Assembly (NCBI GenBank): GCA_963748935.1
Contig: CAVVLA010000002.1
Location: forward strand, 14,113 to 78,112
Source: Terriglobia bacterium
Lineage (GTDB): Bacteria > Acidobacteriota > Terriglobia > Terriglobales > Acidobacteriaceae
Direction: 5' to 3'
Length of the DNA: 64,000 nt
In this document: in pieces, positions 1 through 64,000 of the stretch
Position numbering within the stretch: the stretch's first letter is position 1
How the letters are laid out: every line of letters starts with the position of its first letter
The notes under the pieces: generated by a model
The model's database searches: none
Told to the model about the DNA's origin: nothing
The model's input: the letters and a program-made list of their open reading frames with translations, nothing else
Translations under genes and position numbers: made by a program

Positions 1-253
1 ACATTTCGACCATGTAGTCGTGCAGGCAGTCGTAAAGCTGGCGCTGAAACCCCCACTCGAACTGAGCATGATCAAGGTCCCGGGGATGAAGTTCGAAGAG
101 ATAGATGTGCACCGGGACTGGCGGATTCTTGAAATTTATAACGACCTCCACCCCTTCGCCTTTGGCTCGGGCGGAGAAATCCAGAAGCGGATGTTCGTAG
201 AGACGGAGTTGGTCCAGCACACGTTCTAGACGCAGGTTTGGATCATCGGTCAC
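1..253 (-). CDS. hypothetical protein, C-terminal part beyond window start (strand assignment uncertain)
   Basis: Minus strand is open from GTG (251-253) to the window edge: VTDDPNLRLERVLDQLRLYEHPLLDFSARAKGEGVEVVINFKNPPVPVHIYLFELHPRDLDHAQFEWGFQRQLYDCLHDYMVEM. The antisense + ORF 20-229 is also open. No SD seen and no family recognised. Confidence 0.3.
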   Translation of the reverse strand, partial: MTDDPNLRLERVLDQLRLYEHPLLDFSARAKGEGVEVVINFKNPPVPVHIYLFELHPRDLDHAQFEWGFQRQLYDCLHDYMVEM

Positions 254-355
254 AGAACGATTCTAACGGGAGTGGTGAAAATGTGCGTTGCGGCGCAGAA
301 GATTCAAGGAGAGCTTTCTAAAACCAGTTGTCAGATTTCAGTTCTCGGTTCTCAG

Positions 356-1594
356 CTACTCGTATCTGAGGGCTTCGATGGGATCGAGCTTTGCGGCTTT
401 GATGGCGGGCAGCATACCGCTGACTATGCCCACGAAACTTAGAATGCCTGTCGACCAGATGAGAGTGGCGGCGTCAATTTTCAGGTGAATATCGCCTTCG
501 CCTGCGCCCTCTTCGAATGCGCTCCAAAGGGTCAGCGGGGGAACTGACCACGAGACCAAGTAGGCAAACCCCACGCCCAGCACCCCCCCCAGAGCGGTAA
601 TGACCATGGCCTCAGCCAGGAACTGGAACAGGATGTGCCAGCGGTGAGCACCCAGGGCTTTTTCCACGCCGATCTCGCGGGTACGCTGGGTCACGGAAAC
701 CAGCATGATGTTCATCAGCCCGACGCCGCCGATCCCGAGCGTCAGTAGACCGATGAAGCCGAGCATGATTTTGATTCCGGTAGTAATGACCCGCAGATCG
801 AGCAGGTCAGCGAACACGTCGAACACAAAGACGGCTCGTTCGTCTTTAGGATCGAAGCCGTGGTGGAAGGCCATGGAATTTCGCAACGCCTTGACCACCT
901 TGGCATTGTCGCCCTCGTATTCCATGACAATCGAATTCAGGTAAAACGTGTCCTTCAGATCGCTCATAGCGCTGAAAGGCACGTAGATGTGCTGGTTCAG
1001 GTTGTCGTCGCTGTTATTAATGACGTGCTTGAGTACGCCCACGATCTGGTAAGAGATGCCGTCCACCCGAATTTTCTCACCGATTGCGTTCTGGCCGGAA
1101 AAAAGCTTCTTCTTGGCATCGGCTCCGATAAAAGCCACGCGAGAATGAGTGAAGTCCTCGGCTTCGCCGAAGGGAGATCCTTCCTCAAATTCCATGCGGC
1201 GCATGCGGGGATAGATTGCATAGACGCCGCTCACGCCGTAACTGGCGCTGCGCGTGCCCCAGGCCACAGTGCATTGCTTGAATACCTCGGGGGAAAGGCG
1301 CTTGAGCAGGGGGACTTCGTCGCGGATGTAATCCAAGTCCTTGACGGTGAGCCGGATCTCGCTGCCTGCCTTAGTACCGCCGGCCTGCAATGAAGTGCGT
1401 CCGGGAAACACGAAAACCAGATTGGTTCCAAAAGAGCGGAACGCCACCCACAAGCCGCGCTCAAAACCGGAGCCGTAGGCCAGAAGGAGGACCACGGTCG
1501 CGATGCCCCATGCCATTCCCAGCATGGTGAGGATGCTGCGCCGCTTGTTGTGGCGTAACGCGCTATAAGCTTGTGATCCCAGCTCACCAAGCAC
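356..1594 (-). CDS. ABC transporter permease, MacB/FtsX family
   Basis: 412-aa ORF. N-terminal TM helix, large periplasmic domain and C-terminal FtsX-type helices with TQRTREIGVEKALGA motif. 2-nt gap to the upstream paralogue. Confidence 0.9.
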   Translation of the reverse strand: MLGELGSQAYSALRHNKRRSILTMLGMAWGIATVVLLLAYGSGFERGLWVAFRSFGTNLVFVFPGRTSLQAGGTKAGSEIRLTVKDLDYIRDEVPLLKRLSPEVFKQCTVAWGTRSASYGVSGVYAIYPRMRRMEFEEGSPFGEAEDFTHSRVAFIGADAKKKLFSGQNAIGEKIRVDGISYQIVGVLKHVINNSDDNLNQHIYVPFSAMSDLKDTFYLNSIVMEYEGDNAKVVKALRNSMAFHHGFDPKDERAVFVFDVFADLLDLRVITTGIKIMLGFIGLLTLGIGGVGLMNIMLVSVTQRTREIGVEKALGAHRWHILFQFLAEAMVITALGGVLGVGFAYLVSWSVPPLTLWSAFEEGAGEGDIHLKIDAATLIWSTGILSFVGIVSGMLPAIKAAKLDPIEALRYE

Positions 1595-1596
1595 GG

Positions 1597-2844
1597 CTAT
1601 TCCTGCCTCATGGCTTCAACCGGAGCCAGCAGCGCGGCCTTGCGGGCGGGATAGATACCGGCGATGACGCCGGCCAGCGCCAGCGAAAAGATGGCGGCGG
1701 CGGCAGAAGTCGGCACGATACGCGGGGTGTCGAAGCCCTGCGGAGCCGGTAACTGCGCCAACGCGGTAACGAAGACCGTGGCGATTAACAACCCGATGCC
1801 TCCGCTGAAGAGAGTGAGAAAGGCGCCTTCAATGAAGAACTGGGTCAGGATATTTTTATAAGTCGCGCCCAGGGCTTTGCGCAAACCTATTTCACGGGTT
1901 CGCTCGGCAACCGAGACCAGCATGATATTGACTATGCCGATCGCTCCCAGCGCCAGGGTTACAAAACCAACGACGCCGAGGAAATAGTCCATGGCATCGA
2001 ATATCTTGTCCACGCGCTGCGAGTTTTCAATCGTGTCCCAGTCCTCAAAGGCATCTTCTAGTTTGGGATCGAATCCGTGACGCCGAGCGATGATCTGGTG
2101 AATCTCCTCCTTCGAACTAATGTGAGCGGCCTTGTCCAGCGGACGGTAGTTAATAAAGGAAAGCGCACTTTCGGAGTTCTCTTGCTTCAAAGGAAACAGG
2201 TTGCGCATGGTTTCGACCGGAACGAATATGCGGGCATTGGTTCCGTTGTTGCCATCCTTCCCCACCTTGGCCAGCACTCCGATGATGTCAAAGCGAATGC
2301 CATTCAGAAGCATGGTGGCGCCGACGGCCGGACGCCCGGGAAAGACATTCTTCAACAACTCCCATCCGACCACCGCGACCCGGCGGTGCTCGGTGTTGTC
2401 CTCATCATTAAACCAGCGGCCAGTTCCGACCGGCACTGTACGGATCTGGTTATATTCCGGGGTCACACCGAATACCTGGCCGTTGGTGGACCCGTAATCA
2501 CTGACCGCGCGAATGTCCTCGCGATTGATCACCGGCGATAAGGCCCGCAGAGTGCGAGCTTCATTGCGGATCGCGATGTAGTCTTCGTAGGTAAAGTGAT
2601 ATGTCTGGCCAGATTGCAGACTACCCGCCACCGCCGGAATCCTGCCCGGAAAGACGAACATGATGTCCTGCCCGAGAGTCGCCAGATTTCGCACCTGGCC
2701 ACTGCGGAAACCCTCTCCCAAACCCACAAGCAACAGCAGCGATCCAACGCCCCAGGCAATGCCGAACATGGTAAGGAAAGAACGCAGCTTGTGCGCCCAT
2801 AAGGTGGCCAGGGATTGGCGAACGATCTCGAAAAGCACGTGCAT
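1597..2844 (-). CDS. ABC transporter permease, MacB/FtsX family
   Basis: 415-aa ORF with the same architecture as the neighbour (AERTREIGLRKALGA). Tandem paralogues; no ATPase gene in the window. Confidence 0.9.
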   Translation of the reverse strand: MHVLFEIVRQSLATLWAHKLRSFLTMFGIAWGVGSLLLLVGLGEGFRSGQVRNLATLGQDIMFVFPGRIPAVAGSLQSGQTYHFTYEDYIAIRNEARTLRALSPVINREDIRAVSDYGSTNGQVFGVTPEYNQIRTVPVGTGRWFNDEDNTEHRRVAVVGWELLKNVFPGRPAVGATMLLNGIRFDIIGVLAKVGKDGNNGTNARIFVPVETMRNLFPLKQENSESALSFINYRPLDKAAHISSKEEIHQIIARRHGFDPKLEDAFEDWDTIENSQRVDKIFDAMDYFLGVVGFVTLALGAIGIVNIMLVSVAERTREIGLRKALGATYKNILTQFFIEGAFLTLFSGGIGLLIATVFVTALAQLPAPQGFDTPRIVPTSAAAAIFSLALAGVIAGIYPARKAALLAPVEAMRQE

Positions 2845-3100
2845 AAGCTTAGCGCGTTATCGGCCACTGGAAAAGGCTTGCGAGGCTCAGAGCGTACCCC
2901 AGGTCAACCCGCCATAACCTCTGTCTCTGTTACGTTCCCCAGCGGGCGAAGGTTCCCCTGATTTTCCAGCCTAAGCTTTAGACCGGGCTGCAACCGAAAG
3001 GATAGCCGCCTTCCATGCTGGCGGCCCGTTGCTATCCAGCCCCGAAGCCGGGCGTCTAAACGACCGTTCCGATTCGTCCATGCCCAGGTTCAGCTGAGAA

Positions 3101-4210
3101 ATGTTCGTTAAGAAATACAACTTAGATGGGGAGGCTTGTGCCGTGCTCAAACTACTTGTGCGTACTCTGCTTGTAATTGAAGGTGTGTTGATGTTCGGGT
3201 CGATGGGGCAAGCCCAGTCTTTCGTTCTTGAGCTGCCGCGGCCTAGCCAGCATGCGATGATAACCCAGCGCATTGGCATCACCGATATCACTATCAACTA
3301 CCATCGGCCCATGGTGAACAAACGAAAAGTCTGGGGAGGGCTAGTGCCTTACGGGCAAGTCTGGCGTGCCGGAGCCAACGAAAATACCGTTATTAAGTTT
3401 ACTGATCCGGTGACCATCGAAGACAAACCGCTGCCTAAAGGAAGCTACGGGCTGCACATGATTCCCGGTGAAAATGAGTGGACCATCATTTTTTCCAAGA
3501 ACTCAACTTCCTGGGGCAGCTTCACCTACGACCAGGCCGAAGATGCGCTTCGGGTCACGGTCAAGCCTCAGCCTGCAGAGTTTCATGAAGCCCTGGCTTA
3601 CGACTTCGACGACGTGAAACCCGATTCCTCAGTGGTCACACTACGTTGGGAAAAGGTTGCTGTTCCTTTCAAGGTCGGAGTGAACACCCATGAAATCGTC
3701 GAACAGAACCTGCACAACCAGCTCCGCGGGCTCTCCCAATACACCTGGGAGGGATGGGACGATGCCGCAAACTATCTGCTGCAGGAGAAGATCGCTCTGG
3801 ACGAGGCGTTGAAATATTCCGACAAGTCGATCCAAAACGAAGCGCGCTATGACAATTTCATGACCAAGTCCCAAGTGCTCGATGCCTTGAGCCGGAAGGA
3901 AGAAGCTACAGCAGCACGCAACAAGGCACTGAGCATGGCCAATGCGGTCCAACTCCACGGCTATGCGCGCCAGCTACAAATTGGCGGCAAACAGGACGAA
4001 GCTTTCGCCATTTTCCGGGACAATGCCAAGAAAAATCCCGATCAGTGGATCGTGCACGTAGGTCTGTCACGGATGTACTCTGCCCAGGGCGATTTCGCCA
4101 ATGCAGTCAAGGAGATGAACGTCGCTGCTGCCGGCGCTCCGGATGGACAGAAGCAGCCGCTGCAGGCGTTCGCGAAGCGTCTCGAGGCAAAAGAGGACAT
4201 CAATAAATAG
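3101..4210 (+). CDS. DUF2911 domain protein with C-terminal TPR-like region, secreted
   Basis: Motifs ITINYHRPMVNKRKVWGGLVPYGQVWRAGANENT and GSYGLHMIPGENEWTIIFSKN are typical of DUF2911. Signal-peptide-like N-terminus. A GTG at 3143 preceded by GGGGAGG is a likelier start than ATG 3101. Confidence 0.8.
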   Translation: MFVKKYNLDGEACAVLKLLVRTLLVIEGVLMFGSMGQAQSFVLELPRPSQHAMITQRIGITDITINYHRPMVNKRKVWGGLVPYGQVWRAGANENTVIKFTDPVTIEDKPLPKGSYGLHMIPGENEWTIIFSKNSTSWGSFTYDQAEDALRVTVKPQPAEFHEALAYDFDDVKPDSSVVTLRWEKVAVPFKVGVNTHEIVEQNLHNQLRGLSQYTWEGWDDAANYLLQEKIALDEALKYSDKSIQNEARYDNFMTKSQVLDALSRKEEATAARNKALSMANAVQLHGYARQLQIGGKQDEAFAIFRDNAKKNPDQWIVHVGLSRMYSAQGDFANAVKEMNVAAAGAPDGQKQPLQAFAKRLEAKEDINK

Positions 4211-4224
4211 AGTTCAAACCAATA

Positions 4225-4303
4225 AACCACAAAGGGCATGAAGTATCACGAAGACTCAAGTTTTAAGCGGTTTCCTTCGTGTACCTTCGTGCCCTTTGTG
4301 GTT
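4225..4303. repeat. 79-bp imperfect palindrome built from two inverted copies of the AACCACAAAGGGCAYGAAG...CACGAAG repeat (family C)
   Basis: Arms 4225-4253 and 4275-4303 are reverse complements with few mismatches. Single arms recur at 23776-23805 and 35238-35267. Confidence 0.85.
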
Positions 4304-4337
4304 AACGTTCGTATGGCACGATTTTTTTCCCCTCCGG

Positions 4338-4379
4338 GGGCGGGACGCCCTCGGGACAGCCGGCGAGACGCCGGCGCTA
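4338..4379. repeat. REP-like GC hairpins (GGGCG-GGA-CGCCC; GCCGGCG-AGA-CGCCGGC followed by GCTA)
   Basis: Two short perfect hairpins. The about 45-nt composite recurs at 27937-27979. Confidence 0.8.
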
Positions 4380-4961
4380 TGGCAAAATTCCGGCGTCATC
4401 CTTGACGACGATCACTTCCCTGCCCATGCGTTTGCCGACCTCCGCCGCGACGGCAAGGGTATCGTCGTCGGTCTCCAGGCCGCGAATAATCTCCAGACGG
4501 CCTGTCCCCTTGGGATCAGCAAAGCGCATGCCTACGCAATTCTTTGCGCGATAGGTGACGCGGGCAACCTCGGTGATGCTGAGTGCAACCAGGTTGGAAA
4601 CAAGAATCGCTCCCGGACGGCAAATCTTGTCGAGCAAAGTGAATATTTCGATCTTCGATTCCAACTCCTCCGGTCCAGCCTCGATGACCAGGTCAACCTG
4701 ACGGGCCGCGTCTTCAACGCTGCCAGCAAATTCCAGGCGGGAGAAGACAGCGTCGGCCGCATCCGGCGAAAGGCTGCCTGATTTTATGGATTGATCGAGG
4801 TTGGTGCGAAGTTCGATTTCGGCGCGGCGCAGAGCGTTGGGTAAAAGATCCTCCAGAATAGTGCGATAGCCGCCCGTCGCCGCCGCCAGAGCGATGTCTC
4901 GGCCCACCTTTCCGGCGCCAATGACGCCGATGGCACGGATCAGGGGCCGAACTCCAGGCAC
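4377..4961 (-). CDS. 3-hydroxyacyl-CoA dehydrogenase NAD-binding domain protein (lacks the C-terminal domain)
   Basis: GVIGAGKVG Rossmann motif and overall 3HCDH_N pattern. The ORF stops at ...VVKDDAGILP, where full-length enzymes continue (PGF..NR). The stop codon lies at the REP repeat. GTG start overlaps the stop of the upstream small ORF. Confidence 0.75.
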   Translation of the reverse strand: MPGVRPLIRAIGVIGAGKVGRDIALAAATGGYRTILEDLLPNALRRAEIELRTNLDQSIKSGSLSPDAADAVFSRLEFAGSVEDAARQVDLVIEAGPEELESKIEIFTLLDKICRPGAILVSNLVALSITEVARVTYRAKNCVGMRFADPKGTGRLEIIRGLETDDDTLAVAAEVGKRMGREVIVVKDDAGILP

Positions 4962-5146
4962 TACTGCCCCTTTTCCAGCTGTCCTAACACTGCGTTGAGG
5001 TTGGTATTGGCGGTGCGTATATTTTCAGCGAGTCGCTTGCGTTCCTCCGGGTCCATCAGCGGGATGGAGGCGCTGATACGGCGCAGCGTTGTGTTGATGT
5101 CGTCGACGTAGTTGATGAGACGGATGAGTTCTCCGGTAGCTGCCAT
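4961..5146 (-). CDS. small hypothetical protein (61 aa), helical
   Basis: Stop TAG overlaps the GTG start of the downstream gene (TAGTG), suggesting translational coupling. No family recognised. Confidence 0.35.
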   Translation of the reverse strand: MAATGELIRLINYVDDINTTLRRISASIPLMDPEERKRLAENIRTANTNLNAVLGQLEKGQ

Positions 5147-5281
5147 AATTAGACCTGCTCCTGTTGCCCGCTATTCGGGCGATGACGCTGCTGCCTGATG
5201 GGTTATACGCAATTGCACGCTGCGTTCGATGTACCATTCTCAACGGTCGGGAAGGTTTAGTAAAGGCAGGCAGGTAACTCC

Positions 5282-5731
5282 TCAGTGCAGGACGGGGGTT
5301 GCGTTCGTGGCCACGCACACCCACTTCCCGCCGCGGTAAAGCCAGGTATCGACAAATCGCTCCCTCCGCACATAGGACTTCCCCGCTTCTGTTCCTTTCG
5401 CTCGAAACACTCCGCTCGCGATGGCGACATTTCCAAATACGTGGACGCTCATTGATTCCGGCGCAACCTGCTGCTCCTGGGAACTGACGGCCTTGGTGAT
5501 GCCGGCCAGGAACTCAGCTTTGGTCTGCACCGAGCCATCATCGTTAATCAACACAATGTCCTTGTCGAGAATTGCATCCAGCGCGCGCCTGTCTCCAGCC
5601 TTGTAAGCCTGGTTCCAGGCTTTTTCCAGGGCCACTATTCTCGATTGAACTCCAGAATCGTCATCGTTCTGCGCCGGGGCGAACAGCACCGTCGCGCAAA
5701 CCAAAGCGATCAAGAGGCCGGTCCATCTCAT
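5282..5731 (-). CDS. SnoaL-like/DUF4440 (NTF2-fold) protein with signal peptide
   Basis: 149 aa. N-terminal hydrophobic signal, then ALEKAWNQAYKAGDRRALDAILDKDIVLINDDG and a C-terminal FVDTWLYRGGKWVCVA pattern typical of DUF4440. Confidence 0.75.
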   Translation of the reverse strand: MRWTGLLIALVCATVLFAPAQNDDDSGVQSRIVALEKAWNQAYKAGDRRALDAILDKDIVLINDDGSVQTKAEFLAGITKAVSSQEQQVAPESMSVHVFGNVAIASGVFRAKGTEAGKSYVRRERFVDTWLYRGGKWVCVATNATPVLH

Positions 5732-5918
5732 CGAATATTCCTATGCGAGTATAGGACCACCGCGAGCCTCTCCGGCGGCGACAAACTCATTGTCACAACA
5801 CGGAGGTAACCACTTTCATTGGCTTGACTTATGGGCTACAAATCGGCGGCTAACTTTGGTAATAGCTGCTATCAGTGTTATTTATCGGTCATCCGGGTTT
5901 CTGGTGAATCTAATATCC

Positions 5919-6767
5919 ATGACAGATAAACCTTTAAAGCACTACTTTTTTGCCAGCGATTTCGATCAGACGCTTACGTTCGACGATTCGGGATACGTGT
6001 TGAGCGAACTGGTTGGCATCCCGACCGCCGAATTTGAACGCAAGGCACAGGGTATGGCCAAGCTAAACCTGGTGCAGCAGGGCGCCGAGCTGGCCTACCT
6101 GCTGCTGCACGATCCCGAATTCCGGGCCAAGGTGCGCAAAGAGCATCTGTACGAAGTGGGGAAGAACATCCGCCTGAAGGACAACATCGAGTTGCTCTAT
6201 CAAATTCTTAAGCATGGGGTGGATGGTTATCGCTTCGATTTTTATGTGCTTTCTGCGTCCCCGGTTGAGGTAATTCAATCGGCGCTCGAAGGCATTGTGC
6301 CCAGGGATCACATCTACGGCACCGAATTCGTATACAGCGCCAAGGGCGAGATTGAGAGCCTGGTGCGGGCGACGGCCGGCTATGGCAAGGTGGCTGCACT
6401 CGACCAATTGCAGGCGCAATTGCAGATCGGGCCGGACCACATCATCTATACCGGTGACGGCAGCTCGGACATCAACGTGATGCTGCATGTGAAGATGCGC
6501 GACGGATTCACCATCGCGGTGTCTGAGGCCAAGCACGTCTCGCAAGTAGCCCGGCGGACGGTGTTGAGCACCAACGCCCTGGCTGTGCTGGGACCCATCC
6601 TGGAGGAGACAGTAGGCTGGGAGCGCGCCCGCATTCGGCAGTTCTTCGAGTCGTACGGAATCCTGATTCAGGAATGGGACAGCGTGCGAACCGACTGGCT
6701 GACGCTGCGTCCGGCGATAAAACCCGCGACAAAAGAAGAGTCCCAGACCGTGGCGGCCACGGTCTGA
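5919..6767 (+). CDS. HAD-superfamily hydrolase (phosphoserine-phosphatase-like)
   Basis: DxD motif FASDFDQTLT near the N-terminus and GDGSSD motif IV. ATG 5919 chosen over the upstream alternative start at 5790. Confidence 0.8.
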   Translation: MTDKPLKHYFFASDFDQTLTFDDSGYVLSELVGIPTAEFERKAQGMAKLNLVQQGAELAYLLLHDPEFRAKVRKEHLYEVGKNIRLKDNIELLYQILKHGVDGYRFDFYVLSASPVEVIQSALEGIVPRDHIYGTEFVYSAKGEIESLVRATAGYGKVAALDQLQAQLQIGPDHIIYTGDGSSDINVMLHVKMRDGFTIAVSEAKHVSQVARRTVLSTNALAVLGPILEETVGWERARIRQFFESYGILIQEWDSVRTDWLTLRPAIKPATKEESQTVAATV

Positions 6768-6780
6768 CCAGACTGCTAAA

Positions 6781-6873
6781 TGTGGGCGCGAGCGTCCTCG
6801 CTCGTGCATCGGTCGGCACGAACGCTCTCTTCTGGTGCATCGGTCGGCACGAGCGACGACGCTCGCGCCCACA
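6781..6873. repeat. REPIN-like doublet: two inverted REP hairpins (TGTGGGCGCGAGCG... / ...CGCTCGCGCCCACA) around an 18-nt direct repeat
   Basis: Hairpins at 6786-6806 and 6847-6868. Direct repeat GTGCATCGGTCGGCACGA at 6803-6820 and 6835-6852. Outer 14 nt are perfectly complementary. Confidence 0.85.
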
Positions 6874-6936
6874 CCAGCTGGAACAAATAGGAGACTGGTT
6901 GCGCATTTGACTGCCGTGCGCTGACAATAGGTAAAC

Positions 6937-7431
6937 ATGCTACGCGATAAGAACCTTATCCCGCTCTCTCACCAGCACCAGCACTGCCTGGCGCTGTGCG
7001 TCCGCCTGGACCGGGCGATCCAGGCTGGAGAGGTCGACCTGGAGGCATGGCAGGCCGAGATTCAGCAGATATTCGAGCAGGAAATCACCTTTCATTTTGC
7101 CGCCGAGGAGAAAGAGCTGTTTCCTGCAGCAGCGAAGTTTTCCGAGCTGCAGCCACTGGTCCAGGAGCTGATCACCGGACACGCACTGCTGCGCGACTTT
7201 TTTTCGCGTGCCGCCGCTCGCAAGCTCCACGCCGCGGGACTGCAGGCACTCGTGGAAAAACTGGCATCCCACATCCGCAAGGAAGAACGCGAACTGTTCG
7301 AAGGAATGCAGCGGCGGATGACGCCGGAAGAGCTGTCCGCGGTGGGTGCGGCCCTGCAGCGGGCGCTAACGGACGCTTCGAATGCATGCATCCTGCCCAA
7401 CGCCGCCACCAAGTTGCGCCCCAGGCAATAA
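6937..7431 (+). CDS. hemerythrin-like (HHE cation-binding) domain protein
   Basis: 164 aa. H/E-rich helical pattern (HQHQH..., FHFAAEEKELFP, HIRKEERELFEGM) resembles hemerythrin-like domains. Confidence 0.6.
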   Translation: MLRDKNLIPLSHQHQHCLALCVRLDRAIQAGEVDLEAWQAEIQQIFEQEITFHFAAEEKELFPAAAKFSELQPLVQELITGHALLRDFFSRAAARKLHAAGLQALVEKLASHIRKEERELFEGMQRRMTPEELSAVGAALQRALTDASNACILPNAATKLRPRQ

Positions 7432-7449
7432 CGTCATCCTCCCATCCAA

Positions 7450-7646
7450 CTGTCATCCTGAGCGGAGTAAACCGATTCGGAACGAATCGGTTTACGCAGT
7501 CGAAGGACCCCTACCTGTGCAAGAACGTCTCAAGGGATTTTGTATGCAGTTGCGCGGCTGCACGCAGCAGATCAGAGGAAAGGGATCCTTCGACTCCGTG
7601 GTTGCTTTCGTAAACGAAAGCAAATACTGCGCTCAGGATGACAGGG
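7450..7646. mobile_element. 197-bp MITE-like element: two inverted family-A units (CTGTCATCCTGAGCG head, hairpin, AGTCGAAGGA tail)
   Basis: Left unit 7450-7516 has a 13-bp perfect hairpin (7467-7495). Right unit 7582-7646 is inverted, with a 9-bp hairpin (7602-7623). Extra half-head GTCATCCT at 7433-7440. Confidence 0.7.
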
Positions 7647-7707
7647 GTTTGGGGAACCGAGCGGCAGCGCGCTGAATCCCAGACGTCATTTCTTTCATCT
7701 AGCAATC

Positions 7708-8751
7708 ATGAATCAAGAAGAGATTTTCTCTCCGCTGGCGGATTACTCGGGGCAGGCGGTTCAGCCGTCAGCCGCGGTTGCGTTGCACGATGCCGCTTTG
7801 CTGGATGCATACTCGAACGCCGTCGTAGGGGCCGCGGAGAAGCTTAGTCCGTCGGTGGTCAAAATCGATGTTGCCCAAGCCGGCAAAAGCCGTTCCGGCG
7901 AGCCTCGAGAACGGCAGGGCGGGGGGTCGGGTTTCGTGTTCACTCCCGATGGCCTGATTCTCACCAACAGCCACGTGGTGCACGAAGCCACGAGGATCCA
8001 GGTGTCTTTCGCCGACGGGCGCCGATTCCCCGCCCACACCATCGGCGACGATCCCGCGACTGACCTTGCGGTGGTGCGAGTCGATGTGCCCAACAACGAC
8101 GCGCCCAGCCTGGTGGCCGCTCCGTTGGGAGATTCGCAAAAGCTGCGGGTGGGACAACTGGCAATTGCCATCGGCAATCCTTATGGCTTTCAGTACACGG
8201 TCACGGCGGGCGTGGTCAGCGCCCTTGGACGCTCGTTGCGTTCCTACTCGGGACGAATGATCGACGATGTAATACAAACCGACGCCTCGCTCAACCCGGG
8301 CAATTCAGGAGGGCCGCTGGTGACCTCCGATGGCCACGTCATAGGAGTAAATACTGCGACCATCATGGGCGCGCAGGGATTGTGCTTCGCGATCGGGATC
8401 AACACCGCGAAATTTGTTGCTGGACGACTACTGCAGGATGGAAGAATCCGGCGCAGCTACATTGGAGTTGAGGCCCAGACCGTTCCGCTGCACCGCCGCC
8501 TGGTGCGTTTCTACAACCTGCCGCAGGAAACAGGCGTGGTGGTGAGTTCGGTGACCGGCGGCAGTCCGGCGCAGAGGGCAGGCCTGCGCGAGGGCGACGT
8601 GATTGTCGCGCTAGATGGCAAGCCCGTGGCCGGCGTGGACGACTTGCACCGGCTATTGACTGATGCGCGGGTAGGCGTGAGCAGTCTGCTTACGGTGCTG
8701 CGCTGGACCGAGAAGCTGGACTTGAAGGTGGTGCCGGAAGAGGCGCGCTAA
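7708..8751 (+). CDS. S1C (HtrA/DegP-like) serine protease with PDZ domain
   Basis: GSGFVFTPDGLILTNSHVV, DLAVVRV and GNSGGPLV catalytic-triad motifs. C-terminal PDZ (GSPAQRAGLREGDVIVALDG). Confidence 0.9.
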   Translation: MNQEEIFSPLADYSGQAVQPSAAVALHDAALLDAYSNAVVGAAEKLSPSVVKIDVAQAGKSRSGEPRERQGGGSGFVFTPDGLILTNSHVVHEATRIQVSFADGRRFPAHTIGDDPATDLAVVRVDVPNNDAPSLVAAPLGDSQKLRVGQLAIAIGNPYGFQYTVTAGVVSALGRSLRSYSGRMIDDVIQTDASLNPGNSGGPLVTSDGHVIGVNTATIMGAQGLCFAIGINTAKFVAGRLLQDGRIRRSYIGVEAQTVPLHRRLVRFYNLPQETGVVVSSVTGGSPAQRAGLREGDVIVALDGKPVAGVDDLHRLLTDARVGVSSLLTVLRWTEKLDLKVVPEEAR

Positions 8752-8766
8752 GGTTGTGTTGGTCCT

Positions 8767-8790
8767 GTGGTCGCGGGCGACTCGCCCGCG
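8767..8790. repeat. REP-like hairpin GTGGT-CGCGGGCG-ACT-CGCCCGCG
   Basis: Perfect 8-bp stem between convergent genes. The same stem recurs at 21249, 50294 and 51605. Confidence 0.75.
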
Positions 8791-8900
8791 CTGCCCTGAG
8801 TATCGGCAAACCGCAGTTCCACTCGCCGGAAGCAATCCCCTGCCGAGCTGCGCTCGGCCTGGACGGGTCGGAGGACCAGGGGCTCCCCACACGAGCAACC

Positions 8901-10406
8901 TCAAATCGAGGCCAGCTGGTACAGATACTCTACGTGCGAGCGCACTGCTCCATCGATTCCCTGCACCTTCGGGTTTGTGGATTCGATCACGTAGTACTCG
9001 TCGGGCGCGTGGGCGCCGCTGCCGTGGCCCATTCCGAAGTGGCCGGCGGGCAGACGCAGGGGATCGCCGGTAAAGACGTATCCCGGCCACGAGCCCGCGC
9101 TGCGGGGCAGGATGATGGGATCGATCCCCTGTCCGCGATAAAACGCAACCTGAGCGCGGATCAGGGGAGCGTCGGCGGAGGTGCTATTGGGGTCGTAGCC
9201 TCCCGTCATATTCACTTCGATATCGCCGAAGCCGTGTTTCGCCAGATGGGCTTTGAGCGCGGCCAGGGCTTCATCGGCCTTCATGTCAGGGACGAGGCGA
9301 AGGTCGAGCTTGGCAACGGCGCGGTGCGGAAGGATGGTCTTGCCGCCCGGTCCGGTATAGCCTCCGACCAGCCCCTCAATGTTCACCGTGGGCCGTGACT
9401 GCAGCAGTTCGAGAGCCTGTTGATAGTTGACGTCGTGCACCCAGTGGTCGACGCTGAGCTGTTTCTTGGCGACGTTTTCATCGAGACGGCGCGCGGCTTC
9501 CGCGATCATTTTCTTTTCCGCGTCGGATAGCGGGCGCGCCTTATCGGCGAAACCTTCGATCGCCGGGGTGTTGCCGTCGGGCGAGACCAGGGTGACCAAG
9601 GCTTCCACCAAGTGCCAAGCCGGGCTGTCGAGCATGGCTTTGGTGCTGGAATGAACATCCTTGCGCGGGCCTCGTCCCCATTTCTCGCCGCTTGAAACCA
9701 GTTCAAGCTCGATCACGCCTTTGGCGCCAAGAGTCATAGTGACTTTGCCGTCGAGATCCTGCTCTGCGGATGGCATGTAGACTCCACTGCATTTGCGCAG
9801 CGCGGCCAGCACTTCGGGACGGCGGACGATCTGCGGGAAGTGAGGCGAACCGATTTCCTCTTCGCCTTCGCCGACAAACACAAAATTAACCTGAGGCTTT
9901 TTTCCCGCTCCGCGGATCGCGTGCAGTGCGGCCAGAAATGACGCCTCGGGACCCTTCTGGTTCACGGCGCCCCTGCCGACAACAGCTTTGCCCAGACCGG
10001 GCTTGTCGATGATGGCAGCCTCAAATGGCGGCGACGACCATTCGACAGGATCGACCTGCTTGACGTCATACATGAAATAGAGGCCGACGGTGCGCGGAGC
10101 GCCGGCGTCGAGCGTGGCGAAGATGCCGGGCTGTCCGTCGGTGGGAACCTTGGTGACCTCACCGAATCCGGCGTCGCGCAACATGCGCATGGTGAGATCA
10201 CAGCCTTCGTCCATGCCGCGTTTCTCGGCGGCGATCGAGGGCTGGCGAATCCATGCTTGCAGGCGCTGTACTGATTCGTCGTGCCGCTTCTCGATTTCTT
10301 TCTGGATGGCGGCAAGGTCGGGATTGTCGGCAGCCAATGAGTTGCGGGAGAAGGCTAGGGATGCGGCGCCGGCGGCGGTGGCTTGGAGGAAGGTTCGTCG
10401 GTTCAT
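8901..10406 (-). CDS. M20-family metallopeptidase/dipeptidase, Tat-exported
   Basis: 501 aa. Twin-arginine signal MNRRTFLQATAAGAASLAF. M20 patterns (GEGEEEIGSPH, final HAPDEY). Confidence 0.85.
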   Translation of the reverse strand: MNRRTFLQATAAGAASLAFSRNSLAADNPDLAAIQKEIEKRHDESVQRLQAWIRQPSIAAEKRGMDEGCDLTMRMLRDAGFGEVTKVPTDGQPGIFATLDAGAPRTVGLYFMYDVKQVDPVEWSSPPFEAAIIDKPGLGKAVVGRGAVNQKGPEASFLAALHAIRGAGKKPQVNFVFVGEGEEEIGSPHFPQIVRRPEVLAALRKCSGVYMPSAEQDLDGKVTMTLGAKGVIELELVSSGEKWGRGPRKDVHSSTKAMLDSPAWHLVEALVTLVSPDGNTPAIEGFADKARPLSDAEKKMIAEAARRLDENVAKKQLSVDHWVHDVNYQQALELLQSRPTVNIEGLVGGYTGPGGKTILPHRAVAKLDLRLVPDMKADEALAALKAHLAKHGFGDIEVNMTGGYDPNSTSADAPLIRAQVAFYRGQGIDPIILPRSAGSWPGYVFTGDPLRLPAGHFGMGHGSGAHAPDEYYVIESTNPKVQGIDGAVRSHVEYLYQLASI

Positions 10407-10451
10407 GGGCGCGAGGATAATCGGAGGACGTAGCAGATGTAAAGTACTAGC

Positions 10452-10500
10452 GAAGCCAAAGCAGATTCCTTACCGGCTGACGCCGGTTCGGAATTACAAG
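10452..10500 (-). repeat. degenerate family-B unit (reverse orientation)
   Basis: GCAGATTCCTTACCGGCTGACGCCGGTTCGGAATTAC. Same design as 10955-11000, with point differences. Confidence 0.75.
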
Positions 10501-10584
10501 GGATTGGAGAAGGGTTTCGGCTTTGCAGGGCGCTGGTCACGACGTCTCGTGACGGCTGACCTTGTATTTCTACAAACTCTCGCT

Positions 10585-11000
10585 CATTGTCATTCCGAAC
10601 CGTCCGCAGGCGTGCGAAGCGCGCCGAGGGCGAGAGAGGAATCTGCTGTGCGGCGGGAAAAGCGATACTACGTTTACATTCTCGCCAGCAAGAGCCGCAT
10701 TCTGTATGTCGGCGTGACCGGCTCCCTCATGAGTAGAATGCTGCAGCACAAGTCCGGAGAGTGCGAAGGATTCACTCAGAAATACAAGGTGAGTCGCCTG
10801 GTCTACTACGAGGTTTTCCAGTACGTGAACAACGCTATCGCGCGAGAGACCGAGATTAAGAAATGGCGCCGAGAAAAGAAGGTGCTGCTGATCGAGGAAG
10901 ACAATCCGACCTGGGAAGATCTTGCTGGGGACTGGGGAAAACTAGTGCTTATTAAAAAAGCAGATTCCTCACCGGCTAACGCCGGTTCGGAATGACAATG
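10585..11000 (+). mobile_element. candidate miniature element: GIY-YIG nuclease gene bracketed by 18-nt perfect terminal inverted repeats
   Basis: CATTGTCATTCCGAACCG at 10585-10602 and its exact reverse complement at 10983-11000. Inner GAGGAATCTGC (10636-10646) is mirrored by GCAGATTCCTC (10960-10970). Confidence 0.6.
10648..10995 (+). CDS. GIY-YIG nuclease family protein (UPF0213-like)
   Basis: YYVYILASKSRILYVGVTGSLMSRMLQHKSG...AIARETEIKKWRREKK. GTG 10648 abuts the left repeat unit, and the stop TGA lies inside the right terminal repeat. The 186 upstream codons of ORF 10090-10995 were rejected. Confidence 0.85.
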   Translation: MRREKRYYVYILASKSRILYVGVTGSLMSRMLQHKSGECEGFTQKYKVSRLVYYEVFQYVNNAIARETEIKKWRREKKVLLIEEDNPTWEDLAGDWGKLVLIKKADSSPANAGSE

Positions 11001-11040
11001 CGTTGAAAAGGGTTCTCTAGAAGGGCGGCCTTTTCATGGC

Positions 11041-11063
11041 CGGGTCTCCGACCCGTCCCCACA
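11041..11063. repeat. REP-like hairpin CGGGTC-TCC-GACCCG plus TCCCCACAC tail
   Basis: Short hairpin with the CCCCACAC tail shared with 22252-22280. Confidence 0.6.
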
Positions 11064-11147
11064 CGGGCGCCACACATTGGCGTTGCTGGTGCTATCATTG
11101 CAACCACCGCCACCCTATGTTAGCGTCAACAAACAGCAGAGGTTAGC

Positions 11148-11987
11148 TTGCAAGCGACGATTCCTGTCGGGTTGGATCGTAAGGAAGCGGAAGTTTATCA
11201 GCGGCTTGATCCGGCACGACTCCCAAGACACATCGCTATCATCATGGACGGCAACGGGCGCTGGGCGCGCCGCCGGCACCTTCCGCGTGTAGCTGGGCAC
11301 CGGGCGGGGGTGGCTTCGGTCCGCTCCACGGTAGAAACCGCGGCCCGCATTGGAATTCCTTCGCTGACCCTGTACGCCTTCTCCGAAGAAAATTGGAAGA
11401 AGCGTCCCCGGAGCGAAGTGGACTTTCTTATGGGGCTGCTTTGCCGCTTCCTGAAAGCGGAAGTTCCTACGCTGAACAAGAACAACGTCAGGCTGGAATA
11501 CATTGGACGGCAGCATGAACTTCCGCCCGCAGTGCAGGAGAAGATGGAGTGGGCCCGCCAGGCAACCGCTCGCAATACGGGCATGGTGCTGACCCTGGCG
11601 CTCAACTACAGTGCGCGGACGGAATTGGTGGATGCATTTCGATCGATCGTCGACGCGGCCGCACGCAATGGCGGCATGGATCATCTGCAGATCGATGAAG
11701 ACGCGGTTTCGCAGCATCTCTACACCCGCCATTTGCCGGATCCGGACCTGGTAATCCGTACCAGCGGCGAGATGCGGTTGAGCAATTTCCTGTTGTGGCA
11801 ACTGGCATATGCTGAAATTTACGTCACTCCCACCTTGTGGCCTGAGTTTCGCGGGGTGCATCTGCTGGAAGGCATAGCCGAATACCAAAAACGGGAGCGG
11901 CGTTATGGCGGGCTGGCCGGCGACGCTGCGCATACGCACAACGCCCATCATCATCCCACCCATCACACCAAGCCGGGCCGGAGCTAA
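11148..11987 (+). CDS. uppS: isoprenyl transferase (undecaprenyl-diphosphate synthase)
   Basis: HIAIIMDGNGRWA, ...SEENW.R, RTSGEMRLSNFLLWQLAYAE motifs. TTG start as in the ORF track. Confidence 0.92.
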   Translation: MQATIPVGLDRKEAEVYQRLDPARLPRHIAIIMDGNGRWARRRHLPRVAGHRAGVASVRSTVETAARIGIPSLTLYAFSEENWKKRPRSEVDFLMGLLCRFLKAEVPTLNKNNVRLEYIGRQHELPPAVQEKMEWARQATARNTGMVLTLALNYSARTELVDAFRSIVDAAARNGGMDHLQIDEDAVSQHLYTRHLPDPDLVIRTSGEMRLSNFLLWQLAYAEIYVTPTLWPEFRGVHLLEGIAEYQKRERRYGGLAGDAAHTHNAHHHPTHHTKPGRS

Positions 11988-11993
11988 GACGGC

Positions 11994-12896
11994 TTGCAGC
12001 TACTGAAGCGAATCCTCACCGCGGTGGTTTTGATTCCCATCGTTCTGTTGCTGGTGCTGCGAGCTCCGGTGCCGGTGGTGGCTTTGGTGGCGGCGCTGGT
12101 GGCGCTGCTGGCGGTCCAGGAGCTGCTAAAGATTGCGGAAGCTTACAAAGTAACGCCGATTTACTGGCCGACTTACATTTTTGTCGGGCTGTTTTTCCTG
12201 ACGCTCGCAGTAAATTCCGGCCACGCCACGCCGTTACTTTCAACTGCAATGTTTGCGGGCAGCGTTGGATTTGTGGCCGCCCTGGCGCCGTTTGTTTTTC
12301 TGGTAGTCGGCATGAGGAGGGCTGATCTCGGGGGCGCGTTTCCAGCGGCGATGACTTCGGCCTTTGCCTTTGCCTATGTCGCCCTGCCCCTGGGATTCCT
12401 GGTGCAGTTGCGCGAGCAGGCGGCGGGAGCATTCTTCCTCCTTTACTTGCTTCTGCTGGTATGGGCGGGGGACATTTTCGCTTATTTTGCGGGACGCTCG
12501 CTGGGGCGCCATCTGATGTCGCCGCGCATCAGTCCGCGAAAGACCTGGGAAGGAGCGCTGGCGTCGCTGATCGCGAGCCTGGCGGTGGGAGTGTTGCTTT
12601 ACCAGTACGCGCTGCCCATCAGCACCGCGCTGCTGAATGCTCATCTCATCCAGAGGAAGGACGGATTATTCGCGCTGGAGAAGGCACCGTTGCTGCCGAT
12701 CCTGCTGCTTTCCGCCGGCATCAACGTAGCGGCGCAGTTGGGCGATCTGGTGGAGTCTCTGATCAAGCGGGGCGCCGGAGTGAAGGATTCGGGCACCCTT
12801 CTGCCCGGGCACGGAGGCATGCTTGACCGAATTGATGCCCTGCTCTTGGCCGCTCCGGTGCTGTGGTACTATGCGGCTTGGCGCGTGATGCAGTAG
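11994..12896 (+). CDS. cdsA: phosphatidate cytidylyltransferase
   Basis: Polytopic membrane ORF with SPRKTWEG and C-terminal LPGHGGMLDRIDALL signature. Follows uppS as in many bacteria. Confidence 0.9.
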   Translation: MQLLKRILTAVVLIPIVLLLVLRAPVPVVALVAALVALLAVQELLKIAEAYKVTPIYWPTYIFVGLFFLTLAVNSGHATPLLSTAMFAGSVGFVAALAPFVFLVVGMRRADLGGAFPAAMTSAFAFAYVALPLGFLVQLREQAAGAFFLLYLLLLVWAGDIFAYFAGRSLGRHLMSPRISPRKTWEGALASLIASLAVGVLLYQYALPISTALLNAHLIQRKDGLFALEKAPLLPILLLSAGINVAAQLGDLVESLIKRGAGVKDSGTLLPGHGGMLDRIDALLLAAPVLWYYAAWRVMQ

Positions 12897-12900
12897 CGGT

Positions 12901-13119
12901 ATGCCGAACCAACGCGCGTATCCGCCACTCAAACCGCTCCATCCCGATACCGCACTTAGCTCCCCCAAGCTGGTGGAATTAGAACGGCTTTCCACTGATG
13001 CAATCAGACTCTCACTGATACCCGGTAAGAGGGATTGTCTAAAGACCAGGCCGGATGGAACTATAATTGACGGGCATCATCGCATCCATAATTCTTCGGG
13101 TCCGAGGGCTGGATGTTGA
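12901..13119 (+). CDS. small ORF with ParB-like DGHHR motif (possibly frameshifted or fused to the next ORF)
   Basis: 72 aa ending ...PDGTIIDGHHRIHNSSGPRAGC. The sequence continues plausibly in the +1 frame (IILRVRGLDVDALAREIVVK) of ORF 13067-13708. Confidence 0.35.
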   Translation: MPNQRAYPPLKPLHPDTALSSPKLVELERLSTDAIRLSLIPGKRDCLKTRPDGTIIDGHHRIHNSSGPRAGC

Positions 13120-13162
13120 TGCGCTCGCACGCGAGATTGTCGTAAAGGCGGACGTACAGCGC

Positions 13163-13708
13163 ATGTGGAAAGAGCTTCATTGGGTCGATGGTCCCTGGCC
13201 GGGAAAGCTGGCAGTCGCGCCGCGTCCCCGAGGCGGCGAGTGGCTCGAGGATGACCTAGCGAGCTGGCGACGCGCAGGTATCGCGACAGTGCTGTCCTTG
13301 CTGACTCCCGACGAAGAGCAGGACCTCGATCTCAGCCGTGAGGGCAGTGCCGCGCAAGATCAGGGCATGACGTTCAGGGCGCTTCCGATCCCTGATCGCG
13401 GAGTGCCGAGCTCGGAAACCGAGGTGGCAGCCGCTATCGAAACGCTTGATGCTGATCTCGCCTCCGGGAAGAACGTAGTCGTCCATTGCCGCCAGGGAAT
13501 CGGCCGCAGCGGGATGTTGGCGGTATGCCTGCTCGTCACGAAGGGTCTGAGTCCGAAGAGGGCGGTGGATGTAGTGAGCGCGGCACGCGGAATACCCGTT
13601 CCGGAGACGCCGGAACAGCGTAATTGGATTGATCACTACGCTTCAGTGCTGGCCAGTCCGCCCATGAATCTTGCCTCTCAAAGCCACGGACTAAGGTCCC
13701 GTTCATGA
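13163..13708 (+). CDS. dual-specificity / protein-tyrosine phosphatase family protein
   Basis: Active-site loop VVHCRQGIGRSG (HCxxGxxRS). ATG 13163 fits the usual N-terminus of this family, though the frame is open from 13067. The stop overlaps the dxr start (ATGA). Confidence 0.8.
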   Translation: MWKELHWVDGPWPGKLAVAPRPRGGEWLEDDLASWRRAGIATVLSLLTPDEEQDLDLSREGSAAQDQGMTFRALPIPDRGVPSSETEVAAAIETLDADLASGKNVVVHCRQGIGRSGMLAVCLLVTKGLSPKRAVDVVSAARGIPVPETPEQRNWIDHYASVLASPPMNLASQSHGLRSRS

Positions 13709-14916
13709 GACGTATCGCAATTCTGGGTTCTACGGGCTCTATCGGGCGCAGCACCCTGAGCGTGGTTGAATCCTACCCCGAGCGTTTTCAGGTGGTTTCG
13801 CTGGCGGCCGGCCGCAATGTGGAGGCGGCTTTCGAGCAGGCGCGGCGCTGGAAACCTAGGCTCGTCTCGATTTCGACGGCGGTCGATGCTGAAATTCTGC
13901 GTTCTCACCTGCAAACAGCAGGGGTGCAAGGGATTGAGGTTGTGCATGGTTCGGCCGGGACGGTCCGGGTGGCCACGCATCCGGATGCAGATTTTGTGGT
14001 CAGCGCAATCGTGGGCGTGGCTGGACTTGAGGCGACCTACGAGGCAGTCAAGGCAGGCAAGACAGTGGGCCTGGCCAATAAGGAATGCCTGGTAGCGGCG
14101 GGTGAATTGATCACTGCCGAGGCGCGGCGGCAGGGCAAGCCACTTCTGCCCATCGACAGCGAGCACAATGCCGTGCACCAATGCTTGCGGGGCGGCCGGA
14201 TGGAGGAAGTGGAACGCATCTGGCTCACCGCTTCGGGTGGACCATTTCTTTACACACCCAAGTCCCAATTTTCTGCAATCACGGTGGAGCAGGCGCTGAA
14301 TCATCCTACATGGAAAATGGGGAAGCGGATCACGATTGACTCGGCCACCTTGATGAATAAGGGATTTGAGGTGATCGAGGCGTGCCGTTTGTTCAACTTG
14401 CCACCCAGCCGGGTGCAAGTGATGGTGCATCCGCAGTCTACAATTCATTCCATGGTGGAGTTCGTGGATGGCAGCATACTTGCTCAGTTTTCTGTCACCG
14501 ATATGCGGTTGCCGATCCTCTACGCGCTGACTTACCCGGAGCGGGTCCCTTCCACCATGCACTTCCCGGTCATGGACCTACGACACCTCGAATTCCTGCC
14601 ACCGGATATGGAAAAATTCCCTTGTCTGGCTTTGGCTTACGAGGCGGCGGGAGCTGGGGGCGCGAAAACGGTTGCACTCAATGCCGCAGATGAAGTGGCG
14701 GTGGCGGCGTTTCTGCAGGGCCACATCGAGTTCGAAACTATTCCTAAGGTCGTTCGTGAGGTTCTCTCTGCAACGGAAGCCGGTAAGTTGGAATCTATTA
14801 GTCAGGTGCTCGAAGCCGACTCCGAGGCACGCGCAGTTGCCCGTGCCCGAGTCGAACAGTGGGCACTAAGGACCGTGGGCTCACCTCCGGTTTCAAGCGC
14901 TATGCGAGTGGAGTGA
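13705..14916 (+). CDS. dxr: 1-deoxy-D-xylulose-5-phosphate reductoisomerase
   Basis: ILGSTGSIG N-terminus, LANKE, DSEHNA, NHPTWKMG motifs. Confidence 0.95.
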   Translation: MRRIAILGSTGSIGRSTLSVVESYPERFQVVSLAAGRNVEAAFEQARRWKPRLVSISTAVDAEILRSHLQTAGVQGIEVVHGSAGTVRVATHPDADFVVSAIVGVAGLEATYEAVKAGKTVGLANKECLVAAGELITAEARRQGKPLLPIDSEHNAVHQCLRGGRMEEVERIWLTASGGPFLYTPKSQFSAITVEQALNHPTWKMGKRITIDSATLMNKGFEVIEACRLFNLPPSRVQVMVHPQSTIHSMVEFVDGSILAQFSVTDMRLPILYALTYPERVPSTMHFPVMDLRHLEFLPPDMEKFPCLALAYEAAGAGGAKTVALNAADEVAVAAFLQGHIEFETIPKVVREVLSATEAGKLESISQVLEADSEARAVARARVEQWALRTVGSPPVSSAMRVE

Positions 14917-14926
14917 ATAAATTTTT

Positions 14927-16270
14927 ATGTCTGGATTCTTAACCGCAGTGCTCGCCGTGGGCGTGATTTTGGGATTCATGATCCTGATTCACGAATTCGG
15001 CCATTACGCCGCCGCCAAATTGTTGGGCGTGCGGGTTGAAGTTTTCTCCATCGGGTTTGGGAAGCGGCTTCTGGGCTTCCGCCGAGGAGACACGGATTAC
15101 CGCATTGCCGCCATCCCGCTAGGCGGGTACGTCAAGATGAGCGGCGAAAACCCGATGGATGAGCGCAGCGGCGATCCCGGAGAATTCATGTCGCATCCGC
15201 GATGGCACCGCTTCATCATCGCCATTGCCGGTCCGGCCATGAACATCCTGTTCGCAGTTGGGCTGCTCACCTGCGTTTACATGGTGCGTTACGAATATCC
15301 CGCCGTGCTGGACGAGCCGGCAGTGATTGGATGGGTGCTGCAGGATACTCCCGCAGCCAAAGCCGGGATTCAGGTGGGCGACCGGATCGTTCGCATCGAT
15401 GGCATTCAAAACCCGACCTGGGAGCAAGTGATTCCGCGAGAGGCGCTGAATCCCAATCAGCCGCTCGATGTCACCCTCGAGCGCGGGGGCCAGTTATTGA
15501 ACAAGACCATCGTGCCTGAAGCGTACGGACCGAATCAGATGGGCTCGGCAGGATGGGCGCCCAAAGAGCCCAGTTTTCCGATTACCGATCTGGATCCCCC
15601 CGGCATGCCGGCCGAAAAGGCGGGAATGAAGCTGGGCGATGAGATTGTCAGCGTGGACGGACAGCCGATTGTCGGCCTCGAAGCCATGATCGAAAGCTTG
15701 AAGCGCACCAAGGACAAGCCGATCCAGATCACGGTCAAGCGCAATGGCCAGATCCTCACCTTCACGGTGCAACCGGTTCTATCCGACATCAAAGGCGATC
15801 AACGCTACCGCGTAGGTATCGGCAGCGCGCCGATGAAAGTATCTTCGTTGCCGTTTGCAGCCGCGTTCCGCAAGTCGGTGGAACAGAACAAACAGGGTTC
15901 CCTGCTGATTTTGGAATTGGTTCAGAAGATGGTTCAGCGCAAGATTTCGATTCGCTCGATTGAAGGGCCTATCGGCATCGGACGGGCTGCGGGGCAGGCT
16001 GCCAGCAAGAAAGGCTGGACTCCGCTTTTGGAATTGACCGCCGGAATCAGTCTTAATTTGGGAATATTTAACCTGCTGCCCATTCCAATCATGGACGGCG
16101 GCGTGATCCTTCTGCTGTTTGTGGAAAGCATCATCCGCCGGGACATCAGCCTGCGGATCAAGGAGCGCATTTACCAGGCGGCGTTTGTGTTTCTGGTCCT
16201 GTTTGCGGTGATGGTGATCTACAACGACGTGGCCAAGATGCTGCCCAGCGTGATGGGGAGAATGCCTTAA
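14927..16270 (+). CDS. rseP: RIP (site-2) zinc metalloprotease
   Basis: HEFGHY zinc motif in TM1, two PDZ-like segments, C-terminal NLLPIPIMDGG motif. Confidence 0.93.
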   Translation: MSGFLTAVLAVGVILGFMILIHEFGHYAAAKLLGVRVEVFSIGFGKRLLGFRRGDTDYRIAAIPLGGYVKMSGENPMDERSGDPGEFMSHPRWHRFIIAIAGPAMNILFAVGLLTCVYMVRYEYPAVLDEPAVIGWVLQDTPAAKAGIQVGDRIVRIDGIQNPTWEQVIPREALNPNQPLDVTLERGGQLLNKTIVPEAYGPNQMGSAGWAPKEPSFPITDLDPPGMPAEKAGMKLGDEIVSVDGQPIVGLEAMIESLKRTKDKPIQITVKRNGQILTFTVQPVLSDIKGDQRYRVGIGSAPMKVSSLPFAAAFRKSVEQNKQGSLLILELVQKMVQRKISIRSIEGPIGIGRAAGQAASKKGWTPLLELTAGISLNLGIFNLLPIPIMDGGVILLLFVESIIRRDISLRIKERIYQAAFVFLVLFAVMVIYNDVAKMLPSVMGRMP

Positions 16271-16312
16271 GAAGCAGCTTCTAGCTGCTAGCTTCTGGCT
16301 GCTAGCTGCGGA
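16271..16312. repeat. CTAGC-word low-complexity repeat (GCTTCTAGCTGCTAGCTTCTGGCTGCTAGCTGC)
   Basis: Starts directly after the rseP stop. Related arrays at 21958-21992 and 35701-35791. Confidence 0.8.
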
Positions 16313-16322
16313 ACCAAAAAAC

Positions 16323-16376
16323 CTGTCATCCCGACCGGAGCGAAGTGGAGCGAGCGAAGTGGAGGGACCTGCTGTT
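16323..16376 (+). repeat. family-A/B-type unit, third subtype (CTGTCATCCCGACC ... GGAGGGACCTGCTGTT)
   Basis: Head and tail match the GTCATYCYGAVC / GARGRAYCTGCT design. The core carries the direct repeat AGCGAAGTGGAG twice. Confidence 0.7.
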
Positions 16377-16540
16377 TGGCTGTGATCAGCGTCCTCAGCC
16401 TGGAACGCGACGGTGCCGGCCGGACTTGGGGCATCAAGCGCGATACTTTATCTAACCCACTCATTCTGCGTCGCTTAAACGCTGATCGCTGAAAACGGAC
16501 AGCTGACAGCCCGCCTTTCCTGTAAACTAAACCTTCCCCT

Positions 16541-17782
16541 ATGGCTGATATTCGACGCAGGAAATCCGTTACAGGCTCGATTGGCGGAGTCAAGGTCGGA
16601 AGCGATGCACCAGTTGTGGTGCAATCGATGACCAATACCGATACCGCCGATATCCCTTCGACTGTGAAGCAGGTCGCCGCGCTGGCTCGTGCCGGATCGG
16701 AACTGGTCCGGGTGACGGTCAACAACGAAGACGCTGCGGCCGCCGTCGCGCCAATCGTCGAGCAACTCGACCAACAAGGCGTGCGGGTACCGATCATCGG
16801 TGACTTCCACTACAACGGACACATCCTGCTCAAGAAATATCCCGAATGTGCGCGGGCGCTGGCCAAGTACCGCATCAATCCCGGCAACGTTGGCATCGGG
16901 CGCAAGGACGATAACAACTTCCGCACCATGATCGAAGTTGCGGTCGAAAACCAGAAGCCGGTCCGCATCGGCGTGAACTGGGGATCGCTCGACCAGGCGT
17001 TGCTGACCCGTATGATGGATGAAAATTCGCTGCTGCCGGAACCGAAGGACGCCCGCGAAGTGACCATGGAAGCTATGGTCGTCAGCGCGCTGAACTCCGC
17101 TGCCCTCGCTGAAAAATATGGATTGCGGCCCGACCAGATTATTTTGAGCGCGAAAGTAAGCGGCGTGCAGGATTTGATTGACGTCTACCGTTCGCTGGCG
17201 GCACGCTGCAGCTATCCCCTGCACCTCGGACTCACCGAGGCCGGCATGGGCGCCAAGGGAATCGTTGCTTCAAGCGCGGCGATGGGCGTGTTGTTGCAGG
17301 AAGGCATCGGCGACACCATTCGGGTTTCGCTTACCCCTGCCCCCGGTGGCGATCGGACCGAAGAAGTGCGCGTGGGACAGCAGATTCTGCAGTCTCTGGG
17401 CATCCGCAGTTTTACTCCTCAGGTGACAGCGTGTCCCGGATGCGGTCGCACCACCAGCACCTTTTTCCAGGAGATGGCACAGCAGATTCAGTCCTACCTG
17501 CGCGACCAGATGCCAGTATGGAAGGGGCGCTACACGGGCGTGGAAGAGATGAAGGTTGCGGTGATGGGGTGCGTGGTGAACGGTCCCGGCGAATCAAAAC
17601 ATGCCAGCCTAGGCATCTCATTGCCCGGAACGTTCGAAGAACCGAAGGCACCGGTCTACGTCGATGGCCGGCTGTTTACCACGCTGAAAGGCCACAAGAT
17701 CGTCGCCGAGTTCATCCAGATTCTCGACGACTACGTAGAATCGCACTACGCGGCGAAGGAAGAAGTAGTGGCAAGAATCTAA
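16541..17782 (+). CDS. ispG: 4-hydroxy-3-methylbut-2-en-1-yl diphosphate synthase (flavodoxin)
   Basis: VQSMTNT, RVTVNN, NPGN and the C-terminal CPGCGRT ... GCVVNGPGE cluster motifs. Confidence 0.95.
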
Positions 17783-17791
17783 AACAACCAC

Positions 17792-17904
17792 ATGGGACAG
17801 CCACCCTCGGTTGTCCGGCGAAGCAACGCTCCGCTGAATTGTTTCTCGTCAACTATCGCATTCGAGCTTCGCTCGACCGGACAGCCGAGGGCGGCTGTCC
17901 CCAC
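17792..17904. repeat. REP doublet (ATGGGACAGCC...GGTTGTCC and GGACAGCCG-AGGG-CGGCTGTCC-CCAC) between convergent genes
   Basis: Hairpins at 17792-17816 and 17879-17904, in opposite orientation. Confidence 0.75.
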
Positions 17905-17914
17905 GCGTGCCGCC

Positions 17915-18865
17915 TTACGCCCGCAGCGGCAAACTCGGATTCTCGTCTTCTATCGGATCTGCAATTTGCTTCAGATCTGGATAGTGTTGCAGCAGCGGCT
18001 CCGGAGCACTTACACGCTGTCCGGTGAGCATGTTTCTTAGTTGCAGGGCATTCACCGCGCCCTTGGCTTCGAAGTGGTTGTTGGCGACTACGTATGTGAC
18101 TTCCGCCTTGCGCGCGATTTGTCCGATCCTCTCCTTCCATCCTGCGAGTTCGTCTTCGCTGTAAAGATAGTTGTAGCGGTCGGCGCCGGTTTCTGCCTGG
18201 AACCATTGATCGTAATTTCGTCCGTGCAGGCGCACATAGCCGACGGGAGAAGTCACGTGTTCGGTGGGCACGAGCGAACGTCCAATCAGGGGTTGATCGA
18301 TGTTGCAAAAGGCGACGTTCTTCTGCATAAAATCGTTGATCGTGTCGGGATTGTCCCAGCTGTCGTGGCGCACTTCGACTACCCGCGGATATTCGATGAA
18401 CTGGCGCAGCAGCCTTTCCAGGTATTCACGGTTGAGTGAGGTATTCTTGAACGAAACCGGAAACTGGATCAGCAGCGCGCCCAGCTTGCCCTCGCCGGCC
18501 AACGCCTCCAGGCCTTCTCGCGCCAACGCTTCGTCTTCGTCGTTCGGCCGGATCGATGCTGCTGAAGTGGGTTCCATAACCGCCATGGGATTGTGAGTGA
18601 AAGAGCGGTGCAGCTTCGCTGTGAACATGAAGTTCGGGTTCACCGCCTTGGCGGTACGTACCCAGAGTTTGGCCAGGTGGGGCTTGATGTGTCCGTAGAA
18701 GGAAGTGTTGATCTCCACCACGTCGAAGCATCGCGCCAAGATGTCCAGCGGATGCTGTTTACGGTGCTGCATCCCCGGCGGATAGAAGATTCCATCCCAG
18801 TCCTTGTAGGACCAACCGGCAGTTCCGACGCGGATTTGCGGGCGGGGTTCCACGGAGCGCAGCAA
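17915..18865 (-). CDS. DUF72 domain protein
   Basis: VGTAGWSYKDWDGIFYP N-terminus and the overall pattern of the DUF72 family. Confidence 0.85.
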   Translation of the reverse strand: MLRSVEPRPQIRVGTAGWSYKDWDGIFYPPGMQHRKQHPLDILARCFDVVEINTSFYGHIKPHLAKLWVRTAKAVNPNFMFTAKLHRSFTHNPMAVMEPTSAASIRPNDEDEALAREGLEALAGEGKLGALLIQFPVSFKNTSLNREYLERLLRQFIEYPRVVEVRHDSWDNPDTINDFMQKNVAFCNIDQPLIGRSLVPTEHVTSPVGYVRLHGRNYDQWFQAETGADRYNYLYSEDELAGWKERIGQIARKAEVTYVVANNHFEAKGAVNALQLRNMLTGQRVSAPEPLLQHYPDLKQIADPIEDENPSLPLRA

Positions 18866-18976
18866 AAAATTCCCTGCTGGCAGGTTAGCACAGGCTCGTT
18901 TTGCACATGCAACCGGAAACGATGAAACTTTCTCCTTTTCTTCACTTGCCGAAGACTCTAGAATCTAGACAATCCC

Positions 18977-20323
18977 ATGGGAATTTTCCTGCTCATCTTA
19001 GTTATCGCTCTGAATCTGGTGCTATTGAGCCTGGCAATCGCGCTCTGGCGCCGGGAAGCCAAGTCCTCTCATGCCGCCGAGTTGGCGCTACTGACGCGGG
19101 AGTCGGCGTCCCTGCGTGAATCTCTCTCACAGAGTTTCGCTTCCGCCACCGCCGACATGGCCACCCGGCTGGAAAATACCAAGGGCGATCTGCGCCAGGA
19201 GGTGACTGATCGTCTGGGCCAGGGATTTACAGAAATCCGCAATGCAGTAGAAGGCCAGCTGGCAGGAGGACGACGCGAGCAGACACAGGATTTGCGCCAA
19301 GCTCGCACCGAGTTGACCACGGCCTTGGCGCTCACCACGTCGCAACTCAAAGCGGAGTTCGACCATCTGAACCAGAAAACCGCGCAGAGCCTGGATTCCA
19401 TTCGCGACCGCGTCGATGCCAAGCTGCTCGCTATCACCGACCAGGTACAGCAGAAGCTCGATCAAAACATCAAAGAAGGATTTGCCCAGTTTGAAAAGGT
19501 ACAGCAGCACCTGAAGGCCGCGGAAGAGCAGTTACGGGAAGTTGGAGCGCTGGGACATTCCATCAACGATCTGAACAATATGCTGAAGCTTCCCCACCTG
19601 CGCGGCCAATTCGGCGAAGCCAGCCTGGAGCGCCTGCTGGCGGATTTTCTGCCGGCCCACATGTTCGAAATTCAGTCGTCCGCCGGCGATGGCAACGGAC
19701 GCGCCGATGCGGTCATCCAGTTTCCCGACCGCCGCCTTCCCATCGACGCCAAGTTCCCGCGCGAACAGGTATTAGCACTGTTTGAAAGCAATGTGGAGTC
19801 GGAGATTCAAGACGCGCGCCATGAGTTTGTGCGTGTAATGAAGACTGAAGCCAAGCGCATCAAGGCGTACATCCAGCCGGAACATGGCACCACCGACATT
19901 GCGCTGATGTACCTGCCCAGCGAAACGCTTTATATGGAAGCCGTCCGCAATCGCGAACTAGCGGACTGGCTCAACCTGCAGCACGTGTTTCCGGTCTCGC
20001 CCAATACGTTGCTGATGACTTTGCAGACCATTGCCCTGGTACACAAGTGGTACGAAGTTGCCAGCCGCTTTGAGAAGAGCCGGCTGGAGTTGGCCAAGGC
20101 GCAAAAGTCGTTTGATCACTTCCAGAACCAGTTTGAAAACGTTGGCAAGAACCTGAACAAGGCCCAGGAAGCCTTCGATACAGCGCAGCGGCATTTGAAG
20201 ACTTATCGCGGCCGGGTCACAGCGCTGAGCGGGCAGGAGCAGCTGGAGCTGGATGCGGCAACCGCCGTGACGAAGAGCGACGAGGAGCCCACGCTGCCGT
20301 TGGCGGATAAAGCCAGCGCTTAG
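18977..20323 (+). CDS. rmuC: DNA recombination protein RmuC
   Basis: N-terminal TM helix, long coiled-coil, C-terminal RmuC nuclease-like domain (RADAVIQFPDRRLPIDAKFP, ALMYLPSE). Confidence 0.88.
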   Translation: MGIFLLILVIALNLVLLSLAIALWRREAKSSHAAELALLTRESASLRESLSQSFASATADMATRLENTKGDLRQEVTDRLGQGFTEIRNAVEGQLAGGRREQTQDLRQARTELTTALALTTSQLKAEFDHLNQKTAQSLDSIRDRVDAKLLAITDQVQQKLDQNIKEGFAQFEKVQQHLKAAEEQLREVGALGHSINDLNNMLKLPHLRGQFGEASLERLLADFLPAHMFEIQSSAGDGNGRADAVIQFPDRRLPIDAKFPREQVLALFESNVESEIQDARHEFVRVMKTEAKRIKAYIQPEHGTTDIALMYLPSETLYMEAVRNRELADWLNLQHVFPVSPNTLLMTLQTIALVHKWYEVASRFEKSRLELAKAQKSFDHFQNQFENVGKNLNKAQEAFDTAQRHLKTYRGRVTALSGQEQLELDAATAVTKSDEEPTLPLADKASA

Positions 20324-20402
20324 CTAAGCAGTCTCCCCGCTAACGGTGTTAAGCCTTTGTGACACAACTTATTGATAACAGGACGAGTTGCATTGGCCCA
20401 TG

Positions 20403-20453
20403 ATGGTATATATCTTGATCTATGCCAGCCTGTGATGTACCATGGTATATACC
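20403..20453 (+). promoter_or_regulatory. putative vapBC promoter/operator: ATGGTATATA direct repeat plus palindromes TACCATGGTA and GGTATATACC
   Basis: ATGGTATATA at 20403-20412 and 20442-20451. Perfect palindromes at 20438-20447 and 20444-20453. Lies 19 nt upstream of the vapB ATG, with GAGGA SD at 20458-20462. Confidence 0.5.
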
Positions 20454-20471
20454 ACACGAGGACCATTACTC

Positions 20472-20711
20472 ATGCCTACTGCCAAACTGTTCCGCAACGG
20501 CCGCAGCCAGGCGGTCAGGCTGCCCTCGGCCTTCCGCTTCGAGGGGTCGCAGGTTTATGTTCGGCGAGATCCCGCGACCGGTGATGTCATCCTCTCGCGA
20601 AGGCCGGAATCCTGGCACGATTTTTTCGAGCTCGCAGACACCATCAAGATCCCGAAAGATTTCATGGCTGACCGGGGCGACCGACCCCCGCAGAAGCGAA
20701 AGCTGTTCTGA
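20472..20711 (+). CDS. vapB: type II antitoxin, AbrB/MazE/SpoVT-fold (VapB)
   Basis: MPTAKLFRNGRSQAVRLPSAFRFEG is a typical VapB N-terminus. The stop overlaps the vapC start (ATGA... at 20711). Confidence 0.85.
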   Translation: MPTAKLFRNGRSQAVRLPSAFRFEGSQVYVRRDPATGDVILSRRPESWHDFFELADTIKIPKDFMADRGDRPPQKRKLF

Positions 20712-21115
20712 TGGTTCGTTACTTGTTGGACACGAACACCGCCAGCTACGCCATCAAAGGCAACGTCGCCCGGGTACGCGAGCACCTGCTGGCGCTCCCC
20801 ATGGCTGAGATAGGTATTTCAGTGATCACCGAAGCGGAATTACGTTTCGGAGTGGCCCGGCTACCTGCGGCGATCCGTCTGAAGGGTCTGGTCGAGGAGT
20901 TCCTTTTGCGGGTTGAGGTGCTGCCTTGGATCTCGGCCGCAGCCCACCAATATGCAGAGATCCGCGCTGTTCTTGAGCGATCTGGCAAGCCGATGGGCAA
21001 CATGGACATGCTGATCGCCGCCCATGCGCTGGCTTTGGAGACGGTGCTGGTGACCCACGACCGCGTGTTCCGGCGAGTGAAGGGGTTGGTGATCGAGGAC
21101 TGGAGCAAGGTATAG
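20711..21115 (+). CDS. vapC: type II toxin, PIN-domain ribonuclease VapC
   Basis: LLDTN (Asp7), TEAEL, DMLIAAHA and THD acidic residues of the PIN fold. 134 aa. Confidence 0.9.
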   Translation: MVRYLLDTNTASYAIKGNVARVREHLLALPMAEIGISVITEAELRFGVARLPAAIRLKGLVEEFLLRVEVLPWISAAAHQYAEIRAVLERSGKPMGNMDMLIAAHALALETVLVTHDRVFRRVKGLVIEDWSKV

Positions 21116-21248
21116 CACGTGGGATACCTGAGGCTCTAGTTTCTTAATGGCTGAGAGCTGGCAGTTCCCCCCGAAGGACGGGTTCGTGGAATCCCACGCT
21201 TCGCAAAAAGCGCGAAGCATGGGGCACCCGGCCCCGGCACCGGCACTA

Positions 21249-21274
21249 CGCGGGCGAGGGCGCCCGCGCCACAC
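21249..21274. repeat. REP-like hairpin CGCGGGCG-AGGG-CGCCCGCG-CCACAC
   Basis: Same stem and CCACAC tail as 50294-50319 and, inverted, 51605-51630. Confidence 0.75.
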
Positions 21275-21280
21275 TTGTCT

Positions 21281-21940
21281 TTACGCTCCGCGCTTGGTCT
21301 TTAACTCCGCCAGCAACTGCTCGATACGATCCTCTTTCTCCAGCGCGGCCAGGCGGTCTTCCACATCATCGGCGGCGATTTCGGATTTGGCCTGGCTGTG
21401 AGCTTCGGCGTGCACCACCTTCCGCTTCATGCGATCGAAGGCGCTGGCGCTGGAACCGTTGCCGGCGGCCATCTTGGCGTCGCTGGCTTTGCTTAAAGCG
21501 CGGGCACGGCGATGCTGAGCCATGAGCAGATCGGCCTTGGCTTGCGCCTCGGTCAGTTTTCGATCCAGTTGGCGAAGCGCGGTCTTGAGATTCTCCACTT
21601 GCGCCTTCTGGTCGATCACCTGCTCCGCAAAGCCCTCGCTTAGGTCGCGATAGCTTTCCACGCGCTGCAGCGCGGCGCGGGCCAGGTCGTCCTGCTTCTT
21701 GTCGACGGATAGCTCCGCTTTACGCATCCACTCCGCCACTTTGTCTTCATTTTCCTTTTGCTTTTTTTCCAGCAGGTGCTGATCGGCGATCGCAATCGCC
21801 ACTTGCGTCTTCACCTGCAGAAGCTGGTTCTGCATGTCGAGGATCACCTGCTTGATCATTTTCTCCGGATGCTCGGCTTTGTCGACCAGGTCATTAAGAT
21901 TGGCGCGGACTAATGTTGAAACTCGCTCTAGTAGTGCCAT
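21281..21940 (-). CDS. pspA: PspA/IM30 family protein
   Basis: MALLERVSTLVRANLNDLVDKAEHPEKMIKQVILDMQ is the canonical PspA N-terminus. All coiled-coil. AAGGAG SD sits 7 nt upstream. Confidence 0.92.
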   Translation of the reverse strand: MALLERVSTLVRANLNDLVDKAEHPEKMIKQVILDMQNQLLQVKTQVAIAIADQHLLEKKQKENEDKVAEWMRKAELSVDKKQDDLARAALQRVESYRDLSEGFAEQVIDQKAQVENLKTALRQLDRKLTEAQAKADLLMAQHRRARALSKASDAKMAAGNGSSASAFDRMKRKVVHAEAHSQAKSEIAADDVEDRLAALEKEDRIEQLLAELKTKRGA

Positions 21941-21954
21941 GATGGACTCCTTTT

Positions 21955-22179
21955 CTAATCAGCTTCTAGCTGCTGGCTGCTGGCTTCTGCCTGGTGCTTT
22001 TCGTGGATGGCTTCGCACTCGGCGCAGTTGACGCCGCGCAAGCTGCTTCCGATCGCGACACCGATCGCGATCCCTACGGACAGCCACACTGCGATGTGGC
22101 CTGCGAAGACGCCGGTGGCGGCACCAATGCCGGCGCCGAGAGCAACACCGAGACCGATTTGCGTAGAAGATTTGTTCAT
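21955..22179 (-). CDS. small Gly-zipper membrane protein (74 aa)
   Basis: GLGVALGAGIGAATGVFAG...GIAIGVAIG glycine-zipper TM segments. The stop lies 14 nt upstream of the pspA start. The last ~10 codons are encoded by the CTAGC-word repeat. Confidence 0.6.
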   Translation of the reverse strand: MNKSSTQIGLGVALGAGIGAATGVFAGHIAVWLSVGIAIGVAIGSSLRGVNCAECEAIHEKHQAEASSQQLEAD

Positions 22180-22196
22180 GTTCGTCGACCTCTAAC

Positions 22197-22235
22197 AGCA
22201 GATTCCTCGCCGGATGGCGGCTCGGAATGACAAAG
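22197..22235 (-). repeat. family-B unit, solo copy
   Basis: AGCAGATTCCTCGCCGGATGGCGGCTCGGAATGACAAAG has the same head/hairpin/tail as the units flanking the GIY-YIG gene. Confidence 0.75.
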
Positions 22236-22251
22236 TTTTCGGGGTGCTGGA

Positions 22252-22280
22252 GGGACGGGATGAACCCGTCCCCACACACA
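22252..22280. repeat. REP-like hairpin GGGACGGG-ATGAA-CCCGTCCC plus CACACACAC tail
   Basis: Perfect 8-bp stem seen directly. Confidence 0.7.
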
Positions 22281-22286
22281 CGCAAA

Positions 22287-23739
22287 CTACTTTGCTCCGC
22301 CGTTTGGCGGAAGCGCGTCGGGCCTGGGTGTCTTGTCACCGATCTGGCGCACCTTGCCCAGCAGTTCTGACATTGGCATTCCCGACAGGGTCTCAAACAA
22401 TGCCGGTACCTGAGCCGCCATCTTGGCGATGTCGCCGGTGATCTTGTTCATTCCGGAGGCGTCGCCGTTGCCCGTCGAAACAATCGTGATTTTGTCCACG
22501 TTGGCCAGCGGGCTGGCCAGAGCGCGCGACAATTTCCGGCATTCCGGTGAATAGCTTGTCGATCACCGCGGCCTGGTTGTACTCCTGGTAAGCCTCGGCT
22601 TTCACGTTCATGGCTTTGGCCTCGGCTTCGCCTTTCTTGAAGATGATTTCTGCTTCGGCTTCGCCTTGAGCGCGAATCGCCGACGCGTGACCATCCGCTT
22701 CCGACATAAGCCGCTGCTTTTCGGCCAGGGCCAGAGTTTCAATTCGCTGACGCTCGATCTCGGCGCCCTTCAACACCGTGGCGATTAACTCTTTTTCGCG
22801 GCGGTTGATTTCGGCTTCCTGTACTTTCACCTGCTGTTCTTTTTCGATCTGCTGCACCTTCACCTGCTCGGCGATGACCTGCTGCTGCATGATGTTGGTC
22901 TGGATGTCATAGGCCTTGTCGGCCTGCGCCTGCTGGCGCTTGGTGACTTCGACGTACTGCGCTTTCTTGACTTCGAGGTCGCGCTGCGCTTCGGCCTGTT
23001 TTGCAAGCGACAGCGTTTCCGCAAGTACTCGTTCCTGATCCGCCTGGGCTCTGGCGACCGCGGATTCACGTTGCGCCAGGGCACGTTTGATGGCGGTGTC
23101 GCGATCGGCTTCGGCGGTGGCCACGTCGGCATCGCGCTTGATGCGGGCGACGTCGGGCTTGCCCATGTTGGTGATGTACTCGTTCTTGTCGCGGACTTCC
23201 TTGATGGTGAACGAGATTACTTCAAGGCCCATCTTGTTCATGTCTTCCGCGCAAGTGGAGCGCATGCGGTCGGAAACCATCTCTGGCTGTTTGACGATTT
23301 CTTCCACCGTCAGTTGTCCAATGATGCCGCGCAGGTGTCCTTCCATCACCAGGCGGATCAGGCCTTCGCGCTCCTGATCGGTCTTGGTGAGGAATTGTTC
23401 GGAGGCGGTCAAGATCGATTCCATATCCGACTTGACCTTGATCTGGGCCACTGCTTCGACGGTGACTGCGACACCCTGCTTGGTGTAGAGATCCTGCTGC
23501 GGGGCCACGTCGAACGACATCAGTTCCAACGAAAGTTCGCGGCATATCTGGACCATCGGGAATACCAGCGTGCCGTGTCCTTTGACGACCCGCGTGCCGC
23601 CCAACCCGTAGACAATCAGCGCTTCATGCGGCCCGGCCTTGCGATACAGCCTCGCCATGCTGCTCATGAGGAACAGAATGACCATGACTCCCAGGCCAAC
23701 GAAAATCCAAATCTCGAAAATGTGCGACATCCCGAACAT
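22287..23739 (-). pseudogene. flotillin (SPFH/Band-7) family protein, reading frame broken by a +/-1 shift near 22522-22532
   Basis: ORF 22393-23790 carries the SPFH domain and the A/E/Q-rich flotillin repeats. Its tail is nonsense after ...GMPEIV. ORF 22287-22532 supplies the conserved flotillin C-terminus (RALASPLANVDKITIVSTGNGD...). Start ATG 23739 has a GGAGG SD. Confidence 0.85.
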
Positions 23740-23775
23740 ATTGCCTCCTCTTTCGAGTGCCCAGCACAACCCGAT

Positions 23776-23805
23776 AACCACAAAGGGCACGAAGTTACAC
23801 GAAGG
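23776..23805. repeat. family-C repeat arm (AACCACAAAGGGCACGAAGTTACACGAAGG)
   Basis: Near-identical to 35238-35267 and to the arms at 4225-4303. Confidence 0.8.
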
Positions 23806-23823
23806 AAATCACGACGATTCACT

Positions 23824-24726
23824 TTATGTATGTTCGCGAACTTTCTGGTGCTCTCTGATCATGTTCAAGTCATTCATAATTTTTTCCGGCTCACGATGAC
23901 CGAGGAATACCTCTCCGTCGGAAAGCATGATGCGTACGCCAGTGTTGCCCCAAACGTAAGCGCGCTTCTCTCCAATGCCGCGAATGCCGTAACCGCCAAG
24001 GGCACTCCAGGGCGCAATAGCATAGGCCTTGATGCTTTGCAGCGGAATGGAGCGCAGACGAAAGCCGAGAGTGCTGATCTCGACTCCGTGGGCGGAAAAG
24101 CGATAGTGAAAGCCTCCCCAGGCCAGCGCTGCCGCGCCCAGGAGCAGCACTACCGGCAGTGCCATCACGAATCGCAGGCCAGCTTGCGGGATGACCGCGA
24201 TCACTACCAGCTCAACTCCTGTAAGAATGGCGAAGACCAGTCCCCAAAGTGGAGCGGCGTGGACTTCCTCGGCCGCGACGACTTCAGCATGCCGGGGTAG
24301 TTCGGCTCCGCGCTTTGCTGTCAGAGCAATCGCGACCAAGACAAATGACGCCAGGAAGACAGCGATCATCGCGGGAACGATGTTCAGCGGCTTGTTATAA
24401 ATGTTGTAATCCAGCAGGGCGTTATTGATGCTGAACAGTACACCTATCATGACGAAGAACATCGCCAGCAGTGACCAGGCGAGGATGTCCGGCTTGCGGA
24501 TGCGAGTTAGCGCCCAGGTGAAGATCACAAGCAGAAACACCGTCAACCCTGTCGCAAAGATCAGCGAAGTCTCACGCGGCATCCAGCCATTGGGCTGGCC
24601 CGATACTCCGAAATGCGTGGCCATTCGGGCGGGCAGCTGGTCCCAGACGGACCAGTACTGGAAGGCCGTGAGCGGAACGGCGAGCCACAGCAGCGCCGTC
24701 ATCGCACGATAGAGTTTGCTATCCAT
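23824..24726 (-). CDS. DUF1648-type polytopic membrane protein
   Basis: N-terminal WDQLPARMATHFGVSGQPNGWMPRE motif typical of DUF1648. Multiple TM helices, then a soluble C-terminal domain. Confidence 0.7.
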   Translation of the reverse strand: MDSKLYRAMTALLWLAVPLTAFQYWSVWDQLPARMATHFGVSGQPNGWMPRETSLIFATGLTVFLLVIFTWALTRIRKPDILAWSLLAMFFVMIGVLFSINNALLDYNIYNKPLNIVPAMIAVFLASFVLVAIALTAKRGAELPRHAEVVAAEEVHAAPLWGLVFAILTGVELVVIAVIPQAGLRFVMALPVVLLLGAAALAWGGFHYRFSAHGVEISTLGFRLRSIPLQSIKAYAIAPWSALGGYGIRGIGEKRAYVWGNTGVRIMLSDGEVFLGHREPEKIMNDLNMIREHQKVREHT

Positions 24727-24784
24727 TTGGCCTCCCCTGGTGTTTCAAATCCACTTAAAATTTGCTGCCGTTCTTGCCGACCTA

Positions 24785-24809
24785 GCACGAGCGAGACGCT
24801 CGCGCCTAC
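24785..24809. repeat. REP-like hairpin GCACGAGCG-AGA-CGCTCGCGC-CTAC
   Basis: Same stem family as 6781-6873, 26163-26187 and 54998-55028. Confidence 0.75.
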
Positions 24810-24817
24810 ATTTGGTC

Positions 24818-25453
24818 TTATTCGCCTGACATTTCAGTCCATAGGCGCACGTATGCAATCCCTTTCTCGTATCGCGTGACCACAACTTCAGCTCCCATGG
24901 CGATTGCATTCCGATCTTCGCTACGGGCGCCACAGGTGCGCCGTGTTCCCGCCTGCGAATAAATGATTTCTCCGGTGCCGTTCTCACGAATCGGAACTGA
25001 AACTCTGCCCAGCACGCCCGCCATCTCGTAGTCCGCGGGATCCATGCTTTCCTCCTCCGAGATCAATACCCGGCTAAGAAAGAGAAAAACAATTCCTCCG
25101 CCGATGACGCCGCTGAAAGCGGCAAGCCCCAGACCAGACACCACCCACAGGCTGGAGTAGCGTGTGAGCAGATATCCGGTTCCGCCAAACCAGGCAAGAA
25201 ACGCGGTCAGAGTAATGAAGTTGAAGGGCGAAAGACTTGCCGCCGGGCCCTTGTAGATCGCCTTCTCCCCACCCACCCCACCAACAGCAACGTGGCCGGA
25301 TGCCGCTGTGCCTGGCGCGCCGTGTACTTGAGGCGCGGCATGCGAAACGTGCGGCAGATGCAAGTGCCAGTGCAGACCTCCGGCGAGAAACGACAGCAGG
25401 CTGAATGAAAAACCCACGGCAAAGCAAATGAGATAAAAATCTGTCCAGGTCAT
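24818..25453 (-). CDS. NfeD/YqiJ-like membrane protein (OB-fold C-terminus)
   Basis: N-terminal TM helices and a C-terminal NfeD-type OB segment (GVLGRVSVPIRENGTGEIIY...GAEVVVTRYEKGIAYV). Sits upstream of a flotillin, as in yqiJ-yqiK. Confidence 0.7.
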   Translation of the reverse strand: MTWTDFYLICFAVGFSFSLLSFLAGGLHWHLHLPHVSHAAPQVHGAPGTAASGHVAVGGVGGEKAIYKGPAASLSPFNFITLTAFLAWFGGTGYLLTRYSSLWVVSGLGLAAFSGVIGGGIVFLFLSRVLISEEESMDPADYEMAGVLGRVSVPIRENGTGEIIYSQAGTRRTCGARSEDRNAIAMGAEVVVTRYEKGIAYVRLWTEMSGE

Positions 25454-25965
25454 ATCGGCCGCCTCTCTCCCCGGCTCGTGCTTTTGTGTCCGACCGCGGC
25501 GCGCGGGTGCAGCGCTTCCAGCAACCGCTCGGCCAACCCGGGGGTGTCGAGAATTGCTCCCAGGAGCAGGAAACAGCGGCGCGTGTCTTTCTCGCGCGCA
25601 GCCTTAATCAGAACTTCGCTGACTTCAGGATCGCTGGCAAATCGCTCCGAACCCTGCAACAGCCACACATCCAGCTTCCCTTCGGTGGTGCGCAAGTCAG
25701 ATACCAGCTCGGTGTGGTAGCCCTCAGGGTCATCCACCAGAAAACCCGGATGTACCTTGAAAAACTTCGCCAGCAGGGTGCGGGTCGATTGCGTCATGTG
25801 CGGGCGCACGCCGCTTTCGATCTGCGAAACGTAAGACTGGCTGATGCTCTTGCCCTGTTCCTCCCGAATGGCGCGCACCAGTTCCTGCTGAGTCATGGGG
25901 CGGTTCAAACCGCGCAGCGAGCCTTCTACTTCGCGCAAGTAACGTAATTTCTCGGCCAAAGTCAT
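25450..25965 (-). CDS. XRE-family helix-turn-helix transcriptional regulator with C-terminal domain
   Basis: HTH segment MTQQELVRAIREEQGKSISQSYVSQIESGVR. 4-nt overlap with the downstream NfeD gene. ATG 25965 preferred over TTG 25980. Confidence 0.85.
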   Translation of the reverse strand: MTLAEKLRYLREVEGSLRGLNRPMTQQELVRAIREEQGKSISQSYVSQIESGVRPHMTQSTRTLLAKFFKVHPGFLVDDPEGYHTELVSDLRTTEGKLDVWLLQGSERFASDPEVSEVLIKAAREKDTRRCFLLLGAILDTPGLAERLLEALHPRAAVGHKSTSRGERRPI

Positions 25966-25976
25966 ATTTTCAAATC

Positions 25977-26011
25977 GCAATATTAATATTGCAATATGCT
26001 ATATTTGTCAA
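25977..26011 (-). promoter_or_regulatory. putative sigma70 promoter with overlapping 16-bp perfect palindrome GCAATATTAATATTGC
   Basis: On the minus strand: TTGACA (26006-26011), a 17-nt spacer, then TATTAA (25983-25988). The palindrome at 25977-25992 covers the -10, 12 nt upstream of the HTH gene ATG. Confidence 0.5.
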
Positions 26012-26162
26012 GACGGCAATCTGTACTGTCTCCAGCGACTTGCGGCTAAAAAAAGCTCAGAAAAATGGAGGACTCAGAACTTCTAGTGGGGACGTGGGGT
26101 CGAGTGGCAACCGGAACTTGTTGCCTTCGGGATCGTAGACGGCCTTTCCCTTAGTCGGCATT

Positions 26163-26187
26163 GCACGAGCGGGGCGCTCGCGCTTAC
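26163..26187. repeat. REP-like hairpin GCACGAGCG-GGG-CGCTCGCGC-TTAC
   Basis: Seen directly. Member of the GCGAGCG stem family. Confidence 0.75.
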
Positions 26188-26195
26188 GTAAACAA

Positions 26196-26228
26196 AGACG
26201 CCTCCGCTTGGGGAGGCGTCTTTCTTTC
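26196..26228 (-). terminator. intrinsic terminator-like hairpin (bidirectional)
   Basis: 10-bp perfect stem AGACGCCTCC/GGAGGCGTCT. Flanked by TTTGTTT on the minus strand and TTTCTTTCT on the plus strand. Lies 17 nt downstream of the 26245-26844 gene. Confidence 0.7.
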
Positions 26229-26244
26229 TCTCTGCGATGCAGTT

Positions 26245-26844
26245 TTACTGTACCCGCCCGTTGTGCTTCTTGCGATAGATCGCTCGCGAGGTGCGATCTT
26301 CCTGGCGGTTGACTTGCCGGCGTTCGGCCGCGGTCAAAGTACCACCGTTGGCGGCGCGGTCGTTGTGTACTTCGCGGTTAATCCTGGATTCGCGTCCTTC
26401 CAGGCGGGCGGTCTCACCAGAGGTCAACTGGCCGCTCTTCACACCTTGCGCGATTCTTTCCTGCTGTAGGCGTTCCCGCTGTCCTACTTCGCTTTTGGGA
26501 TTCACGTTCTGGACCTGAGCATCGTGCTTTTGCTTGTAAATGTCCTGGGAGAGCTTGTTCTGCTGCTGGTTCAAGGTAGCGCGGTCGGCTGTCGTCAGAT
26601 GGCCATTATCCAGTTTGCGCATGTCGCGCTCTTCCTGGTTCAGCTCTGTCTCTTTCTTTTCCAGATGCTTGGTTTCGCCCGCAGTCAACTGGCCGTCCTG
26701 GATGCCGTTGGCAATTCGATCTTGCTGATTCTCTTTGCGCTGGTTGATGGTGGGTGAAGTGGTGTTTGTCTGCGCCACCGCCGCCGGCAGCATCAGGCCC
26801 GCGATTGCAGCGGTGAGGATAAAGCTTTTATATTGTGCCTTCAT
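26245..26844 (-). CDS. secreted repeat protein, 2 x ~80-aa units with G-x-LT-x-x-E/D motifs (Spy/CpxP-like LTxxQ flavour)
   Basis: Signal peptide MKAQYKSFILTAAIAGLMLPAAVAQ. The two halves align (QQDRIANGIQDGQLTAGETKHLE... / QQERIAQGVKSGQLTSGETARLE...). Highly charged and helical. Confidence 0.75.
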   Translation of the reverse strand: MKAQYKSFILTAAIAGLMLPAAVAQTNTTSPTINQRKENQQDRIANGIQDGQLTAGETKHLEKKETELNQEERDMRKLDNGHLTTADRATLNQQQNKLSQDIYKQKHDAQVQNVNPKSEVGQRERLQQERIAQGVKSGQLTSGETARLEGRESRINREVHNDRAANGGTLTAAERRQVNRQEDRTSRAIYRKKHNGRVQ

Positions 26845-26999
26845 ATCATCTCCCCTACTACCTTAGTTAATTCCTTACCCGTTTTTCGGGCCACTTCCTT
26901 TAACACCAGGTGCTGGGGATTGTTGCGCGGAATCGCGAAAATCTTGAGGTGCAAGAGATTGCCTAGGATTACTAAAGTCGGTGTACTAAATCGAATGAG

Positions 27000-27857
27000 T
27001 TACAGGCCTACTTCAATTCGCGACCGAGGATCAAGAAAGTCGCGTAGGGCGTCGCCGATGAAATTGAACGAGAGTACTGCGAGCATCACCGCGAGTGCGG
27101 GAAAGAGCACCAGGTGGGGAGCATCGAACAAGTGGGCGCGGCCATCGTTGAGCATGGCACCCCAACTGGCCGTGGGGGGAGCTACGCCTAAGCCGAGAAA
27201 GCTCATGGTGGCTTCGGCGAGGATGGCGCCAGCCATGCCGATTGCGGCCTGCACGATTACGGGCTGAATAATGTTGGGAAGAATATGGCGCAGGATGACG
27301 CGCAGATCACTTGCACCCAGGGCTCGCGCAGCGTCGACAAACTCGCGTTCGCGCGCGGCCAGCACCTGGGCCCGCACCAGGCGGGCGTAGCCTACCCATC
27401 CCCCGAGCGAGAGGGCCAGCACCAGGTTGAAAATTCCAGGGCCGCGGAACGCAACGAAAGCGATCGCCAGCAGAATTCCAGGGAAGGAAAGAAATGCATT
27501 CATTACTACGACGTTCACGAAGCGATCGATGTTGCCGCCATAGTATCCGGCAATCGATCCCACGATCAGTCCGAGGGCGAGGGAGACTACGACCACCGAG
27601 CTTCCAACTAGCATTGAAATCCGCGAGCCGTAGATGAGCCGGGAGAATATGTCTCGGCCCAGTTCATCCGTGCCACACCAATGGGCGGAGGAAGGAGGAG
27701 AAAGTCGCGTGGGCAGATCGATGTAAGCGGGATCCTGGGGAGCGATCCACGGCGCAAACAGAGCGAAGATCACGAATATTACGACCAGCACGGCGCCGGT
27801 GGTGGCCAGCGGGTTGTGCCGGGCGGCGCGGGGCAGCGAAATGGAAAGGGTGGACAA
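27000..27857 (-). CDS. ABC transporter permease, DppC/OppC type
   Basis: 285 aa, six TM helices, EAA-loop region (ARALGASDLRVILRHILPN). Confidence 0.88.
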   Translation of the reverse strand: MSTLSISLPRAARHNPLATTGAVLVVIFVIFALFAPWIAPQDPAYIDLPTRLSPPSSAHWCGTDELGRDIFSRLIYGSRISMLVGSSVVVVSLALGLIVGSIAGYYGGNIDRFVNVVVMNAFLSFPGILLAIAFVAFRGPGIFNLVLALSLGGWVGYARLVRAQVLAAREREFVDAARALGASDLRVILRHILPNIIQPVIVQAAIGMAGAILAEATMSFLGLGVAPPTASWGAMLNDGRAHLFDAPHLVLFPALAVMLAVLSFNFIGDALRDFLDPRSRIEVGL

Positions 27858-27884
27858 GGTTTAGAATCCAAACTTCACGATAGC

Positions 27885-27979
27885 GTAGCGCCGGCATCTT
27901 GCCGGCTGGCTCGTGGGATTCTGCCCCCCCGGCGACGGGCGAGACGCCCGCCGGACAGCCGGCGGGACGCCGGCGCTAC
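27885..27979. repeat. REP cluster in the intercistronic gap: inverted outer REPs (GTAGCGCCGGC-ATCTT-GCCGGCTGG / CAGCCGGCG-GGA-CGCCGGCGCTAC) plus an inner hairpin
   Basis: Hairpins at 27885-27909, 27937-27949 and 27956-27979. The last two match 4338-4379. Confidence 0.8.
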
Positions 27980-27985
27980 GTTGCG

Positions 27986-28903
27986 TCACTGCCTGATCCT
28001 CGGGTTCACCGCCGAATACAGCAGATCAGTCAGGAAATTCACCGCCACGTAGGTTAAGCCAATCGCCAGAATGCATCCCTGCACCAGGTAATAGTCGCGA
28101 TTGGAAATGGCCTGAATGGTCAGGCGGCCAATTCCAGGCCAGGAGAAAATAGTTTCGGTCACGATGGCGCCGGCCAGCAGCGCGCCGAATTGCAACCCCA
28201 GTACAGTAATTACCGGGATCATCGCGTTGCGCAGCGCATGACCATAGACCACGGTCCGCTCGCACAATCCTTTAGCGCGAGCGGTGCGAATATAGTCCTG
28301 GCCCAACTCCTCAAGCATGGAAGTGCGGACCATGCGCGTGAGAATGGCGGCTAACGCGCCGCCCATAGTGATCGCGGGGAGTACGAGATGGGCGACGCTG
28401 CCCGAACCCGAGACCGGCAGCCATCCCAGGTAGATGGCAAACAATAATATGAGTATGGGACCGAGAGCAAAATTAGGAAACGACAAACCGAACAGGCTGA
28501 CCACACTGAGCAGGCGGTCGTCCCAGCGATTGCGCCGTTGCGCCGAGCGCACTCCAGCTGGAACCGAAAGCAAGATCGCGACTACCAATGCCGCGAGTGT
28601 CAGTTGCAGCGTATAGGGGTAGCGCTGCGCGATCAGGCGAGTTACGCTTTGATTAAATCGCAGAGATGGGCCCAGATCGCCGCGTAGTACGCCCTCCCAG
28701 TAGTTCAGATATTGGCGGCCGAGGGAAAGATCGAGTCCGTAAGCGTGTCGGGCAGCCTGCACATCGGTTACAGGAGCACCTTCTCCCAGCATTTGCAGGA
28801 TGGGATCGCCAGGGACGAGGTGGATCAGAACGAAGACCAGTGAAACTACCAGCCAAACGACCGGCAGCGTGTATAGCAGGCGGAGGGAGAGATAGCGGAG
28901 CAT
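27986..28903 (-). CDS. ABC transporter permease, DppB/OppB type
   Basis: 305 aa. MLRYLSLRLLYTLPVVW N-terminus and EAA loop (YIRTARAKGL). Confidence 0.88.
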   Translation of the reverse strand: MLRYLSLRLLYTLPVVWLVVSLVFVLIHLVPGDPILQMLGEGAPVTDVQAARHAYGLDLSLGRQYLNYWEGVLRGDLGPSLRFNQSVTRLIAQRYPYTLQLTLAALVVAILLSVPAGVRSAQRRNRWDDRLLSVVSLFGLSFPNFALGPILILLFAIYLGWLPVSGSGSVAHLVLPAITMGGALAAILTRMVRTSMLEELGQDYIRTARAKGLCERTVVYGHALRNAMIPVITVLGLQFGALLAGAIVTETIFSWPGIGRLTIQAISNRDYYLVQGCILAIGLTYVAVNFLTDLLYSAVNPRIRQ

Positions 28904-29053
28904 CAGTCGTTTACGGTCGGCAGTCCCATTGCTCTTCTTACTACCAACCTCAGAGTTACTTTCAACCTCAGAGTCAATCTCTGCATTTTCGGGCTTTCCT
29001 CTTTCGTTGGGTAACTTTCTCGGCCACAGTTTTCAGTTCCTGGTTCTCAGATC

Positions 29054-30424
29054 TCAGTCGCCGGTTTGGGCTACCGCTTTGGACTCCAGTTTTTCGATTT
29101 TTACTTTCGCGATGCGGTGGCCTTCAATCTCTTGCACCGTAAAGCGGTGGCCTTCGTACTCGAAGCTATCGCCTTGTCTTGGAATCCTCTGGAGACGGGC
29201 CAGGATAAAGCCGGCCAGAGTCTCGAAGCCGGAATCGTGTGGCAGCAAAAGCTGGTACTGTGATTCGAGATCGCGGATGCTGACTGACCCCTCCAGCACA
29301 ACCGCAATCTTCCCTTCGGTGAGAGCCTGCTGGGGTGGGGCCACATCAAATTCGTCTTCGATTTCACCGACAATCTGCTCCAGAACATCTTCGACCGTGA
29401 TTACCCCCGCGGTCGATCCGAATTCGTCCACTACTACAGCCAGGTGCCGTTTGCGTTGTTTGAACTCTTCCAGCAATTCAGTAAGGACTTTGGTTTCGGG
29501 AACCACCAGCACATCATGCATGATCTGGCTGATCTTCATGGCCGAGACGCGAGTGGCGACCAGTTGGTCGGAAGTGGCAGTGAGGCGAAGACGCGTCCAC
29601 CGCATCAGGTCCTTGGCGTAGAGCACTCCAATAATATGCTCGGGACCGCGCTGTGGATCGTATACGGGAACCCGGGAGTGCTGCTCTTCGACCACCCGGC
29701 TCAGGGCATCAGAGAGGGTCATATCACCTGGCAGCGAGAAAATCTTGGGACGCGGCACCATGACCTCGCGCACGGCGACGTTATCCAGCTCCAACGCCTT
29801 GTGAATCATCTCCTCCTGGAATGGCGGAATCTCGCCGAATTGGCGGCTGGCGGTCACGATCAGTTTGAGCTCGTCGGGCGAGTGCACCGGCCCTTCTCGG
29901 ATGCGGCGCGAACCAAATATACGCAGGACCCAGCCTGCGGACCGGCTCATCACGAAGAGGAGGGGACGGGTCAGAGTAAGAAAGACATCCATCGGGGCGG
30001 CGACCGCAAGCGCCACCTGCTCGGCGCGCTGTAACGCCAGCGACTTGGGCACCAGCTCGCCCAGGATGACGTGCAGGAAGGTGATCAGGATGAAGGAAAC
30101 GATGATCGCGATGCCGTGAGCGTAAACCGAGGCATGGGGCAGATCCTGCACCGGTCCCAGCATCATCTGGGCGAGCAACGGTTCTCCCACCCAGCCCAGG
30201 GTCAAGCTGACGATGGTGACGCCCAATTGCACCCCGTTAACCACCTCGTCGAGGTTGCGGTGCAGTCTCTGGACGATGCGGGCGCCGATTCGACGGGCGT
30301 CAACCAGTTGCTGGATGCGGGTGTCACGCACGCTCACCAGGGAGAATTCGGCCGCCGCGAAGAATGCGTTCGCTGCTACCAGCAGCAGTAGCAGGAAAAC
30401 CCGCAGCAGCACGTAGGCAATCAT
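29054..30424 (-). CDS. CNNM/HlyC-CorC family transporter (DUF21-CBS-CorC_HlyC)
   Basis: 456 aa. N-terminal DUF21 TM domain (AAEFSLVS), a CBS pair, and a C-terminal CorC_HlyC domain. Confidence 0.88.
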   Translation of the reverse strand: MIAYVLLRVFLLLLLVAANAFFAAAEFSLVSVRDTRIQQLVDARRIGARIVQRLHRNLDEVVNGVQLGVTIVSLTLGWVGEPLLAQMMLGPVQDLPHASVYAHGIAIIVSFILITFLHVILGELVPKSLALQRAEQVALAVAAPMDVFLTLTRPLLFVMSRSAGWVLRIFGSRRIREGPVHSPDELKLIVTASRQFGEIPPFQEEMIHKALELDNVAVREVMVPRPKIFSLPGDMTLSDALSRVVEEQHSRVPVYDPQRGPEHIIGVLYAKDLMRWTRLRLTATSDQLVATRVSAMKISQIMHDVLVVPETKVLTELLEEFKQRKRHLAVVVDEFGSTAGVITVEDVLEQIVGEIEDEFDVAPPQQALTEGKIAVVLEGSVSIRDLESQYQLLLPHDSGFETLAGFILARLQRIPRQGDSFEYEGHRFTVQEIEGHRIAKVKIEKLESKAVAQTGD

Positions 30425-30686
30425 GGAACGCTAATTCTAACATTCCAAAGAGTTACAACCTGGCTTGGGCTGCTAACCTCTTGTAGAATCAGGGTTATCT
30501 TCATTCGTGGCTTCGCGATTCCTGGAAATTCCTGCTTCCATTTCAAGAGTTGGCGGGTCTAACAGGCGAGACTTCGGTTGATGGGATGTTTGAAATTGCT
30601 GGTTCGGCTTGGGGATTGTGGGAACAAACTGCAAGCACGGCTCGTAACTAACAACGACGCGAGCATTATCTATTCAGGAGGCAGAT

Positions 30687-31898
30687 GTGAACGGGAACGG
30701 CAGCGGCAAGAAGCGACGAAAACGGCTTATCTATGGCGGTATCGCACTTGGGCTTGTCCTGCTGATCGCTGGCGGGCTGATTGCGGCCACGCGCGGAGGC
30801 ACCAAGATTGACCCGTCCAAGCTGCAGAAGGTAGAAAAGGGCGACCTGGCAAAGAGTGTGGTCGCTACCGGAAAAGTCACCCCCATCACGAAGGTTGAAG
30901 TGAAGTCCAAAGCCAGCGGAATCGTGAAGAAGCTGCTGGTGGACTCTGGCGACAAAGTCAAGAAGGGCCAGCTCTTGGCTCAGTTAGATAAAGAAGAAAT
31001 TGAAGCCCAAGTCGAGCAATCTCGAGCCGCTGTGCAAGCTGCCGAAGCCAGTCTGTCCAGTTCCGAAGCCGACTATGAACGGGCCAAAGTTGATGCCGAA
31101 GGACCGGACGTCCCTCTTCTCAAACGAGCCTATGAGCGCGCGATCGGAATGGCTAAGGAAGGCGTGGTATCCACTTCTGCTCTGGAAGACGCCGAGAAGA
31201 ACTACGAGCTGGCCTTGAACAAGCAGAATGTGTCGAAGGCGCAAGTCACCGTCCTGAAGGCGAAGATCGCCCAGTCCCAGGGACAGCTTGGGCAGGACCG
31301 CGCTAACCTCAAACAGCTCGAAGAACAGTTGAGCTATACCGACATCGAATCCCCGATTGACGGTGTGGTCTTGTCCCGGGATGTGGAAATGGGCGACGCG
31401 GTGAGCTCGATCCTGGTCCTGGGCTCTTCCGCCACGCTGGTTATGACACTGGGCGATACCAGCTCGGTTTACGTGAAGGGCAAGGTCGATGAGAGCGACA
31501 TCGGCAAGGTCTATCTGGGGCAGCCCGCGCGAATCAAGGTCGAGTCGTTCAAGGACAAGACCTTCAATGGCGTGGTTACCAAGATCTCGCCGATGGGCGT
31601 CGAGAAGGACAACGTCACTACCTTCGAAGTTCGCGTGTCGATCAATAACCCCGGCGGCGAATTGAAAGCGGAGATGACCGCCAACGCTGAAGTCATTCTG
31701 GAAGAGCATAAGAACGTGTTGCAGATTCCGGAAGGGTCAATTATTTACGACAAGGACAAGAAGGCGTCTGTTGAAGTGCCGGACTCCAGTGGTAAGGACG
31801 GCAAAAAGAAGGTCGCGGTTAATATCGGGATCTCCAACGGCGCCAAGACCGAACTCCTCAGCGGTCTGAAAGAAGGCGACCAGGTCGTACTGCAGTGA
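30687..31898 (+). CDS. efflux transporter periplasmic adaptor subunit (HlyD/MacA-like)
   Basis: N-terminal TM anchor, lipoyl/hairpin/beta-barrel pattern (VVATGKVTPITKVEVKSKASGIV...). GTG start with GGAGG SD. Confidence 0.85.
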   Translation: MNGNGSGKKRRKRLIYGGIALGLVLLIAGGLIAATRGGTKIDPSKLQKVEKGDLAKSVVATGKVTPITKVEVKSKASGIVKKLLVDSGDKVKKGQLLAQLDKEEIEAQVEQSRAAVQAAEASLSSSEADYERAKVDAEGPDVPLLKRAYERAIGMAKEGVVSTSALEDAEKNYELALNKQNVSKAQVTVLKAKIAQSQGQLGQDRANLKQLEEQLSYTDIESPIDGVVLSRDVEMGDAVSSILVLGSSATLVMTLGDTSSVYVKGKVDESDIGKVYLGQPARIKVESFKDKTFNGVVTKISPMGVEKDNVTTFEVRVSINNPGGELKAEMTANAEVILEEHKNVLQIPEGSIIYDKDKKASVEVPDSSGKDGKKKVAVNIGISNGAKTELLSGLKEGDQVVLQ

Positions 31899-31952
31899 AG
31901 CTGACGGCGAGTGCCCGGGATTGTCGGGCGGAATAAACACACTGGAGAAATC

Positions 31953-32939
31953 ATGAAACTCCGAAATGGTTCCGCTTCTGTCCTGAGTGCGCTTGCGATT
32001 GCGGCACTGATTTGCCTTCAATCCCTGCCCGCGCTAGCTGCCGCTGAGGGTTCATTCCAGCGCACATTGCAGGTCACCGGCTCGGTAAACATGGACCTGA
32101 CGACGGGCTCGGGCAATGTCGAAGTTCGCACCGGCAGTTCCAGTCAGGTGCAGGTGACGGGACACATTCGAGCTTCGGAATGGTTCGGAGGAGATGTCGA
32201 GTCGAAGATAAAGCGTCTGGAAGACAACCCTCCGATTCAGCAGAGTGGAAACATCATCCGGATCGGCCACATCGATGATCCGGAGTTGCGTCACAACATT
32301 TCGATCAGCTACGTGGTGAGTGTTCCGGCGGAGACCGAACTCCGGGTTGAGAGCGGGTCGGGAAATCAGAGGGTTGAGGGGATTCGAGGTCCACTCGAGC
32401 TCAGTGCGGGCTCGGGCGGTCTCAAGATTTCTTCCATCGGCGACCGGGTCCATGCGGAGACGGGATCTGGCGATATCGAAATTGAGAGCGTGCAGGGCAA
32501 TGTGCACGCCAAGACGGGCAGCGGTTCGATTGAGGCGGAAGGGATCGCAGGCGGGTTTGAAGCCGACACCGGAAGTGGACACATCACCTTGCACCAGACC
32601 GCGCCCGGGTCGGTACGAGTGGACACCGGTTCCGGAGGCATGGAACTGCGCGGAGTCCATGGCTCACTCGATGCCAAGGCCGGCAGCGGCACTATTGAAG
32701 CTGAGGGCAATCCGACCGGAGCCTGGAATCTGCACACCGGTTCAGGCACGGTGCAGTTGAAAATCCCATCCAATGCGTCCTTCGATCTTGCCGCCCATAC
32801 CAGTTCCGGCTCGATTTCGGTGGACCAGCCGCACACCGTCCAGGGTTCGATCGGGCGAAAAGAGATACGCGGCAAAGTTGGTGGCGGCGGCGTCCCGGTA
32901 GAAGTTGAAACCGGATCGGGAGATATACAGATACAGTAG
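31953..32939 (+). CDS. DUF4097-type beta-helical repeat protein, secreted
   Basis: Signal peptide, then repeated TGSGNVEV / SGSGN / TGSGDIEI / TGSGSIEA units. ATG 31953 has a GGAG SD. Confidence 0.8.
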   Translation: MKLRNGSASVLSALAIAALICLQSLPALAAAEGSFQRTLQVTGSVNMDLTTGSGNVEVRTGSSSQVQVTGHIRASEWFGGDVESKIKRLEDNPPIQQSGNIIRIGHIDDPELRHNISISYVVSVPAETELRVESGSGNQRVEGIRGPLELSAGSGGLKISSIGDRVHAETGSGDIEIESVQGNVHAKTGSGSIEAEGIAGGFEADTGSGHITLHQTAPGSVRVDTGSGGMELRGVHGSLDAKAGSGTIEAEGNPTGAWNLHTGSGTVQLKIPSNASFDLAAHTSSGSISVDQPHTVQGSIGRKEIRGKVGGGGVPVEVETGSGDIQIQ

Positions 32940-33053
32940 CGGTCATTGGTCATTGGTCGTTGGTCCAGGGCAAGAAGGCCTAACGCCCTTCCCCATCCCA
33001 GCAGTTATCTCATTCCAGCCTCGTTCGTAGTAAGGTTGAATAGGAGCCGATTC

Positions 33054-33920
33054 ATGCGCTTGCGCGTCTTCGTCATTTTGGCAGCTTTTTGTGGCGCTCC
33101 AACCGTGTTCGCCCAGTCGGTTCCAGCGGCCATCTATACTGACCCGCCCGCCGATGCTGTGCATCCGGCAAAGATGACGGTACTGCACATCCCAACTCAC
33201 GGTGTGCTCATCAACGGCGTGATCTACCAGCCGGCGGGCGCCGGAGCTCACCCCACACTGGTCATTTGCCATGGCTTGCCCGGTAACGAAAAGAATCTCG
33301 ATCTCGCGCAGGCTGTCCGGCGCGCGGGCTGGAATGCCGTCGTGTTCAACTACCGCGGCTCATGGGGTAGTCCGGGTGCCTACCGCTTTACCCAGAATCT
33401 GGAGGATGCCGATGCCGTCCTCGCCTACCTGCGCGATCCGGCGACCTCCGCCCGCGTGGGGATCGATCCCAAACGAATTGCCATCGCCGGCCACAGTATG
33501 GGAGGCTGGGTGGTAGCGCACACGGCAGCTCACGATCACTTATTGATTGGCGCGATCCTGATTTCCGCGGGTGACATGGGCCATCTCGGCGAGGAACCGC
33601 GGGATCGCCTGGTGGCCGACATGGCGGACAACATGGAAGGTCTCTCAGGCGTTACTGCTCAGAGCATGGCCGACGAGGACCGGGCCAACGCCAAGGCGTT
33701 TCAAATGGACAACGCTACCGCCGGTCTTACCCAGACGCCGCTTCTGGTGCTGACCGCCGACGACGGGCTGGCGCCCGACAGCGACGCGCTGGTGCGCAGC
33801 ATTGAAGCCAAGGGCGGGCACAAGGTGACTGCCATTCATGTCGCCACCGACCATAGCTGGTCAGACCATCGCATCGCGCTGGAGAGCGCAATCATCATGT
33901 GGCTTGCCGGGCTGCAGTAG
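33054..33920 (+). CDS. alpha/beta hydrolase, secreted
   Basis: Signal peptide MRLRVFVILAAFCGAPTVFAQS. Nucleophile elbow GHSMGG. ATG 33054 has an AGGAG SD. Confidence 0.8.
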   Translation: MRLRVFVILAAFCGAPTVFAQSVPAAIYTDPPADAVHPAKMTVLHIPTHGVLINGVIYQPAGAGAHPTLVICHGLPGNEKNLDLAQAVRRAGWNAVVFNYRGSWGSPGAYRFTQNLEDADAVLAYLRDPATSARVGIDPKRIAIAGHSMGGWVVAHTAAHDHLLIGAILISAGDMGHLGEEPRDRLVADMADNMEGLSGVTAQSMADEDRANAKAFQMDNATAGLTQTPLLVLTADDGLAPDSDALVRSIEAKGGHKVTAIHVATDHSWSDHRIALESAIIMWLAGLQ

Positions 33921-34064
33921 TCCAGCCCGGACGGGTCAGCGTATTCGGCGCGCGATGATCGCCATCAACGTTGAGCGATCATTACCTCCGTACCTTGACT
34001 CAGCCCTTGAGGCCACGTTACTTTCGGCTTTCCAGGGAAAACTACGCCTGCGAACGAGGGAACA

Positions 34065-34895
34065 TTGGCACATCGTCCGATCATCACGCTGACCACCGAC
34101 TTTGGACTCAACGATCACTTCGTGGGTACTATCAAGGGTGTCATTCTCAATGTGGTTCCTGATGTTGAGATCGTGGATATTTCCCATTCCGTGCAAGCCT
34201 TCGATGTGCTGGATGGCGCGCTCACGATTGCCCAATCCTATTCCTACTTTCCCAGCGGAACTGTGCATCTGGTGGTGGTCGACCCCGGAGTAGGAACGGC
34301 GCGGCGGCCGATCCTGGTCACCAGCGACCGGCACCACTTCGTGGCGCCGGATAATGGCGTTCTTTCTCTGATCTATGGCAAAGAGGAGCGCCTGCACATC
34401 CGCCACATCACCGCCGAGCACTACTACCTGCAGCCGGTGAGCAAGACCTTTCATGCGCGCGATATTTTTTCTCCGGTCGCGGCCTGGCTGGCCAAGGGCG
34501 TCGATCCGGAAAAGTTCGGCGACGAGATCACCGATTTCGTTCGCTTCAACGCGCCCAAGCCGAAAGCTATCGACGGGAATACTTTGCGCGGAGTGGTACT
34601 GAGAGTGGACCGCTTTGGCAATCTGGTGACGAATATCACACCGGAAGATGCGCCCATGCTTTTTGCTTCCGAACCTGCTCCTTTCAAGATTCGCATCGGC
34701 AAGCATGAAGTTATCCAGATCCATTCCAATTACTCCGAGGGTGCTCCCGGCGAGGTATTCGGAATCCTGGGGAGTACGGGCTATCTGGAGATCGCCACTG
34801 ATCGCGGATCCGCGGCCAAGATTGTGGGAACTGGCAAGGGCACCGAGGTACTGATTTCACTTGCGGGCGCAGCCGCGGCGGGCAACGGGAACTAA
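34065..34895 (+). CDS. SAM hydrolase / SAM-dependent halogenase family protein (DUF62)
   Basis: ITLTTDFGLNDHFVGTIKGVI, VVVDPGVGTARRPI and APDNGVLS motifs. Confidence 0.88.
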   Translation: MAHRPIITLTTDFGLNDHFVGTIKGVILNVVPDVEIVDISHSVQAFDVLDGALTIAQSYSYFPSGTVHLVVVDPGVGTARRPILVTSDRHHFVAPDNGVLSLIYGKEERLHIRHITAEHYYLQPVSKTFHARDIFSPVAAWLAKGVDPEKFGDEITDFVRFNAPKPKAIDGNTLRGVVLRVDRFGNLVTNITPEDAPMLFASEPAPFKIRIGKHEVIQIHSNYSEGAPGEVFGILGSTGYLEIATDRGSAAKIVGTGKGTEVLISLAGAAAAGNGN

Positions 34896-34937
34896 AGCTG
34901 AGTCCTGAGCGGTTCGGGCTGGAAGTGGCTTACCGGC

Positions 34938-35183
34938 CTACGGAGTCTTCAGCTTTGGATGGATATAGCGCTCGATTTCAGCTGTCCATTTAAGAAATTG
35001 CCAGAGATTTTTACGCTCCCTCCACATGAACTCCCAGAATTCCAGAAAACCAATTTGCTGCATTTTTACTCCGCAGTAGGTTTCGACTCGCCACAGAAGA
35101 TAGGGACTGCGCCAGGGGGCGAGACGGTGTCCGCGGGTTGCATTCCACACAAATCGAAGCATGTGCCGCATGATTGCTCTCAA
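34938..35183 (-). CDS. small Trp/Arg-rich hypothetical protein (81 aa)
   Basis: Non-random composition (RGHRLAPWRSPYLLWRVETY..FWEFMWRERKNLWQFLKW). No family name recalled with confidence. Confidence 0.4.
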   Translation of the reverse strand: MRAIMRHMLRFVWNATRGHRLAPWRSPYLLWRVETYCGVKMQQIGFLEFWEFMWRERKNLWQFLKWTAEIERYIHPKLKTP

Positions 35184-35237
35184 GTATAGCGCCGGCTGCT
35201 GGCGCAGGTCTTCGGTCGCCTGGTGTCCAAATTAATA

Positions 35238-35267
35238 AACCACTAAGGACACGAAGTTACACGAAGG
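35238..35267. repeat. family-C repeat arm
   Basis: AACCACTAAGGACACGAAGTTACACGAAGG, compare 23776-23805. Confidence 0.75.
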
Positions 35268-35353
35268 GAGAACTCTGACGAGTGAAGACCGACGACTGAC
35301 GACCGTCTTTGCAACCTGCTAGAATCCGTCTTTCCCTGAGGACTTCTTGTTTC

Positions 35354-35710
35354 ATGGCCGACGAAAACGCCCGCCAAAAGGCTGAAGACCACTATTATGC
35401 CGCCCTGGACCTGGTGGCAGAAGGTGAACAGGAGGGCGCGCTGGCGGAATATCAGTTATCCCTTGGCGCCGACCCTGCTTTTACCGAAGCCATGCATGGC
35501 ATGGCTCGCACCCTGCAAGATCTTGGTCGCCTGGATGAAGCCATTACGGTCGCGAAGCGAATCGCGGAACTCGATCCCGACGATGTTCTGGCGTATACCA
35601 GCCTGTCTGTCCTGTACCAAAAAAAAGGCATGATCCCGGAGGCAGAAGCCGAGGCCAACAAAGCCAGAATTCTGGGCTGGAAGCAGCAATTGAAGAAGAG
35701 CAGCTCCTAG
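35354..35710 (+). CDS. tetratricopeptide-repeat protein
   Basis: Three TPR-like helical pairs (YYAALDLVAEGEQEGALAEYQLSL..., AMHGMARTLQDLGRLDEAI...). Confidence 0.75.
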   Translation: MADENARQKAEDHYYAALDLVAEGEQEGALAEYQLSLGADPAFTEAMHGMARTLQDLGRLDEAITVAKRIAELDPDDVLAYTSLSVLYQKKGMIPEAEAEANKARILGWKQQLKKSSS

Positions 35711-35791
35711 CTGCTGGCTGCTAGCTCCTAGCTTCTAACTTCGAGCTCTTGATTTTTAGCTAGAAGCCAGAAGCTAGCTAGCAGCTGATAG
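35701..35791. repeat. inverted CTAGC-word arrays forming a long imperfect hairpin between convergent genes
   Basis: Left CTCCTAGCTGCTGGCTGCTAGCTCCTAGCTTCTA and right TAGCTAGAAGCCAGAAGCTAGCTAGCAGCTG are largely complementary. Confidence 0.8.
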
Positions 35792-35793
35792 TT

Positions 35794-37191
35794 TCACAGT
35801 CCGTACTTCTTCACCAAGTGCCGGAACGAACGGTAAGAAATTTTCAGCACATCCGCGGCACGAGTCTGCACTCCGTTTGATTGGGCCAGCGCGGCCAGCA
35901 GCAGAGAGCGCTCGATGTCGGCAACGTACTTCTCCATGTCGACGCCTTCCGGCAATACGGAACCTGATGCAATTGAACCCGGCCCGCCCGCTAAGCCCAC
36001 CCCCGCGGCCGCTGCCCGGGCCTTCGACCGTTCGACAGGCAGCTCGACCCGTAACTCTTCTTCAGTCTCCAGCGCAACCGCACGCTCTATGGTGTTTTCC
36101 AGCTGGCGCACGTTCCCCGGCCAGTCGTAACTGCACAGCGCGGCCAACGAATCTCCATTCACTCTTAAAATGCTTTTGCCTGCCGCGGGAGCGTATTTCT
36201 TCAGGAAATGGTTGACCAGCAGAGGAACGTCTTCGCGGCGCTCTCGCAGCGGAGGTACGGAAACCGGGATCACGCTGAGGCGATAGTAAAGGTCCTCGCG
36301 AAAGGTATTTTCCGCCACTTGCTTATCGAGATCGCGGTTGGTGGCGGCAATGACCCGCACGTCAATGGGAATCTCGGCGGTGGCTCCTACCGGACGCACG
36401 CTGCGCTCCTGCAGCACACGCAGCAGTTTCACCTGCATGGTCAGCGTCATCTCGCTGATTTCGTCGAGAAAGATAGTGCCCTGGTCTGCAACTTCGAACA
36501 GTCCACGTTTGTTCTGGTTGGCGCCCGTGAATGCGCCCTTTACGTAACCAAACAATTCGCTTTCCAGGAGTGTTTCCGGGAAGGCGCCGCAATTTATGGA
36601 GACGAACGGGTCGCCGGCCCGTGGCGAACACACATGTACGGCGCGCGCGACCAGCTCTTTGCCGGTGCCGCTTTCGCCGTAGATCAGGATCGTGCTCTGG
36701 GTGGACGCCACCGTCCGAATGGTCTGTTTCAGCTTCTCCATCGCAGGACTTACACCCACAATGTTGTCAAGAGAGTTGCGCGTGGCGGCATCCCGTTTAA
36801 AGGCAAAATTTTGACGGCTGAGCGTCATCTTTTCCAGAGCGCGGTTGATGGCCAGTTTGATTTCATCGACCAGCCCAGGCGATTTGCGGATGTAATCGGC
36901 GGCGCCGCCGGCCTTCACCGCCTGCACGGCGGCTTCATAGTCATCGACTGCGGTGATCAGAATTACGGCGGAATCGGGAGAAACCTGATGGGCGTAGCGG
37001 AGCACTTCGATGCCGTCGGTGTTCGGCATCTTGATATCGGTGACCACCACGTCATAGAGCGCACTGTCCAGTTTTCTCTTCGCGTCTTCTCCGGACTTTA
37101 CCGTCTCGACTTTGTGGCCATCGCGGCGAAGGGCGATATCCAGCATTTCACAGATGGACCGTTCGTCATCACAAACCAGAATGTTACCCAT
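35794..37191 (-). CDS. pilR: sigma-54-dependent response regulator, PilR-like
   Basis: Receiver (ILVCDDE..DVVVTDIKMPNTDG), AAA+ with GESGTGKE and intact GAFTGA, C-terminal Fis HTH. ATG 37191 overlaps the pilS stop by 8 nt; the upstream 67 codons were rejected. Confidence 0.88.
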   Translation of the reverse strand: MGNILVCDDERSICEMLDIALRRDGHKVETVKSGEDAKRKLDSALYDVVVTDIKMPNTDGIEVLRYAHQVSPDSAVILITAVDDYEAAVQAVKAGGAADYIRKSPGLVDEIKLAINRALEKMTLSRQNFAFKRDAATRNSLDNIVGVSPAMEKLKQTIRTVASTQSTILIYGESGTGKELVARAVHVCSPRAGDPFVSINCGAFPETLLESELFGYVKGAFTGANQNKRGLFEVADQGTIFLDEISEMTLTMQVKLLRVLQERSVRPVGATAEIPIDVRVIAATNRDLDKQVAENTFREDLYYRLSVIPVSVPPLRERREDVPLLVNHFLKKYAPAAGKSILRVNGDSLAALCSYDWPGNVRQLENTIERAVALETEEELRVELPVERSKARAAAAGVGLAGGPGSIASGSVLPEGVDMEKYVADIERSLLLAALAQSNGVQTRAADVLKISYRSFRHLVKKYGL

Positions 37192-38926
37192 GCGCGCGAC
37201 CCCCTGCTCCAGCAGTGGCTGCGATGTTTTCCTCGATCCGGGAACCGAGTTGCGCCCCAGCGGCAGACTGCGGGGCGCCAATCTTCCGTGCCACCGCCAG
37301 GCGTCGCAGGCGGAGAACGAACACGCTGCCCTCGCCAGGTTTTGAGCGCGCCCAAACTTTGCCTTCGTGGGCCTGCACAATCTGATAAACAATGGCCAAA
37401 CCCAGTCCGGTACCGCCTTCGAATTGGGATTGGAAGGGCTCGAAAATCTTCTCCACCAGCTGACGGCTCATGCCTGGTCCGGTATCGGCAAAGTTGATCT
37501 GCCAGTCGTCACCGGCCTGCTCCAGGGAGACCCGCAGAGATCCTCCGGAGCGCATGGCGCGCACCGCATTCTCGCAAAAATTCCAGAACACCTGTTTGAT
37601 CTTGTCTCCATCAGCGATGGTGAAAGCCTGTTGCACGCTGTAGTTGCGTTCAATCCGTATACCAGTTTTTTCCACGACCAGCCGATTCTCCAGCAAGGTG
37701 AGCGTGTCTTCCAGCAGAGGTAGCAGATCGACCGAGGAAAATTGGTACTGCTTGCCCCGGGAGTAAGCCAGAAAATCTGTAATGATGCCGTTCAGCCGCT
37801 CCGACTCCCGCATCACAATCTGCAGCAACTGGCGGTGCTCATCGCTCAAGTCGGCGATACCGGACAGCATGCTCACCGAGCCGGCAATCGAAGTTAAAGG
37901 ATTACGGATTTCATGGGCGATCGCGGCAGCCAGCCGGCCCACCGCCGCCAGCCGGTCCTGTATGCGCAAATCCCGCTCCAGACGCCGGATTTCCGTCAAA
38001 TCGTCGAAGGTATAGACGTAACCGATTGTGTTCCGGCCGGGAACCGCCAGTGAGGTCCCCATCACGCGAAAGGTTTTGCAGAAGCCGCTGGCCACCACAA
38101 AGCGCACCTCTCCGTGGGCGCGCTCGTCTGCCGTGATATTCGGTAATGGATCAAGGAATAGCGGGGTGACCGGCTGTCCCACCAGATCGTTCTCTCCACG
38201 TTCGAACAACTTTTGTGCGGCGGTATTCACCAGGGTGATGTACCCGTCGAGCCCGGTGGTAATGAGTCCGGAGGTGATGGACTGAATAATGTTCTCGTGC
38301 AGCGCCTGAAGGTCTTCCAGGACTCCTTTGGTATGTTTCAGCTTTACATCGACCTGGCGCAGCTTGGAGGCCAGCAGTCCCGCCAGGTAGGCCACTGCCA
38401 GGTAGCCGAAAAGGTTGACGAAAATTATGGCTTGCAGTGCGCCTAGCCCCGGGTGGGTGGTGGAATACGACGGAATGATTTCGAAATACGTCAGCTCCAG
38501 GACCGCAACATACAGAATGAATGCCAGAGCTCCGCTCAAATACGCCCAGACCCGAGGCAGCAGTATGCAGGCAACAATAATGACCAGCGGGTAAAGGAAA
38601 TTCAGGGAACTGTCGACGCCACCCGTGGCATATACCACCAGCGTGACCAGCACCAGGTCGGTGACGACTTGCAGCAGAGCCTGGACCTGGCGCTCTTCCC
38701 AGAAAGACAGCAGGAGCAGGTAGAAGATTGAAATCGTGTACCACAAAAGTACGACGTGGATGAACAACCGCAGAGGAAACGGGTTGGGCGTGAGCCGGGC
38801 AATGGCCAGCTCGATTCCGAACAGAAGTGTCAGAATGATGATTCGGACTTTGGCCAGCCAGGCCAGCCAAAGGCGTTCATCGAAAATGGATTGCATGCGA
38901 GATCCAGATCCCCAAGTACTGGTCAT
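37184..38926 (-). CDS. pilS: sensor histidine kinase, PilS-like
   Basis: Six N-terminal TM helices, PAS, HisKA (AHEIRNPL), HATPase_c (GTGLGLAIV). Confidence 0.85.
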   Translation of the reverse strand: MTSTWGSGSRMQSIFDERLWLAWLAKVRIIILTLLFGIELAIARLTPNPFPLRLFIHVVLLWYTISIFYLLLLSFWEERQVQALLQVVTDLVLVTLVVYATGGVDSSLNFLYPLVIIVACILLPRVWAYLSGALAFILYVAVLELTYFEIIPSYSTTHPGLGALQAIIFVNLFGYLAVAYLAGLLASKLRQVDVKLKHTKGVLEDLQALHENIIQSITSGLITTGLDGYITLVNTAAQKLFERGENDLVGQPVTPLFLDPLPNITADERAHGEVRFVVASGFCKTFRVMGTSLAVPGRNTIGYVYTFDDLTEIRRLERDLRIQDRLAAVGRLAAAIAHEIRNPLTSIAGSVSMLSGIADLSDEHRQLLQIVMRESERLNGIITDFLAYSRGKQYQFSSVDLLPLLEDTLTLLENRLVVEKTGIRIERNYSVQQAFTIADGDKIKQVFWNFCENAVRAMRSGGSLRVSLEQAGDDWQINFADTGPGMSRQLVEKIFEPFQSQFEGGTGLGLAIVYQIVQAHEGKVWARSKPGEGSVFVLRLRRLAVARKIGAPQSAAGAQLGSRIEENIAATAGAGGRAHG

Positions 38927-38987
38927 CAGGTCGTCAGTCTTCAGCTCTTTCTGACGACTGCTGACCGACTGACGACTGCCCTTGTAC

Positions 38988-40196
38988 TTAGCCGGCCAGT
39001 TTGGCGATCATCGAGAACAGCGGCATATACAGCGAAATGACGATGCCGCCGATCATGACGCCCAACAGGCCGATGATGACCGGCTCCAGCATGGCCAGCA
39101 TGTCCTTGGTGGCGTTGTCGACTTCGTCTTCGTAGAAGTCGGCGATTTTCTGCAGCATGGCGTCCATAGCGCCCGTGGCTTCGCCAACGCCGATCATCTG
39201 AGTCACCATGTTGGGGAACACTCCCGATTCCCGCAGCGGATCGACGATCGTGCGGCCTTCTTCGATGGCTTTGCGCACCCGCATCAGAGCCTCTTCCAGA
39301 ACCGCGTTACCTGAAGTCTTGGCAGTAATGCTCAGGCCTTCCAGAATCGGCACGCCCGACGTGATCAGAGTTCCGAGGGTCCGGGTAAAGCGAGCGACCG
39401 CGATCTTGCGCAACAACACACCCAGAATCGGCAACTTCAGCAAACCATAATCGAAGTAATACCGCCCCTTCGGGTGCTTACGAATCTGCTTGGTCCCGAA
39501 AATAAGGCCGACAACACCGATGATGAAGAACCACCAGAACTGGCCGACAAACGCGCTCAGGCCCATCACGATGCGGGTAGGCAGCGGAAGGGCAACACCC
39601 AGGCCGATGAACAAGTTGGAGAAGATTGGAACGACCCACTTGAGCAGCGCGCCCACAATGAGGAAGGCCAAACTGACCACCGATACCGGGTAGATCAGGG
39701 CCGACTTGACGGCGGCACGCAGCTTGACCGCCTTTTCGATGTAGAGGGCCAGCCGTTGCAGAATGATGTCCAGAATACCGCCGGTTTCGCCCGCCTCAAT
39801 CATGTTGGTGGTGAGGTCGTCAAAGATCTTGGGATACAGCTTCATCGCGTTCGCCAGTGTGGCGCCGCCTTCCACCGTGGTACGCACGCCCGTCAGCGTC
39901 TTCTGGAAGGCCGGGTTCTCCTGGTTGGCCGCGAGAATTTCCAGACATTGCACCAGGGGAAGGCCGGCGTCGATCATCACCGAGAATTGCCGGAAGAAAA
40001 TGGCGATGTCCTTGGTTTTGACTTTGTTCATGCCGAAGGTCGGCATGACAAATTCTTTGCCCTTTTCCCGGACTGGTCCTGGCGTGATGCGCTCGCGCCG
40101 CAGCTGGCTGGTCAGCGCCTGCTTGTTGGGGGCCGAGCGCTCGCCGCTAACTTTCTGACCGGACTCATTCTTCCCTGAAAATGTGAAAACTGGCAT
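38988..40196 (-). CDS. pilC: type IV pilus platform protein PilC (GspF family)
   Basis: Two T2SSF repeats, 402 aa, next to pilT and pilB. Confidence 0.9.
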   Translation of the reverse strand: MPVFTFSGKNESGQKVSGERSAPNKQALTSQLRRERITPGPVREKGKEFVMPTFGMNKVKTKDIAIFFRQFSVMIDAGLPLVQCLEILAANQENPAFQKTLTGVRTTVEGGATLANAMKLYPKIFDDLTTNMIEAGETGGILDIILQRLALYIEKAVKLRAAVKSALIYPVSVVSLAFLIVGALLKWVVPIFSNLFIGLGVALPLPTRIVMGLSAFVGQFWWFFIIGVVGLIFGTKQIRKHPKGRYYFDYGLLKLPILGVLLRKIAVARFTRTLGTLITSGVPILEGLSITAKTSGNAVLEEALMRVRKAIEEGRTIVDPLRESGVFPNMVTQMIGVGEATGAMDAMLQKIADFYEDEVDNATKDMLAMLEPVIIGLLGVMIGGIVISLYMPLFSMIAKLAG

Positions 40197-40322
40197 GGTG
40201 AACGTCTCCTCGCTACAATTCGTTTTTTCGCCGGTCCGCGCTTTCCCTGGCGGCCCGAAAATTACTCATCGCTCCATTCCGGTCCCCCCGCACGCGATGA
40301 AGGCGGGGTTTTCAGGCGCCGC

Positions 40323-41447
40323 TCAGCGCTTGCTGGGGGCAGCACCCTTCGCCATGGCAGGCTGATTTCGATTGAGGCCTGCGCCACGGTTGATCATTTC
40401 CTGCAATTCATCGGTATTGCTGGAACGCGCCATCGCAACTTCCATCGTGATCTGTTTCTGGAAATACGCCGTCGCCAGCGCCTGGTTGAACGTCTGCATC
40501 CCGAACTTGTCCTGGCCGGATTGCATGGACGAGTAAATCTGGTGAATCTTGTCCTCGCGGATCAGGTTGCGGATGGCCGCATTCGGAACCATGATTTCCA
40601 TACACATGGCGCGGCCTTTGCCGTCTGACTTAGGCAGCAGGCTTTGGCACATGATGCCTTCCAGAACCAGCGACAATTGCGCCCGAATCTGAGGTTGCTG
40701 GTGGGCTGGAAACACGTCAATAATTCGGTTGATGGTCGAAGACGCCGAGTTGGTATGCAGCGTACCGAACGTAAGGTGACCGGTTTCAGCGATGCGCAGC
40801 GCCGACTCGATGGTTTCCAGATCGCGCATTTCGCCGATCAGCACCACATCCGGGTCTTCACGGAGGGCGGCGCGCAAGGCGTCGGCAAAACTCTTGGTGT
40901 CAGCGTGCAGTTCGCGCTGGTTCACCACACAGTTTTTGTTCATGTGCACGAATTCGATCGGATCCTCGATCGTCAAAATGTGGTCGTGGCGCTCAGTGTT
41001 GATCTTGTCGATCATGGCCGCGAGCGTCGTGGACTTGCCCGATCCGGTCGGACCCGTCACCAGCACCAAACCGCGAGGCTTGTCGCACAGCTTGCTGACG
41101 ATGGCCGGCAGTCCCAGCTGGTTGAAGGACTTGATTTCGAAGGGAATCAGACGGAAGACGGCCGAGGTGGCGCCGCGCTGGTTGAAAGTGTTGGCACGAA
41201 AACGGGCCAGGCCCTTCAGACCGAAGGAGAAGTCGAGCTCGAGATTTTCCTCGAAGCGGTGCTTCTGCGAATCGGTCATCACGCTGTAGGCCAGCTGCTT
41301 GGTTTCCGCCGGCGTCATTTGCGGCAGATCGAGCGGCACCAGGTGTCCGTGGACGCGAATCTGCGGCGGAGAATTGGTCGTGATGTGGAGGTCGCTTCCC
41401 CCCATCTCCAGCAGCCTTTTCAACAGATCACTTAACGAAAGCGACAT
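40323..41447 (-). CDS. pilT: type IV pilus retraction ATPase PilT
   Basis: SDLHITTNSPPQIRVHG, Walker A GPTGSGKSTT, IGEMRD, AHLTFGTLHT-type motifs. About 30-aa C-terminal extension. Confidence 0.9.
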   Translation of the reverse strand: MSLSLSDLLKRLLEMGGSDLHITTNSPPQIRVHGHLVPLDLPQMTPAETKQLAYSVMTDSQKHRFEENLELDFSFGLKGLARFRANTFNQRGATSAVFRLIPFEIKSFNQLGLPAIVSKLCDKPRGLVLVTGPTGSGKSTTLAAMIDKINTERHDHILTIEDPIEFVHMNKNCVVNQRELHADTKSFADALRAALREDPDVVLIGEMRDLETIESALRIAETGHLTFGTLHTNSASSTINRIIDVFPAHQQPQIRAQLSLVLEGIMCQSLLPKSDGKGRAMCMEIMVPNAAIRNLIREDKIHQIYSSMQSGQDKFGMQTFNQALATAYFQKQITMEVAMARSSNTDELQEMINRGAGLNRNQPAMAKGAAPSKR

Positions 41448-41471
41448 AAGTTTTCCCTTTCCTTCCTGAAC

Positions 41472-43187
41472 TCAGTGAATGGTTTCGCGTGCCACTTCTT
41501 CCAGCGTGGTCATGCCTGCAGCAACTTTGATCAGGCCGCTGCGGCGCAGCGTGATCATGCCTCGCTCAATCGCCTTTTTCTTCAATTCCAGCGCGGAAGC
41601 GCCCACCAGGACCAGCTCTTTGATCTCGTCATCCACTTCCATCACTTCGTACAAACCGGTCCGGCCTTTGTATCCGGTGTTGCTGCAGACTCCGCAGCCC
41701 TTGCCTTTTTGAATCTTCACCGTCTTGGCTTCTTCCGGGGTGTAGCCTTCTTCGATCAGTGCCTGTACTGGCATCTCGATCACTTCGGCGCATTCGCGGC
41801 AGATGCGGCGCACCAACCTCTGTGCGCAAATGAGGTGGACGGAGGTCGCCACCAGAAAGGGTTCGATACCCATATTCATCAAGCGGGTAATCGTCTCCGG
41901 CGCACCGTTGGTGTGTAGCGTGGACAGCACCAGGTGTCCGGTCAGAGCAGCTTTGATGGCGATTTCCGCAGTTTCAAAGTCACGGATTTCGCCGACCAGG
42001 ATGATGTTCGGGTCTTGCCGCAAGAAAGCGCGCAGCGCAGCCGCGAAGTTCAATCCAATCTGTTCCTTCATCTGCACCTGGTTGACTCCGGCCAACTGAA
42101 ATTCGACCGGATCTTCGGCCGTCATGATGTTGGTGTCGGGAGTGTTCAGGCGCGCGATGGATGAGTACAGGGTGTTGGTCTTGCCCGATCCCGTGGGCCC
42201 GGTGACCAGCACCATGCCGTAGGGCTTCAGAATGGCTTTCTCGAACTTGGTCAGCGACTCCTGCTCGAAACCGAGCTTAGTCATGTCGAGCCGGAGGTTT
42301 TCCTTGTCCAGCAATCGCATGACGATCTTTTCGCCCCACAGCGTGGGCAGCGTGCTGACGCGGAAATCGAGCTGCTTCTTGCGTCCGCCCAGGCTCATCT
42401 TCAGCATGATGCGGCCATCCTGCGGCAAGCGCTTTTCGCTGATATCCAGTTTCGCCATGATCTTCACGCGGGACGTGATGGCATCTTTCAACTTGAGCGG
42501 CGGCGACATGATGCTTTGCAGTACGCCATCTATACGGAAGCGCACACGGAACTCTTTTTCGTAGGGTTCCATGTGGATGTCGCTGGCCCCCCGCTTCACC
42601 GCATCGGTCAACACCAGGTTGACCAGCTTGACGATCGGAGCTTCATCAGCCGCCCTCTCGAGGTCGGCCAGTTCCATCTCGGTTTCTTCAGATTGCAGCT
42701 CGACGTCGGCGTCGTTGACCTCGGTCATGGACTGCATGACTGTCTCGAGGTCTTCTTGCTGGGTGGTGCCGTATGCCTTCTCGATGCTCTCCAGGATCGA
42801 GCTTTCGGACGCCACCACCGGCTCGATGTTGAAGCCGGTCATGAACTTGATATCGTCCATGGCGAAGACATTGGTCGGATCCACCATGGCAATCGTCAGC
42901 GACGCCCCGACCCGGCTCAGGGGCAGGATCTGGTAGCGCTTCGCGGTTTCGAAAGGAATCAGTTTCACAACCGAGGGATCAATCTCAAAGTAGGAGAGAT
43001 TGATGGCTGGAACGCCGTATTGGCGGGAAAGGAAGTTGGTGACGTCCTCGTCCGTGAGGAAGCCCAGCTTGACCAAAGCCGAGCCCAGGCGACAGTTGCT
43101 CTCTTTCTGAACCTTGGTCGCCTGCACCAACTGCTCCGCGGTAATGACCTTCTCTTTGACCAGAAGATCACCCAGCCGTTGAGACAT
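41472..43187 (-). CDS. pilB: type IV-A pilus assembly ATPase PilB (GspE family)
   Basis: T2SSE_N domain, Walker A GPTGSGKTNT, tetracysteine (CRECA...CGVC). ATG 43187 (MSQRLGDLLV) chosen; the 38 upstream codons were rejected. Confidence 0.9.
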   Translation of the reverse strand: MSQRLGDLLVKEKVITAEQLVQATKVQKESNCRLGSALVKLGFLTDEDVTNFLSRQYGVPAINLSYFEIDPSVVKLIPFETAKRYQILPLSRVGASLTIAMVDPTNVFAMDDIKFMTGFNIEPVVASESSILESIEKAYGTTQQEDLETVMQSMTEVNDADVELQSEETEMELADLERAADEAPIVKLVNLVLTDAVKRGASDIHMEPYEKEFRVRFRIDGVLQSIMSPPLKLKDAITSRVKIMAKLDISEKRLPQDGRIMLKMSLGGRKKQLDFRVSTLPTLWGEKIVMRLLDKENLRLDMTKLGFEQESLTKFEKAILKPYGMVLVTGPTGSGKTNTLYSSIARLNTPDTNIMTAEDPVEFQLAGVNQVQMKEQIGLNFAAALRAFLRQDPNIILVGEIRDFETAEIAIKAALTGHLVLSTLHTNGAPETITRLMNMGIEPFLVATSVHLICAQRLVRRICRECAEVIEMPVQALIEEGYTPEEAKTVKIQKGKGCGVCSNTGYKGRTGLYEVMEVDDEIKELVLVGASALELKKKAIERGMITLRRSGLIKVAAGMTTLEEVARETIH

Positions 43188-43283
43188 ACCTCGATCTCCT
43201 ATCTGTGCGTCAGATAAATTCGGATTGCGAAATGCGGCGCGACCGCGGCAGCTTTTTCGAGGGGAGAAGATGCAGCCTATCGC

Positions 43284-43302
43284 GTTGACACAAATTGTCA
43301 AC
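43284..43302 (-). promoter_or_regulatory. perfect inverted repeat GTTGACA-CAAAT-TGTCAAC overlapping a TTGACA -35 box upstream of pilB
   Basis: Minus strand has TTGACA (43296-43301), a 16-nt spacer, then TAGGCT (43274-43279). About 95 nt upstream of the pilB ATG. Confidence 0.4.
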
Positions 43303-43474
43303 GTAACTGGGTTACGGCACCAGTAACTTTAGTGCGTGGGAGCGCTGTGGGTCTTCCGTAACTTACTGACTAAACGGTCGCAGGGAACGCAGCAAAGACG
43401 GCATTCCGCGGAACGCGGTACAAAAACGGTACATTTTTTGGGACCAGCCAAGAGGGTACTTTAGTTTTCTTTGC

Positions 43475-43498
43475 GCGGGCATGTGCCCGCAGATTTTT
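43475..43498 (+). terminator. orphan intrinsic-terminator-like hairpin on the plus strand
   Basis: GCGGGC-ATGT-GCCCGC followed by AGATTTTT. No plus-strand CDS lies upstream. Confidence 0.35.
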
Positions 43499-43512
43499 GA
43501 TCTAGTCAGCGA

Positions 43513-43689
43513 CTATCCAATTTCCTTCATAATTTCTTGATATCTTCCGGCGCCGCGTGCGCCTGTCGCAGCCGTGTCTCTTTTTTCATCCAGCAAACGG
43601 CTGATCTCGGTAATCAGTTCCATGAGCTTCTCAGGATCTTCCTCGTCCGATGCTTGCTGGCAGAGTTCCATCCAATGCGATTCCTTCAT
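43513..43689 (-). CDS. small helical hypothetical protein (58 aa)
   Basis: MKESHWMELCQQASDEEDPEKLMELITEISRLLDEKR... ATG 43689 chosen within the longer ORF 43513-43947. Confidence 0.5.
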   Translation of the reverse strand: MKESHWMELCQQASDEEDPEKLMELITEISRLLDEKRDTAATGARGAGRYQEIMKEIG

Positions 43690-43827
43690 GGCGCGTTTTT
43701 TATCACATTGGCGGCTTTCGCGGGTACGCCACCATCCGGCTAGGGCCAAACCCCGAGAGCCTCGTAAGGGAAACACTGTATCGCGCTTCCGTGTCTTTTG
43801 TGCAATCGTTACCGGTCGGCCCGTTGC

Positions 43828-44022
43828 ATGCCACCACCCAACCTTGAAGACCGCATACGTCTGCTCACTGATCGGGCCATCGCCGCCAAAAGTCAGAGCG
43901 AACTGGACGCCATTCTGCCCGAACTGAAAGCCGCTATCAGAGACCACATACGCTATGTTCGGGCCATCGTCGTTGAGACAATTCCCGAAGTATTCGGATC
44001 GCGGAGCAACGCAGCAGACTGA
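43828..44022 (+). CDS. small helical hypothetical protein (64 aa)
   Basis: MPPPNLEDRIRLLTDRAIAAKSQSELDAILPELKAAIRDHI... shares a helix-acidic turn-helix pattern with the divergent 58-aa ORF. Confidence 0.5.
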   Translation: MPPPNLEDRIRLLTDRAIAAKSQSELDAILPELKAAIRDHIRYVRAIVVETIPEVFGSRSNAAD

Positions 44023-44199
44023 TATGGTCTTGGCAGCCTTTTCCGATTCCCATGAAGGAGTCTGTCCGGACTCGCATTCCCGCTACCCCAACCAGTCACT
44101 TTCGACGGCAACTGTGGGCAGTTCCGATGCTGGCGATTGAAACTTGGGGAAGGAACCTGGAGCGGTTATTTCGTTTGATCGCGCAAATGGCCGCAGGGA

Positions 44200-44574
44200 T
44201 CACGCAGCCTCGCCGTAGAGAAGAGTGCGGGCTTTCTTAATCAAAACAGCCGCAGGCTGTGATTTGGAAATTAGTTCGGAAACTCCGACCAGGCATGCTT
44301 GCTCCTGCACCATGTCCCCGAACATGCTGTACATGACCAGCGGCACCTCGGGCATCAACCGTTTCAGTTCCCGAGCCGCGTCAAGACCACTCATTACGGG
44401 CATCGAAAGATCCAGCACAATCAGATCGGGATGCAATTCCAGAGCCTTTGCGATTGCTTCTCTGCCATTCGTAGCTTCCCCGCATACGGTAAGGTCTTCT
44501 TCGTGTTTGAACAGCTCACAGATCGCCCAACGGACATGTGCGTTGTCATCGACGATCAGGATGGTCTTTGGCAT
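44200..44574 (-). CDS. single-domain response regulator (CheY-like receiver)
   Basis: ILIVDDN...DLIVLDLSMPVMSG...PLVMYS receiver motifs. Start ATG 44574 is likeliest; 44619 and 44649 are possible. Confidence 0.85.
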   Translation of the reverse strand: MPKTILIVDDNAHVRWAICELFKHEEDLTVCGEATNGREAIAKALELHPDLIVLDLSMPVMSGLDAARELKRLMPEVPLVMYSMFGDMVQEQACLVGVSELISKSQPAAVLIKKARTLLYGEAA

Positions 44575-44689
44575 GTCCTTCGAGGAACCTTGCGACCCGT
44601 GTTGGATGCACTCTTCCATCTCAGGTTGTTCAAAACATTGTTTTTGCACAAATCTCCACCCCGCTGGTAGTGGGTCGAATCTCCTTATG

Positions 44690-44760
44690 CGTTCTTGGCG
44701 TTGACTTTGCGAACTTTGCGGTCAAGGGCTTTAACCGCAAAGTTCGCTAAGGACGCGAAG
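44690..44760. repeat. family-I palindrome (GCGAACTTTGCGGT / ACCGCAAAGTTCGC)
   Basis: 14-bp perfect inverted repeat at 44709-44722 and 44734-44747. Related AACCGCAAAGAACGCAAAAAGG at 56665-56687. Confidence 0.75.
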
Positions 44761-44878
44761 CAGTCAAGACCTTCCTGAGTCGTCGCCTGCCGCCCCGCCT
44801 GTTTGAGGCTTATAATGAGGCACTTGAGCCGGAAACTTCACGCCGGAACTGCGCAACTGCTCCGCCCGAATTGATAAA

Positions 44879-47129
44879 GTGCCTGCTCCCAACCCAACCC
44901 GCAACAAGGAAACCACCAGTCGGAAGAAAGTCATCATTCTCCTTACGGTTGGAATCTTTGTCCTGTTTGGCATTCTGCTTTCGCAGTCTTCGTTCGACCT
45001 TCCCTTTCTCAATCCCGATACCAACCAGCAACTGCTGTTTTTTGCCGCGCTATCTGCGGTGATTTTTCTGCTGTTCGTTGCGCTCACGTTCGTGCTGGCG
45101 CGCAACCTGCTCAAGCTGTTTGCCGAACGCCGGCTGGGCGTTCTGGGATCGAAGTTTCGCACGCGGTTGGTGGTCGGAGGGCTGCTGCTCTCATTTCTTC
45201 CAGTCATCATGATGTTCTGGTTCGCGTACGGCCTGATGAACCGCTCGATTGACAAGTGGTTTTCCCGTCCGGTTGAGGAGGTGCGGGAAGACACTGCGGC
45301 CATGGCTTCCCTGCTCTCAAAGTATTTGGCCCAGAATGCGCGTGCCGAGGCGGAATCGATCGCCACTTTACCCGAGACCCAGCGGGCATTCGCCGGCCAC
45401 AGCTTCTCGACGGTGATGAGCGAATTTCGCCGGCACGAGCCCACCTTGCAAGGTGGATTTGCGGTCGCGATCGAGGACGGAAACGCGCAAGCCAGTTTCG
45501 CCGCGCCCGCCTCCTGGCCGCTGCTGAAAGCCAAGATTCCCCTGGACCGGCTCACCTCCGAAACCATCCAGCATTTGAATTGGGAACATACCGACTACAT
45601 CCTGGGCGGCGCGGCCGTGAACGACAGAGGCCTGATCCTGGTCGCCATGCCTTTGCCACAAAAGCTTTCGGAAACCGTGAAGGCGCTGGAAGCCAGCCAG
45701 AGGCGTTATCTCGAACTCAGCCGCGAGCGCAAGTTGGTGCGACGCACATACATGGGGCTGTTGCTGCTGCTTACTGTGCTGGTGCTTTTTTCCACCACCT
45801 GGCTGGCTCTTTATCTGTCGAAATTGGTCACTCGTCCTATGGTCGCGTTAGCCGAAGCTACGCAGGAAATATCCCGGGGACGCCTGGACTACCGGGTGGA
45901 AGTCAGCGCCGCCGATGAAATTGGCGATCTGGTGCGGTCTTTCAACCGCATGGCGGAAGAGTTGGAAACCAGCCGCCACCAGATTGAAGCTTCGAGCCGC
46001 GACCTGAGCGCCGCCAACACCGCGCTGGAACGGCGCCGCCGCCACATTGAAACCATCCTGGAAAGCATTCCAACCGGCGTGCTTTCACTCGACGCAGGAC
46101 GCCGCATCACTCACGTAAACCACGCCCTGCTTCGCATGTTCAATCCTTCCGGAGGCGAATCCACCCGACCGAATGTGGCCATTGGAGCCGCGCTGCGTGA
46201 CGTGTTTCCACAGGAGGTTCTGGAAGACCTGGAGCCGCTATTGCGGCGCGCCGACCGCATGGGCACAACCACCACCCAACTCGAGATGGCGTTGCATCCA
46301 TCGCCGTTCAACGCCGCCGTTACCGTGGCGACCCTGCAGCATGGAGGTCAAGGGTTAGGCTATGTTCTGGTCTTCGAAGATTTGTCTGACCTGCTCAAGG
46401 CTCAGAAGCAGACCGCATGGCGTGAAGTGGCACGGCGAGTCGCCCATGAAATCAAAAACCCGTTGACCCCCATTGCGCTTTCCGCCGAGCGTATTCGCCG
46501 CCACCTCGACCGCGGCTCTCCTCCTGATGCGGCTTCTCTGGCAGTTCTCCATAGTTGCGCCGAAACTATCGGCAGCGCGGTGGAAACCTTGCGGACCCTG
46601 GTGGATGAGTTTTCCACCCTGGCTCGGTTCCCCACGGCGCAGCCTGCTCCCGCCAACATCAATGCCATCGTGGAAAATACCCTGGCCATGTTCAACGGGC
46701 GGCTGGACAGTATTCATGTGCAGACATTTCTGGCTACGGACCTGCCTAAAGTTATGGCCGATCCTGAGGCCATCAAGCGCGCCCTGGCCAATCTTGTAGA
46801 CAATGCCGCCGAGGCCATGCAGGGCGCCCTGGTGCGCGAAATTCAGATTTCAACCTCGCTGGTGGCCAGCCGGGACGCCGTCGAAATCACGGTTGCCGAT
46901 ACCGGCCACGGAGTAACCCAGGAACTTGAAAGAGAAACTCTTCCTGCCCTATTTCTCCACCAAGCAACGCGGCACCGGATTGGGCCTGGCCATCGTCAGC
47001 CGCATCATTGAAGACCATCGCGGCTGCATTCGAGTAGAGGAAAATCAGCCGATCGGTACCCGGTTCGTGGTGGAATTGCCAGTGGCTTTGGAAGTCCTAC
47101 CCAGCCCGGCCATCCGTCAGCATGCATAA
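44879..47129 (+). pseudogene. NtrY-like sensor histidine kinase, frame broken by a 1-nt indel near 46925-46928
   Basis: TM region, HAMP, PAS, HisKA (AHEIKNPLTPI), HATPase N-box. After ...ADTGHGVTQE the frame yields nonsense. ORF 46926-47129 supplies KEKLFLPYFSTKQRGTGLGLAIV (G-boxes) and ends 8 nt inside the ntrX-like gene. Confidence 0.85.
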
Positions 47130-48477
47130 CATCCTCATCGTGGACGACGAATCCGGCATCCGGCAATCGCTCAAGGGGGTGCTGGAGGACGAAGGGTATA
47201 AAGCGTCGGTGGTGGAAAGCGGCGAAGCCTGCCTGGACACGCTGCGCAAGCGTGCCTTCGACGTGGTGCTGCTCGATGTCTGGCTGCCGGGCATGGACGG
47301 TCTGGAGACTCTGCAAAAGATACGGGAGTTGGAGAATGCCCCCGAGGTCATCATGATCTCCGGCCACGGCACCATTGAAACCGCGGTGCGCGCAACCAAG
47401 CTGGGCGCGTATGACTTCCTGGAAAAGCCGCTTTCCATCGACAAGACAGTCATCCTGGTAAAGCACGCCATTGATGCCAACCAGATGCGGCAGGAAAACC
47501 GGGAACTCAAGAAACAGCTCGCGCCCCGCAGCGTGATCGTCGGTGAGAGTATTCCCATGAAAGCGTTGCGCCAGCAGATTCAGCTCATGGCGCCGACCAA
47601 CGGCCGAGTGTTGATTTACGGTGAGTCCGGCACGGGCAAGGAACTTGTGGCCCACGCCATCCACGCGCAAAGTCTGCGCAAGAATGAGATGTTCGTGGAA
47701 CTGAACTGTGCCGCCATCCCCGAGGATTTGATTGAGAGCGAACTCTTCGGACATCGCAAGGGATCGTTTCCCGCGGCCACCGCGGACAAGGAAGGAAAAT
47801 TTCACCGCGCCAACGGGGGCACGCTCTTCCTGGACGAGATCGGCGACATGAGCCTGAAGACCCAGTCCAAGGTATTGCGCACCCTCGATGAGCAGCGCTT
47901 CACTCCGGTAGGAAGCGACGAACCGGTCACCGTGGATGCCCGCCTCATCGCCTCAACCAACAAGGATCTTGACGAAGAGATCTCTCGCGGCAACTTTCGC
48001 GAAGATCTGTTTTACCGCCTGAACGTGATTCCCTTCTCCGTTCCACCCCTGCGCGAGCGGCAGGAGGATGTTCCGCTGCTGGCCCGGCACTTTCTGAAAG
48101 AGCTGTCTGCCACTTATGGCCGCAGGCCGCGCGAAATTACCGATGACGCGATCGAAACTCTGATGCGGTACTCCTGGCCTGGCAACGTACGCGAACTGCG
48201 CAACGTGATCGAGCGCATTGTGATCATGAATCCCACCACCACCCGCTTCGACCGCAAACATCTGCCGCCGCTGGTTCACCGCGACGGCAGCCGCCGCTCC
48301 ATTGGAAGCGAGTTTTCCACCTTGCACCAGGCTCGCGCCGCTTACGAACGCGATTACATCCTAAAAAAGCTGGACGACAATCACGGCAACATCACCCGCA
48401 CCGCGGAAGTTCTAGGGCTGGAACGCAGCCACTTATACCGCAAGATGAAAACTCTGGGAATTGCGGTGAAGGAGTAA
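47122..48477 (+). CDS. NtrX/NtrC-family response regulator with AAA+ and Fis domains, degenerate GAFTGA
   Basis: Receiver (ILIVDDE..LLDVWLPGMDG), GESGTGKE Walker A, GSFPAA in place of GAFTGA (47761-47778), C-terminal HTH. Confidence 0.88.
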   Translation: MHNILIVDDESGIRQSLKGVLEDEGYKASVVESGEACLDTLRKRAFDVVLLDVWLPGMDGLETLQKIRELENAPEVIMISGHGTIETAVRATKLGAYDFLEKPLSIDKTVILVKHAIDANQMRQENRELKKQLAPRSVIVGESIPMKALRQQIQLMAPTNGRVLIYGESGTGKELVAHAIHAQSLRKNEMFVELNCAAIPEDLIESELFGHRKGSFPAATADKEGKFHRANGGTLFLDEIGDMSLKTQSKVLRTLDEQRFTPVGSDEPVTVDARLIASTNKDLDEEISRGNFREDLFYRLNVIPFSVPPLRERQEDVPLLARHFLKELSATYGRRPREITDDAIETLMRYSWPGNVRELRNVIERIVIMNPTTTRFDRKHLPPLVHRDGSRRSIGSEFSTLHQARAAYERDYILKKLDDNHGNITRTAEVLGLERSHLYRKMKTLGIAVKE

Positions 48478-48536
48478 GGTACGGACTAAGCATCGTGCAA
48501 CGATCAGCACGAAAAGACCCTGTCATCCATAGAGCC

Positions 48537-48732
48537 CTGTCATCCTGAGCGGAGTGGCTGCTTCGCGCAGCAAAGCAGCTGCGCAGTCGAAGGATCTCTA
48601 TATAACCGAGCATTCGCGCCGCGTGGCACCGCTGAGAACTGTGGAATGCCCAGAGAGCTGCGGTAAGGTAGGGGTCCTTCGACTCTATATCTGCTTCGCG
48701 CAGCGAAGCAGATATTCCGCTCAGGATGACAG
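48537..48732. mobile_element. 196-bp MITE-like element: two inverted family-A units
   Basis: Left unit 48537-48598. Right unit 48666-48732 is inverted, with a 12-bp perfect hairpin (48687-48715). Half-head TGTCATCC at 48521-48528. Same size and layout as 7450-7646. Confidence 0.7.
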
Positions 48733-48748
48733 AGCGTTATGGGAAAGG

Positions 48749-49192
48749 TCAGCGCTTGATCATGTGGATTTCGGTTCCATTCTTGAGGAACTTCACCTCG
48801 TCCATGAGCTGATTGATCAAAAAGATTCCGCGTCCGTGATCGGAATAGACGCTCTCCCCCCGCAACGGGTTGGGGATGTGTCCGGGATCAAATCCGGTGC
48901 CCGGATCGCGAACCACGATCAGTATGCTCTGATCCTGGTTGGAGACCACGTCGCATTCCACGATCTTGGAGGGGTCGGCCTTGGCGCCGTGCACCACCGC
49001 GTTGGCCAACGCTTCAGTGAGCGCTAACTCGATCGCATCATGCTTCTCGGTGTCGGAATGGATCTGTCTCACCAGTTGCATCACGCTCTGGACCACCGGA
49101 TCCACAGCCTCCCGGTCAGCCGCGAGAGTCACCTTGAGTTTAAGGCTCGCGTTGCCGGACTCGAAATTATGGATCTCTGACTTCTCGGTCAT
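48749..49192 (-). CDS. anti-sigma regulatory factor-type Ser/Thr kinase (RsbW-like, HATPase_c_2)
   Basis: LTEALANAVVHG N-box and VRDPGTGFD ... HGRGIFLI G-boxes. 147 aa. No STAS or PP2C partner adjacent. Confidence 0.75.
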   Translation of the reverse strand: MTEKSEIHNFESGNASLKLKVTLAADREAVDPVVQSVMQLVRQIHSDTEKHDAIELALTEALANAVVHGAKADPSKIVECDVVSNQDQSILIVVRDPGTGFDPGHIPNPLRGESVYSDHGRGIFLINQLMDEVKFLKNGTEIHMIKR

Positions 49193-49271
49193 GATCTGTC
49201 TTTTCTCCGGTGTTCTTGGACGCGCTCCGGGATTCTACAGGATCGCTCCTTTTGAGCAAAGTAACGCTGGG

Positions 49272-50213
49272 TCATCCCTTGCCGCTGGCAGTCAAGCGCT
49301 CCACCTGGCGCCGCCAGTCCAGTTCCTCCACAAACTCGTGAGAGTCTCGCCAGTTTCCCCGTACCTTCACGAAAAGCTCGAGAAACACGCGCTTGCCTAA
49401 CATCTTTTCGATCTGCAGCCGGGCTGCGGTGCCGATTTTCTTAAGCATCTGACCGCCCTTGCCGACAAGAATCCCTTTCTGTCCCTCGCGCTCGCAGAAG
49501 ATCGCAGCCGCAATGCGGGTCAGTCTGGGTCCTTCTTCAAATTGTTCAATGACCACCGTGGTCGCGTAGGGAACCTCTTCGCTGGTCTCGACCAGAACCT
49601 GTTCACGAATGATTTCCGCGACCATGAAACGGACAGGCTGGTCGGTTACCTGGTCTTCAGGAAAGTAGGACGGGCCTTCAGGCAGAAACCGGATCAACTT
49701 TTCCAGGAGCACATCGAGGCCTTCGTGTTTTCGGGCAGAGAGAGGAATGACCTCTCTGAAATCATGGAGCTTTCGATAGTCATCGATAATAGGCAGGAGC
49801 TTTTCTTTGGTGCCCCGCAGCAGATCGATTTTATTAAGCAGCAGGAATACCGGCGTGCCCGACTTCCTGGCCAGATCGAGTACAAGCTGGTCGGCCTGCG
49901 CGAATTTGCGGGTCACGTCCACGATCAGCAAAACCAGTTCGCAGCCGTCCAGAGCCTCCCGCACTTCAGCCATCATCTTCCGCCCCAGAGACGTGTCGGG
50001 CCGATGAACTCCGGGCGTATCCAGCAGTACGACTTGCCCGCCAGGCCTACCTTTTTGCTTGGGCACGTGGAGGACGCCCAGAATGCGATTGCGTGTGGTC
50101 TGCGGCTTCGGACTGATGATCGCGACCTTCTCGCCCACCAATGCATTGAGCAGCGTGGATTTGCCAGCGTTGGGACGCCCCAGGATGCACACGAAGCCGG
50201 AGTGAAAAGACAT
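49272..50213 (-). CDS. era: GTPase Era
   Basis: GRPNAGKSTLLN G1, DTPG G3, NKID G4, C-terminal KH domain. ATG 50213 chosen; the upstream 36 codons run through REP repeats. Confidence 0.93.
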   Translation of the reverse strand: MSFHSGFVCILGRPNAGKSTLLNALVGEKVAIISPKPQTTRNRILGVLHVPKQKGRPGGQVVLLDTPGVHRPDTSLGRKMMAEVREALDGCELVLLIVDVTRKFAQADQLVLDLARKSGTPVFLLLNKIDLLRGTKEKLLPIIDDYRKLHDFREVIPLSARKHEGLDVLLEKLIRFLPEGPSYFPEDQVTDQPVRFMVAEIIREQVLVETSEEVPYATTVVIEQFEEGPRLTRIAAAIFCEREGQKGILVGKGGQMLKKIGTAARLQIEKMLGKRVFLELFVKVRGNWRDSHEFVEELDWRRQVERLTASGKG

Positions 50214-50225
50214 GAAATAAAACAC

Positions 50226-50319
50226 GTGGGGACAGCCGCCCCCGGCCGTCCAGGCCGAGCGCAGCTCGGCAGTTTTAACTTTGCGGGAGACTTCGCGGGC
50301 GGGGGCGCCCGCGCCACAC
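50226..50319. repeat. three GC hairpins upstream of era (REP-like, heterologous stems)
   Basis: GTGGGGACAGCCG-CCCC-CGGCCGTCC (50226-50251), GCCGAGC-GCA-GCTCGGC (50254-50270), CGCGGGCG-GGGG-CGCCCGCG-CCACAC (50294-50319). Confidence 0.75.
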
Positions 50320-50327
50320 AAGCATGA

Positions 50328-51597
50328 CTATATCAGCTTCATCTGGGTAGGTTTGGCCAGGGAAATTCTGACTCGCTCCACCCGACGCTCGGTTGCGTCC
50401 AGCACTTCAAAACGAAGCCCGTCTTCTTCGACCACTTCGCCACGATGCGGGATGCGTCCCGCCAGTTCGCTTACCAGTCCAGCCACCGTGGCTGACTCTT
50501 TACCTTCGGGCCTGATGCCGAACATTTCACCTAAACGATCCACGTCCATGTTGCCGGGCACGATGTAGGAATGGTCAGTCTCGCGGACCACTTCCATCTT
50601 CTCGTGCTCGTCGCGGATTTCTCCGACGATTTCTTCGACCAGATCTTCGATGGTGACCAGCCCTGCGACTCCGCCGTATTCATCTACCACAATCGCCATG
50701 CGGATATTGTTTTTCTGCATTTCACGAAGCAGATCGCTGCCCAATTTGCTTTCGGGCACAAAATAGACATCGCGGCGCATCAGCGTGTCGACGGTGCGGG
50801 AGTGGGCCTCGGTGTCCGGCACTTGCAGCACATCCTGGGCGTAGACGATGCCTACAATGTTGTGGATGGTGCCCTCGAAAACTGGAACCCTGGAGAACGG
50901 CTTGTGGCGCAGCAGTTCGATGAAGCGCTCGACTGTTGTGTTGGTAGGAACTGCCACAATTTCCGGTCGCGGCTTCATGGCTTCACGCACCGTCTTCTCG
51001 CCAAACTCGACGACCGACTGGATCAGGTCGCGGTTGCTTTCGTGCAGAATGCCTTCTTCCCGGCCCGCTTCAATCAGCGCATCCACCGCCTCCGCCTGCG
51101 ATTTCGGGAGTTTCGTCAGAATGCTCTTTGGTGAGCGCTGTGACCGACTGCAAAAATCCCAATACCAGAGTCACCGGCAATGCGATATAGATCAGGATTT
51201 TCAGTAGCCCTACCCAGCGCCCCAGCCATTCCCCGTTGGTTCGCGAAAAGAACAGAAACGGAAGAAAGCGGTTGAACAGGATCACGATGAGGACCAGACT
51301 GAGCGTAGCCTGCAGGATTTCATAGACACTCCAGGCACGATCACGGAACACCGCAAAACCGACCAGCAAGGCGATTGCCGCCATGATGATTTGCGCCAGC
51401 ACCGCCATGGAGAGCGCGGCGCGCGCCCGGCTCACTCCCAACCTGGGTTCGATCTTCTGCTCAAAGGTGGCGATGTTGTCCTGAAATTCGCGGGAGAGAA
51501 ACTTGCCCATCTCGGTATAAACGCGGTCCACGTACGACACCAGCGTGAGCAGGCACAGCATCAACAGCAGCGCAGCTGCGATGGCGTAGTTCATCAT
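50328..51597 (-). pseudogene. corC: CNNM/CorC-family transporter, frame broken by a 1-nt indel near 51105-51110
   Basis: ORF 51070-51597 is the TM domain and ends in GGGGGCAD nonsense. ORF 50328-51086 is the CBS pair plus CorC_HlyC. The shifted frame reads ...TPKSQAEAVDALIEAGREEGIL across a CCC/AAA run. Confidence 0.85.
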
Positions 51598-52131
51598 GTC
51601 GCCCGTGTGGCGCGGGCGCCGCCGCCCGCGGCTTTTCCTCTGAAGCGGCGCCCAGGCTTACGACCGGAACTTCCTGGTGAAGCCCGTCCATTCCTCTCGA
51701 TCAGCCCAGCGGGCAACCCCAGTGACAGACGCAAGGCCGCCTCCTTCCCTGCCATCACTCCACCGTCGTTTTCGTGGTCATATCCCGCGAGATGAAGCAC
51801 ACCGTGCAAAGCCAGAATCTTGATCTCCTGCGCCGCTGAATGGCCTAGCCGGCGTGCATTCTGCCTGTGCAATTTCCGCCGAGATGGCGATGTCGCCGGC
51901 TAATCCGTTCCAGGCCCCAGCTCCCGACATGAAGGGATCAGGCACGAATGAGAGCACGTCCGTGGGCTTGTCCTTCCCTCGGAAACGACGGTTCAGCGCC
52001 TGTAACTCGAGACTGCCGGTTACCAGCACGTTGACCACGCCACGCAGCCTGACCGCCCTGCTGGCCCGCCCCACAAACTTTGCCAACGCGGTATCGCTCA
52101 ATCCCGCTACCTGTTTTCGAAGGATAACCAA
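51594..52131 (-). pseudogene. ybeY: rRNA maturation RNase YbeY, frame broken near 51865-51875
   Basis: ORF 51778-52131 gives the N-terminal half (..TDVLSF...GDIAISAEIA). ORF 51594-51872 gives RQNARRLGH...HGVLHLAGYDHE (zinc motif). The C-terminal ~35 codons read through low-complexity DNA and a REP hairpin. ATGA overlap with corC. Confidence 0.85.
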
Positions 52132-52212
52132 GTTTTGCTTTGCGTCCTCCGCACGGCTTCTCTTTGTTGTTTATGTTTATGTTGTTCGCGGTTAAGAGCT
52201 ATTTCTGGGGAA

Positions 52213-52256
52213 CTGCAAAAACAAACAGGAGGGCCAAATCCCGGCACCCTCCTGTT
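52213..52256 (-). terminator. intrinsic terminator-like hairpin downstream of phoH
   Basis: 10-bp perfect stem AACAGGAGGG/CCCTCCTGTT (52224-52233, 52247-52256), followed on the minus strand by TTTGTTTTT. Confidence 0.6.
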
Positions 52257-52270
52257 CAATCTTACCTGCT

Positions 52271-53326
52271 CTATTCGTTGGTTTCTACTTCCGGAGATAA
52301 CTCGTGGTCGGGGTTCGGCGGCACCGCGTGCAGGCCACCGGGCTTGCCATTCGCTTTGGATTCGGGTGCGGGTTCCCCGCTGACTCGAGTTTTGTGCTCT
52401 TCATAAGCACGGATGATGCGCTGCACCAGGTGGTGGCGCACCACGTCGCCATCGTCAAAGTATGTAAATGCCAGCCCCTCAACGTGTTTGAGGACGTCGG
52501 CGGCCTCGAGCAAGCCGCTGCGCTTGGCGTTGGGCAGATCAATCTGGGTGACGTCGCCGGTGATAACCGCCTTGGAGTTGAATCCCAGGCGGGTGACGAA
52601 CATTTTCATCTGCTCAGACGTCGTGTTTTGAGCCTCGTCCAGGATCACGAATGAATCATTCAGTGTTCGCCCGCGCATGAAGGCAATCGGCGCGATCTCA
52701 ATCACGTTTTTCTCGAGATAGCGATCCACCTTCTCCGGCTCCAGCATGTCGTAGAGCGCGTCGTACAGGGGACGCAGGTAGGGATCGATCTTGTCCTGCA
52801 GCGTACCCGGCAGGAACCCGAGGCGCTCCCCGGCTTCCACCGCCGGACGAGCGAGAATGATCCGGTTCACGCGCTTGGCCAATAGCGCCGAGATCGCCAT
52901 GGCCACCGCTAGGTAGGTCTTTCCGGTTCCAGCCGGGCCGATCCCGAATACCATGTCGTGATTCTCGATGGCTTCCAGATAGCGCCGCTGGTTGACGCTC
53001 TTGGGCTGGACCGTACGCCGCCCGAACGAGCGCTGGCGCCCAGCCTCCGCCAGGCCGCGCAGAGTAGTTTTGGGGTCGGCCAGCAAAACCCGCAACATGC
53101 TGCCTAAGTCGCCGTTGTTAAAGGTGAATCCGGAGCGCTGTAGATGGTCGTAATCGGCAAACACTTGCTCGGCCCGGGCGACGTCGCGGGACGCGCCTTC
53201 CAGATCGATGGAATCCGATCGCAAATCAATATTGATGTTTAAGCCGTCTTCCAGCAGGCGCAGATTCTCATCCCGCGTGCCGAACAAGGTCTCTATGTTG
53301 GGACTAATTTCAATGCTCTTCTTCAT
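52271..53326 (-). CDS. phoH: PhoH-family ATPase
   Basis: Walker [31 protein letters not shown] motifs. Order phoH-ybeY-corC-era is conserved. Confidence 0.92.
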
Positions 53327-53694
53327 TTAGAGTTTGGCGCTTCTTCCTCCCGAGCCTGAATTCCGAGCCTTTGAGCTTCCAAGTCTTCGGTTCGGAGCTT
53401 GGATGCTCAGTTGCCCGCATAGGGCCGAAGTTTTTGGCGTGTCAAGGCGTACGCGAGGCAAAGAAACACACTCCTCCCCGCTTACGGACGAACTATTCTT
53501 ATATCTGGAGGTGGAACCAGCCGAGAGTGCTCGCCCCGAGGTACAGGCAACTGCCATTACGTTAAAGGGTACCCCTGCCCGCAGAGGGGAGTCAATGGCA
53601 TTGAAAACCAAAAGTAACTCGAGCTAACGTCTTGATAAAGCCTCGGCGCGCTGGATTGCGGCGAACCTTCGTGCAAGATATCATCCTCGCCACA

Positions 53695-54987
53695 ATGAAA
53701 CTGACATACGCTTTCCTGCTTGTGATGTTGACTCCCTTTGCCTGCGCTCAGACTCCGGCGCGCTCCAGCGAAGTTGAAGCCATCTATCCCGACACCCGTA
53801 CGCTGTACCTCGACCTGCACCAGAGTCCGGAACTCTCTTCGCATGAAGTCCAAACCGCGGCCAAGCTGGCCGGCCGTTTGCGCGACCTCGGCTATGCGGT
53901 CACCGAGCACGTCGGTGGAACGGGCGTGGTTGCCATCCTTAAGAATGGCGCTGGCCCGACGGTAATGTTTCGCACCGAACTCGACGGGCTACCAGTCGAG
54001 GAAAAGACGGGGCTACCATACGCCAGCAAAATCCACGCCAAAGACGATTCCGGACGCGAGGTGGGCGTGATGCACGCCTGCGGACATGACATACACATGG
54101 CATCGCTGTTCGGAGCGGCCGCCATCATGGCGCACAGCAAAGACACCTGGCATGGAACTCTCATTCTGATTGGCCAGCCCGCGGAAGAAACCATTAGCGG
54201 CGCGAAACGTATGATCGAAGACGGCTTCATGACCCGCTTCCCGAAGCCGGATGTCGCCCTGTCCTTGCACGTGGGCAATCAGCTTCCAGCCGGGAAAGTC
54301 GGAGTCGGTTCCGGATACAGATTCTCCAATGCCGACTCCCTGCGCATCACGATTTACGGAAAAGGCGGCCACGGCTCCATGCCCAACACCACTGTCGATC
54401 CGATTGTGATCGCGGCACGCACCGTGGTCGCGCTGCAAACCATCATCGCACGCGAAGTGAAGCCCGGTGAGGTAGCTGTTGTCACTGTCGGCTACATTCA
54501 AGCCGGCACGAAAAACAACATCATTCCGGACCAGGCTGAATTGGGGCTTACCGTCCGCAGCTATAAACCAGAGGTTCGAAAACAAGTGCTGGCTGCCATC
54601 GACCGGATTACCAAAGCGGAGGCCAACGCAGCCGGCGCCCCACGTGAACCTAAGATTGAACACTACGAAGCTACGGACGCCGTCTACAACGACCCGGCCC
54701 TGGCCCAACGCATGGAGGGCGTCCTGGATTCAGCCCTCGGCAAGGACAACGTGGTAGTTGAAGAGCCAGGACTAGCGTCTGAAGACTTCTCTTACTTCAC
54801 CGCCCAGGGCGTGCCGTCTTTCTATTTTGCTCTGGGTGGAGCGAATCCCGCGAAGTACTCCGAAGCCAAGGCGGCAGGAGTGACTTTGCCTTCCAATCAC
54901 TCTCCATTGTTCGCTCCGGATGTGGACCCGACGCTGCACACCGGGATCGCGGCTGAGGTCGCAGTGCTGCGTAATCTGCTGCAGTAA
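53695..54987 (+). CDS. M20D-family amidohydrolase, secreted
   Basis: Signal peptide MKLTYAFLLVMLTPFACAQ. HACGHDIH and GQPAEE metal-site motifs. Confidence 0.85.
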   Translation: MKLTYAFLLVMLTPFACAQTPARSSEVEAIYPDTRTLYLDLHQSPELSSHEVQTAAKLAGRLRDLGYAVTEHVGGTGVVAILKNGAGPTVMFRTELDGLPVEEKTGLPYASKIHAKDDSGREVGVMHACGHDIHMASLFGAAAIMAHSKDTWHGTLILIGQPAEETISGAKRMIEDGFMTRFPKPDVALSLHVGNQLPAGKVGVGSGYRFSNADSLRITIYGKGGHGSMPNTTVDPIVIAARTVVALQTIIAREVKPGEVAVVTVGYIQAGTKNNIIPDQAELGLTVRSYKPEVRKQVLAAIDRITKAEANAAGAPREPKIEHYEATDAVYNDPALAQRMEGVLDSALGKDNVVVEEPGLASEDFSYFTAQGVPSFYFALGGANPAKYSEAKAAGVTLPSNHSPLFAPDVDPTLHTGIAAEVAVLRNLLQ

Positions 54988-54997
54988 AGGAAGTGAT

Positions 54998-55028
54998 TGT
55001 AGGCGCGAGCGGGACGCTCGCGCCTACA
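54998..55028. repeat. perfect 31-nt REP palindrome TGTAGGCGCGAGCG-GGA-CGCTCGCGCCTACA between convergent genes
   Basis: 14-bp perfect stem including GTAG/CTAC ends. Seen directly. Confidence 0.85.
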
Positions 55029-55035
55029 TGCTAAG

Positions 55036-56625
55036 CTACGCTCCTTCTCCCTTCGCATCGGCTGCCGATGCCGGCACCGCCCGCAACCTGGCCCATTGCC
55101 CTAGCGCCTGGATTTCCTCGGACCGGGTAGTTGAAAGCGGCACGGTGGCCTTGAGGGCGTCGAGCAAACCTTGCGTGTTCACGCTCTGCTTGCTGGAGAA
55201 TGCAGCATATAGCGCTGTCTGTACCGCGGCGTCGATCTCAGCGCCGGAGTAGCCTTTCGCCGCTGCCGCCACGCGATCAAGATCAAACTCGACAGGATTC
55301 CGTTTGCGGCGTGCCAAATGGATCGCGAAAATCTGTTTGCGCTCGGCCTGATTCGGCAGGTCGACGAAAAACAGTTCGTCGAAACGCCCTTTACGAATCA
55401 GTTCGGGCGGCAGGGCGCTGACATTGTTGCAGGTCGCGGCTACAAACACCGGAGCTTTACGATCCTGCATCCAGGAGAGGAAGGCGGCCAGAATGCGCGA
55501 GGACACGCCTGCATCGACCGACGCAGAATCCGGCCCGCTTCCGGCAAATATTTTTTCCAGTTCGTCAATCCAGAACACACAGGGGGCAAGACCTTCAGCC
55601 ACACGGAACACTTTCTGGATTCGCTTCTCGGTCTCACCGATGTACTTGTCGAAGATGGCGGCAGTATCGAATTTCACCAGCGGCAGCTTCCACTCTCCGG
55701 CAATGGCGCGAGCGCACATGCTCTTGCCGCATCCTTGCACGCCGAGAATGATTACTCCTCGCGGGGGCTCCAGGCCGAAGTCGCGCGCTGAATCTTCCCA
55801 GGTGCCACGCCGTTGCGCCAGCCAGGCTTTCAGATTATCGAGACCGCCAACCGCCGCAAGGCTCTCCGAAGCGTCGATGAATTCGAGCATGCCGGAACGA
55901 CGCAGCAGTTCTTTTTTCGCCTCCAGAACATCGGTAACGGTTTCGGCAGTGACGCCGTAGCGGGTCACGATCGCCTGTGAAACCGCGCGATCCGCCTCTT
56001 CCTCGGTCAAACCGCGCAAGTTGTTGGCCATCGCATCGAGGCCAGCGGGATCCAAGGTGCGTTTCAGAGTCCGGCCCTTCCCGACGCGCACGCTGGTCTC
56101 GTCGATGATCTGGCGCAAGCGCTGCTTGTCCGGCAGAGGGAGCTCCAGGAACTCGACCAGGCTGCCCAGTTCCTGCGGAATGGTGATTGAAGGCGCCGTG
56201 ATAATCACGGTGCGCCGGTTGGCGGAAAATTTCTGTCCCACATCACGCAGGCGGCGCACTACGACCGGGTCATCCATGTGGCGATGAAAGTCCTTGAGGA
56301 CAAATGCGGCTTCGACCGACATCGCCTCCAGGTTGCTGAGTGCCTGGGCGGGTTCTTTGCTGTTGTAGAGCGCCTGGGCGCCGGAGTCATGGGCATCGTG
56401 CCCGGTGGCGCTGGCGGCGAAATGGCTCGGCTCGGGGACCAGTTCTCCAACGTCACTTCCGCAACGCACCAGTCCGCTGGCGATACTCCATTCGAAGGTG
56501 GCCAGACTCACCGATGAGCAAGCCACGCGCACCAGGCGGACGGCGCGCATCTCTTCCACGGTTTCCATCACGACAATCGGCGTGGAGGAGTTGAGCAGGA
56601 TTTTAAGGCGCTCCAGAGTATCCAT
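55036..56625 (-). CDS. AAA+ ATPase, Ycf46-like architecture
   Basis: 529 aa. About 260-aa N-terminal domain, then a classic AAA module (GVQGCGKS Walker A, VFWIDELEK Walker B, SRH region ...RKGRFDELFFVDLP). Confidence 0.8.
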   Translation of the reverse strand: MDTLERLKILLNSSTPIVVMETVEEMRAVRLVRVACSSVSLATFEWSIASGLVRCGSDVGELVPEPSHFAASATGHDAHDSGAQALYNSKEPAQALSNLEAMSVEAAFVLKDFHRHMDDPVVVRRLRDVGQKFSANRRTVIITAPSITIPQELGSLVEFLELPLPDKQRLRQIIDETSVRVGKGRTLKRTLDPAGLDAMANNLRGLTEEEADRAVSQAIVTRYGVTAETVTDVLEAKKELLRRSGMLEFIDASESLAAVGGLDNLKAWLAQRRGTWEDSARDFGLEPPRGVIILGVQGCGKSMCARAIAGEWKLPLVKFDTAAIFDKYIGETEKRIQKVFRVAEGLAPCVFWIDELEKIFAGSGPDSASVDAGVSSRILAAFLSWMQDRKAPVFVAATCNNVSALPPELIRKGRFDELFFVDLPNQAERKQIFAIHLARRKRNPVEFDLDRVAAAAKGYSGAEIDAAVQTALYAAFSSKQSVNTQGLLDALKATVPLSTTRSEEIQALGQWARLRAVPASAADAKGEGA

Positions 56626-56742
56626 TTTTCCTTAAGACATCGACTCGAGAAAAGCCAAACACTCTAACCGCAAAGAACGCAAAAAGGTTCCGCGAAGTTC
56701 GCAAGAAAACTAAATTAGGACACCATTGCCAGCCCTGCACAT

Positions 56743-56772
56743 TTGACCGCCTACAACTTACTTGCGTACAAT
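56743..56772 (+). promoter_or_regulatory. putative sigma70 promoter of rpsT
   Basis: TTGACC (56743-56748), 18-nt spacer, TACAAT (56767-56772). About 58 nt upstream of the rpsT ATG. Confidence 0.5.
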
Positions 56773-56829
56773 AACTTATTCGGCTCTCCCCGAAACATCT
56801 CCGGTAGAAACGAAGGTAACGAAGCAGAC

Positions 56830-57093
56830 ATGGCAAACCACTTTTCGGCGCTGAAGCGCGCCCGACAAACTGAAAAGCGAAGTACCCGCAACCGTGCCAA
56901 CACTTCCCGCTTGCGCAGCGCCCTGCGTCAACTGCGAGAGTCATTGGCCAAAGGTGACAAAGCCGGCGCCGACCAGGTTTTCCGGCAGACGGTTTCCGCC
57001 CTCGACAAGGCTGTGCAGAAGGGCGTGATCCACGAGAATACTTCCTCGCGCTACAAGTCTCGCTTGAGTGCGCGGGTGAATGCGTTGAAGTAA
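56830..57093 (+). CDS. rpsT: 30S ribosomal protein S20
   Basis: [33 protein letters not shown]... is the canonical S20 N-terminus. 87 aa. Confidence 0.93.
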
Positions 57094-57141
57094 GAAGTAA
57101 GCTGTCAGCCATCGGCTCTCAGCTCTCAGTAACAGCCCTTC

Positions 57142-57720
57142 TCATCGGAACTTTGGGATCAGGAAGCCGGTGTGTTTCTTGTGCTCGCGGAAGGCCTCGC
57201 CGAACTGCTGGCTGAGCATGGCTTCTTCCTTCTTCGCCTTCAGACAATATCCAGTCAGAACCAGGCACACGCCCAGGACGCATCGCCACTCGTCGATGAC
57301 GAGGGCTGAACCTATGGTCGCCAGAACCAGGCCGGAATAGATGGGGTGCCGCAAATGAGCGTATGGGCCCGTCCGGATAAGCTGGTGGTCTTCCTTGATC
57401 GTGATCCTTGCGCTCCAATACTCGGCCAGGTGATAACGGGCCCAGATGGCCAGCCCAATGCCTGACCAGGTAAGCACCACGCCCAGGATCACGCTGGCCA
57501 GGGTGCGGTGCATGAATCGCATTCCCAGGACACCGATTCCTGCCGAATGGCGGAATAGCAAAATATAGCCTGCGATTTCAATCAACAGGATCGCGATTCG
57601 AGAAGCGGTGGACTCACTCTCGCGGGTGGTGCGGCTCTTGAGCGCGCCAATGATCCAGTAGACGACGAATACGATCCACGGGATCTGGATTAGGAGGCGA
57701 AAAATCTCTTTGTGCGTCAT
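57142..57720 (-). CDS. isoprenylcysteine carboxyl methyltransferase (ICMT)-family membrane methyltransferase
   Basis: Polytopic, with the RTGPYAHLRHPIYSG motif. Confidence 0.85.
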   Translation of the reverse strand: MTHKEIFRLLIQIPWIVFVVYWIIGALKSRTTRESESTASRIAILLIEIAGYILLFRHSAGIGVLGMRFMHRTLASVILGVVLTWSGIGLAIWARYHLAEYWSARITIKEDHQLIRTGPYAHLRHPIYSGLVLATIGSALVIDEWRCVLGVCLVLTGYCLKAKKEEAMLSQQFGEAFREHKKHTGFLIPKFR

Positions 57721-57742
57721 TAACTTCTTGGGCCGGGACTTC

Positions 57743-58867
57743 TTAGACCGGCAACTCTTCTTGCGACCACCCGGGGACTTCCGGCTTGACCTCGGCGGTG
57801 AGATCGAGGATCAGCTTCTCGAGTACGAATCGCTTGCTCGGAGGATTGGAGCGCAAGGCCAGATCGGTCTTCGCGACCAGCCTGATCGCTCTGGTCAGCT
57901 CACGTTTCGATTTGTAACGGCGGGCCTGCCGGATGATATCGTCGGCGGCAAACGGCGGGACGCGGAAACCCTGCCACAGCGCGGCCCATAGCATGCGTTG
58001 GTCACGCACATTGCGTTCCAGGATCACCAGCATCTGGCGAAAGGTCTTGGCCAGCATGTAGATGTGCCCAATGGCGGCCTCGTCGCCGTCTCCGCTGCTC
58101 AGGATTGCGTCCAGCATTTGCAGCGCGCGCACCCGGTCTTTGGCGGAAATCGCATCGGTCAACTCGTACAATGACCTCTGTTTGGCTGCGAGCACCATGG
58201 TTTCCACGTCGCCCAGTGTGATTCGCTTCTTCTCGCCGACGTACAAAATCAGCTTCTCAAGTTCGTTGGAGACCATCATCATGTCGCCGCCGAGAGCGTC
58301 CACCAGTTCGCGGGCTGCGTCGGCATCAATCTTCACGTCCCGCGTATTGCCATATTCACCGATCCAGCGGACCGCCTCACTTTCTTCCACCCGAGCTAGT
58401 TCGACGATGGCGCAATACTGTCCCAGCGTCTCCCGGATGCGCTCGTAGCGTTCCTTGTCGGTCATGTCCATGCGGCGCGCATCCGCGGGGATGCTGATGT
58501 GGTCAGCGACAAAAATCAGGACGGCATCCGGGTTGGGGTCTTTGCTGTAGGCCTCAATCGCCGACAATTTCTCGTCATTCGACCCGCGCCCAAACAGGTT
58601 TTTCACGCCGCGGACGAAGAACACCTGAAACGGAGCCATCAACGAGGGGGTGCGGGCGCGATCGAGAACTTCCGCCAGGTCGGTCTCCGACAGATCGAAG
58701 TCAAACAGACTGAAGTCGCGAAGTTCGTCCGGCACCAGGTGTTTGAGAATGGCCTCGCGGCAGCGCTTGCGGAAGAAAACCTCATCGCCGACGAACACAT
58801 AGACCGGACGCAGCTTACGGGCTTCCACCTCGGAAACGAACCGATCGGCCTGGGCGAAAGCCCGCAT
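57743..58867 (-). CDS. holA: DNA polymerase III subunit delta
   Basis: 374 aa. N-terminal VYVFVGDEVFF pattern and helical C-terminal domains. Position next to lptE is typical. Confidence 0.8.
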   Translation of the reverse strand: MRAFAQADRFVSEVEARKLRPVYVFVGDEVFFRKRCREAILKHLVPDELRDFSLFDFDLSETDLAEVLDRARTPSLMAPFQVFFVRGVKNLFGRGSNDEKLSAIEAYSKDPNPDAVLIFVADHISIPADARRMDMTDKERYERIRETLGQYCAIVELARVEESEAVRWIGEYGNTRDVKIDADAARELVDALGGDMMMVSNELEKLILYVGEKKRITLGDVETMVLAAKQRSLYELTDAISAKDRVRALQMLDAILSSGDGDEAAIGHIYMLAKTFRQMLVILERNVRDQRMLWAALWQGFRVPPFAADDIIRQARRYKSKRELTRAIRLVAKTDLALRSNPPSKRFVLEKLILDLTAEVKPEVPGWSQEELPV

Positions 58868-58913
58868 CAGAAAGCCTCCATAACTAGAAACGCTCCATGA
58901 CTAGAAACCCTAA

Positions 58914-59444
58914 TTAGAAACCCTCCAGCACGTTACTCACGAGGGTGCGGGCGAATTCGCGCGACAGGCGTTCCAGCGCAGGCGAGTCCTCCTCGAAGAA
59001 GCTGGAAAGTTCGCGTGAGACCTGATACTCCTCGCGAAACAGGTACGAAGGATTCTGATAGAGAACCTTGCCCTGCCGGTCGGTAAGTGTGACCCTCGCA
59101 GTGACGACGACTAATGCACTCGAAGCCCGTCCGGTCTGGGAATCATAGGTCAACGGCGAGGTTGACGTAGTCACCACGGTGCCGCGCAGAGTCGCGTCGG
59201 CGGAGTCGCTGGACTCGTTCAGTATGCGGTAGTGGGTACGGCTAACCATTTCGCGCACTACGGCCGCGGTCAGCTTCTGTTCGATCTTGTAGGTTTGAGT
59301 CTGGTTGACGAAAGCAGGTATGGCAATCGTCTGCACGTTGTCAGGGAGGGTGACGGCGTGGCCGGCGGTATGATAACCGCAAGCGGTCGTAAACAACGTC
59401 AAAGTCAGCAACAAGGTGACAGAGTGCCAGGCGCTTGCACCCAT
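58914..59444 (-). CDS. lptE: LPS-assembly lipoprotein LptE-like
   Basis: Lipobox LFTTAC-GYH after a signal peptide. ATG 59444 avoids overlap with the upstream gene. lptE-holA adjacency is conserved. Confidence 0.6.
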   Translation of the reverse strand: MGASAWHSVTLLLTLTLFTTACGYHTAGHAVTLPDNVQTIAIPAFVNQTQTYKIEQKLTAAVVREMVSRTHYRILNESSDSADATLRGTVVTTSTSPLTYDSQTGRASSALVVVTARVTLTDRQGKVLYQNPSYLFREEYQVSRELSSFFEEDSPALERLSREFARTLVSNVLEGF

Positions 59445-59491
59445 CGCGGGCGGGTCGCCCGCGACCACACCATCCCACCTTAACCAGCCGG

Positions 59492-60571
59492 TCATTGAAT
59501 CTTTCCTTTGGGGCGCGATGCGGCCATGCTTTCGGCGCATTCTACGGCGGTGGCGGCGGCGATCCTCAGATTATCGGCTGCCGCCCACAGCCACAGCCCG
59601 GTGAGGAGATTCGGGTCAGGCTGAATCGATACCAGGACGTCGCCTTGTCCCGCGGCGTTCACGTTGCTCGGCGACTCCTCCGCCAACCCAGTAATAGTGA
59701 CATGCTCTCCCGCCAGCGCCTTGGAGATGCTCTCAATCTCGGCCGCGCTTTCCATCTCCAGATGCAGAGTGAAGGCGTGACCGTGAAAGATCGGGGCCTG
59801 CAGCACGAGGACCGATGGCAGAGGCGCGTCCTTGCCGACGATTCGCTGATAGTGCTTGAGTACACGACGCTCGACCGTGGTCAGGGCCGGAACGGATTGC
59901 TCTCCGTAACGCGCCACCATGTTGAACGCCACTTGCGTATCGAAAACCTTTTTCGGCAGCTGCTGGAAGGAAAGCAGGTTCACAGTTTGTTCGTGCAGCT
60001 CATCCATTCCCTTCTGGCCGTGCTCCGAAGCAGGTTCGAACACCGTGGCTACCGCCCGTTTCACCGCTCCTGCTTTCTGCACCCGCAAAAGCAGCAGAGC
60101 CAGGACTACCGAGGCGGGATGAGCTACCACGGCCGGCGCCGGCTGTAGATCCGGGGTAAGCGCCTGTCCCAGTTGGCGTTGAATCCACGGCGACTTCACC
60201 TCCGCTCCAGGTTCGTCCTCCAGAGCGTAGGAAAGATCGACAATCGAGCTGCCCGCCTTTTGCGCCTTCTTCCAATTCTGCCGGGTACATTCCTGGTCGG
60301 AAGCAAAGAAAGTGAAATCGACTTTATCGAACTGCTCGGAGCGCACGCTCTGGATGAAGGAGACTTCGTCGCCCACGGATTCCAGTTGGCCCAGCGATTC
60401 GTTGTCATCGAGCAGCTTGATGTCGGCCGAGGGAAAATTACGGTCGGTCAGCACCTCGGCAATCTCTTTCCCCTTCAGCGTACCCGCACCCACGATTGCC
60501 AGGCGGTAGAGACCGCTTGCCCGCGCCAGATCTGGATGGCTGGTGGGGACGGACTTGAAATTTGAACTCAT
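59492..60571 (-). CDS. aspartate-semialdehyde dehydrogenase-family paralogue lacking the catalytic Cys
   Basis: Rossmann IVGAGTLKGKE, GH motif (PIFHGHA) and C-terminal AADNLRIAAATAVECAE match the Asd fold. The NPNCS active-site segment reads AHPAS. 4-nt overlap with pssA. Confidence 0.75.
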   Translation of the reverse strand: MSSNFKSVPTSHPDLARASGLYRLAIVGAGTLKGKEIAEVLTDRNFPSADIKLLDDNESLGQLESVGDEVSFIQSVRSEQFDKVDFTFFASDQECTRQNWKKAQKAGSSIVDLSYALEDEPGAEVKSPWIQRQLGQALTPDLQPAPAVVAHPASVVLALLLLRVQKAGAVKRAVATVFEPASEHGQKGMDELHEQTVNLLSFQQLPKKVFDTQVAFNMVARYGEQSVPALTTVERRVLKHYQRIVGKDAPLPSVLVLQAPIFHGHAFTLHLEMESAAEIESISKALAGEHVTITGLAEESPSNVNAAGQGDVLVSIQPDPNLLTGLWLWAAADNLRIAAATAVECAESMAASRPKGKIQ

Positions 60572-61449
60572 GAGGTCTGAGATGCTTCCTTATAGGCCGG
60601 AGGTGGCGGCGGACTCCCTTTGCGCCGGAAGATCCACTTCAAACGCCAGAACACGCCAGAAAACACGTACAGCAACGCGATGAGAAACAATACCCACTGG
60701 GAATAAAAGCGAATCGCGGCAAACAACAGTCCAAACAGAATCACCAGTTGAAAGGGCTGCCGCGAACGGAAATCAATGTCCTTGAAGCTGTAGAAGCGCC
60801 AGGTGCTGACCATCAGATAGCCTACGGCCACAACCATCAGCATCCAGGTAATCGCGGTCCACCAGGAAGTGATGGGATCGCCGGCGGAAAAATGCACCAC
60901 CGCGGCGATCACCCCAGCTCCGGCCGGGATGGGCATGCCCACGAAATATTTTTTGCCCGGACGCCCCGGGTTCGACGGTTGAGGATTGCTGGTGATGTTA
61001 AAACGTGCCAAACGGCTCGCGCCGGCCATTAGAAAGAGAAAACTGGCAATGGCGCCGAACTGGAGCAGCTTGTTGTACAACTCTCCGAGGTTAGTGGGCA
61101 ATTGCCGGAACCCCCAGGTCCACGCCAGCAGAGCAGGCGCCACGCCGAAGGTAATTACGTCAGCGAGCGAATCCAACTCCTTGCCAAAATCACTGCTGGT
61201 GCCAGTCATGCGTGCGATGCGGCCGTCGAGGCCATCGAACAGCACAGCGAATCCGATGGCTTTGGCGGCGCTGTCAAAATGCCAGGCATCTGCCGGCGTG
61301 CCGTGCGTAATCTGCAGGATGGCGTAGTACCCGAAGGCGATGTTGGCGGTGGTAAACAGCGAAGGCAGGATGTACAGACCCTTGCTCAGCCGCCGTGGAC
61401 GGCGGCCTTCGCCCTGTCCTCTTGGAATGCTGGGCACTTCAGAGAGCAT
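60568..61449 (-). CDS. pssA: CDP-diacylglycerol--serine O-phosphatidyltransferase
   Basis: CDP-alcohol phosphatidyltransferase motif DGLDGRIARMTGTSSDFGKELDSLAD. Confidence 0.9.
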   Translation of the reverse strand: MLSEVPSIPRGQGEGRRPRRLSKGLYILPSLFTTANIAFGYYAILQITHGTPADAWHFDSAAKAIGFAVLFDGLDGRIARMTGTSSDFGKELDSLADVITFGVAPALLAWTWGFRQLPTNLGELYNKLLQFGAIASFLFLMAGASRLARFNITSNPQPSNPGRPGKKYFVGMPIPAGAGVIAAVVHFSAGDPITSWWTAITWMLMVVAVGYLMVSTWRFYSFKDIDFRSRQPFQLVILFGLLFAAIRFYSQWVLFLIALLYVFSGVFWRLKWIFRRKGSPPPPPAYKEASQTS

Positions 61450-62117
61450 TAAAGTGCTCCTTGCCGAGTCGATCCCGCTCCAACCTCGGCGGCCGGACCT
61501 GCAACGCCGCGCAAATGCGCCAGCACGCTGGCTCCGCCCTTTACGCGATCTCCCACTTTGATGTCCATTCGGGCGGAGGCGTCCAGCAGGACATCGACTC
61601 GTGAACCAAATTTGATCAAGCCTACCCGGTCTCCGAGCTCCACCCGATCACCGACTTTTTTATTAAAAACGATCCTGCGCGCCAGCAGACCCGCGATTTG
61701 TTTGAACACCACGGTCTGCCCGTCGCCCTCGACCGTGACCACATTCTGCTCGTTGAGCTCAGCGGATGCCGGGTTCATCGCGTTCAGGTACTTACCTTTT
61801 TGATAGCGAACAGCGCGGATCACCCCCGCCACCGGGGAACGATTCACGTGCACATCAAAGACGCTGAGAAAAATGCTGATTCGGGTTTGCGGAACACCCT
61901 CCGTGAGAACGGAAGATATAGTCGTAACTTTGCCATCGGCCGGAGATACGACTGCTCCGGGGGAATCTGGAATCGTCCGCTCCGGGTCGCGGAAAAACCA
62001 CAGGAAGAACAGCGCCAGCAGGAACACAGGCACGGCCCACACCGGCCCAGCCAGCCATCCCATGAGTACCGCAACACCGGCCAGCGCGAGCGCGTAATAG
62101 TAGCCGTCAGCAACCAT
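61449..62117 (-). CDS. psd: phosphatidylserine decarboxylase proenzyme (short type)
   Basis: 222 aa. FGSRVDV self-cleavage (GS) site near the C-terminus. 1-nt overlap with pssA. Confidence 0.88.
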
Positions 62118-62183
62118 GGGGAGTAGGAGAATTATAGTGCAGGCAGGGGCGGCTGGTCGCTGTTTGAAGTTAAATGGTAATAA

Positions 62184-62206
62184 AAAAGGCGCTTACGAGC
62201 GCCCTA
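62184..62206 (-). terminator. intrinsic terminator downstream of the DUF465 gene
   Basis: Minus strand reads GGCGCT-CGTA-AGCGCC followed by TTTTTTATT. Confidence 0.7.
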
Positions 62207-62262
62207 TTCGAAGCACAAAAAAGCTGTCGGCGGCGGTTGCCGCTGGTGATTGGAGGTCGTGA

Positions 62263-62493
62263 TTACGCGACTTGGCCTTGCTGCACAGCCATGCGAAATT
62301 GCCGCTCGATGGATTCCATCTGGTCCTTGAGCCGTAACTTCAGCTTCTTCAGACGGACTTCTTCGAGCTTTTCGTCTTCTGTTAGGTAACGTTTTAGGGT
62401 GAGGGATTCGAGACGTTCAGCGTACTGCGTATGCTCCTGAGCCAGCTTGCGAAATTCATCGTGGCTAGCCAGGAGCTGGTCCTTTGGAGTCAT
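62263..62493 (-). CDS. DUF465 (YdcH-like) small coiled-coil protein
   Basis: HDEFRKLAQEHTQYAERLESL...EEVRLKKLKLRLKDQME pattern. ATG 62493 has an AGGAGG SD. Confidence 0.75.
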   Translation of the reverse strand: MTPKDQLLASHDEFRKLAQEHTQYAERLESLTLKRYLTEDEKLEEVRLKKLKLRLKDQMESIERQFRMAVQQGQVA

Positions 62494-62618
62494 CCAGTAG
62501 ACCCTCCTGAGCATTGATACGGCCCTAACCTAACACACGAGTCCGGCCGCTTCAATCCTAAATTCCCTCCATAAGGAAGTTTTCATGGTACCTAACTTTG
62601 CACCAGTTATGATGCAAA

Positions 62619-63071
62619 TCAAGCAAATCCAAGGCGATACAGAATCGCATCTTCCTCAGGATTCCTGTAGTAGCGCTTGCGCCTACCGCCTTGCGTGAAT
62701 GACCATTTCTCGTACAGGGCCTGCGCCGCGCGGTTCGATGCTCGCACTTCGAGAAATACCGCGTCTGCCCCTTTTGCTCTGGCCAGGTCCAATAGCTCCC
62801 CCAACAGACGCGTGCCCAGACCTCGCCGGCGAGCAGGACCTGCGATGGCAATATTTTCGAGTTCCCACTCCGCACCAACCGCGTGAGCAATCACGAACCC
62901 CTGCACCTGCAATTCCTCCTCGAGAATCAACGCCACCCGCTCACCACCCGAGGCGCGAAACATCGCCTCATACTGCTCGACAGACCAGTGCGCCGCGGTG
63001 GCCGCATGCTTCTCCAAAGCCATCATGGCGGAAAGATCGGCTGACGTCGCCGCACGAATGAAGAGTTTCAC
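62619..63071 (-). CDS. rimI: ribosomal-protein-alanine N-acetyltransferase (GNAT)
   Basis: 150 aa. Acetyl-CoA motif RRRGLGTRLL. Immediately downstream of tsaB, as usual. Confidence 0.85.
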   Translation of the reverse strand: MKLFIRAATSADLSAMMALEKHAATAAHWSVEQYEAMFRASGGERVALILEEELQVQGFVIAHAVGAEWELENIAIAGPARRRGLGTRLLGELLDLARAKGADAVFLEVRASNRAAQALYEKWSFTQGGRRKRYYRNPEEDAILYRLGFA

Positions 63072-63101
63072 GCTTCTTTGCCGAGAACCGAGAACCTGAA
63101 A

Positions 63102-63773
63102 CTAAGAACTGCCTTTGGAAAAGATCTCACTGGACCGCCTGATATAGTTTGCATCCAACTCCGCAGGAGAAACCGTCTTTCCGGCCAGAATTTTCTGCCA
63201 TCCCAGACGCGCAATCACGTCGCTGCGCGGAATGGCGATCTCCTCCACGGTTAATGCCGCATTGCGCGCGGCTTCGGCCAGGCCGTGATCAGCTGTGACG
63301 ATAATCGAATCCGCGGCTGCCTGCATCAATTCTGACCGGGGCAAAATTATTTCGCTCTCCAAAAGCGCTTTTGACCCGTTGACCTCATATTTGCCGGCGT
63401 AAACCTCGCCTCGCCCCGCTTCGAGCACAGCAAATACCCTGCCTTGCGAGCGGCCCGAAACCGCGAGCGCCTCGAGCAAGGAAACCGCAGCGATAGGCTT
63501 GGCCAATACCTCCGACAGCGCTTTAATTGCAGCCAGCCCGATACGCAACCCGGTAAATGAGCCTGGACCGGAGACCACGGCAAAACCGCCTATGCCCTGT
63601 TTCCCGAAACCGTGTTTCGCCAGCAGCACCGCCACCTGGGGAACCAATGTGGCCGAGAAGGTTCCGCCGTCCAGCGATACTACCTCGAACACGTCGCAGT
63701 TGGATTCAGGCCCGCAACGTGCCAGAGCAATGCTGCCCTGCTTACCCGATGTATCGGCGGCGAGAAGAAGCAT
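63102..63773 (-). CDS. tsaB: tRNA t6A37 threonylcarbamoyltransferase complex dimerization subunit TsaB
   Basis: MLLLAADTSG N-terminus and GPGSFTGLRIG motif. Confidence 0.9.
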   Translation of the reverse strand: MLLLAADTSGKQGSIALARCGPESNCDVFEVVSLDGGTFSATLVPQVAVLLAKHGFGKQGIGGFAVVSGPGSFTGLRIGLAAIKALSEVLAKPIAAVSLLEALAVSGRSQGRVFAVLEAGRGEVYAGKYEVNGSKALLESEIILPRSELMQAAADSIIVTADHGLAEAARNAALTVEEIAIPRSDVIARLGWQKILAGKTVSPAELDANYIRRSSEIFSKGSS

Positions 63774-63817
63774 GATTGTGATCGGATGATCCGCGAATAT
63801 CCGTGCGTCGTTGGAAG

Positions 63818-64000
63818 TCAGCCGGATGTCTCTACCAGTTCTAGCAGCACGCCTCCCGCGCCGGACGGGTGCACGAAAACATATCGATGGCCTCCGGCGC
63901 CTACTTTGATTTCGTCCGAGACCAGCCGTACACCGTCTTTCTTCAAGCGCGTCACCGCGGTTTCGAGGTCGGGCACGCGCAGTGAAACATGGTGCAATCC
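63818..64000 (-). CDS. VOC-family protein, probable methylmalonyl-CoA epimerase; N-terminus beyond window end
   Basis: Translated tail GLHHVSLRVPDLETAVTRLKKDGVRLVSDEIKVGAGGHRYVFVHPSGAGGVLLELVETSG with stop at 63818-63820. Confidence 0.65.
   Translation of the reverse strand, partial: GLHHVSLRVPDLETAVTRLKKDGVRLVSDEIKVGAGGHRYVFVHPSGAGGVLLELVETSG

Follow-up and report, generated by a model that had tools for sequence, protein, structure and literature searches.

The GIY-YIG nuclease gene in the analysed stretch of DNA (64 kb, referred to here as the window) is an acidobacterial copy of Ssn, a kind of system known since 2025. This Terriglobia Ssn nuclease and its cognate SRM units very probably form a long-resident host module that is currently not jumping. 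The locus shows homology to SsnA, aligned catalytic residues, a conserved layout, conserved hairpin and flank determinants, and purifying selection. By analogy with SsnA, the window protein would cleave ssDNA specifically, and the cut strand, the cut position and the biological role given below are likewise predicted.

The Ssn family of single-domain, site-specific ssDNA endonucleases was described by Chenal et al. (Nat Commun 2025; PMC11893778). Ssn genes have flanking hairpin repeats (NTS/SRM), and the IS-like NTS-ssnA-NTS layout and the parallel to REP/RAYT were already pointed out (PMC11893778). Mutation of Y6, Y17 and E64 abolished the nuclease activity of SsnA, which neither binds nor cuts RNA and does not cleave dsDNA; its determinants are the three nucleotides that precede the palindrome on the 5' side and a C on its 3' side (PMC11893778). 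A search sequence for SRM, HGTCWYN(0-2)YYVSBRHN(0-5)WNVSBRGN(0-2)RNCYNB, was derived from 29 genomes (PMC11893778). Literature searches on GIY-YIG proteins with REP-type repeats, MITEs or Acidobacteria, and on the repeat sequence itself, returned nothing relevant. The link to Ssn was established through homologues in a plasmid collection, which showed that the Neisseria repeats are dRS3.

Nuclease gene and protein

Residues 7-77 of the predicted protein matched the GIY-YIG domain (PF01541, E=4e-13) in a Pfam search. No domain besides GIY-YIG, and no accessory DNA-binding domain, was detected with Pfam/NCBIfam. The 115-aa gene call in public assemblies is identical to the window protein. Comparison with the 94-aa SsnA orthologue of N. 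gonorrhoeae gave 48% identity over 88 residues (BLASTP, E=3e-27; tblastn, E=2e-17). The gonococcal gene itself has canonical NTS repeats on its flanks. Relatives of N. meningitidis SsnA were defined by E<1e-10 (PMC11893778), and the window protein falls within this range. Residues Y10, Y20 and E67 align with Y6, Y17 and E64 of SsnA; among 24 homologues (alignment A1), Y20 never varies and E67 is kept by at least 90% of the sequences. The protein is probably of the cd10448 type, which is supported indirectly by a match to SsnA much closer than that to UPF0213 structures. An AlphaFold2 model calculated from the 24-sequence alignment was of poor quality (pLDDT 57.7).

In comparison to syntenic orthologues, a dN/dS of 0.03-0.12 (about 0.05) was obtained at a dS of 0.4-2.1. 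Synteny of the locus is kept with four species, with synonymous sites near saturation. The 64-kb window contains one ssn copy and no second GIY-YIG or PDDEXK_5 gene. The ssn gene has the character of a long-resident gene, present in single copy and under strong purifying selection. Its stop codon lies inside ...GGAATGACA. The 3' hairpin unit encodes this stop and the ~12 codons before it; the reading frame of these repeat-encoded ~12 residues differs among homologues.

Hairpin units in the window

The positions of the gene, the units and the spacer are given in Table 1.

Table 1. Ssn-related features of the 64-kb window.
Feature	Position	Strand	Remarks
Doublet 1, left unit, ATCCT/AGGAC subtype	7450..7510	+	13-bp central hairpin; inverted doublet
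Doublet 1, right unit	7582..7646	-	Doublet intergenic, upstream of htrA-like ORF
Third unit, degenerate head (TGTAAT, not TGTCAT)	10458..10501	-	Upstream of cassette, oriented like 3' unit
Spacer, upstream unit to 5' unit	10502..10584	+	Palindrome and promoter-like hexamers
5' SRM-type hairpin unit	10585..10647	+	GTCAT-first on + strand
ssn homologue	10648..10995	+	Single-domain GIY-YIG nuclease, 115 codons, GTG start, TGA 10993-10995
3' SRM-type hairpin unit	10959..11000	-	GTCAT-first on - strand; overlaps ORF end, supplies stop codon
Solo unit, ATCCC/GGGAC subtype	16323..16376	+	Intergenic; centre is duplicated GAGCGAAGTGGA, no clean hairpin
Solo unit, ATTCC/GGAAT subtype	22197..22235	-	18 nt upstream of minus-strand ORF start
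Doublet 2, left unit, ATCCT/AGGAT subtype	48537..48597	+	Second inverted doublet
Doublet 2, right unit	48671..48732	-	Spacer and centres of doublet 2 unrelated to doublet 1

The sequences CATTGTCATTCCGAACCG (10585-10602) and CGGTTCGGAATGACAATG (10983-11000) are perfect 18-nt reverse complements, 380 nt apart. Further inside, GAGGAATCTGCT (10636-10647) and AGCAGATTCCTC (10959-10970) form a second inverted pair without mismatches. With up to three mismatches, the 18-mer was found four times in the window (0.10 expected), a number reached by 0 of 100 shuffles. The 5' unit has the layout (CAT)TGTCAT-TCC-GA-(long centre, GGCGTGC-GAA-GCGCGCC hairpin)-GA-GGA-ATCTGCT, and an orthologous unit is conserved in the related loci L001-L004. 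Its GAGGA tail is located 7 nt before the GTG and could be the ribosome-binding site of the gene. The 3' unit is composed of an ATTCC/GGAAT helix, a 2x2 internal loop and an ACCGGC-TAAC-GCCGGT hairpin; folding as DNA gave -10.0 to -10.6 kcal/mol (z -3.0 to -3.4). Both flanking hairpins fold, each inside an ATTCC/GGAAT helix. The degenerate unit further upstream has 82% identity over 61 nt to the 3' unit and its flank, folds with a z of -3.2, and has a conserved counterpart at this position in L001, L003 and L004.

Within the spacer, a palindrome (GTCACGA-CGTC-TCGTGAC, 10536-10553) precedes the promoter-like hexamers TTGTAT (10562-10567) and CATTGT (10585-10590), which are 17 nt apart. A related motif, TTTTGCACAG..TGTGAC..CTGCAA-N17-TAAAnT, immediately precedes the 5' unit in many loci with differing genomic contexts. 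A strict sigma-70 promoter scan of the + strand called nothing, so that only the hexamers and the spacing conserved across loci point to a promoter; no terminator was called either. The spacer may act as a promoter or operator. The upstream TGT..ACA palindromes were considered as a LexA-type box for SOS control; this was dropped because the spacing is inconsistent across loci.

Elsewhere in the window, TGTCATYCYGA with at most one mismatch gave 13 matches (3.7 expected). The centres of the window units differ from one another. In the two doublets, the recognition head and tail are the only common parts, the hairpin centres and spacers being different; the doublets are therefore not copies of one element. 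An earlier note on this DNA had described the exact 18-nt repeats, the mirrored inner pair, the 115-codon GIY-YIG ORF with its stop in the right repeat, the left and right hairpins, and degenerate, solo and subtype units elsewhere in the window, all of which were recovered here. Its proposal that the cassette is the parent of MITE-like units does not agree with the differing centres and spacers of the doublets.

Units and layout in related genomes

Homologous loci from Terriglobia were analysed as the best 80 of 174 confirmed matches, originating from 78 assemblies. Among these 80, an upstream unit was found in 69 loci, a unit at the stop codon in 76, and in 66 an upstream unit together with an inverted one that overlaps the stop codon. 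The same gene-plus-repeat layout was observed in Azospirillum, Neisseria, Spirosoma and Planktothrix. The unit helix co-varies with the protein clade, the variants being TTCC/GGAA, TCCC/GGGA, TCCT/AGGA, TGGT/ACCA and TTTC/GAAA. The observations support a specific and conserved pairing of the nuclease gene with the repeat units, and the arrangement is no local accident. A PDDEXK_5 nuclease gene adjoins about one quarter of the 80 loci (best 80 of 174).

A unit search anchored on the inner helix only, with unconstrained flanks, yielded 329 units. The TGTC flank is present in 98-99% and the C after the palindrome in 98% of these, and the base before this C is T or C. The same positions were found critical for cutting and binding by SsnA (PMC11893778). 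Among 301 units there are 188 distinct centres, which have nevertheless kept stems, with a mean of 3.85 bp versus 1.46 bp after shuffling. The commonest centres are GNA mini-hairpins of the GCGAAGC and CCGAAGG types, and tandem G.A loops are present as well; both motifs are hallmark stable DNA structures. Alignment of 37 units with MAFFT and RNAalifold recovered the invariant 4-bp helix only, because centres of variable length misalign; hence, pairs were counted directly. An Rfam search at gathering and permissive thresholds gave no family match. In a Sulfotelmatobacter-like clade, the predicted substrate strand has A.C as its outermost helix pair and the opposite strand has G.T, which fits a one-strand model slightly awkwardly. 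Concerted evolution of the two flanking units was rejected as a general rule: in some loci (L005, L007, L015), one centre is the exact reverse complement of the other, but in further loci, the window included, the two differ consistently.

The published SRM search sequence had 0 matches in the window and matched 3 of the 80 loci (best 80 of 174), whereas the NTS and the Azospirillum repeats do match it. Compared to the SRM motif, the window units keep the GTCAT head, the palindrome and the trailing C, and have an internal loop and a second helix inserted. The search sequence is a search device and no definition of the repeat class.

Comparison with known systems

The window locus shares with Ssn/SsnA (PMC11893778) the single GIY-YIG domain of ~95 core residues with aligned activity residues, the oriented hairpin repeats on both gene flanks, and further copies dispersed in intergenic DNA. 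In both, the repeats carry GTCAT on the 5' flank of an ATTCC(C)/(G)GGAAT palindrome, which is followed by a C. As in ~40% of Ssn genes, the gene is enclosed by two copies of its own site in inverted orientation. Differences concern the host, which belongs to the Acidobacteriota (Terriglobia), and the unit, which is bipartite in the window (5-bp proximal helix, GA/GA internal loop, free distal helix; centres of 6-70 nt) and one continuous 7-bp helix in the neisserial NTS. Moreover, unlike in SsnA, the ORF is fused with the 3' unit and takes its stop codon from it. In Neisseria, the unit that immediately follows the stop codon reads GTCAT-first along the coding strand; in the window it is inverted. 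The role shown in Neisseria is the restriction of incoming transforming ssDNA, which presupposes natural competence. The neisserial dRS3 (ATTCCC-N8-GGGAAT) belongs to the same palindrome family as the ATTCC..GGAAT core of the window units, and NIMEs resemble the inverted doublets of the window, which enclose unrelated spacers. Unlike dRS3 and NIMEs, the window units occur in another phylum, have longer and more variable hairpin centres, and are present at much lower density (9 units in 64 kb).

REP/RAYT systems and BIMEs are similar in having a single-copy, vertically inherited nuclease gene with inverted short hairpin repeats on its flanks, in the intergenic occurrence of the repeat as solo copies or inverted doublets, and in the co-variation of repeat type and enzyme clade. 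RAYT, however, is an HUH/Y1 transposase with a covalent intermediate, whereas the window enzyme is a hydrolytic GIY-YIG nuclease, so that peel-and-paste chemistry of the IS200/IS605 type cannot be assumed. The window system thus resembles REP/RAYT in layout, and is no member of it because of the GIY-YIG fold. GIY-YIG homing endonucleases of the I-TevI type have the same catalytic domain and are likewise small genes between conserved genes, as seen for sufB/sufC in Azospirillum. They differ in that the window protein has neither a separate DNA-binding domain nor an intron or intein context, that its characterised relatives cut ssDNA and not dsDNA, and that the gene keeps the recognition site on both sides instead of disrupting it. 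With MITEs and IS, the system shares terminal inverted repeats around a small gene and gene-less forms with inverted ends ~180-200 bp apart; it differs in having no target-site duplications and no transposase fold, and its copies in the window are not identical in sequence, with unrelated doublet interiors.

Mobility and alternative explanations

It is unlikely that the repeat-bounded 416-bp cassette is a selfish element of the IS-like or homing type that moves autonomously at present, with its nuclease mobilising both the cassette and unit-only, MITE-like derivatives. The cassette does get gained or lost between related species. In the metagenomic relative L081, the same M20-uppS spacer is found without it, the flanking proteins being 91-93% identical; in Azospirillum lipoferum 4B, the gene and four repeats are located in the sufB-sufC junction, which is empty in congeners with 95-96% identity. 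However, neither is a clean empty site, as the spacer is replaced in both cases, and no target-site duplication was seen at either site or next to the inverted repeats of the window. Homologues occupy at least 10 different genomic contexts (best 80 of 174), a second, gene-deleted cassette is present in L001 and a tandem duplicate in L031, and the layout was called IS-like in the original description (PMC11893778). On the other hand, there is one ssn copy in the window, the best 80 of 174 loci come from 78 assemblies, and the locus is syntenic across species near synonymous saturation at a dN/dS of about 0.05. A conserved promoter-like block outside the inverted repeats moves with the gene, and the differing unit centres within a genome and the unrelated doublet spacers are unlike recent copy-and-paste. 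No strand-transfer activity is known for this hydrolytic, ssDNA-only type of GIY-YIG nuclease (PMC11893778). Evidence for current cassette mobility in the window lineage is weak, and the 18-nt repeats are not demonstrably transposon ends. There is a small chance that Terriglobia cassettes still move by an undescribed route via hydrolytic ssDNA cleavage, e.g., by break-induced copying between units. Pointers to a moving cassette are the fixed recognition stem with a free distal hairpin, the gain and loss of cassettes, the gene-less and tandem cassettes, and the PDDEXK_5 gene adjacent in about a quarter of the 80 loci. If the cassette did move, solo units and doublets would be possible landing sites of a transposase-free mobile system.

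The interpretation given in the earlier note is supported in part: a conserved gene-unit pair and a gene-less derivative (L001) exist, and synteny and purifying selection argue against current mobility. The note had suggested checking homologues for flanking inverted units, which were found on both sides in 66 of the 80 Terriglobia loci (best 80 of 174), and looking for presence/absence polymorphism with target-site duplications; gain and loss were found at species level, target-site duplications were not seen. The repeats had been taken as element ends, against which the co-travelling promoter-like block and the missing duplication speak. The note knew of no description of such a system, which was in fact published as Ssn/SRM by Chenal et al. 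in 2025 (PMC11893778).

Two further explanations were weighed against the resident Ssn module. Many REP elements act as mRNA stem-loops, and the units could act mainly at the RNA level (stabilising mRNA, masking the ribosome-binding site or terminating transcription), with a secondary link to the nuclease. The promoter-like hexamers with their conserved 17-nt spacing would start a transcript at the head of the 5' unit, and GAGGA, 7 nt before the GTG, would be sequestered in a helix; the solo unit at 22197-22235 is placed alike, 18 nt before a start codon, and UUCG occurs in some loops on one strand. This is nevertheless very improbable: RNA is neither bound nor cut by SsnA (PMC11893778), the hairpins are not followed by a T-tract and were not called as terminators, and there was no match in Rfam. 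The commonest centres are GNA mini-hairpins, with tandem G.A loops, i.e., stable DNA structures, and the strict conservation of the single-stranded flanks (TGTC, C-TGCT) points to recognition by a protein beyond mere stability. Still harder to maintain is an ordinary structure-specific repair nuclease of the UPF0213/YhbQ/Slx1 kind with incidental repeats. The nearest solved structures are indeed the UPF0213 proteins BH0048 and EF2693, and a GIY-YIG survey from 2006 groups standalone minimal domains with Slx1, but the UPF0213 profile match is weak (E=7e-7) compared to 48% identity with SsnA. Furthermore, the layout is conserved in 66 of the 80 loci (best 80 of 174) and recurs across phyla, and the unit subtype co-varies with the protein clade.

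Proposed mechanism

In the resident Ssn module, the window units would be the cognate SRM, corresponding in Acidobacteriota to the neisserial NTS/dRS3 repeat. Judged by homology to SsnA, the protein would bind only units that are single-stranded and folded, and would do so on the TGTCAT...GGAATC strand alone. Recognition would depend on the proximal ATTCC/GGAAT helix together with the GTC that directly precedes it on the 5' side and the C that directly follows on the 3' side, and the TGTCAT-first strand would be hydrolysed a few nucleotides 5' of the unit. The units may thereby mark sites at which ssDNA arising from replication, repair, recombination or uptake is cut. In this lineage, the gene and the units would represent a selected host module comparable to REP/RAYT.

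Significance for the Ssn family

New local points are the two-part hairpin, which is missed by the SRM motif, the stop codon supplied by a unit, and the frequent PDDEXK_5 neighbour in relatives. They leave the picture of what an Ssn system is unchanged. The Acidobacteriota, a soil phylum, and a structurally distinct repeat variant are added to a family characterised only in 2025. Since the SRM pattern misses bipartite units, surveys based on this pattern under-count pairs of Ssn and repeats. The bipartite unit suggests that a short proximal stem with its flanks is enough for recognition, a point of relevance for substrate design. The Ssn family is being developed as a toolkit for site-specific cleavage of ssDNA. 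The data also bear on the distinction between domesticated and mobile Ssn cassettes, as purifying selection and long synteny are found here, yet cassettes are gained and lost between species.

Identification of the nuclease and its repeats

The 115-codon ORF of the window (GTG start; TGA stop within ...GGAATGACA) encodes a protein with a GIY-YIG domain (PF01541, E=4e-13). Public contigs on which an M20 peptidase gene and uppS are likewise the neighbours carry an identical 115-aa gene call. The ORF lies between two inverted repeat units, and the outer 18-mers (CATTGTCATTCCGAACCG and CGGTTCGGAATGACAATG) as well as the inner pair (GAGGAATCTGCT and AGCAGATTCCTC) are exact reverse complements in the window sequence. 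Allowing up to three mismatches, the window contains the 18-mer four times, where 0.1 occurrences would be expected. The perfect inverted repeats, the nuclease ORF and its stop codon inside the right repeat were as described in the earlier note, and the further units listed there were all present, the first (placed there at 10452-10500) at 10458-10501.

Repeats and associated features by record
Feature	Record	Position	Remarks
ssn ORF	window	10648-10995 (+)	stop TGA 10993-10995
5' unit	window	10585-10647 (+)	CATTGTCATTCCGAACCG 10585-10602; GAGGAATCTGCT 10636-10647
3' unit	window	10959-11000 (-)	CGGTTCGGAATGACAATG 10983-11000; AGCAGATTCCTC 10959-10970
TTTTGCACAG block	window	10520-10590	
Unit	window	10458-10501	
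Unit	window	16323-16376	
Unit	window	22197-22235	
Inverted doublet	window	7450-7646	ATCCT/AGGAT helix subtype
Inverted doublet	window	48537-48732	ATCCT/AGGAT helix subtype
Partial unit head	window	48520-48529	CTGTCATCCA
Near-tandem GCTAGCT(T/G)C-type repeats	window	16275-16312	cttctagctgctagcttctggctgctagctgc
GG(G)ACGGGTC hairpin	window	11036-11066, 22250-22280	
GG(G)ACGGGTC hairpin	L081 (metagenomic relative)	2245-2265, 2384-2412	in M20-uppS spacer
ssn with four flanking SRM repeats	L162 (Azospirillum lipoferum 4B plasmid AZO_p3)	1367-1983	sufB-sufC junction
Cyanobacterial homologue	L161 (Planktothrix agardhii plasmid p1)	1250-1948	
PDDEXK_5 gene beside ssn	L005, L008, L011, L013, L016-L018, L020, L023, L032, L039, L042, L044, L049, L053, L056-L058, L063, L064		

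A plasmid collection, some entries of which are mislabelled chromosomes, was searched with tblastn. Homologues 40-55% identical were found in Planktothrix, Aeromonas, Azospirillum, Sinorhizobium, Neisseria, Novosphingobium and Spirosoma, and their flanks bear the same sort of inverted hairpin units (CCGTCATCCCCGCGAAGGCGGGGATCC in Azospirillum, TTTGTCATCCCGAGGAACGAGGGATC in Spirosoma, CGTCATTCCCGCGCAGGCGGGAATCTAG in Neisseria gonorrhoeae). The Planktothrix homologue has an MmeI-type restriction-modification gene on one side and the DISARM gene drmA on the other; the inverted repeat that flanks it in several copies is a different one, AGTGAAACGAAGAATCTCT / AGAGATCCTTCATTTCGCT. The gonococcal unit contains the classical dRS3 repeat, and the literature on dRS3 and GIY-YIG proteins thereby led to the Ssn family (Chenal et al., Nat Commun 2025; PMC11893778). 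The system had been taken as undescribed, which is wrong.

The Ssn family, defined in that study, corresponds to CDD cd10448. SsnA of N. meningitidis (94 aa) binds its repeat (NTS) as ssDNA only and on one strand only, and cuts a few nucleotides upstream of it; the three nucleotides 5' of the palindrome are important to cutting and the C 3' of it to binding, and mutation of Y6, Y17 and E64 abolished nuclease activity (PMC11893778). Neisseria uses the enzyme against transforming DNA: incoming ssDNA bearing the repeat is restricted. Ssn-related motifs (SRM) lie near 71% of the homologues and on both sides of 42%, and the NTS-ssnA-NTS layout was likened to an insertion sequence and to the REP/RAYT association (PMC11893778).

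With the 94-aa gonococcal orthologue, the protein of the window shares 48% identity (E=3e-27), and Y6, Y17 and E64 of SsnA correspond in the alignment to its Y10, Y20 and E67. Every defining Ssn feature tested at the sequence level was found: the protein is single-domain, is homologous to SsnA and has the catalytic residues in aligned positions, the gene is flanked by oriented hairpins, and the determinants are conserved. The published degenerate SRM search sequence, which was derived from 29 genomes and presumes one continuous helix (PMC11893778), matched the Neisseria and Azospirillum repeats, but no unit in the window; among the 80 Terriglobia loci, it picked out units in only 3. The Terriglobia units differ from the published SRM by an inserted GA/GA loop and a second, free helix. 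This mismatch was treated as a divergent SRM variant, not as a failure of membership. Judged from its sequence, the window system is Ssn, of a known kind and structurally somewhat divergent.

Structure of the repeat units

Units were searched in the window and 80 related loci with only the inner helix and its GA/GA loop as anchor, and 329 were recovered. Read GTCAT-first, the unit is (T)TGTC-ATTCC-GA-centre-GA-GGAAT-C-TGCT, in which ATTCC pairs with GGAAT, the opposed GA dinucleotides form a 2x2 internal loop and the centre is a separate hairpin. With flanks unconstrained in the search, the 5' TGTC was 98-99% conserved and the C after the palindrome 98%, the base preceding this C being variable (T/C). 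The proximal helix co-varies (TTCC/GGAA, TCCC/GGGA, TCCT/AGGA, TGGT/ACCA, TTTC/GAAA). Among 301 units, 188 distinct centres were counted, most frequently mini-hairpins of the GCGAAGC and CCGAAGG types; stems formed from the outside in averaged 3.85 bp, versus 1.46 in shuffled centres. The distal hairpin is thus conserved in structure and not in sequence, next to a recognition stem that is fixed and asymmetrically flanked. In Sulfotelmatobacter-like loci among L026-L064, the outermost proximal-helix pair is systematically A.C when read GTCAT-first (ATTCC...GGAAC, 94 units) and G.T on the complementary strand, an asymmetry that a one-strand recognition model leaves unexplained.

The two inverted doublets had been counted among the MITE-like units. 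They are alike in unit heads and tails only; their centres differ, and their spacers of 71-73 nt are mutually unrelated. They resemble neisserial NIMEs or enterobacterial BIMEs more than copies of one MITE. No cognate ssn gene for their helix subtype was found within the window. A partial unit head lies near one doublet, and a short stretch of near-tandem repeats just before the solo unit 16323-16376. Another hairpin repeat, GG(G)ACGGGTC-loop-GACCCGTCCCCACAC, occurs 25-45 nt downstream of two SRM units in the window and also in L081, and may be a separate REP-like family.

Layout in related loci

One genome per species was scanned; of 174 confirmed matches, the best 80 were retained, Terriglobia loci from 78 assemblies that encode homologues 56-83% identical. 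An upstream unit was present within ~200 nt in 69 of these, an inverted unit at the stop codon or overlapping it in 76, and both in 66, so that gene and repeats belong together as had been proposed. The repeat-encoded protein tail reads ADSS..SE* in most homologues and follows other reading frames in some; its conservation is therefore at the DNA level, and the unit simply provides the stop codon. Unit subtype tracks protein clade (ATTCC in relatives of the window, ATCCC in L068-L080, ATGGT in L077).

Many of the 80 loci, from varied genomic contexts, share a block TTTTGCACAG-N8-10-TGTGAC-N4-5-TGAYMCTGCAA-N17-TAAAnT, within the 85 nt that directly precede the 5' unit, and thus outside the inverted repeats. 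It is a putative promoter with a palindromic operator that would travel with the gene; a strict promoter scan called no promoter in it. A small PD-(D/E)XK endonuclease gene (PDDEXK_5; PF11645, E=1e-15 to 1e-18) adjoins ssn in ~20 of the 80 loci, with variable side and orientation. In L011 this ORF, too, terminates in a repeat unit. No PDDEXK_5 homologue was found in the window.

Residence and mobility

The proposal of a mobile cassette held in part: the layout reasonably looks mobile and gain and loss were seen, but current proliferation is not indicated. Among the 80 loci, the genomic context of the window is common to L001-L004 only; the other 75 occupy at least 10 further contexts, each kept within a clade. 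Against four syntenic orthologues, dN/dS was 0.03-0.12 at dS 0.4-2.1, and the flanking units were still ~90% identical across the same span. Together with the single gene copy in the window, the spread of the best 80 matches over 78 assemblies, the dissimilar doublets and the lack of a visible target-site duplication, this is evidence for long-term residence. Gain and loss are evident from L001, which carries an additional cassette with a deleted gene, from a tandem duplicate in L031, and from L081, where the flanking proteins are 91-93% identical, yet gene and units are both absent from the same spacer. The comparison of occupied and unoccupied sites suggested in the earlier note yielded a locus without the cassette, but its spacer is filled by other hairpins rather than cleanly empty, and no target-site duplication was seen.

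An active selfish element retains some probability as the ancestral state, and is favoured by the insertion at the sufB-sufC junction of A. lipoferum 4B, which is missing from congeners 95-96% identical. This ssn is absent in A. ramasamyi, A. oryzae, Azospirillum sp. B510 and other Azospirillum records, 90-96% identical (L167 and L168 compared); ~45 nt of the original spacer were replaced, and no target-site duplication was found. Hairpins at the RNA level and an unrelated repair nuclease were the other explanations considered. On balance, the evidence favours an old resident gene under selection, with occasional gain, loss or rearrangement.

Proposed mechanism and implications

By homology with SsnA, the protein would bind the folded TGTCAT-first strand of the unit while the DNA is single-stranded, and would hydrolyse this strand a few nucleotides 5' of the unit. 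With inverted units, the predicted cuts fall just beyond both ends of the cassette, on opposite strands.

The local additions are modest: a bipartite unit undetected by the published motif, a repeat-supplied stop codon, the conserved upstream block, evidence of strong long-term constraint and the PDDEXK_5 gene that adjoins ssn in ~20 of the 80 loci. Since the units go unmatched by the SRM search sequence, surveys relying on it would overlook the repeats of this phylum.
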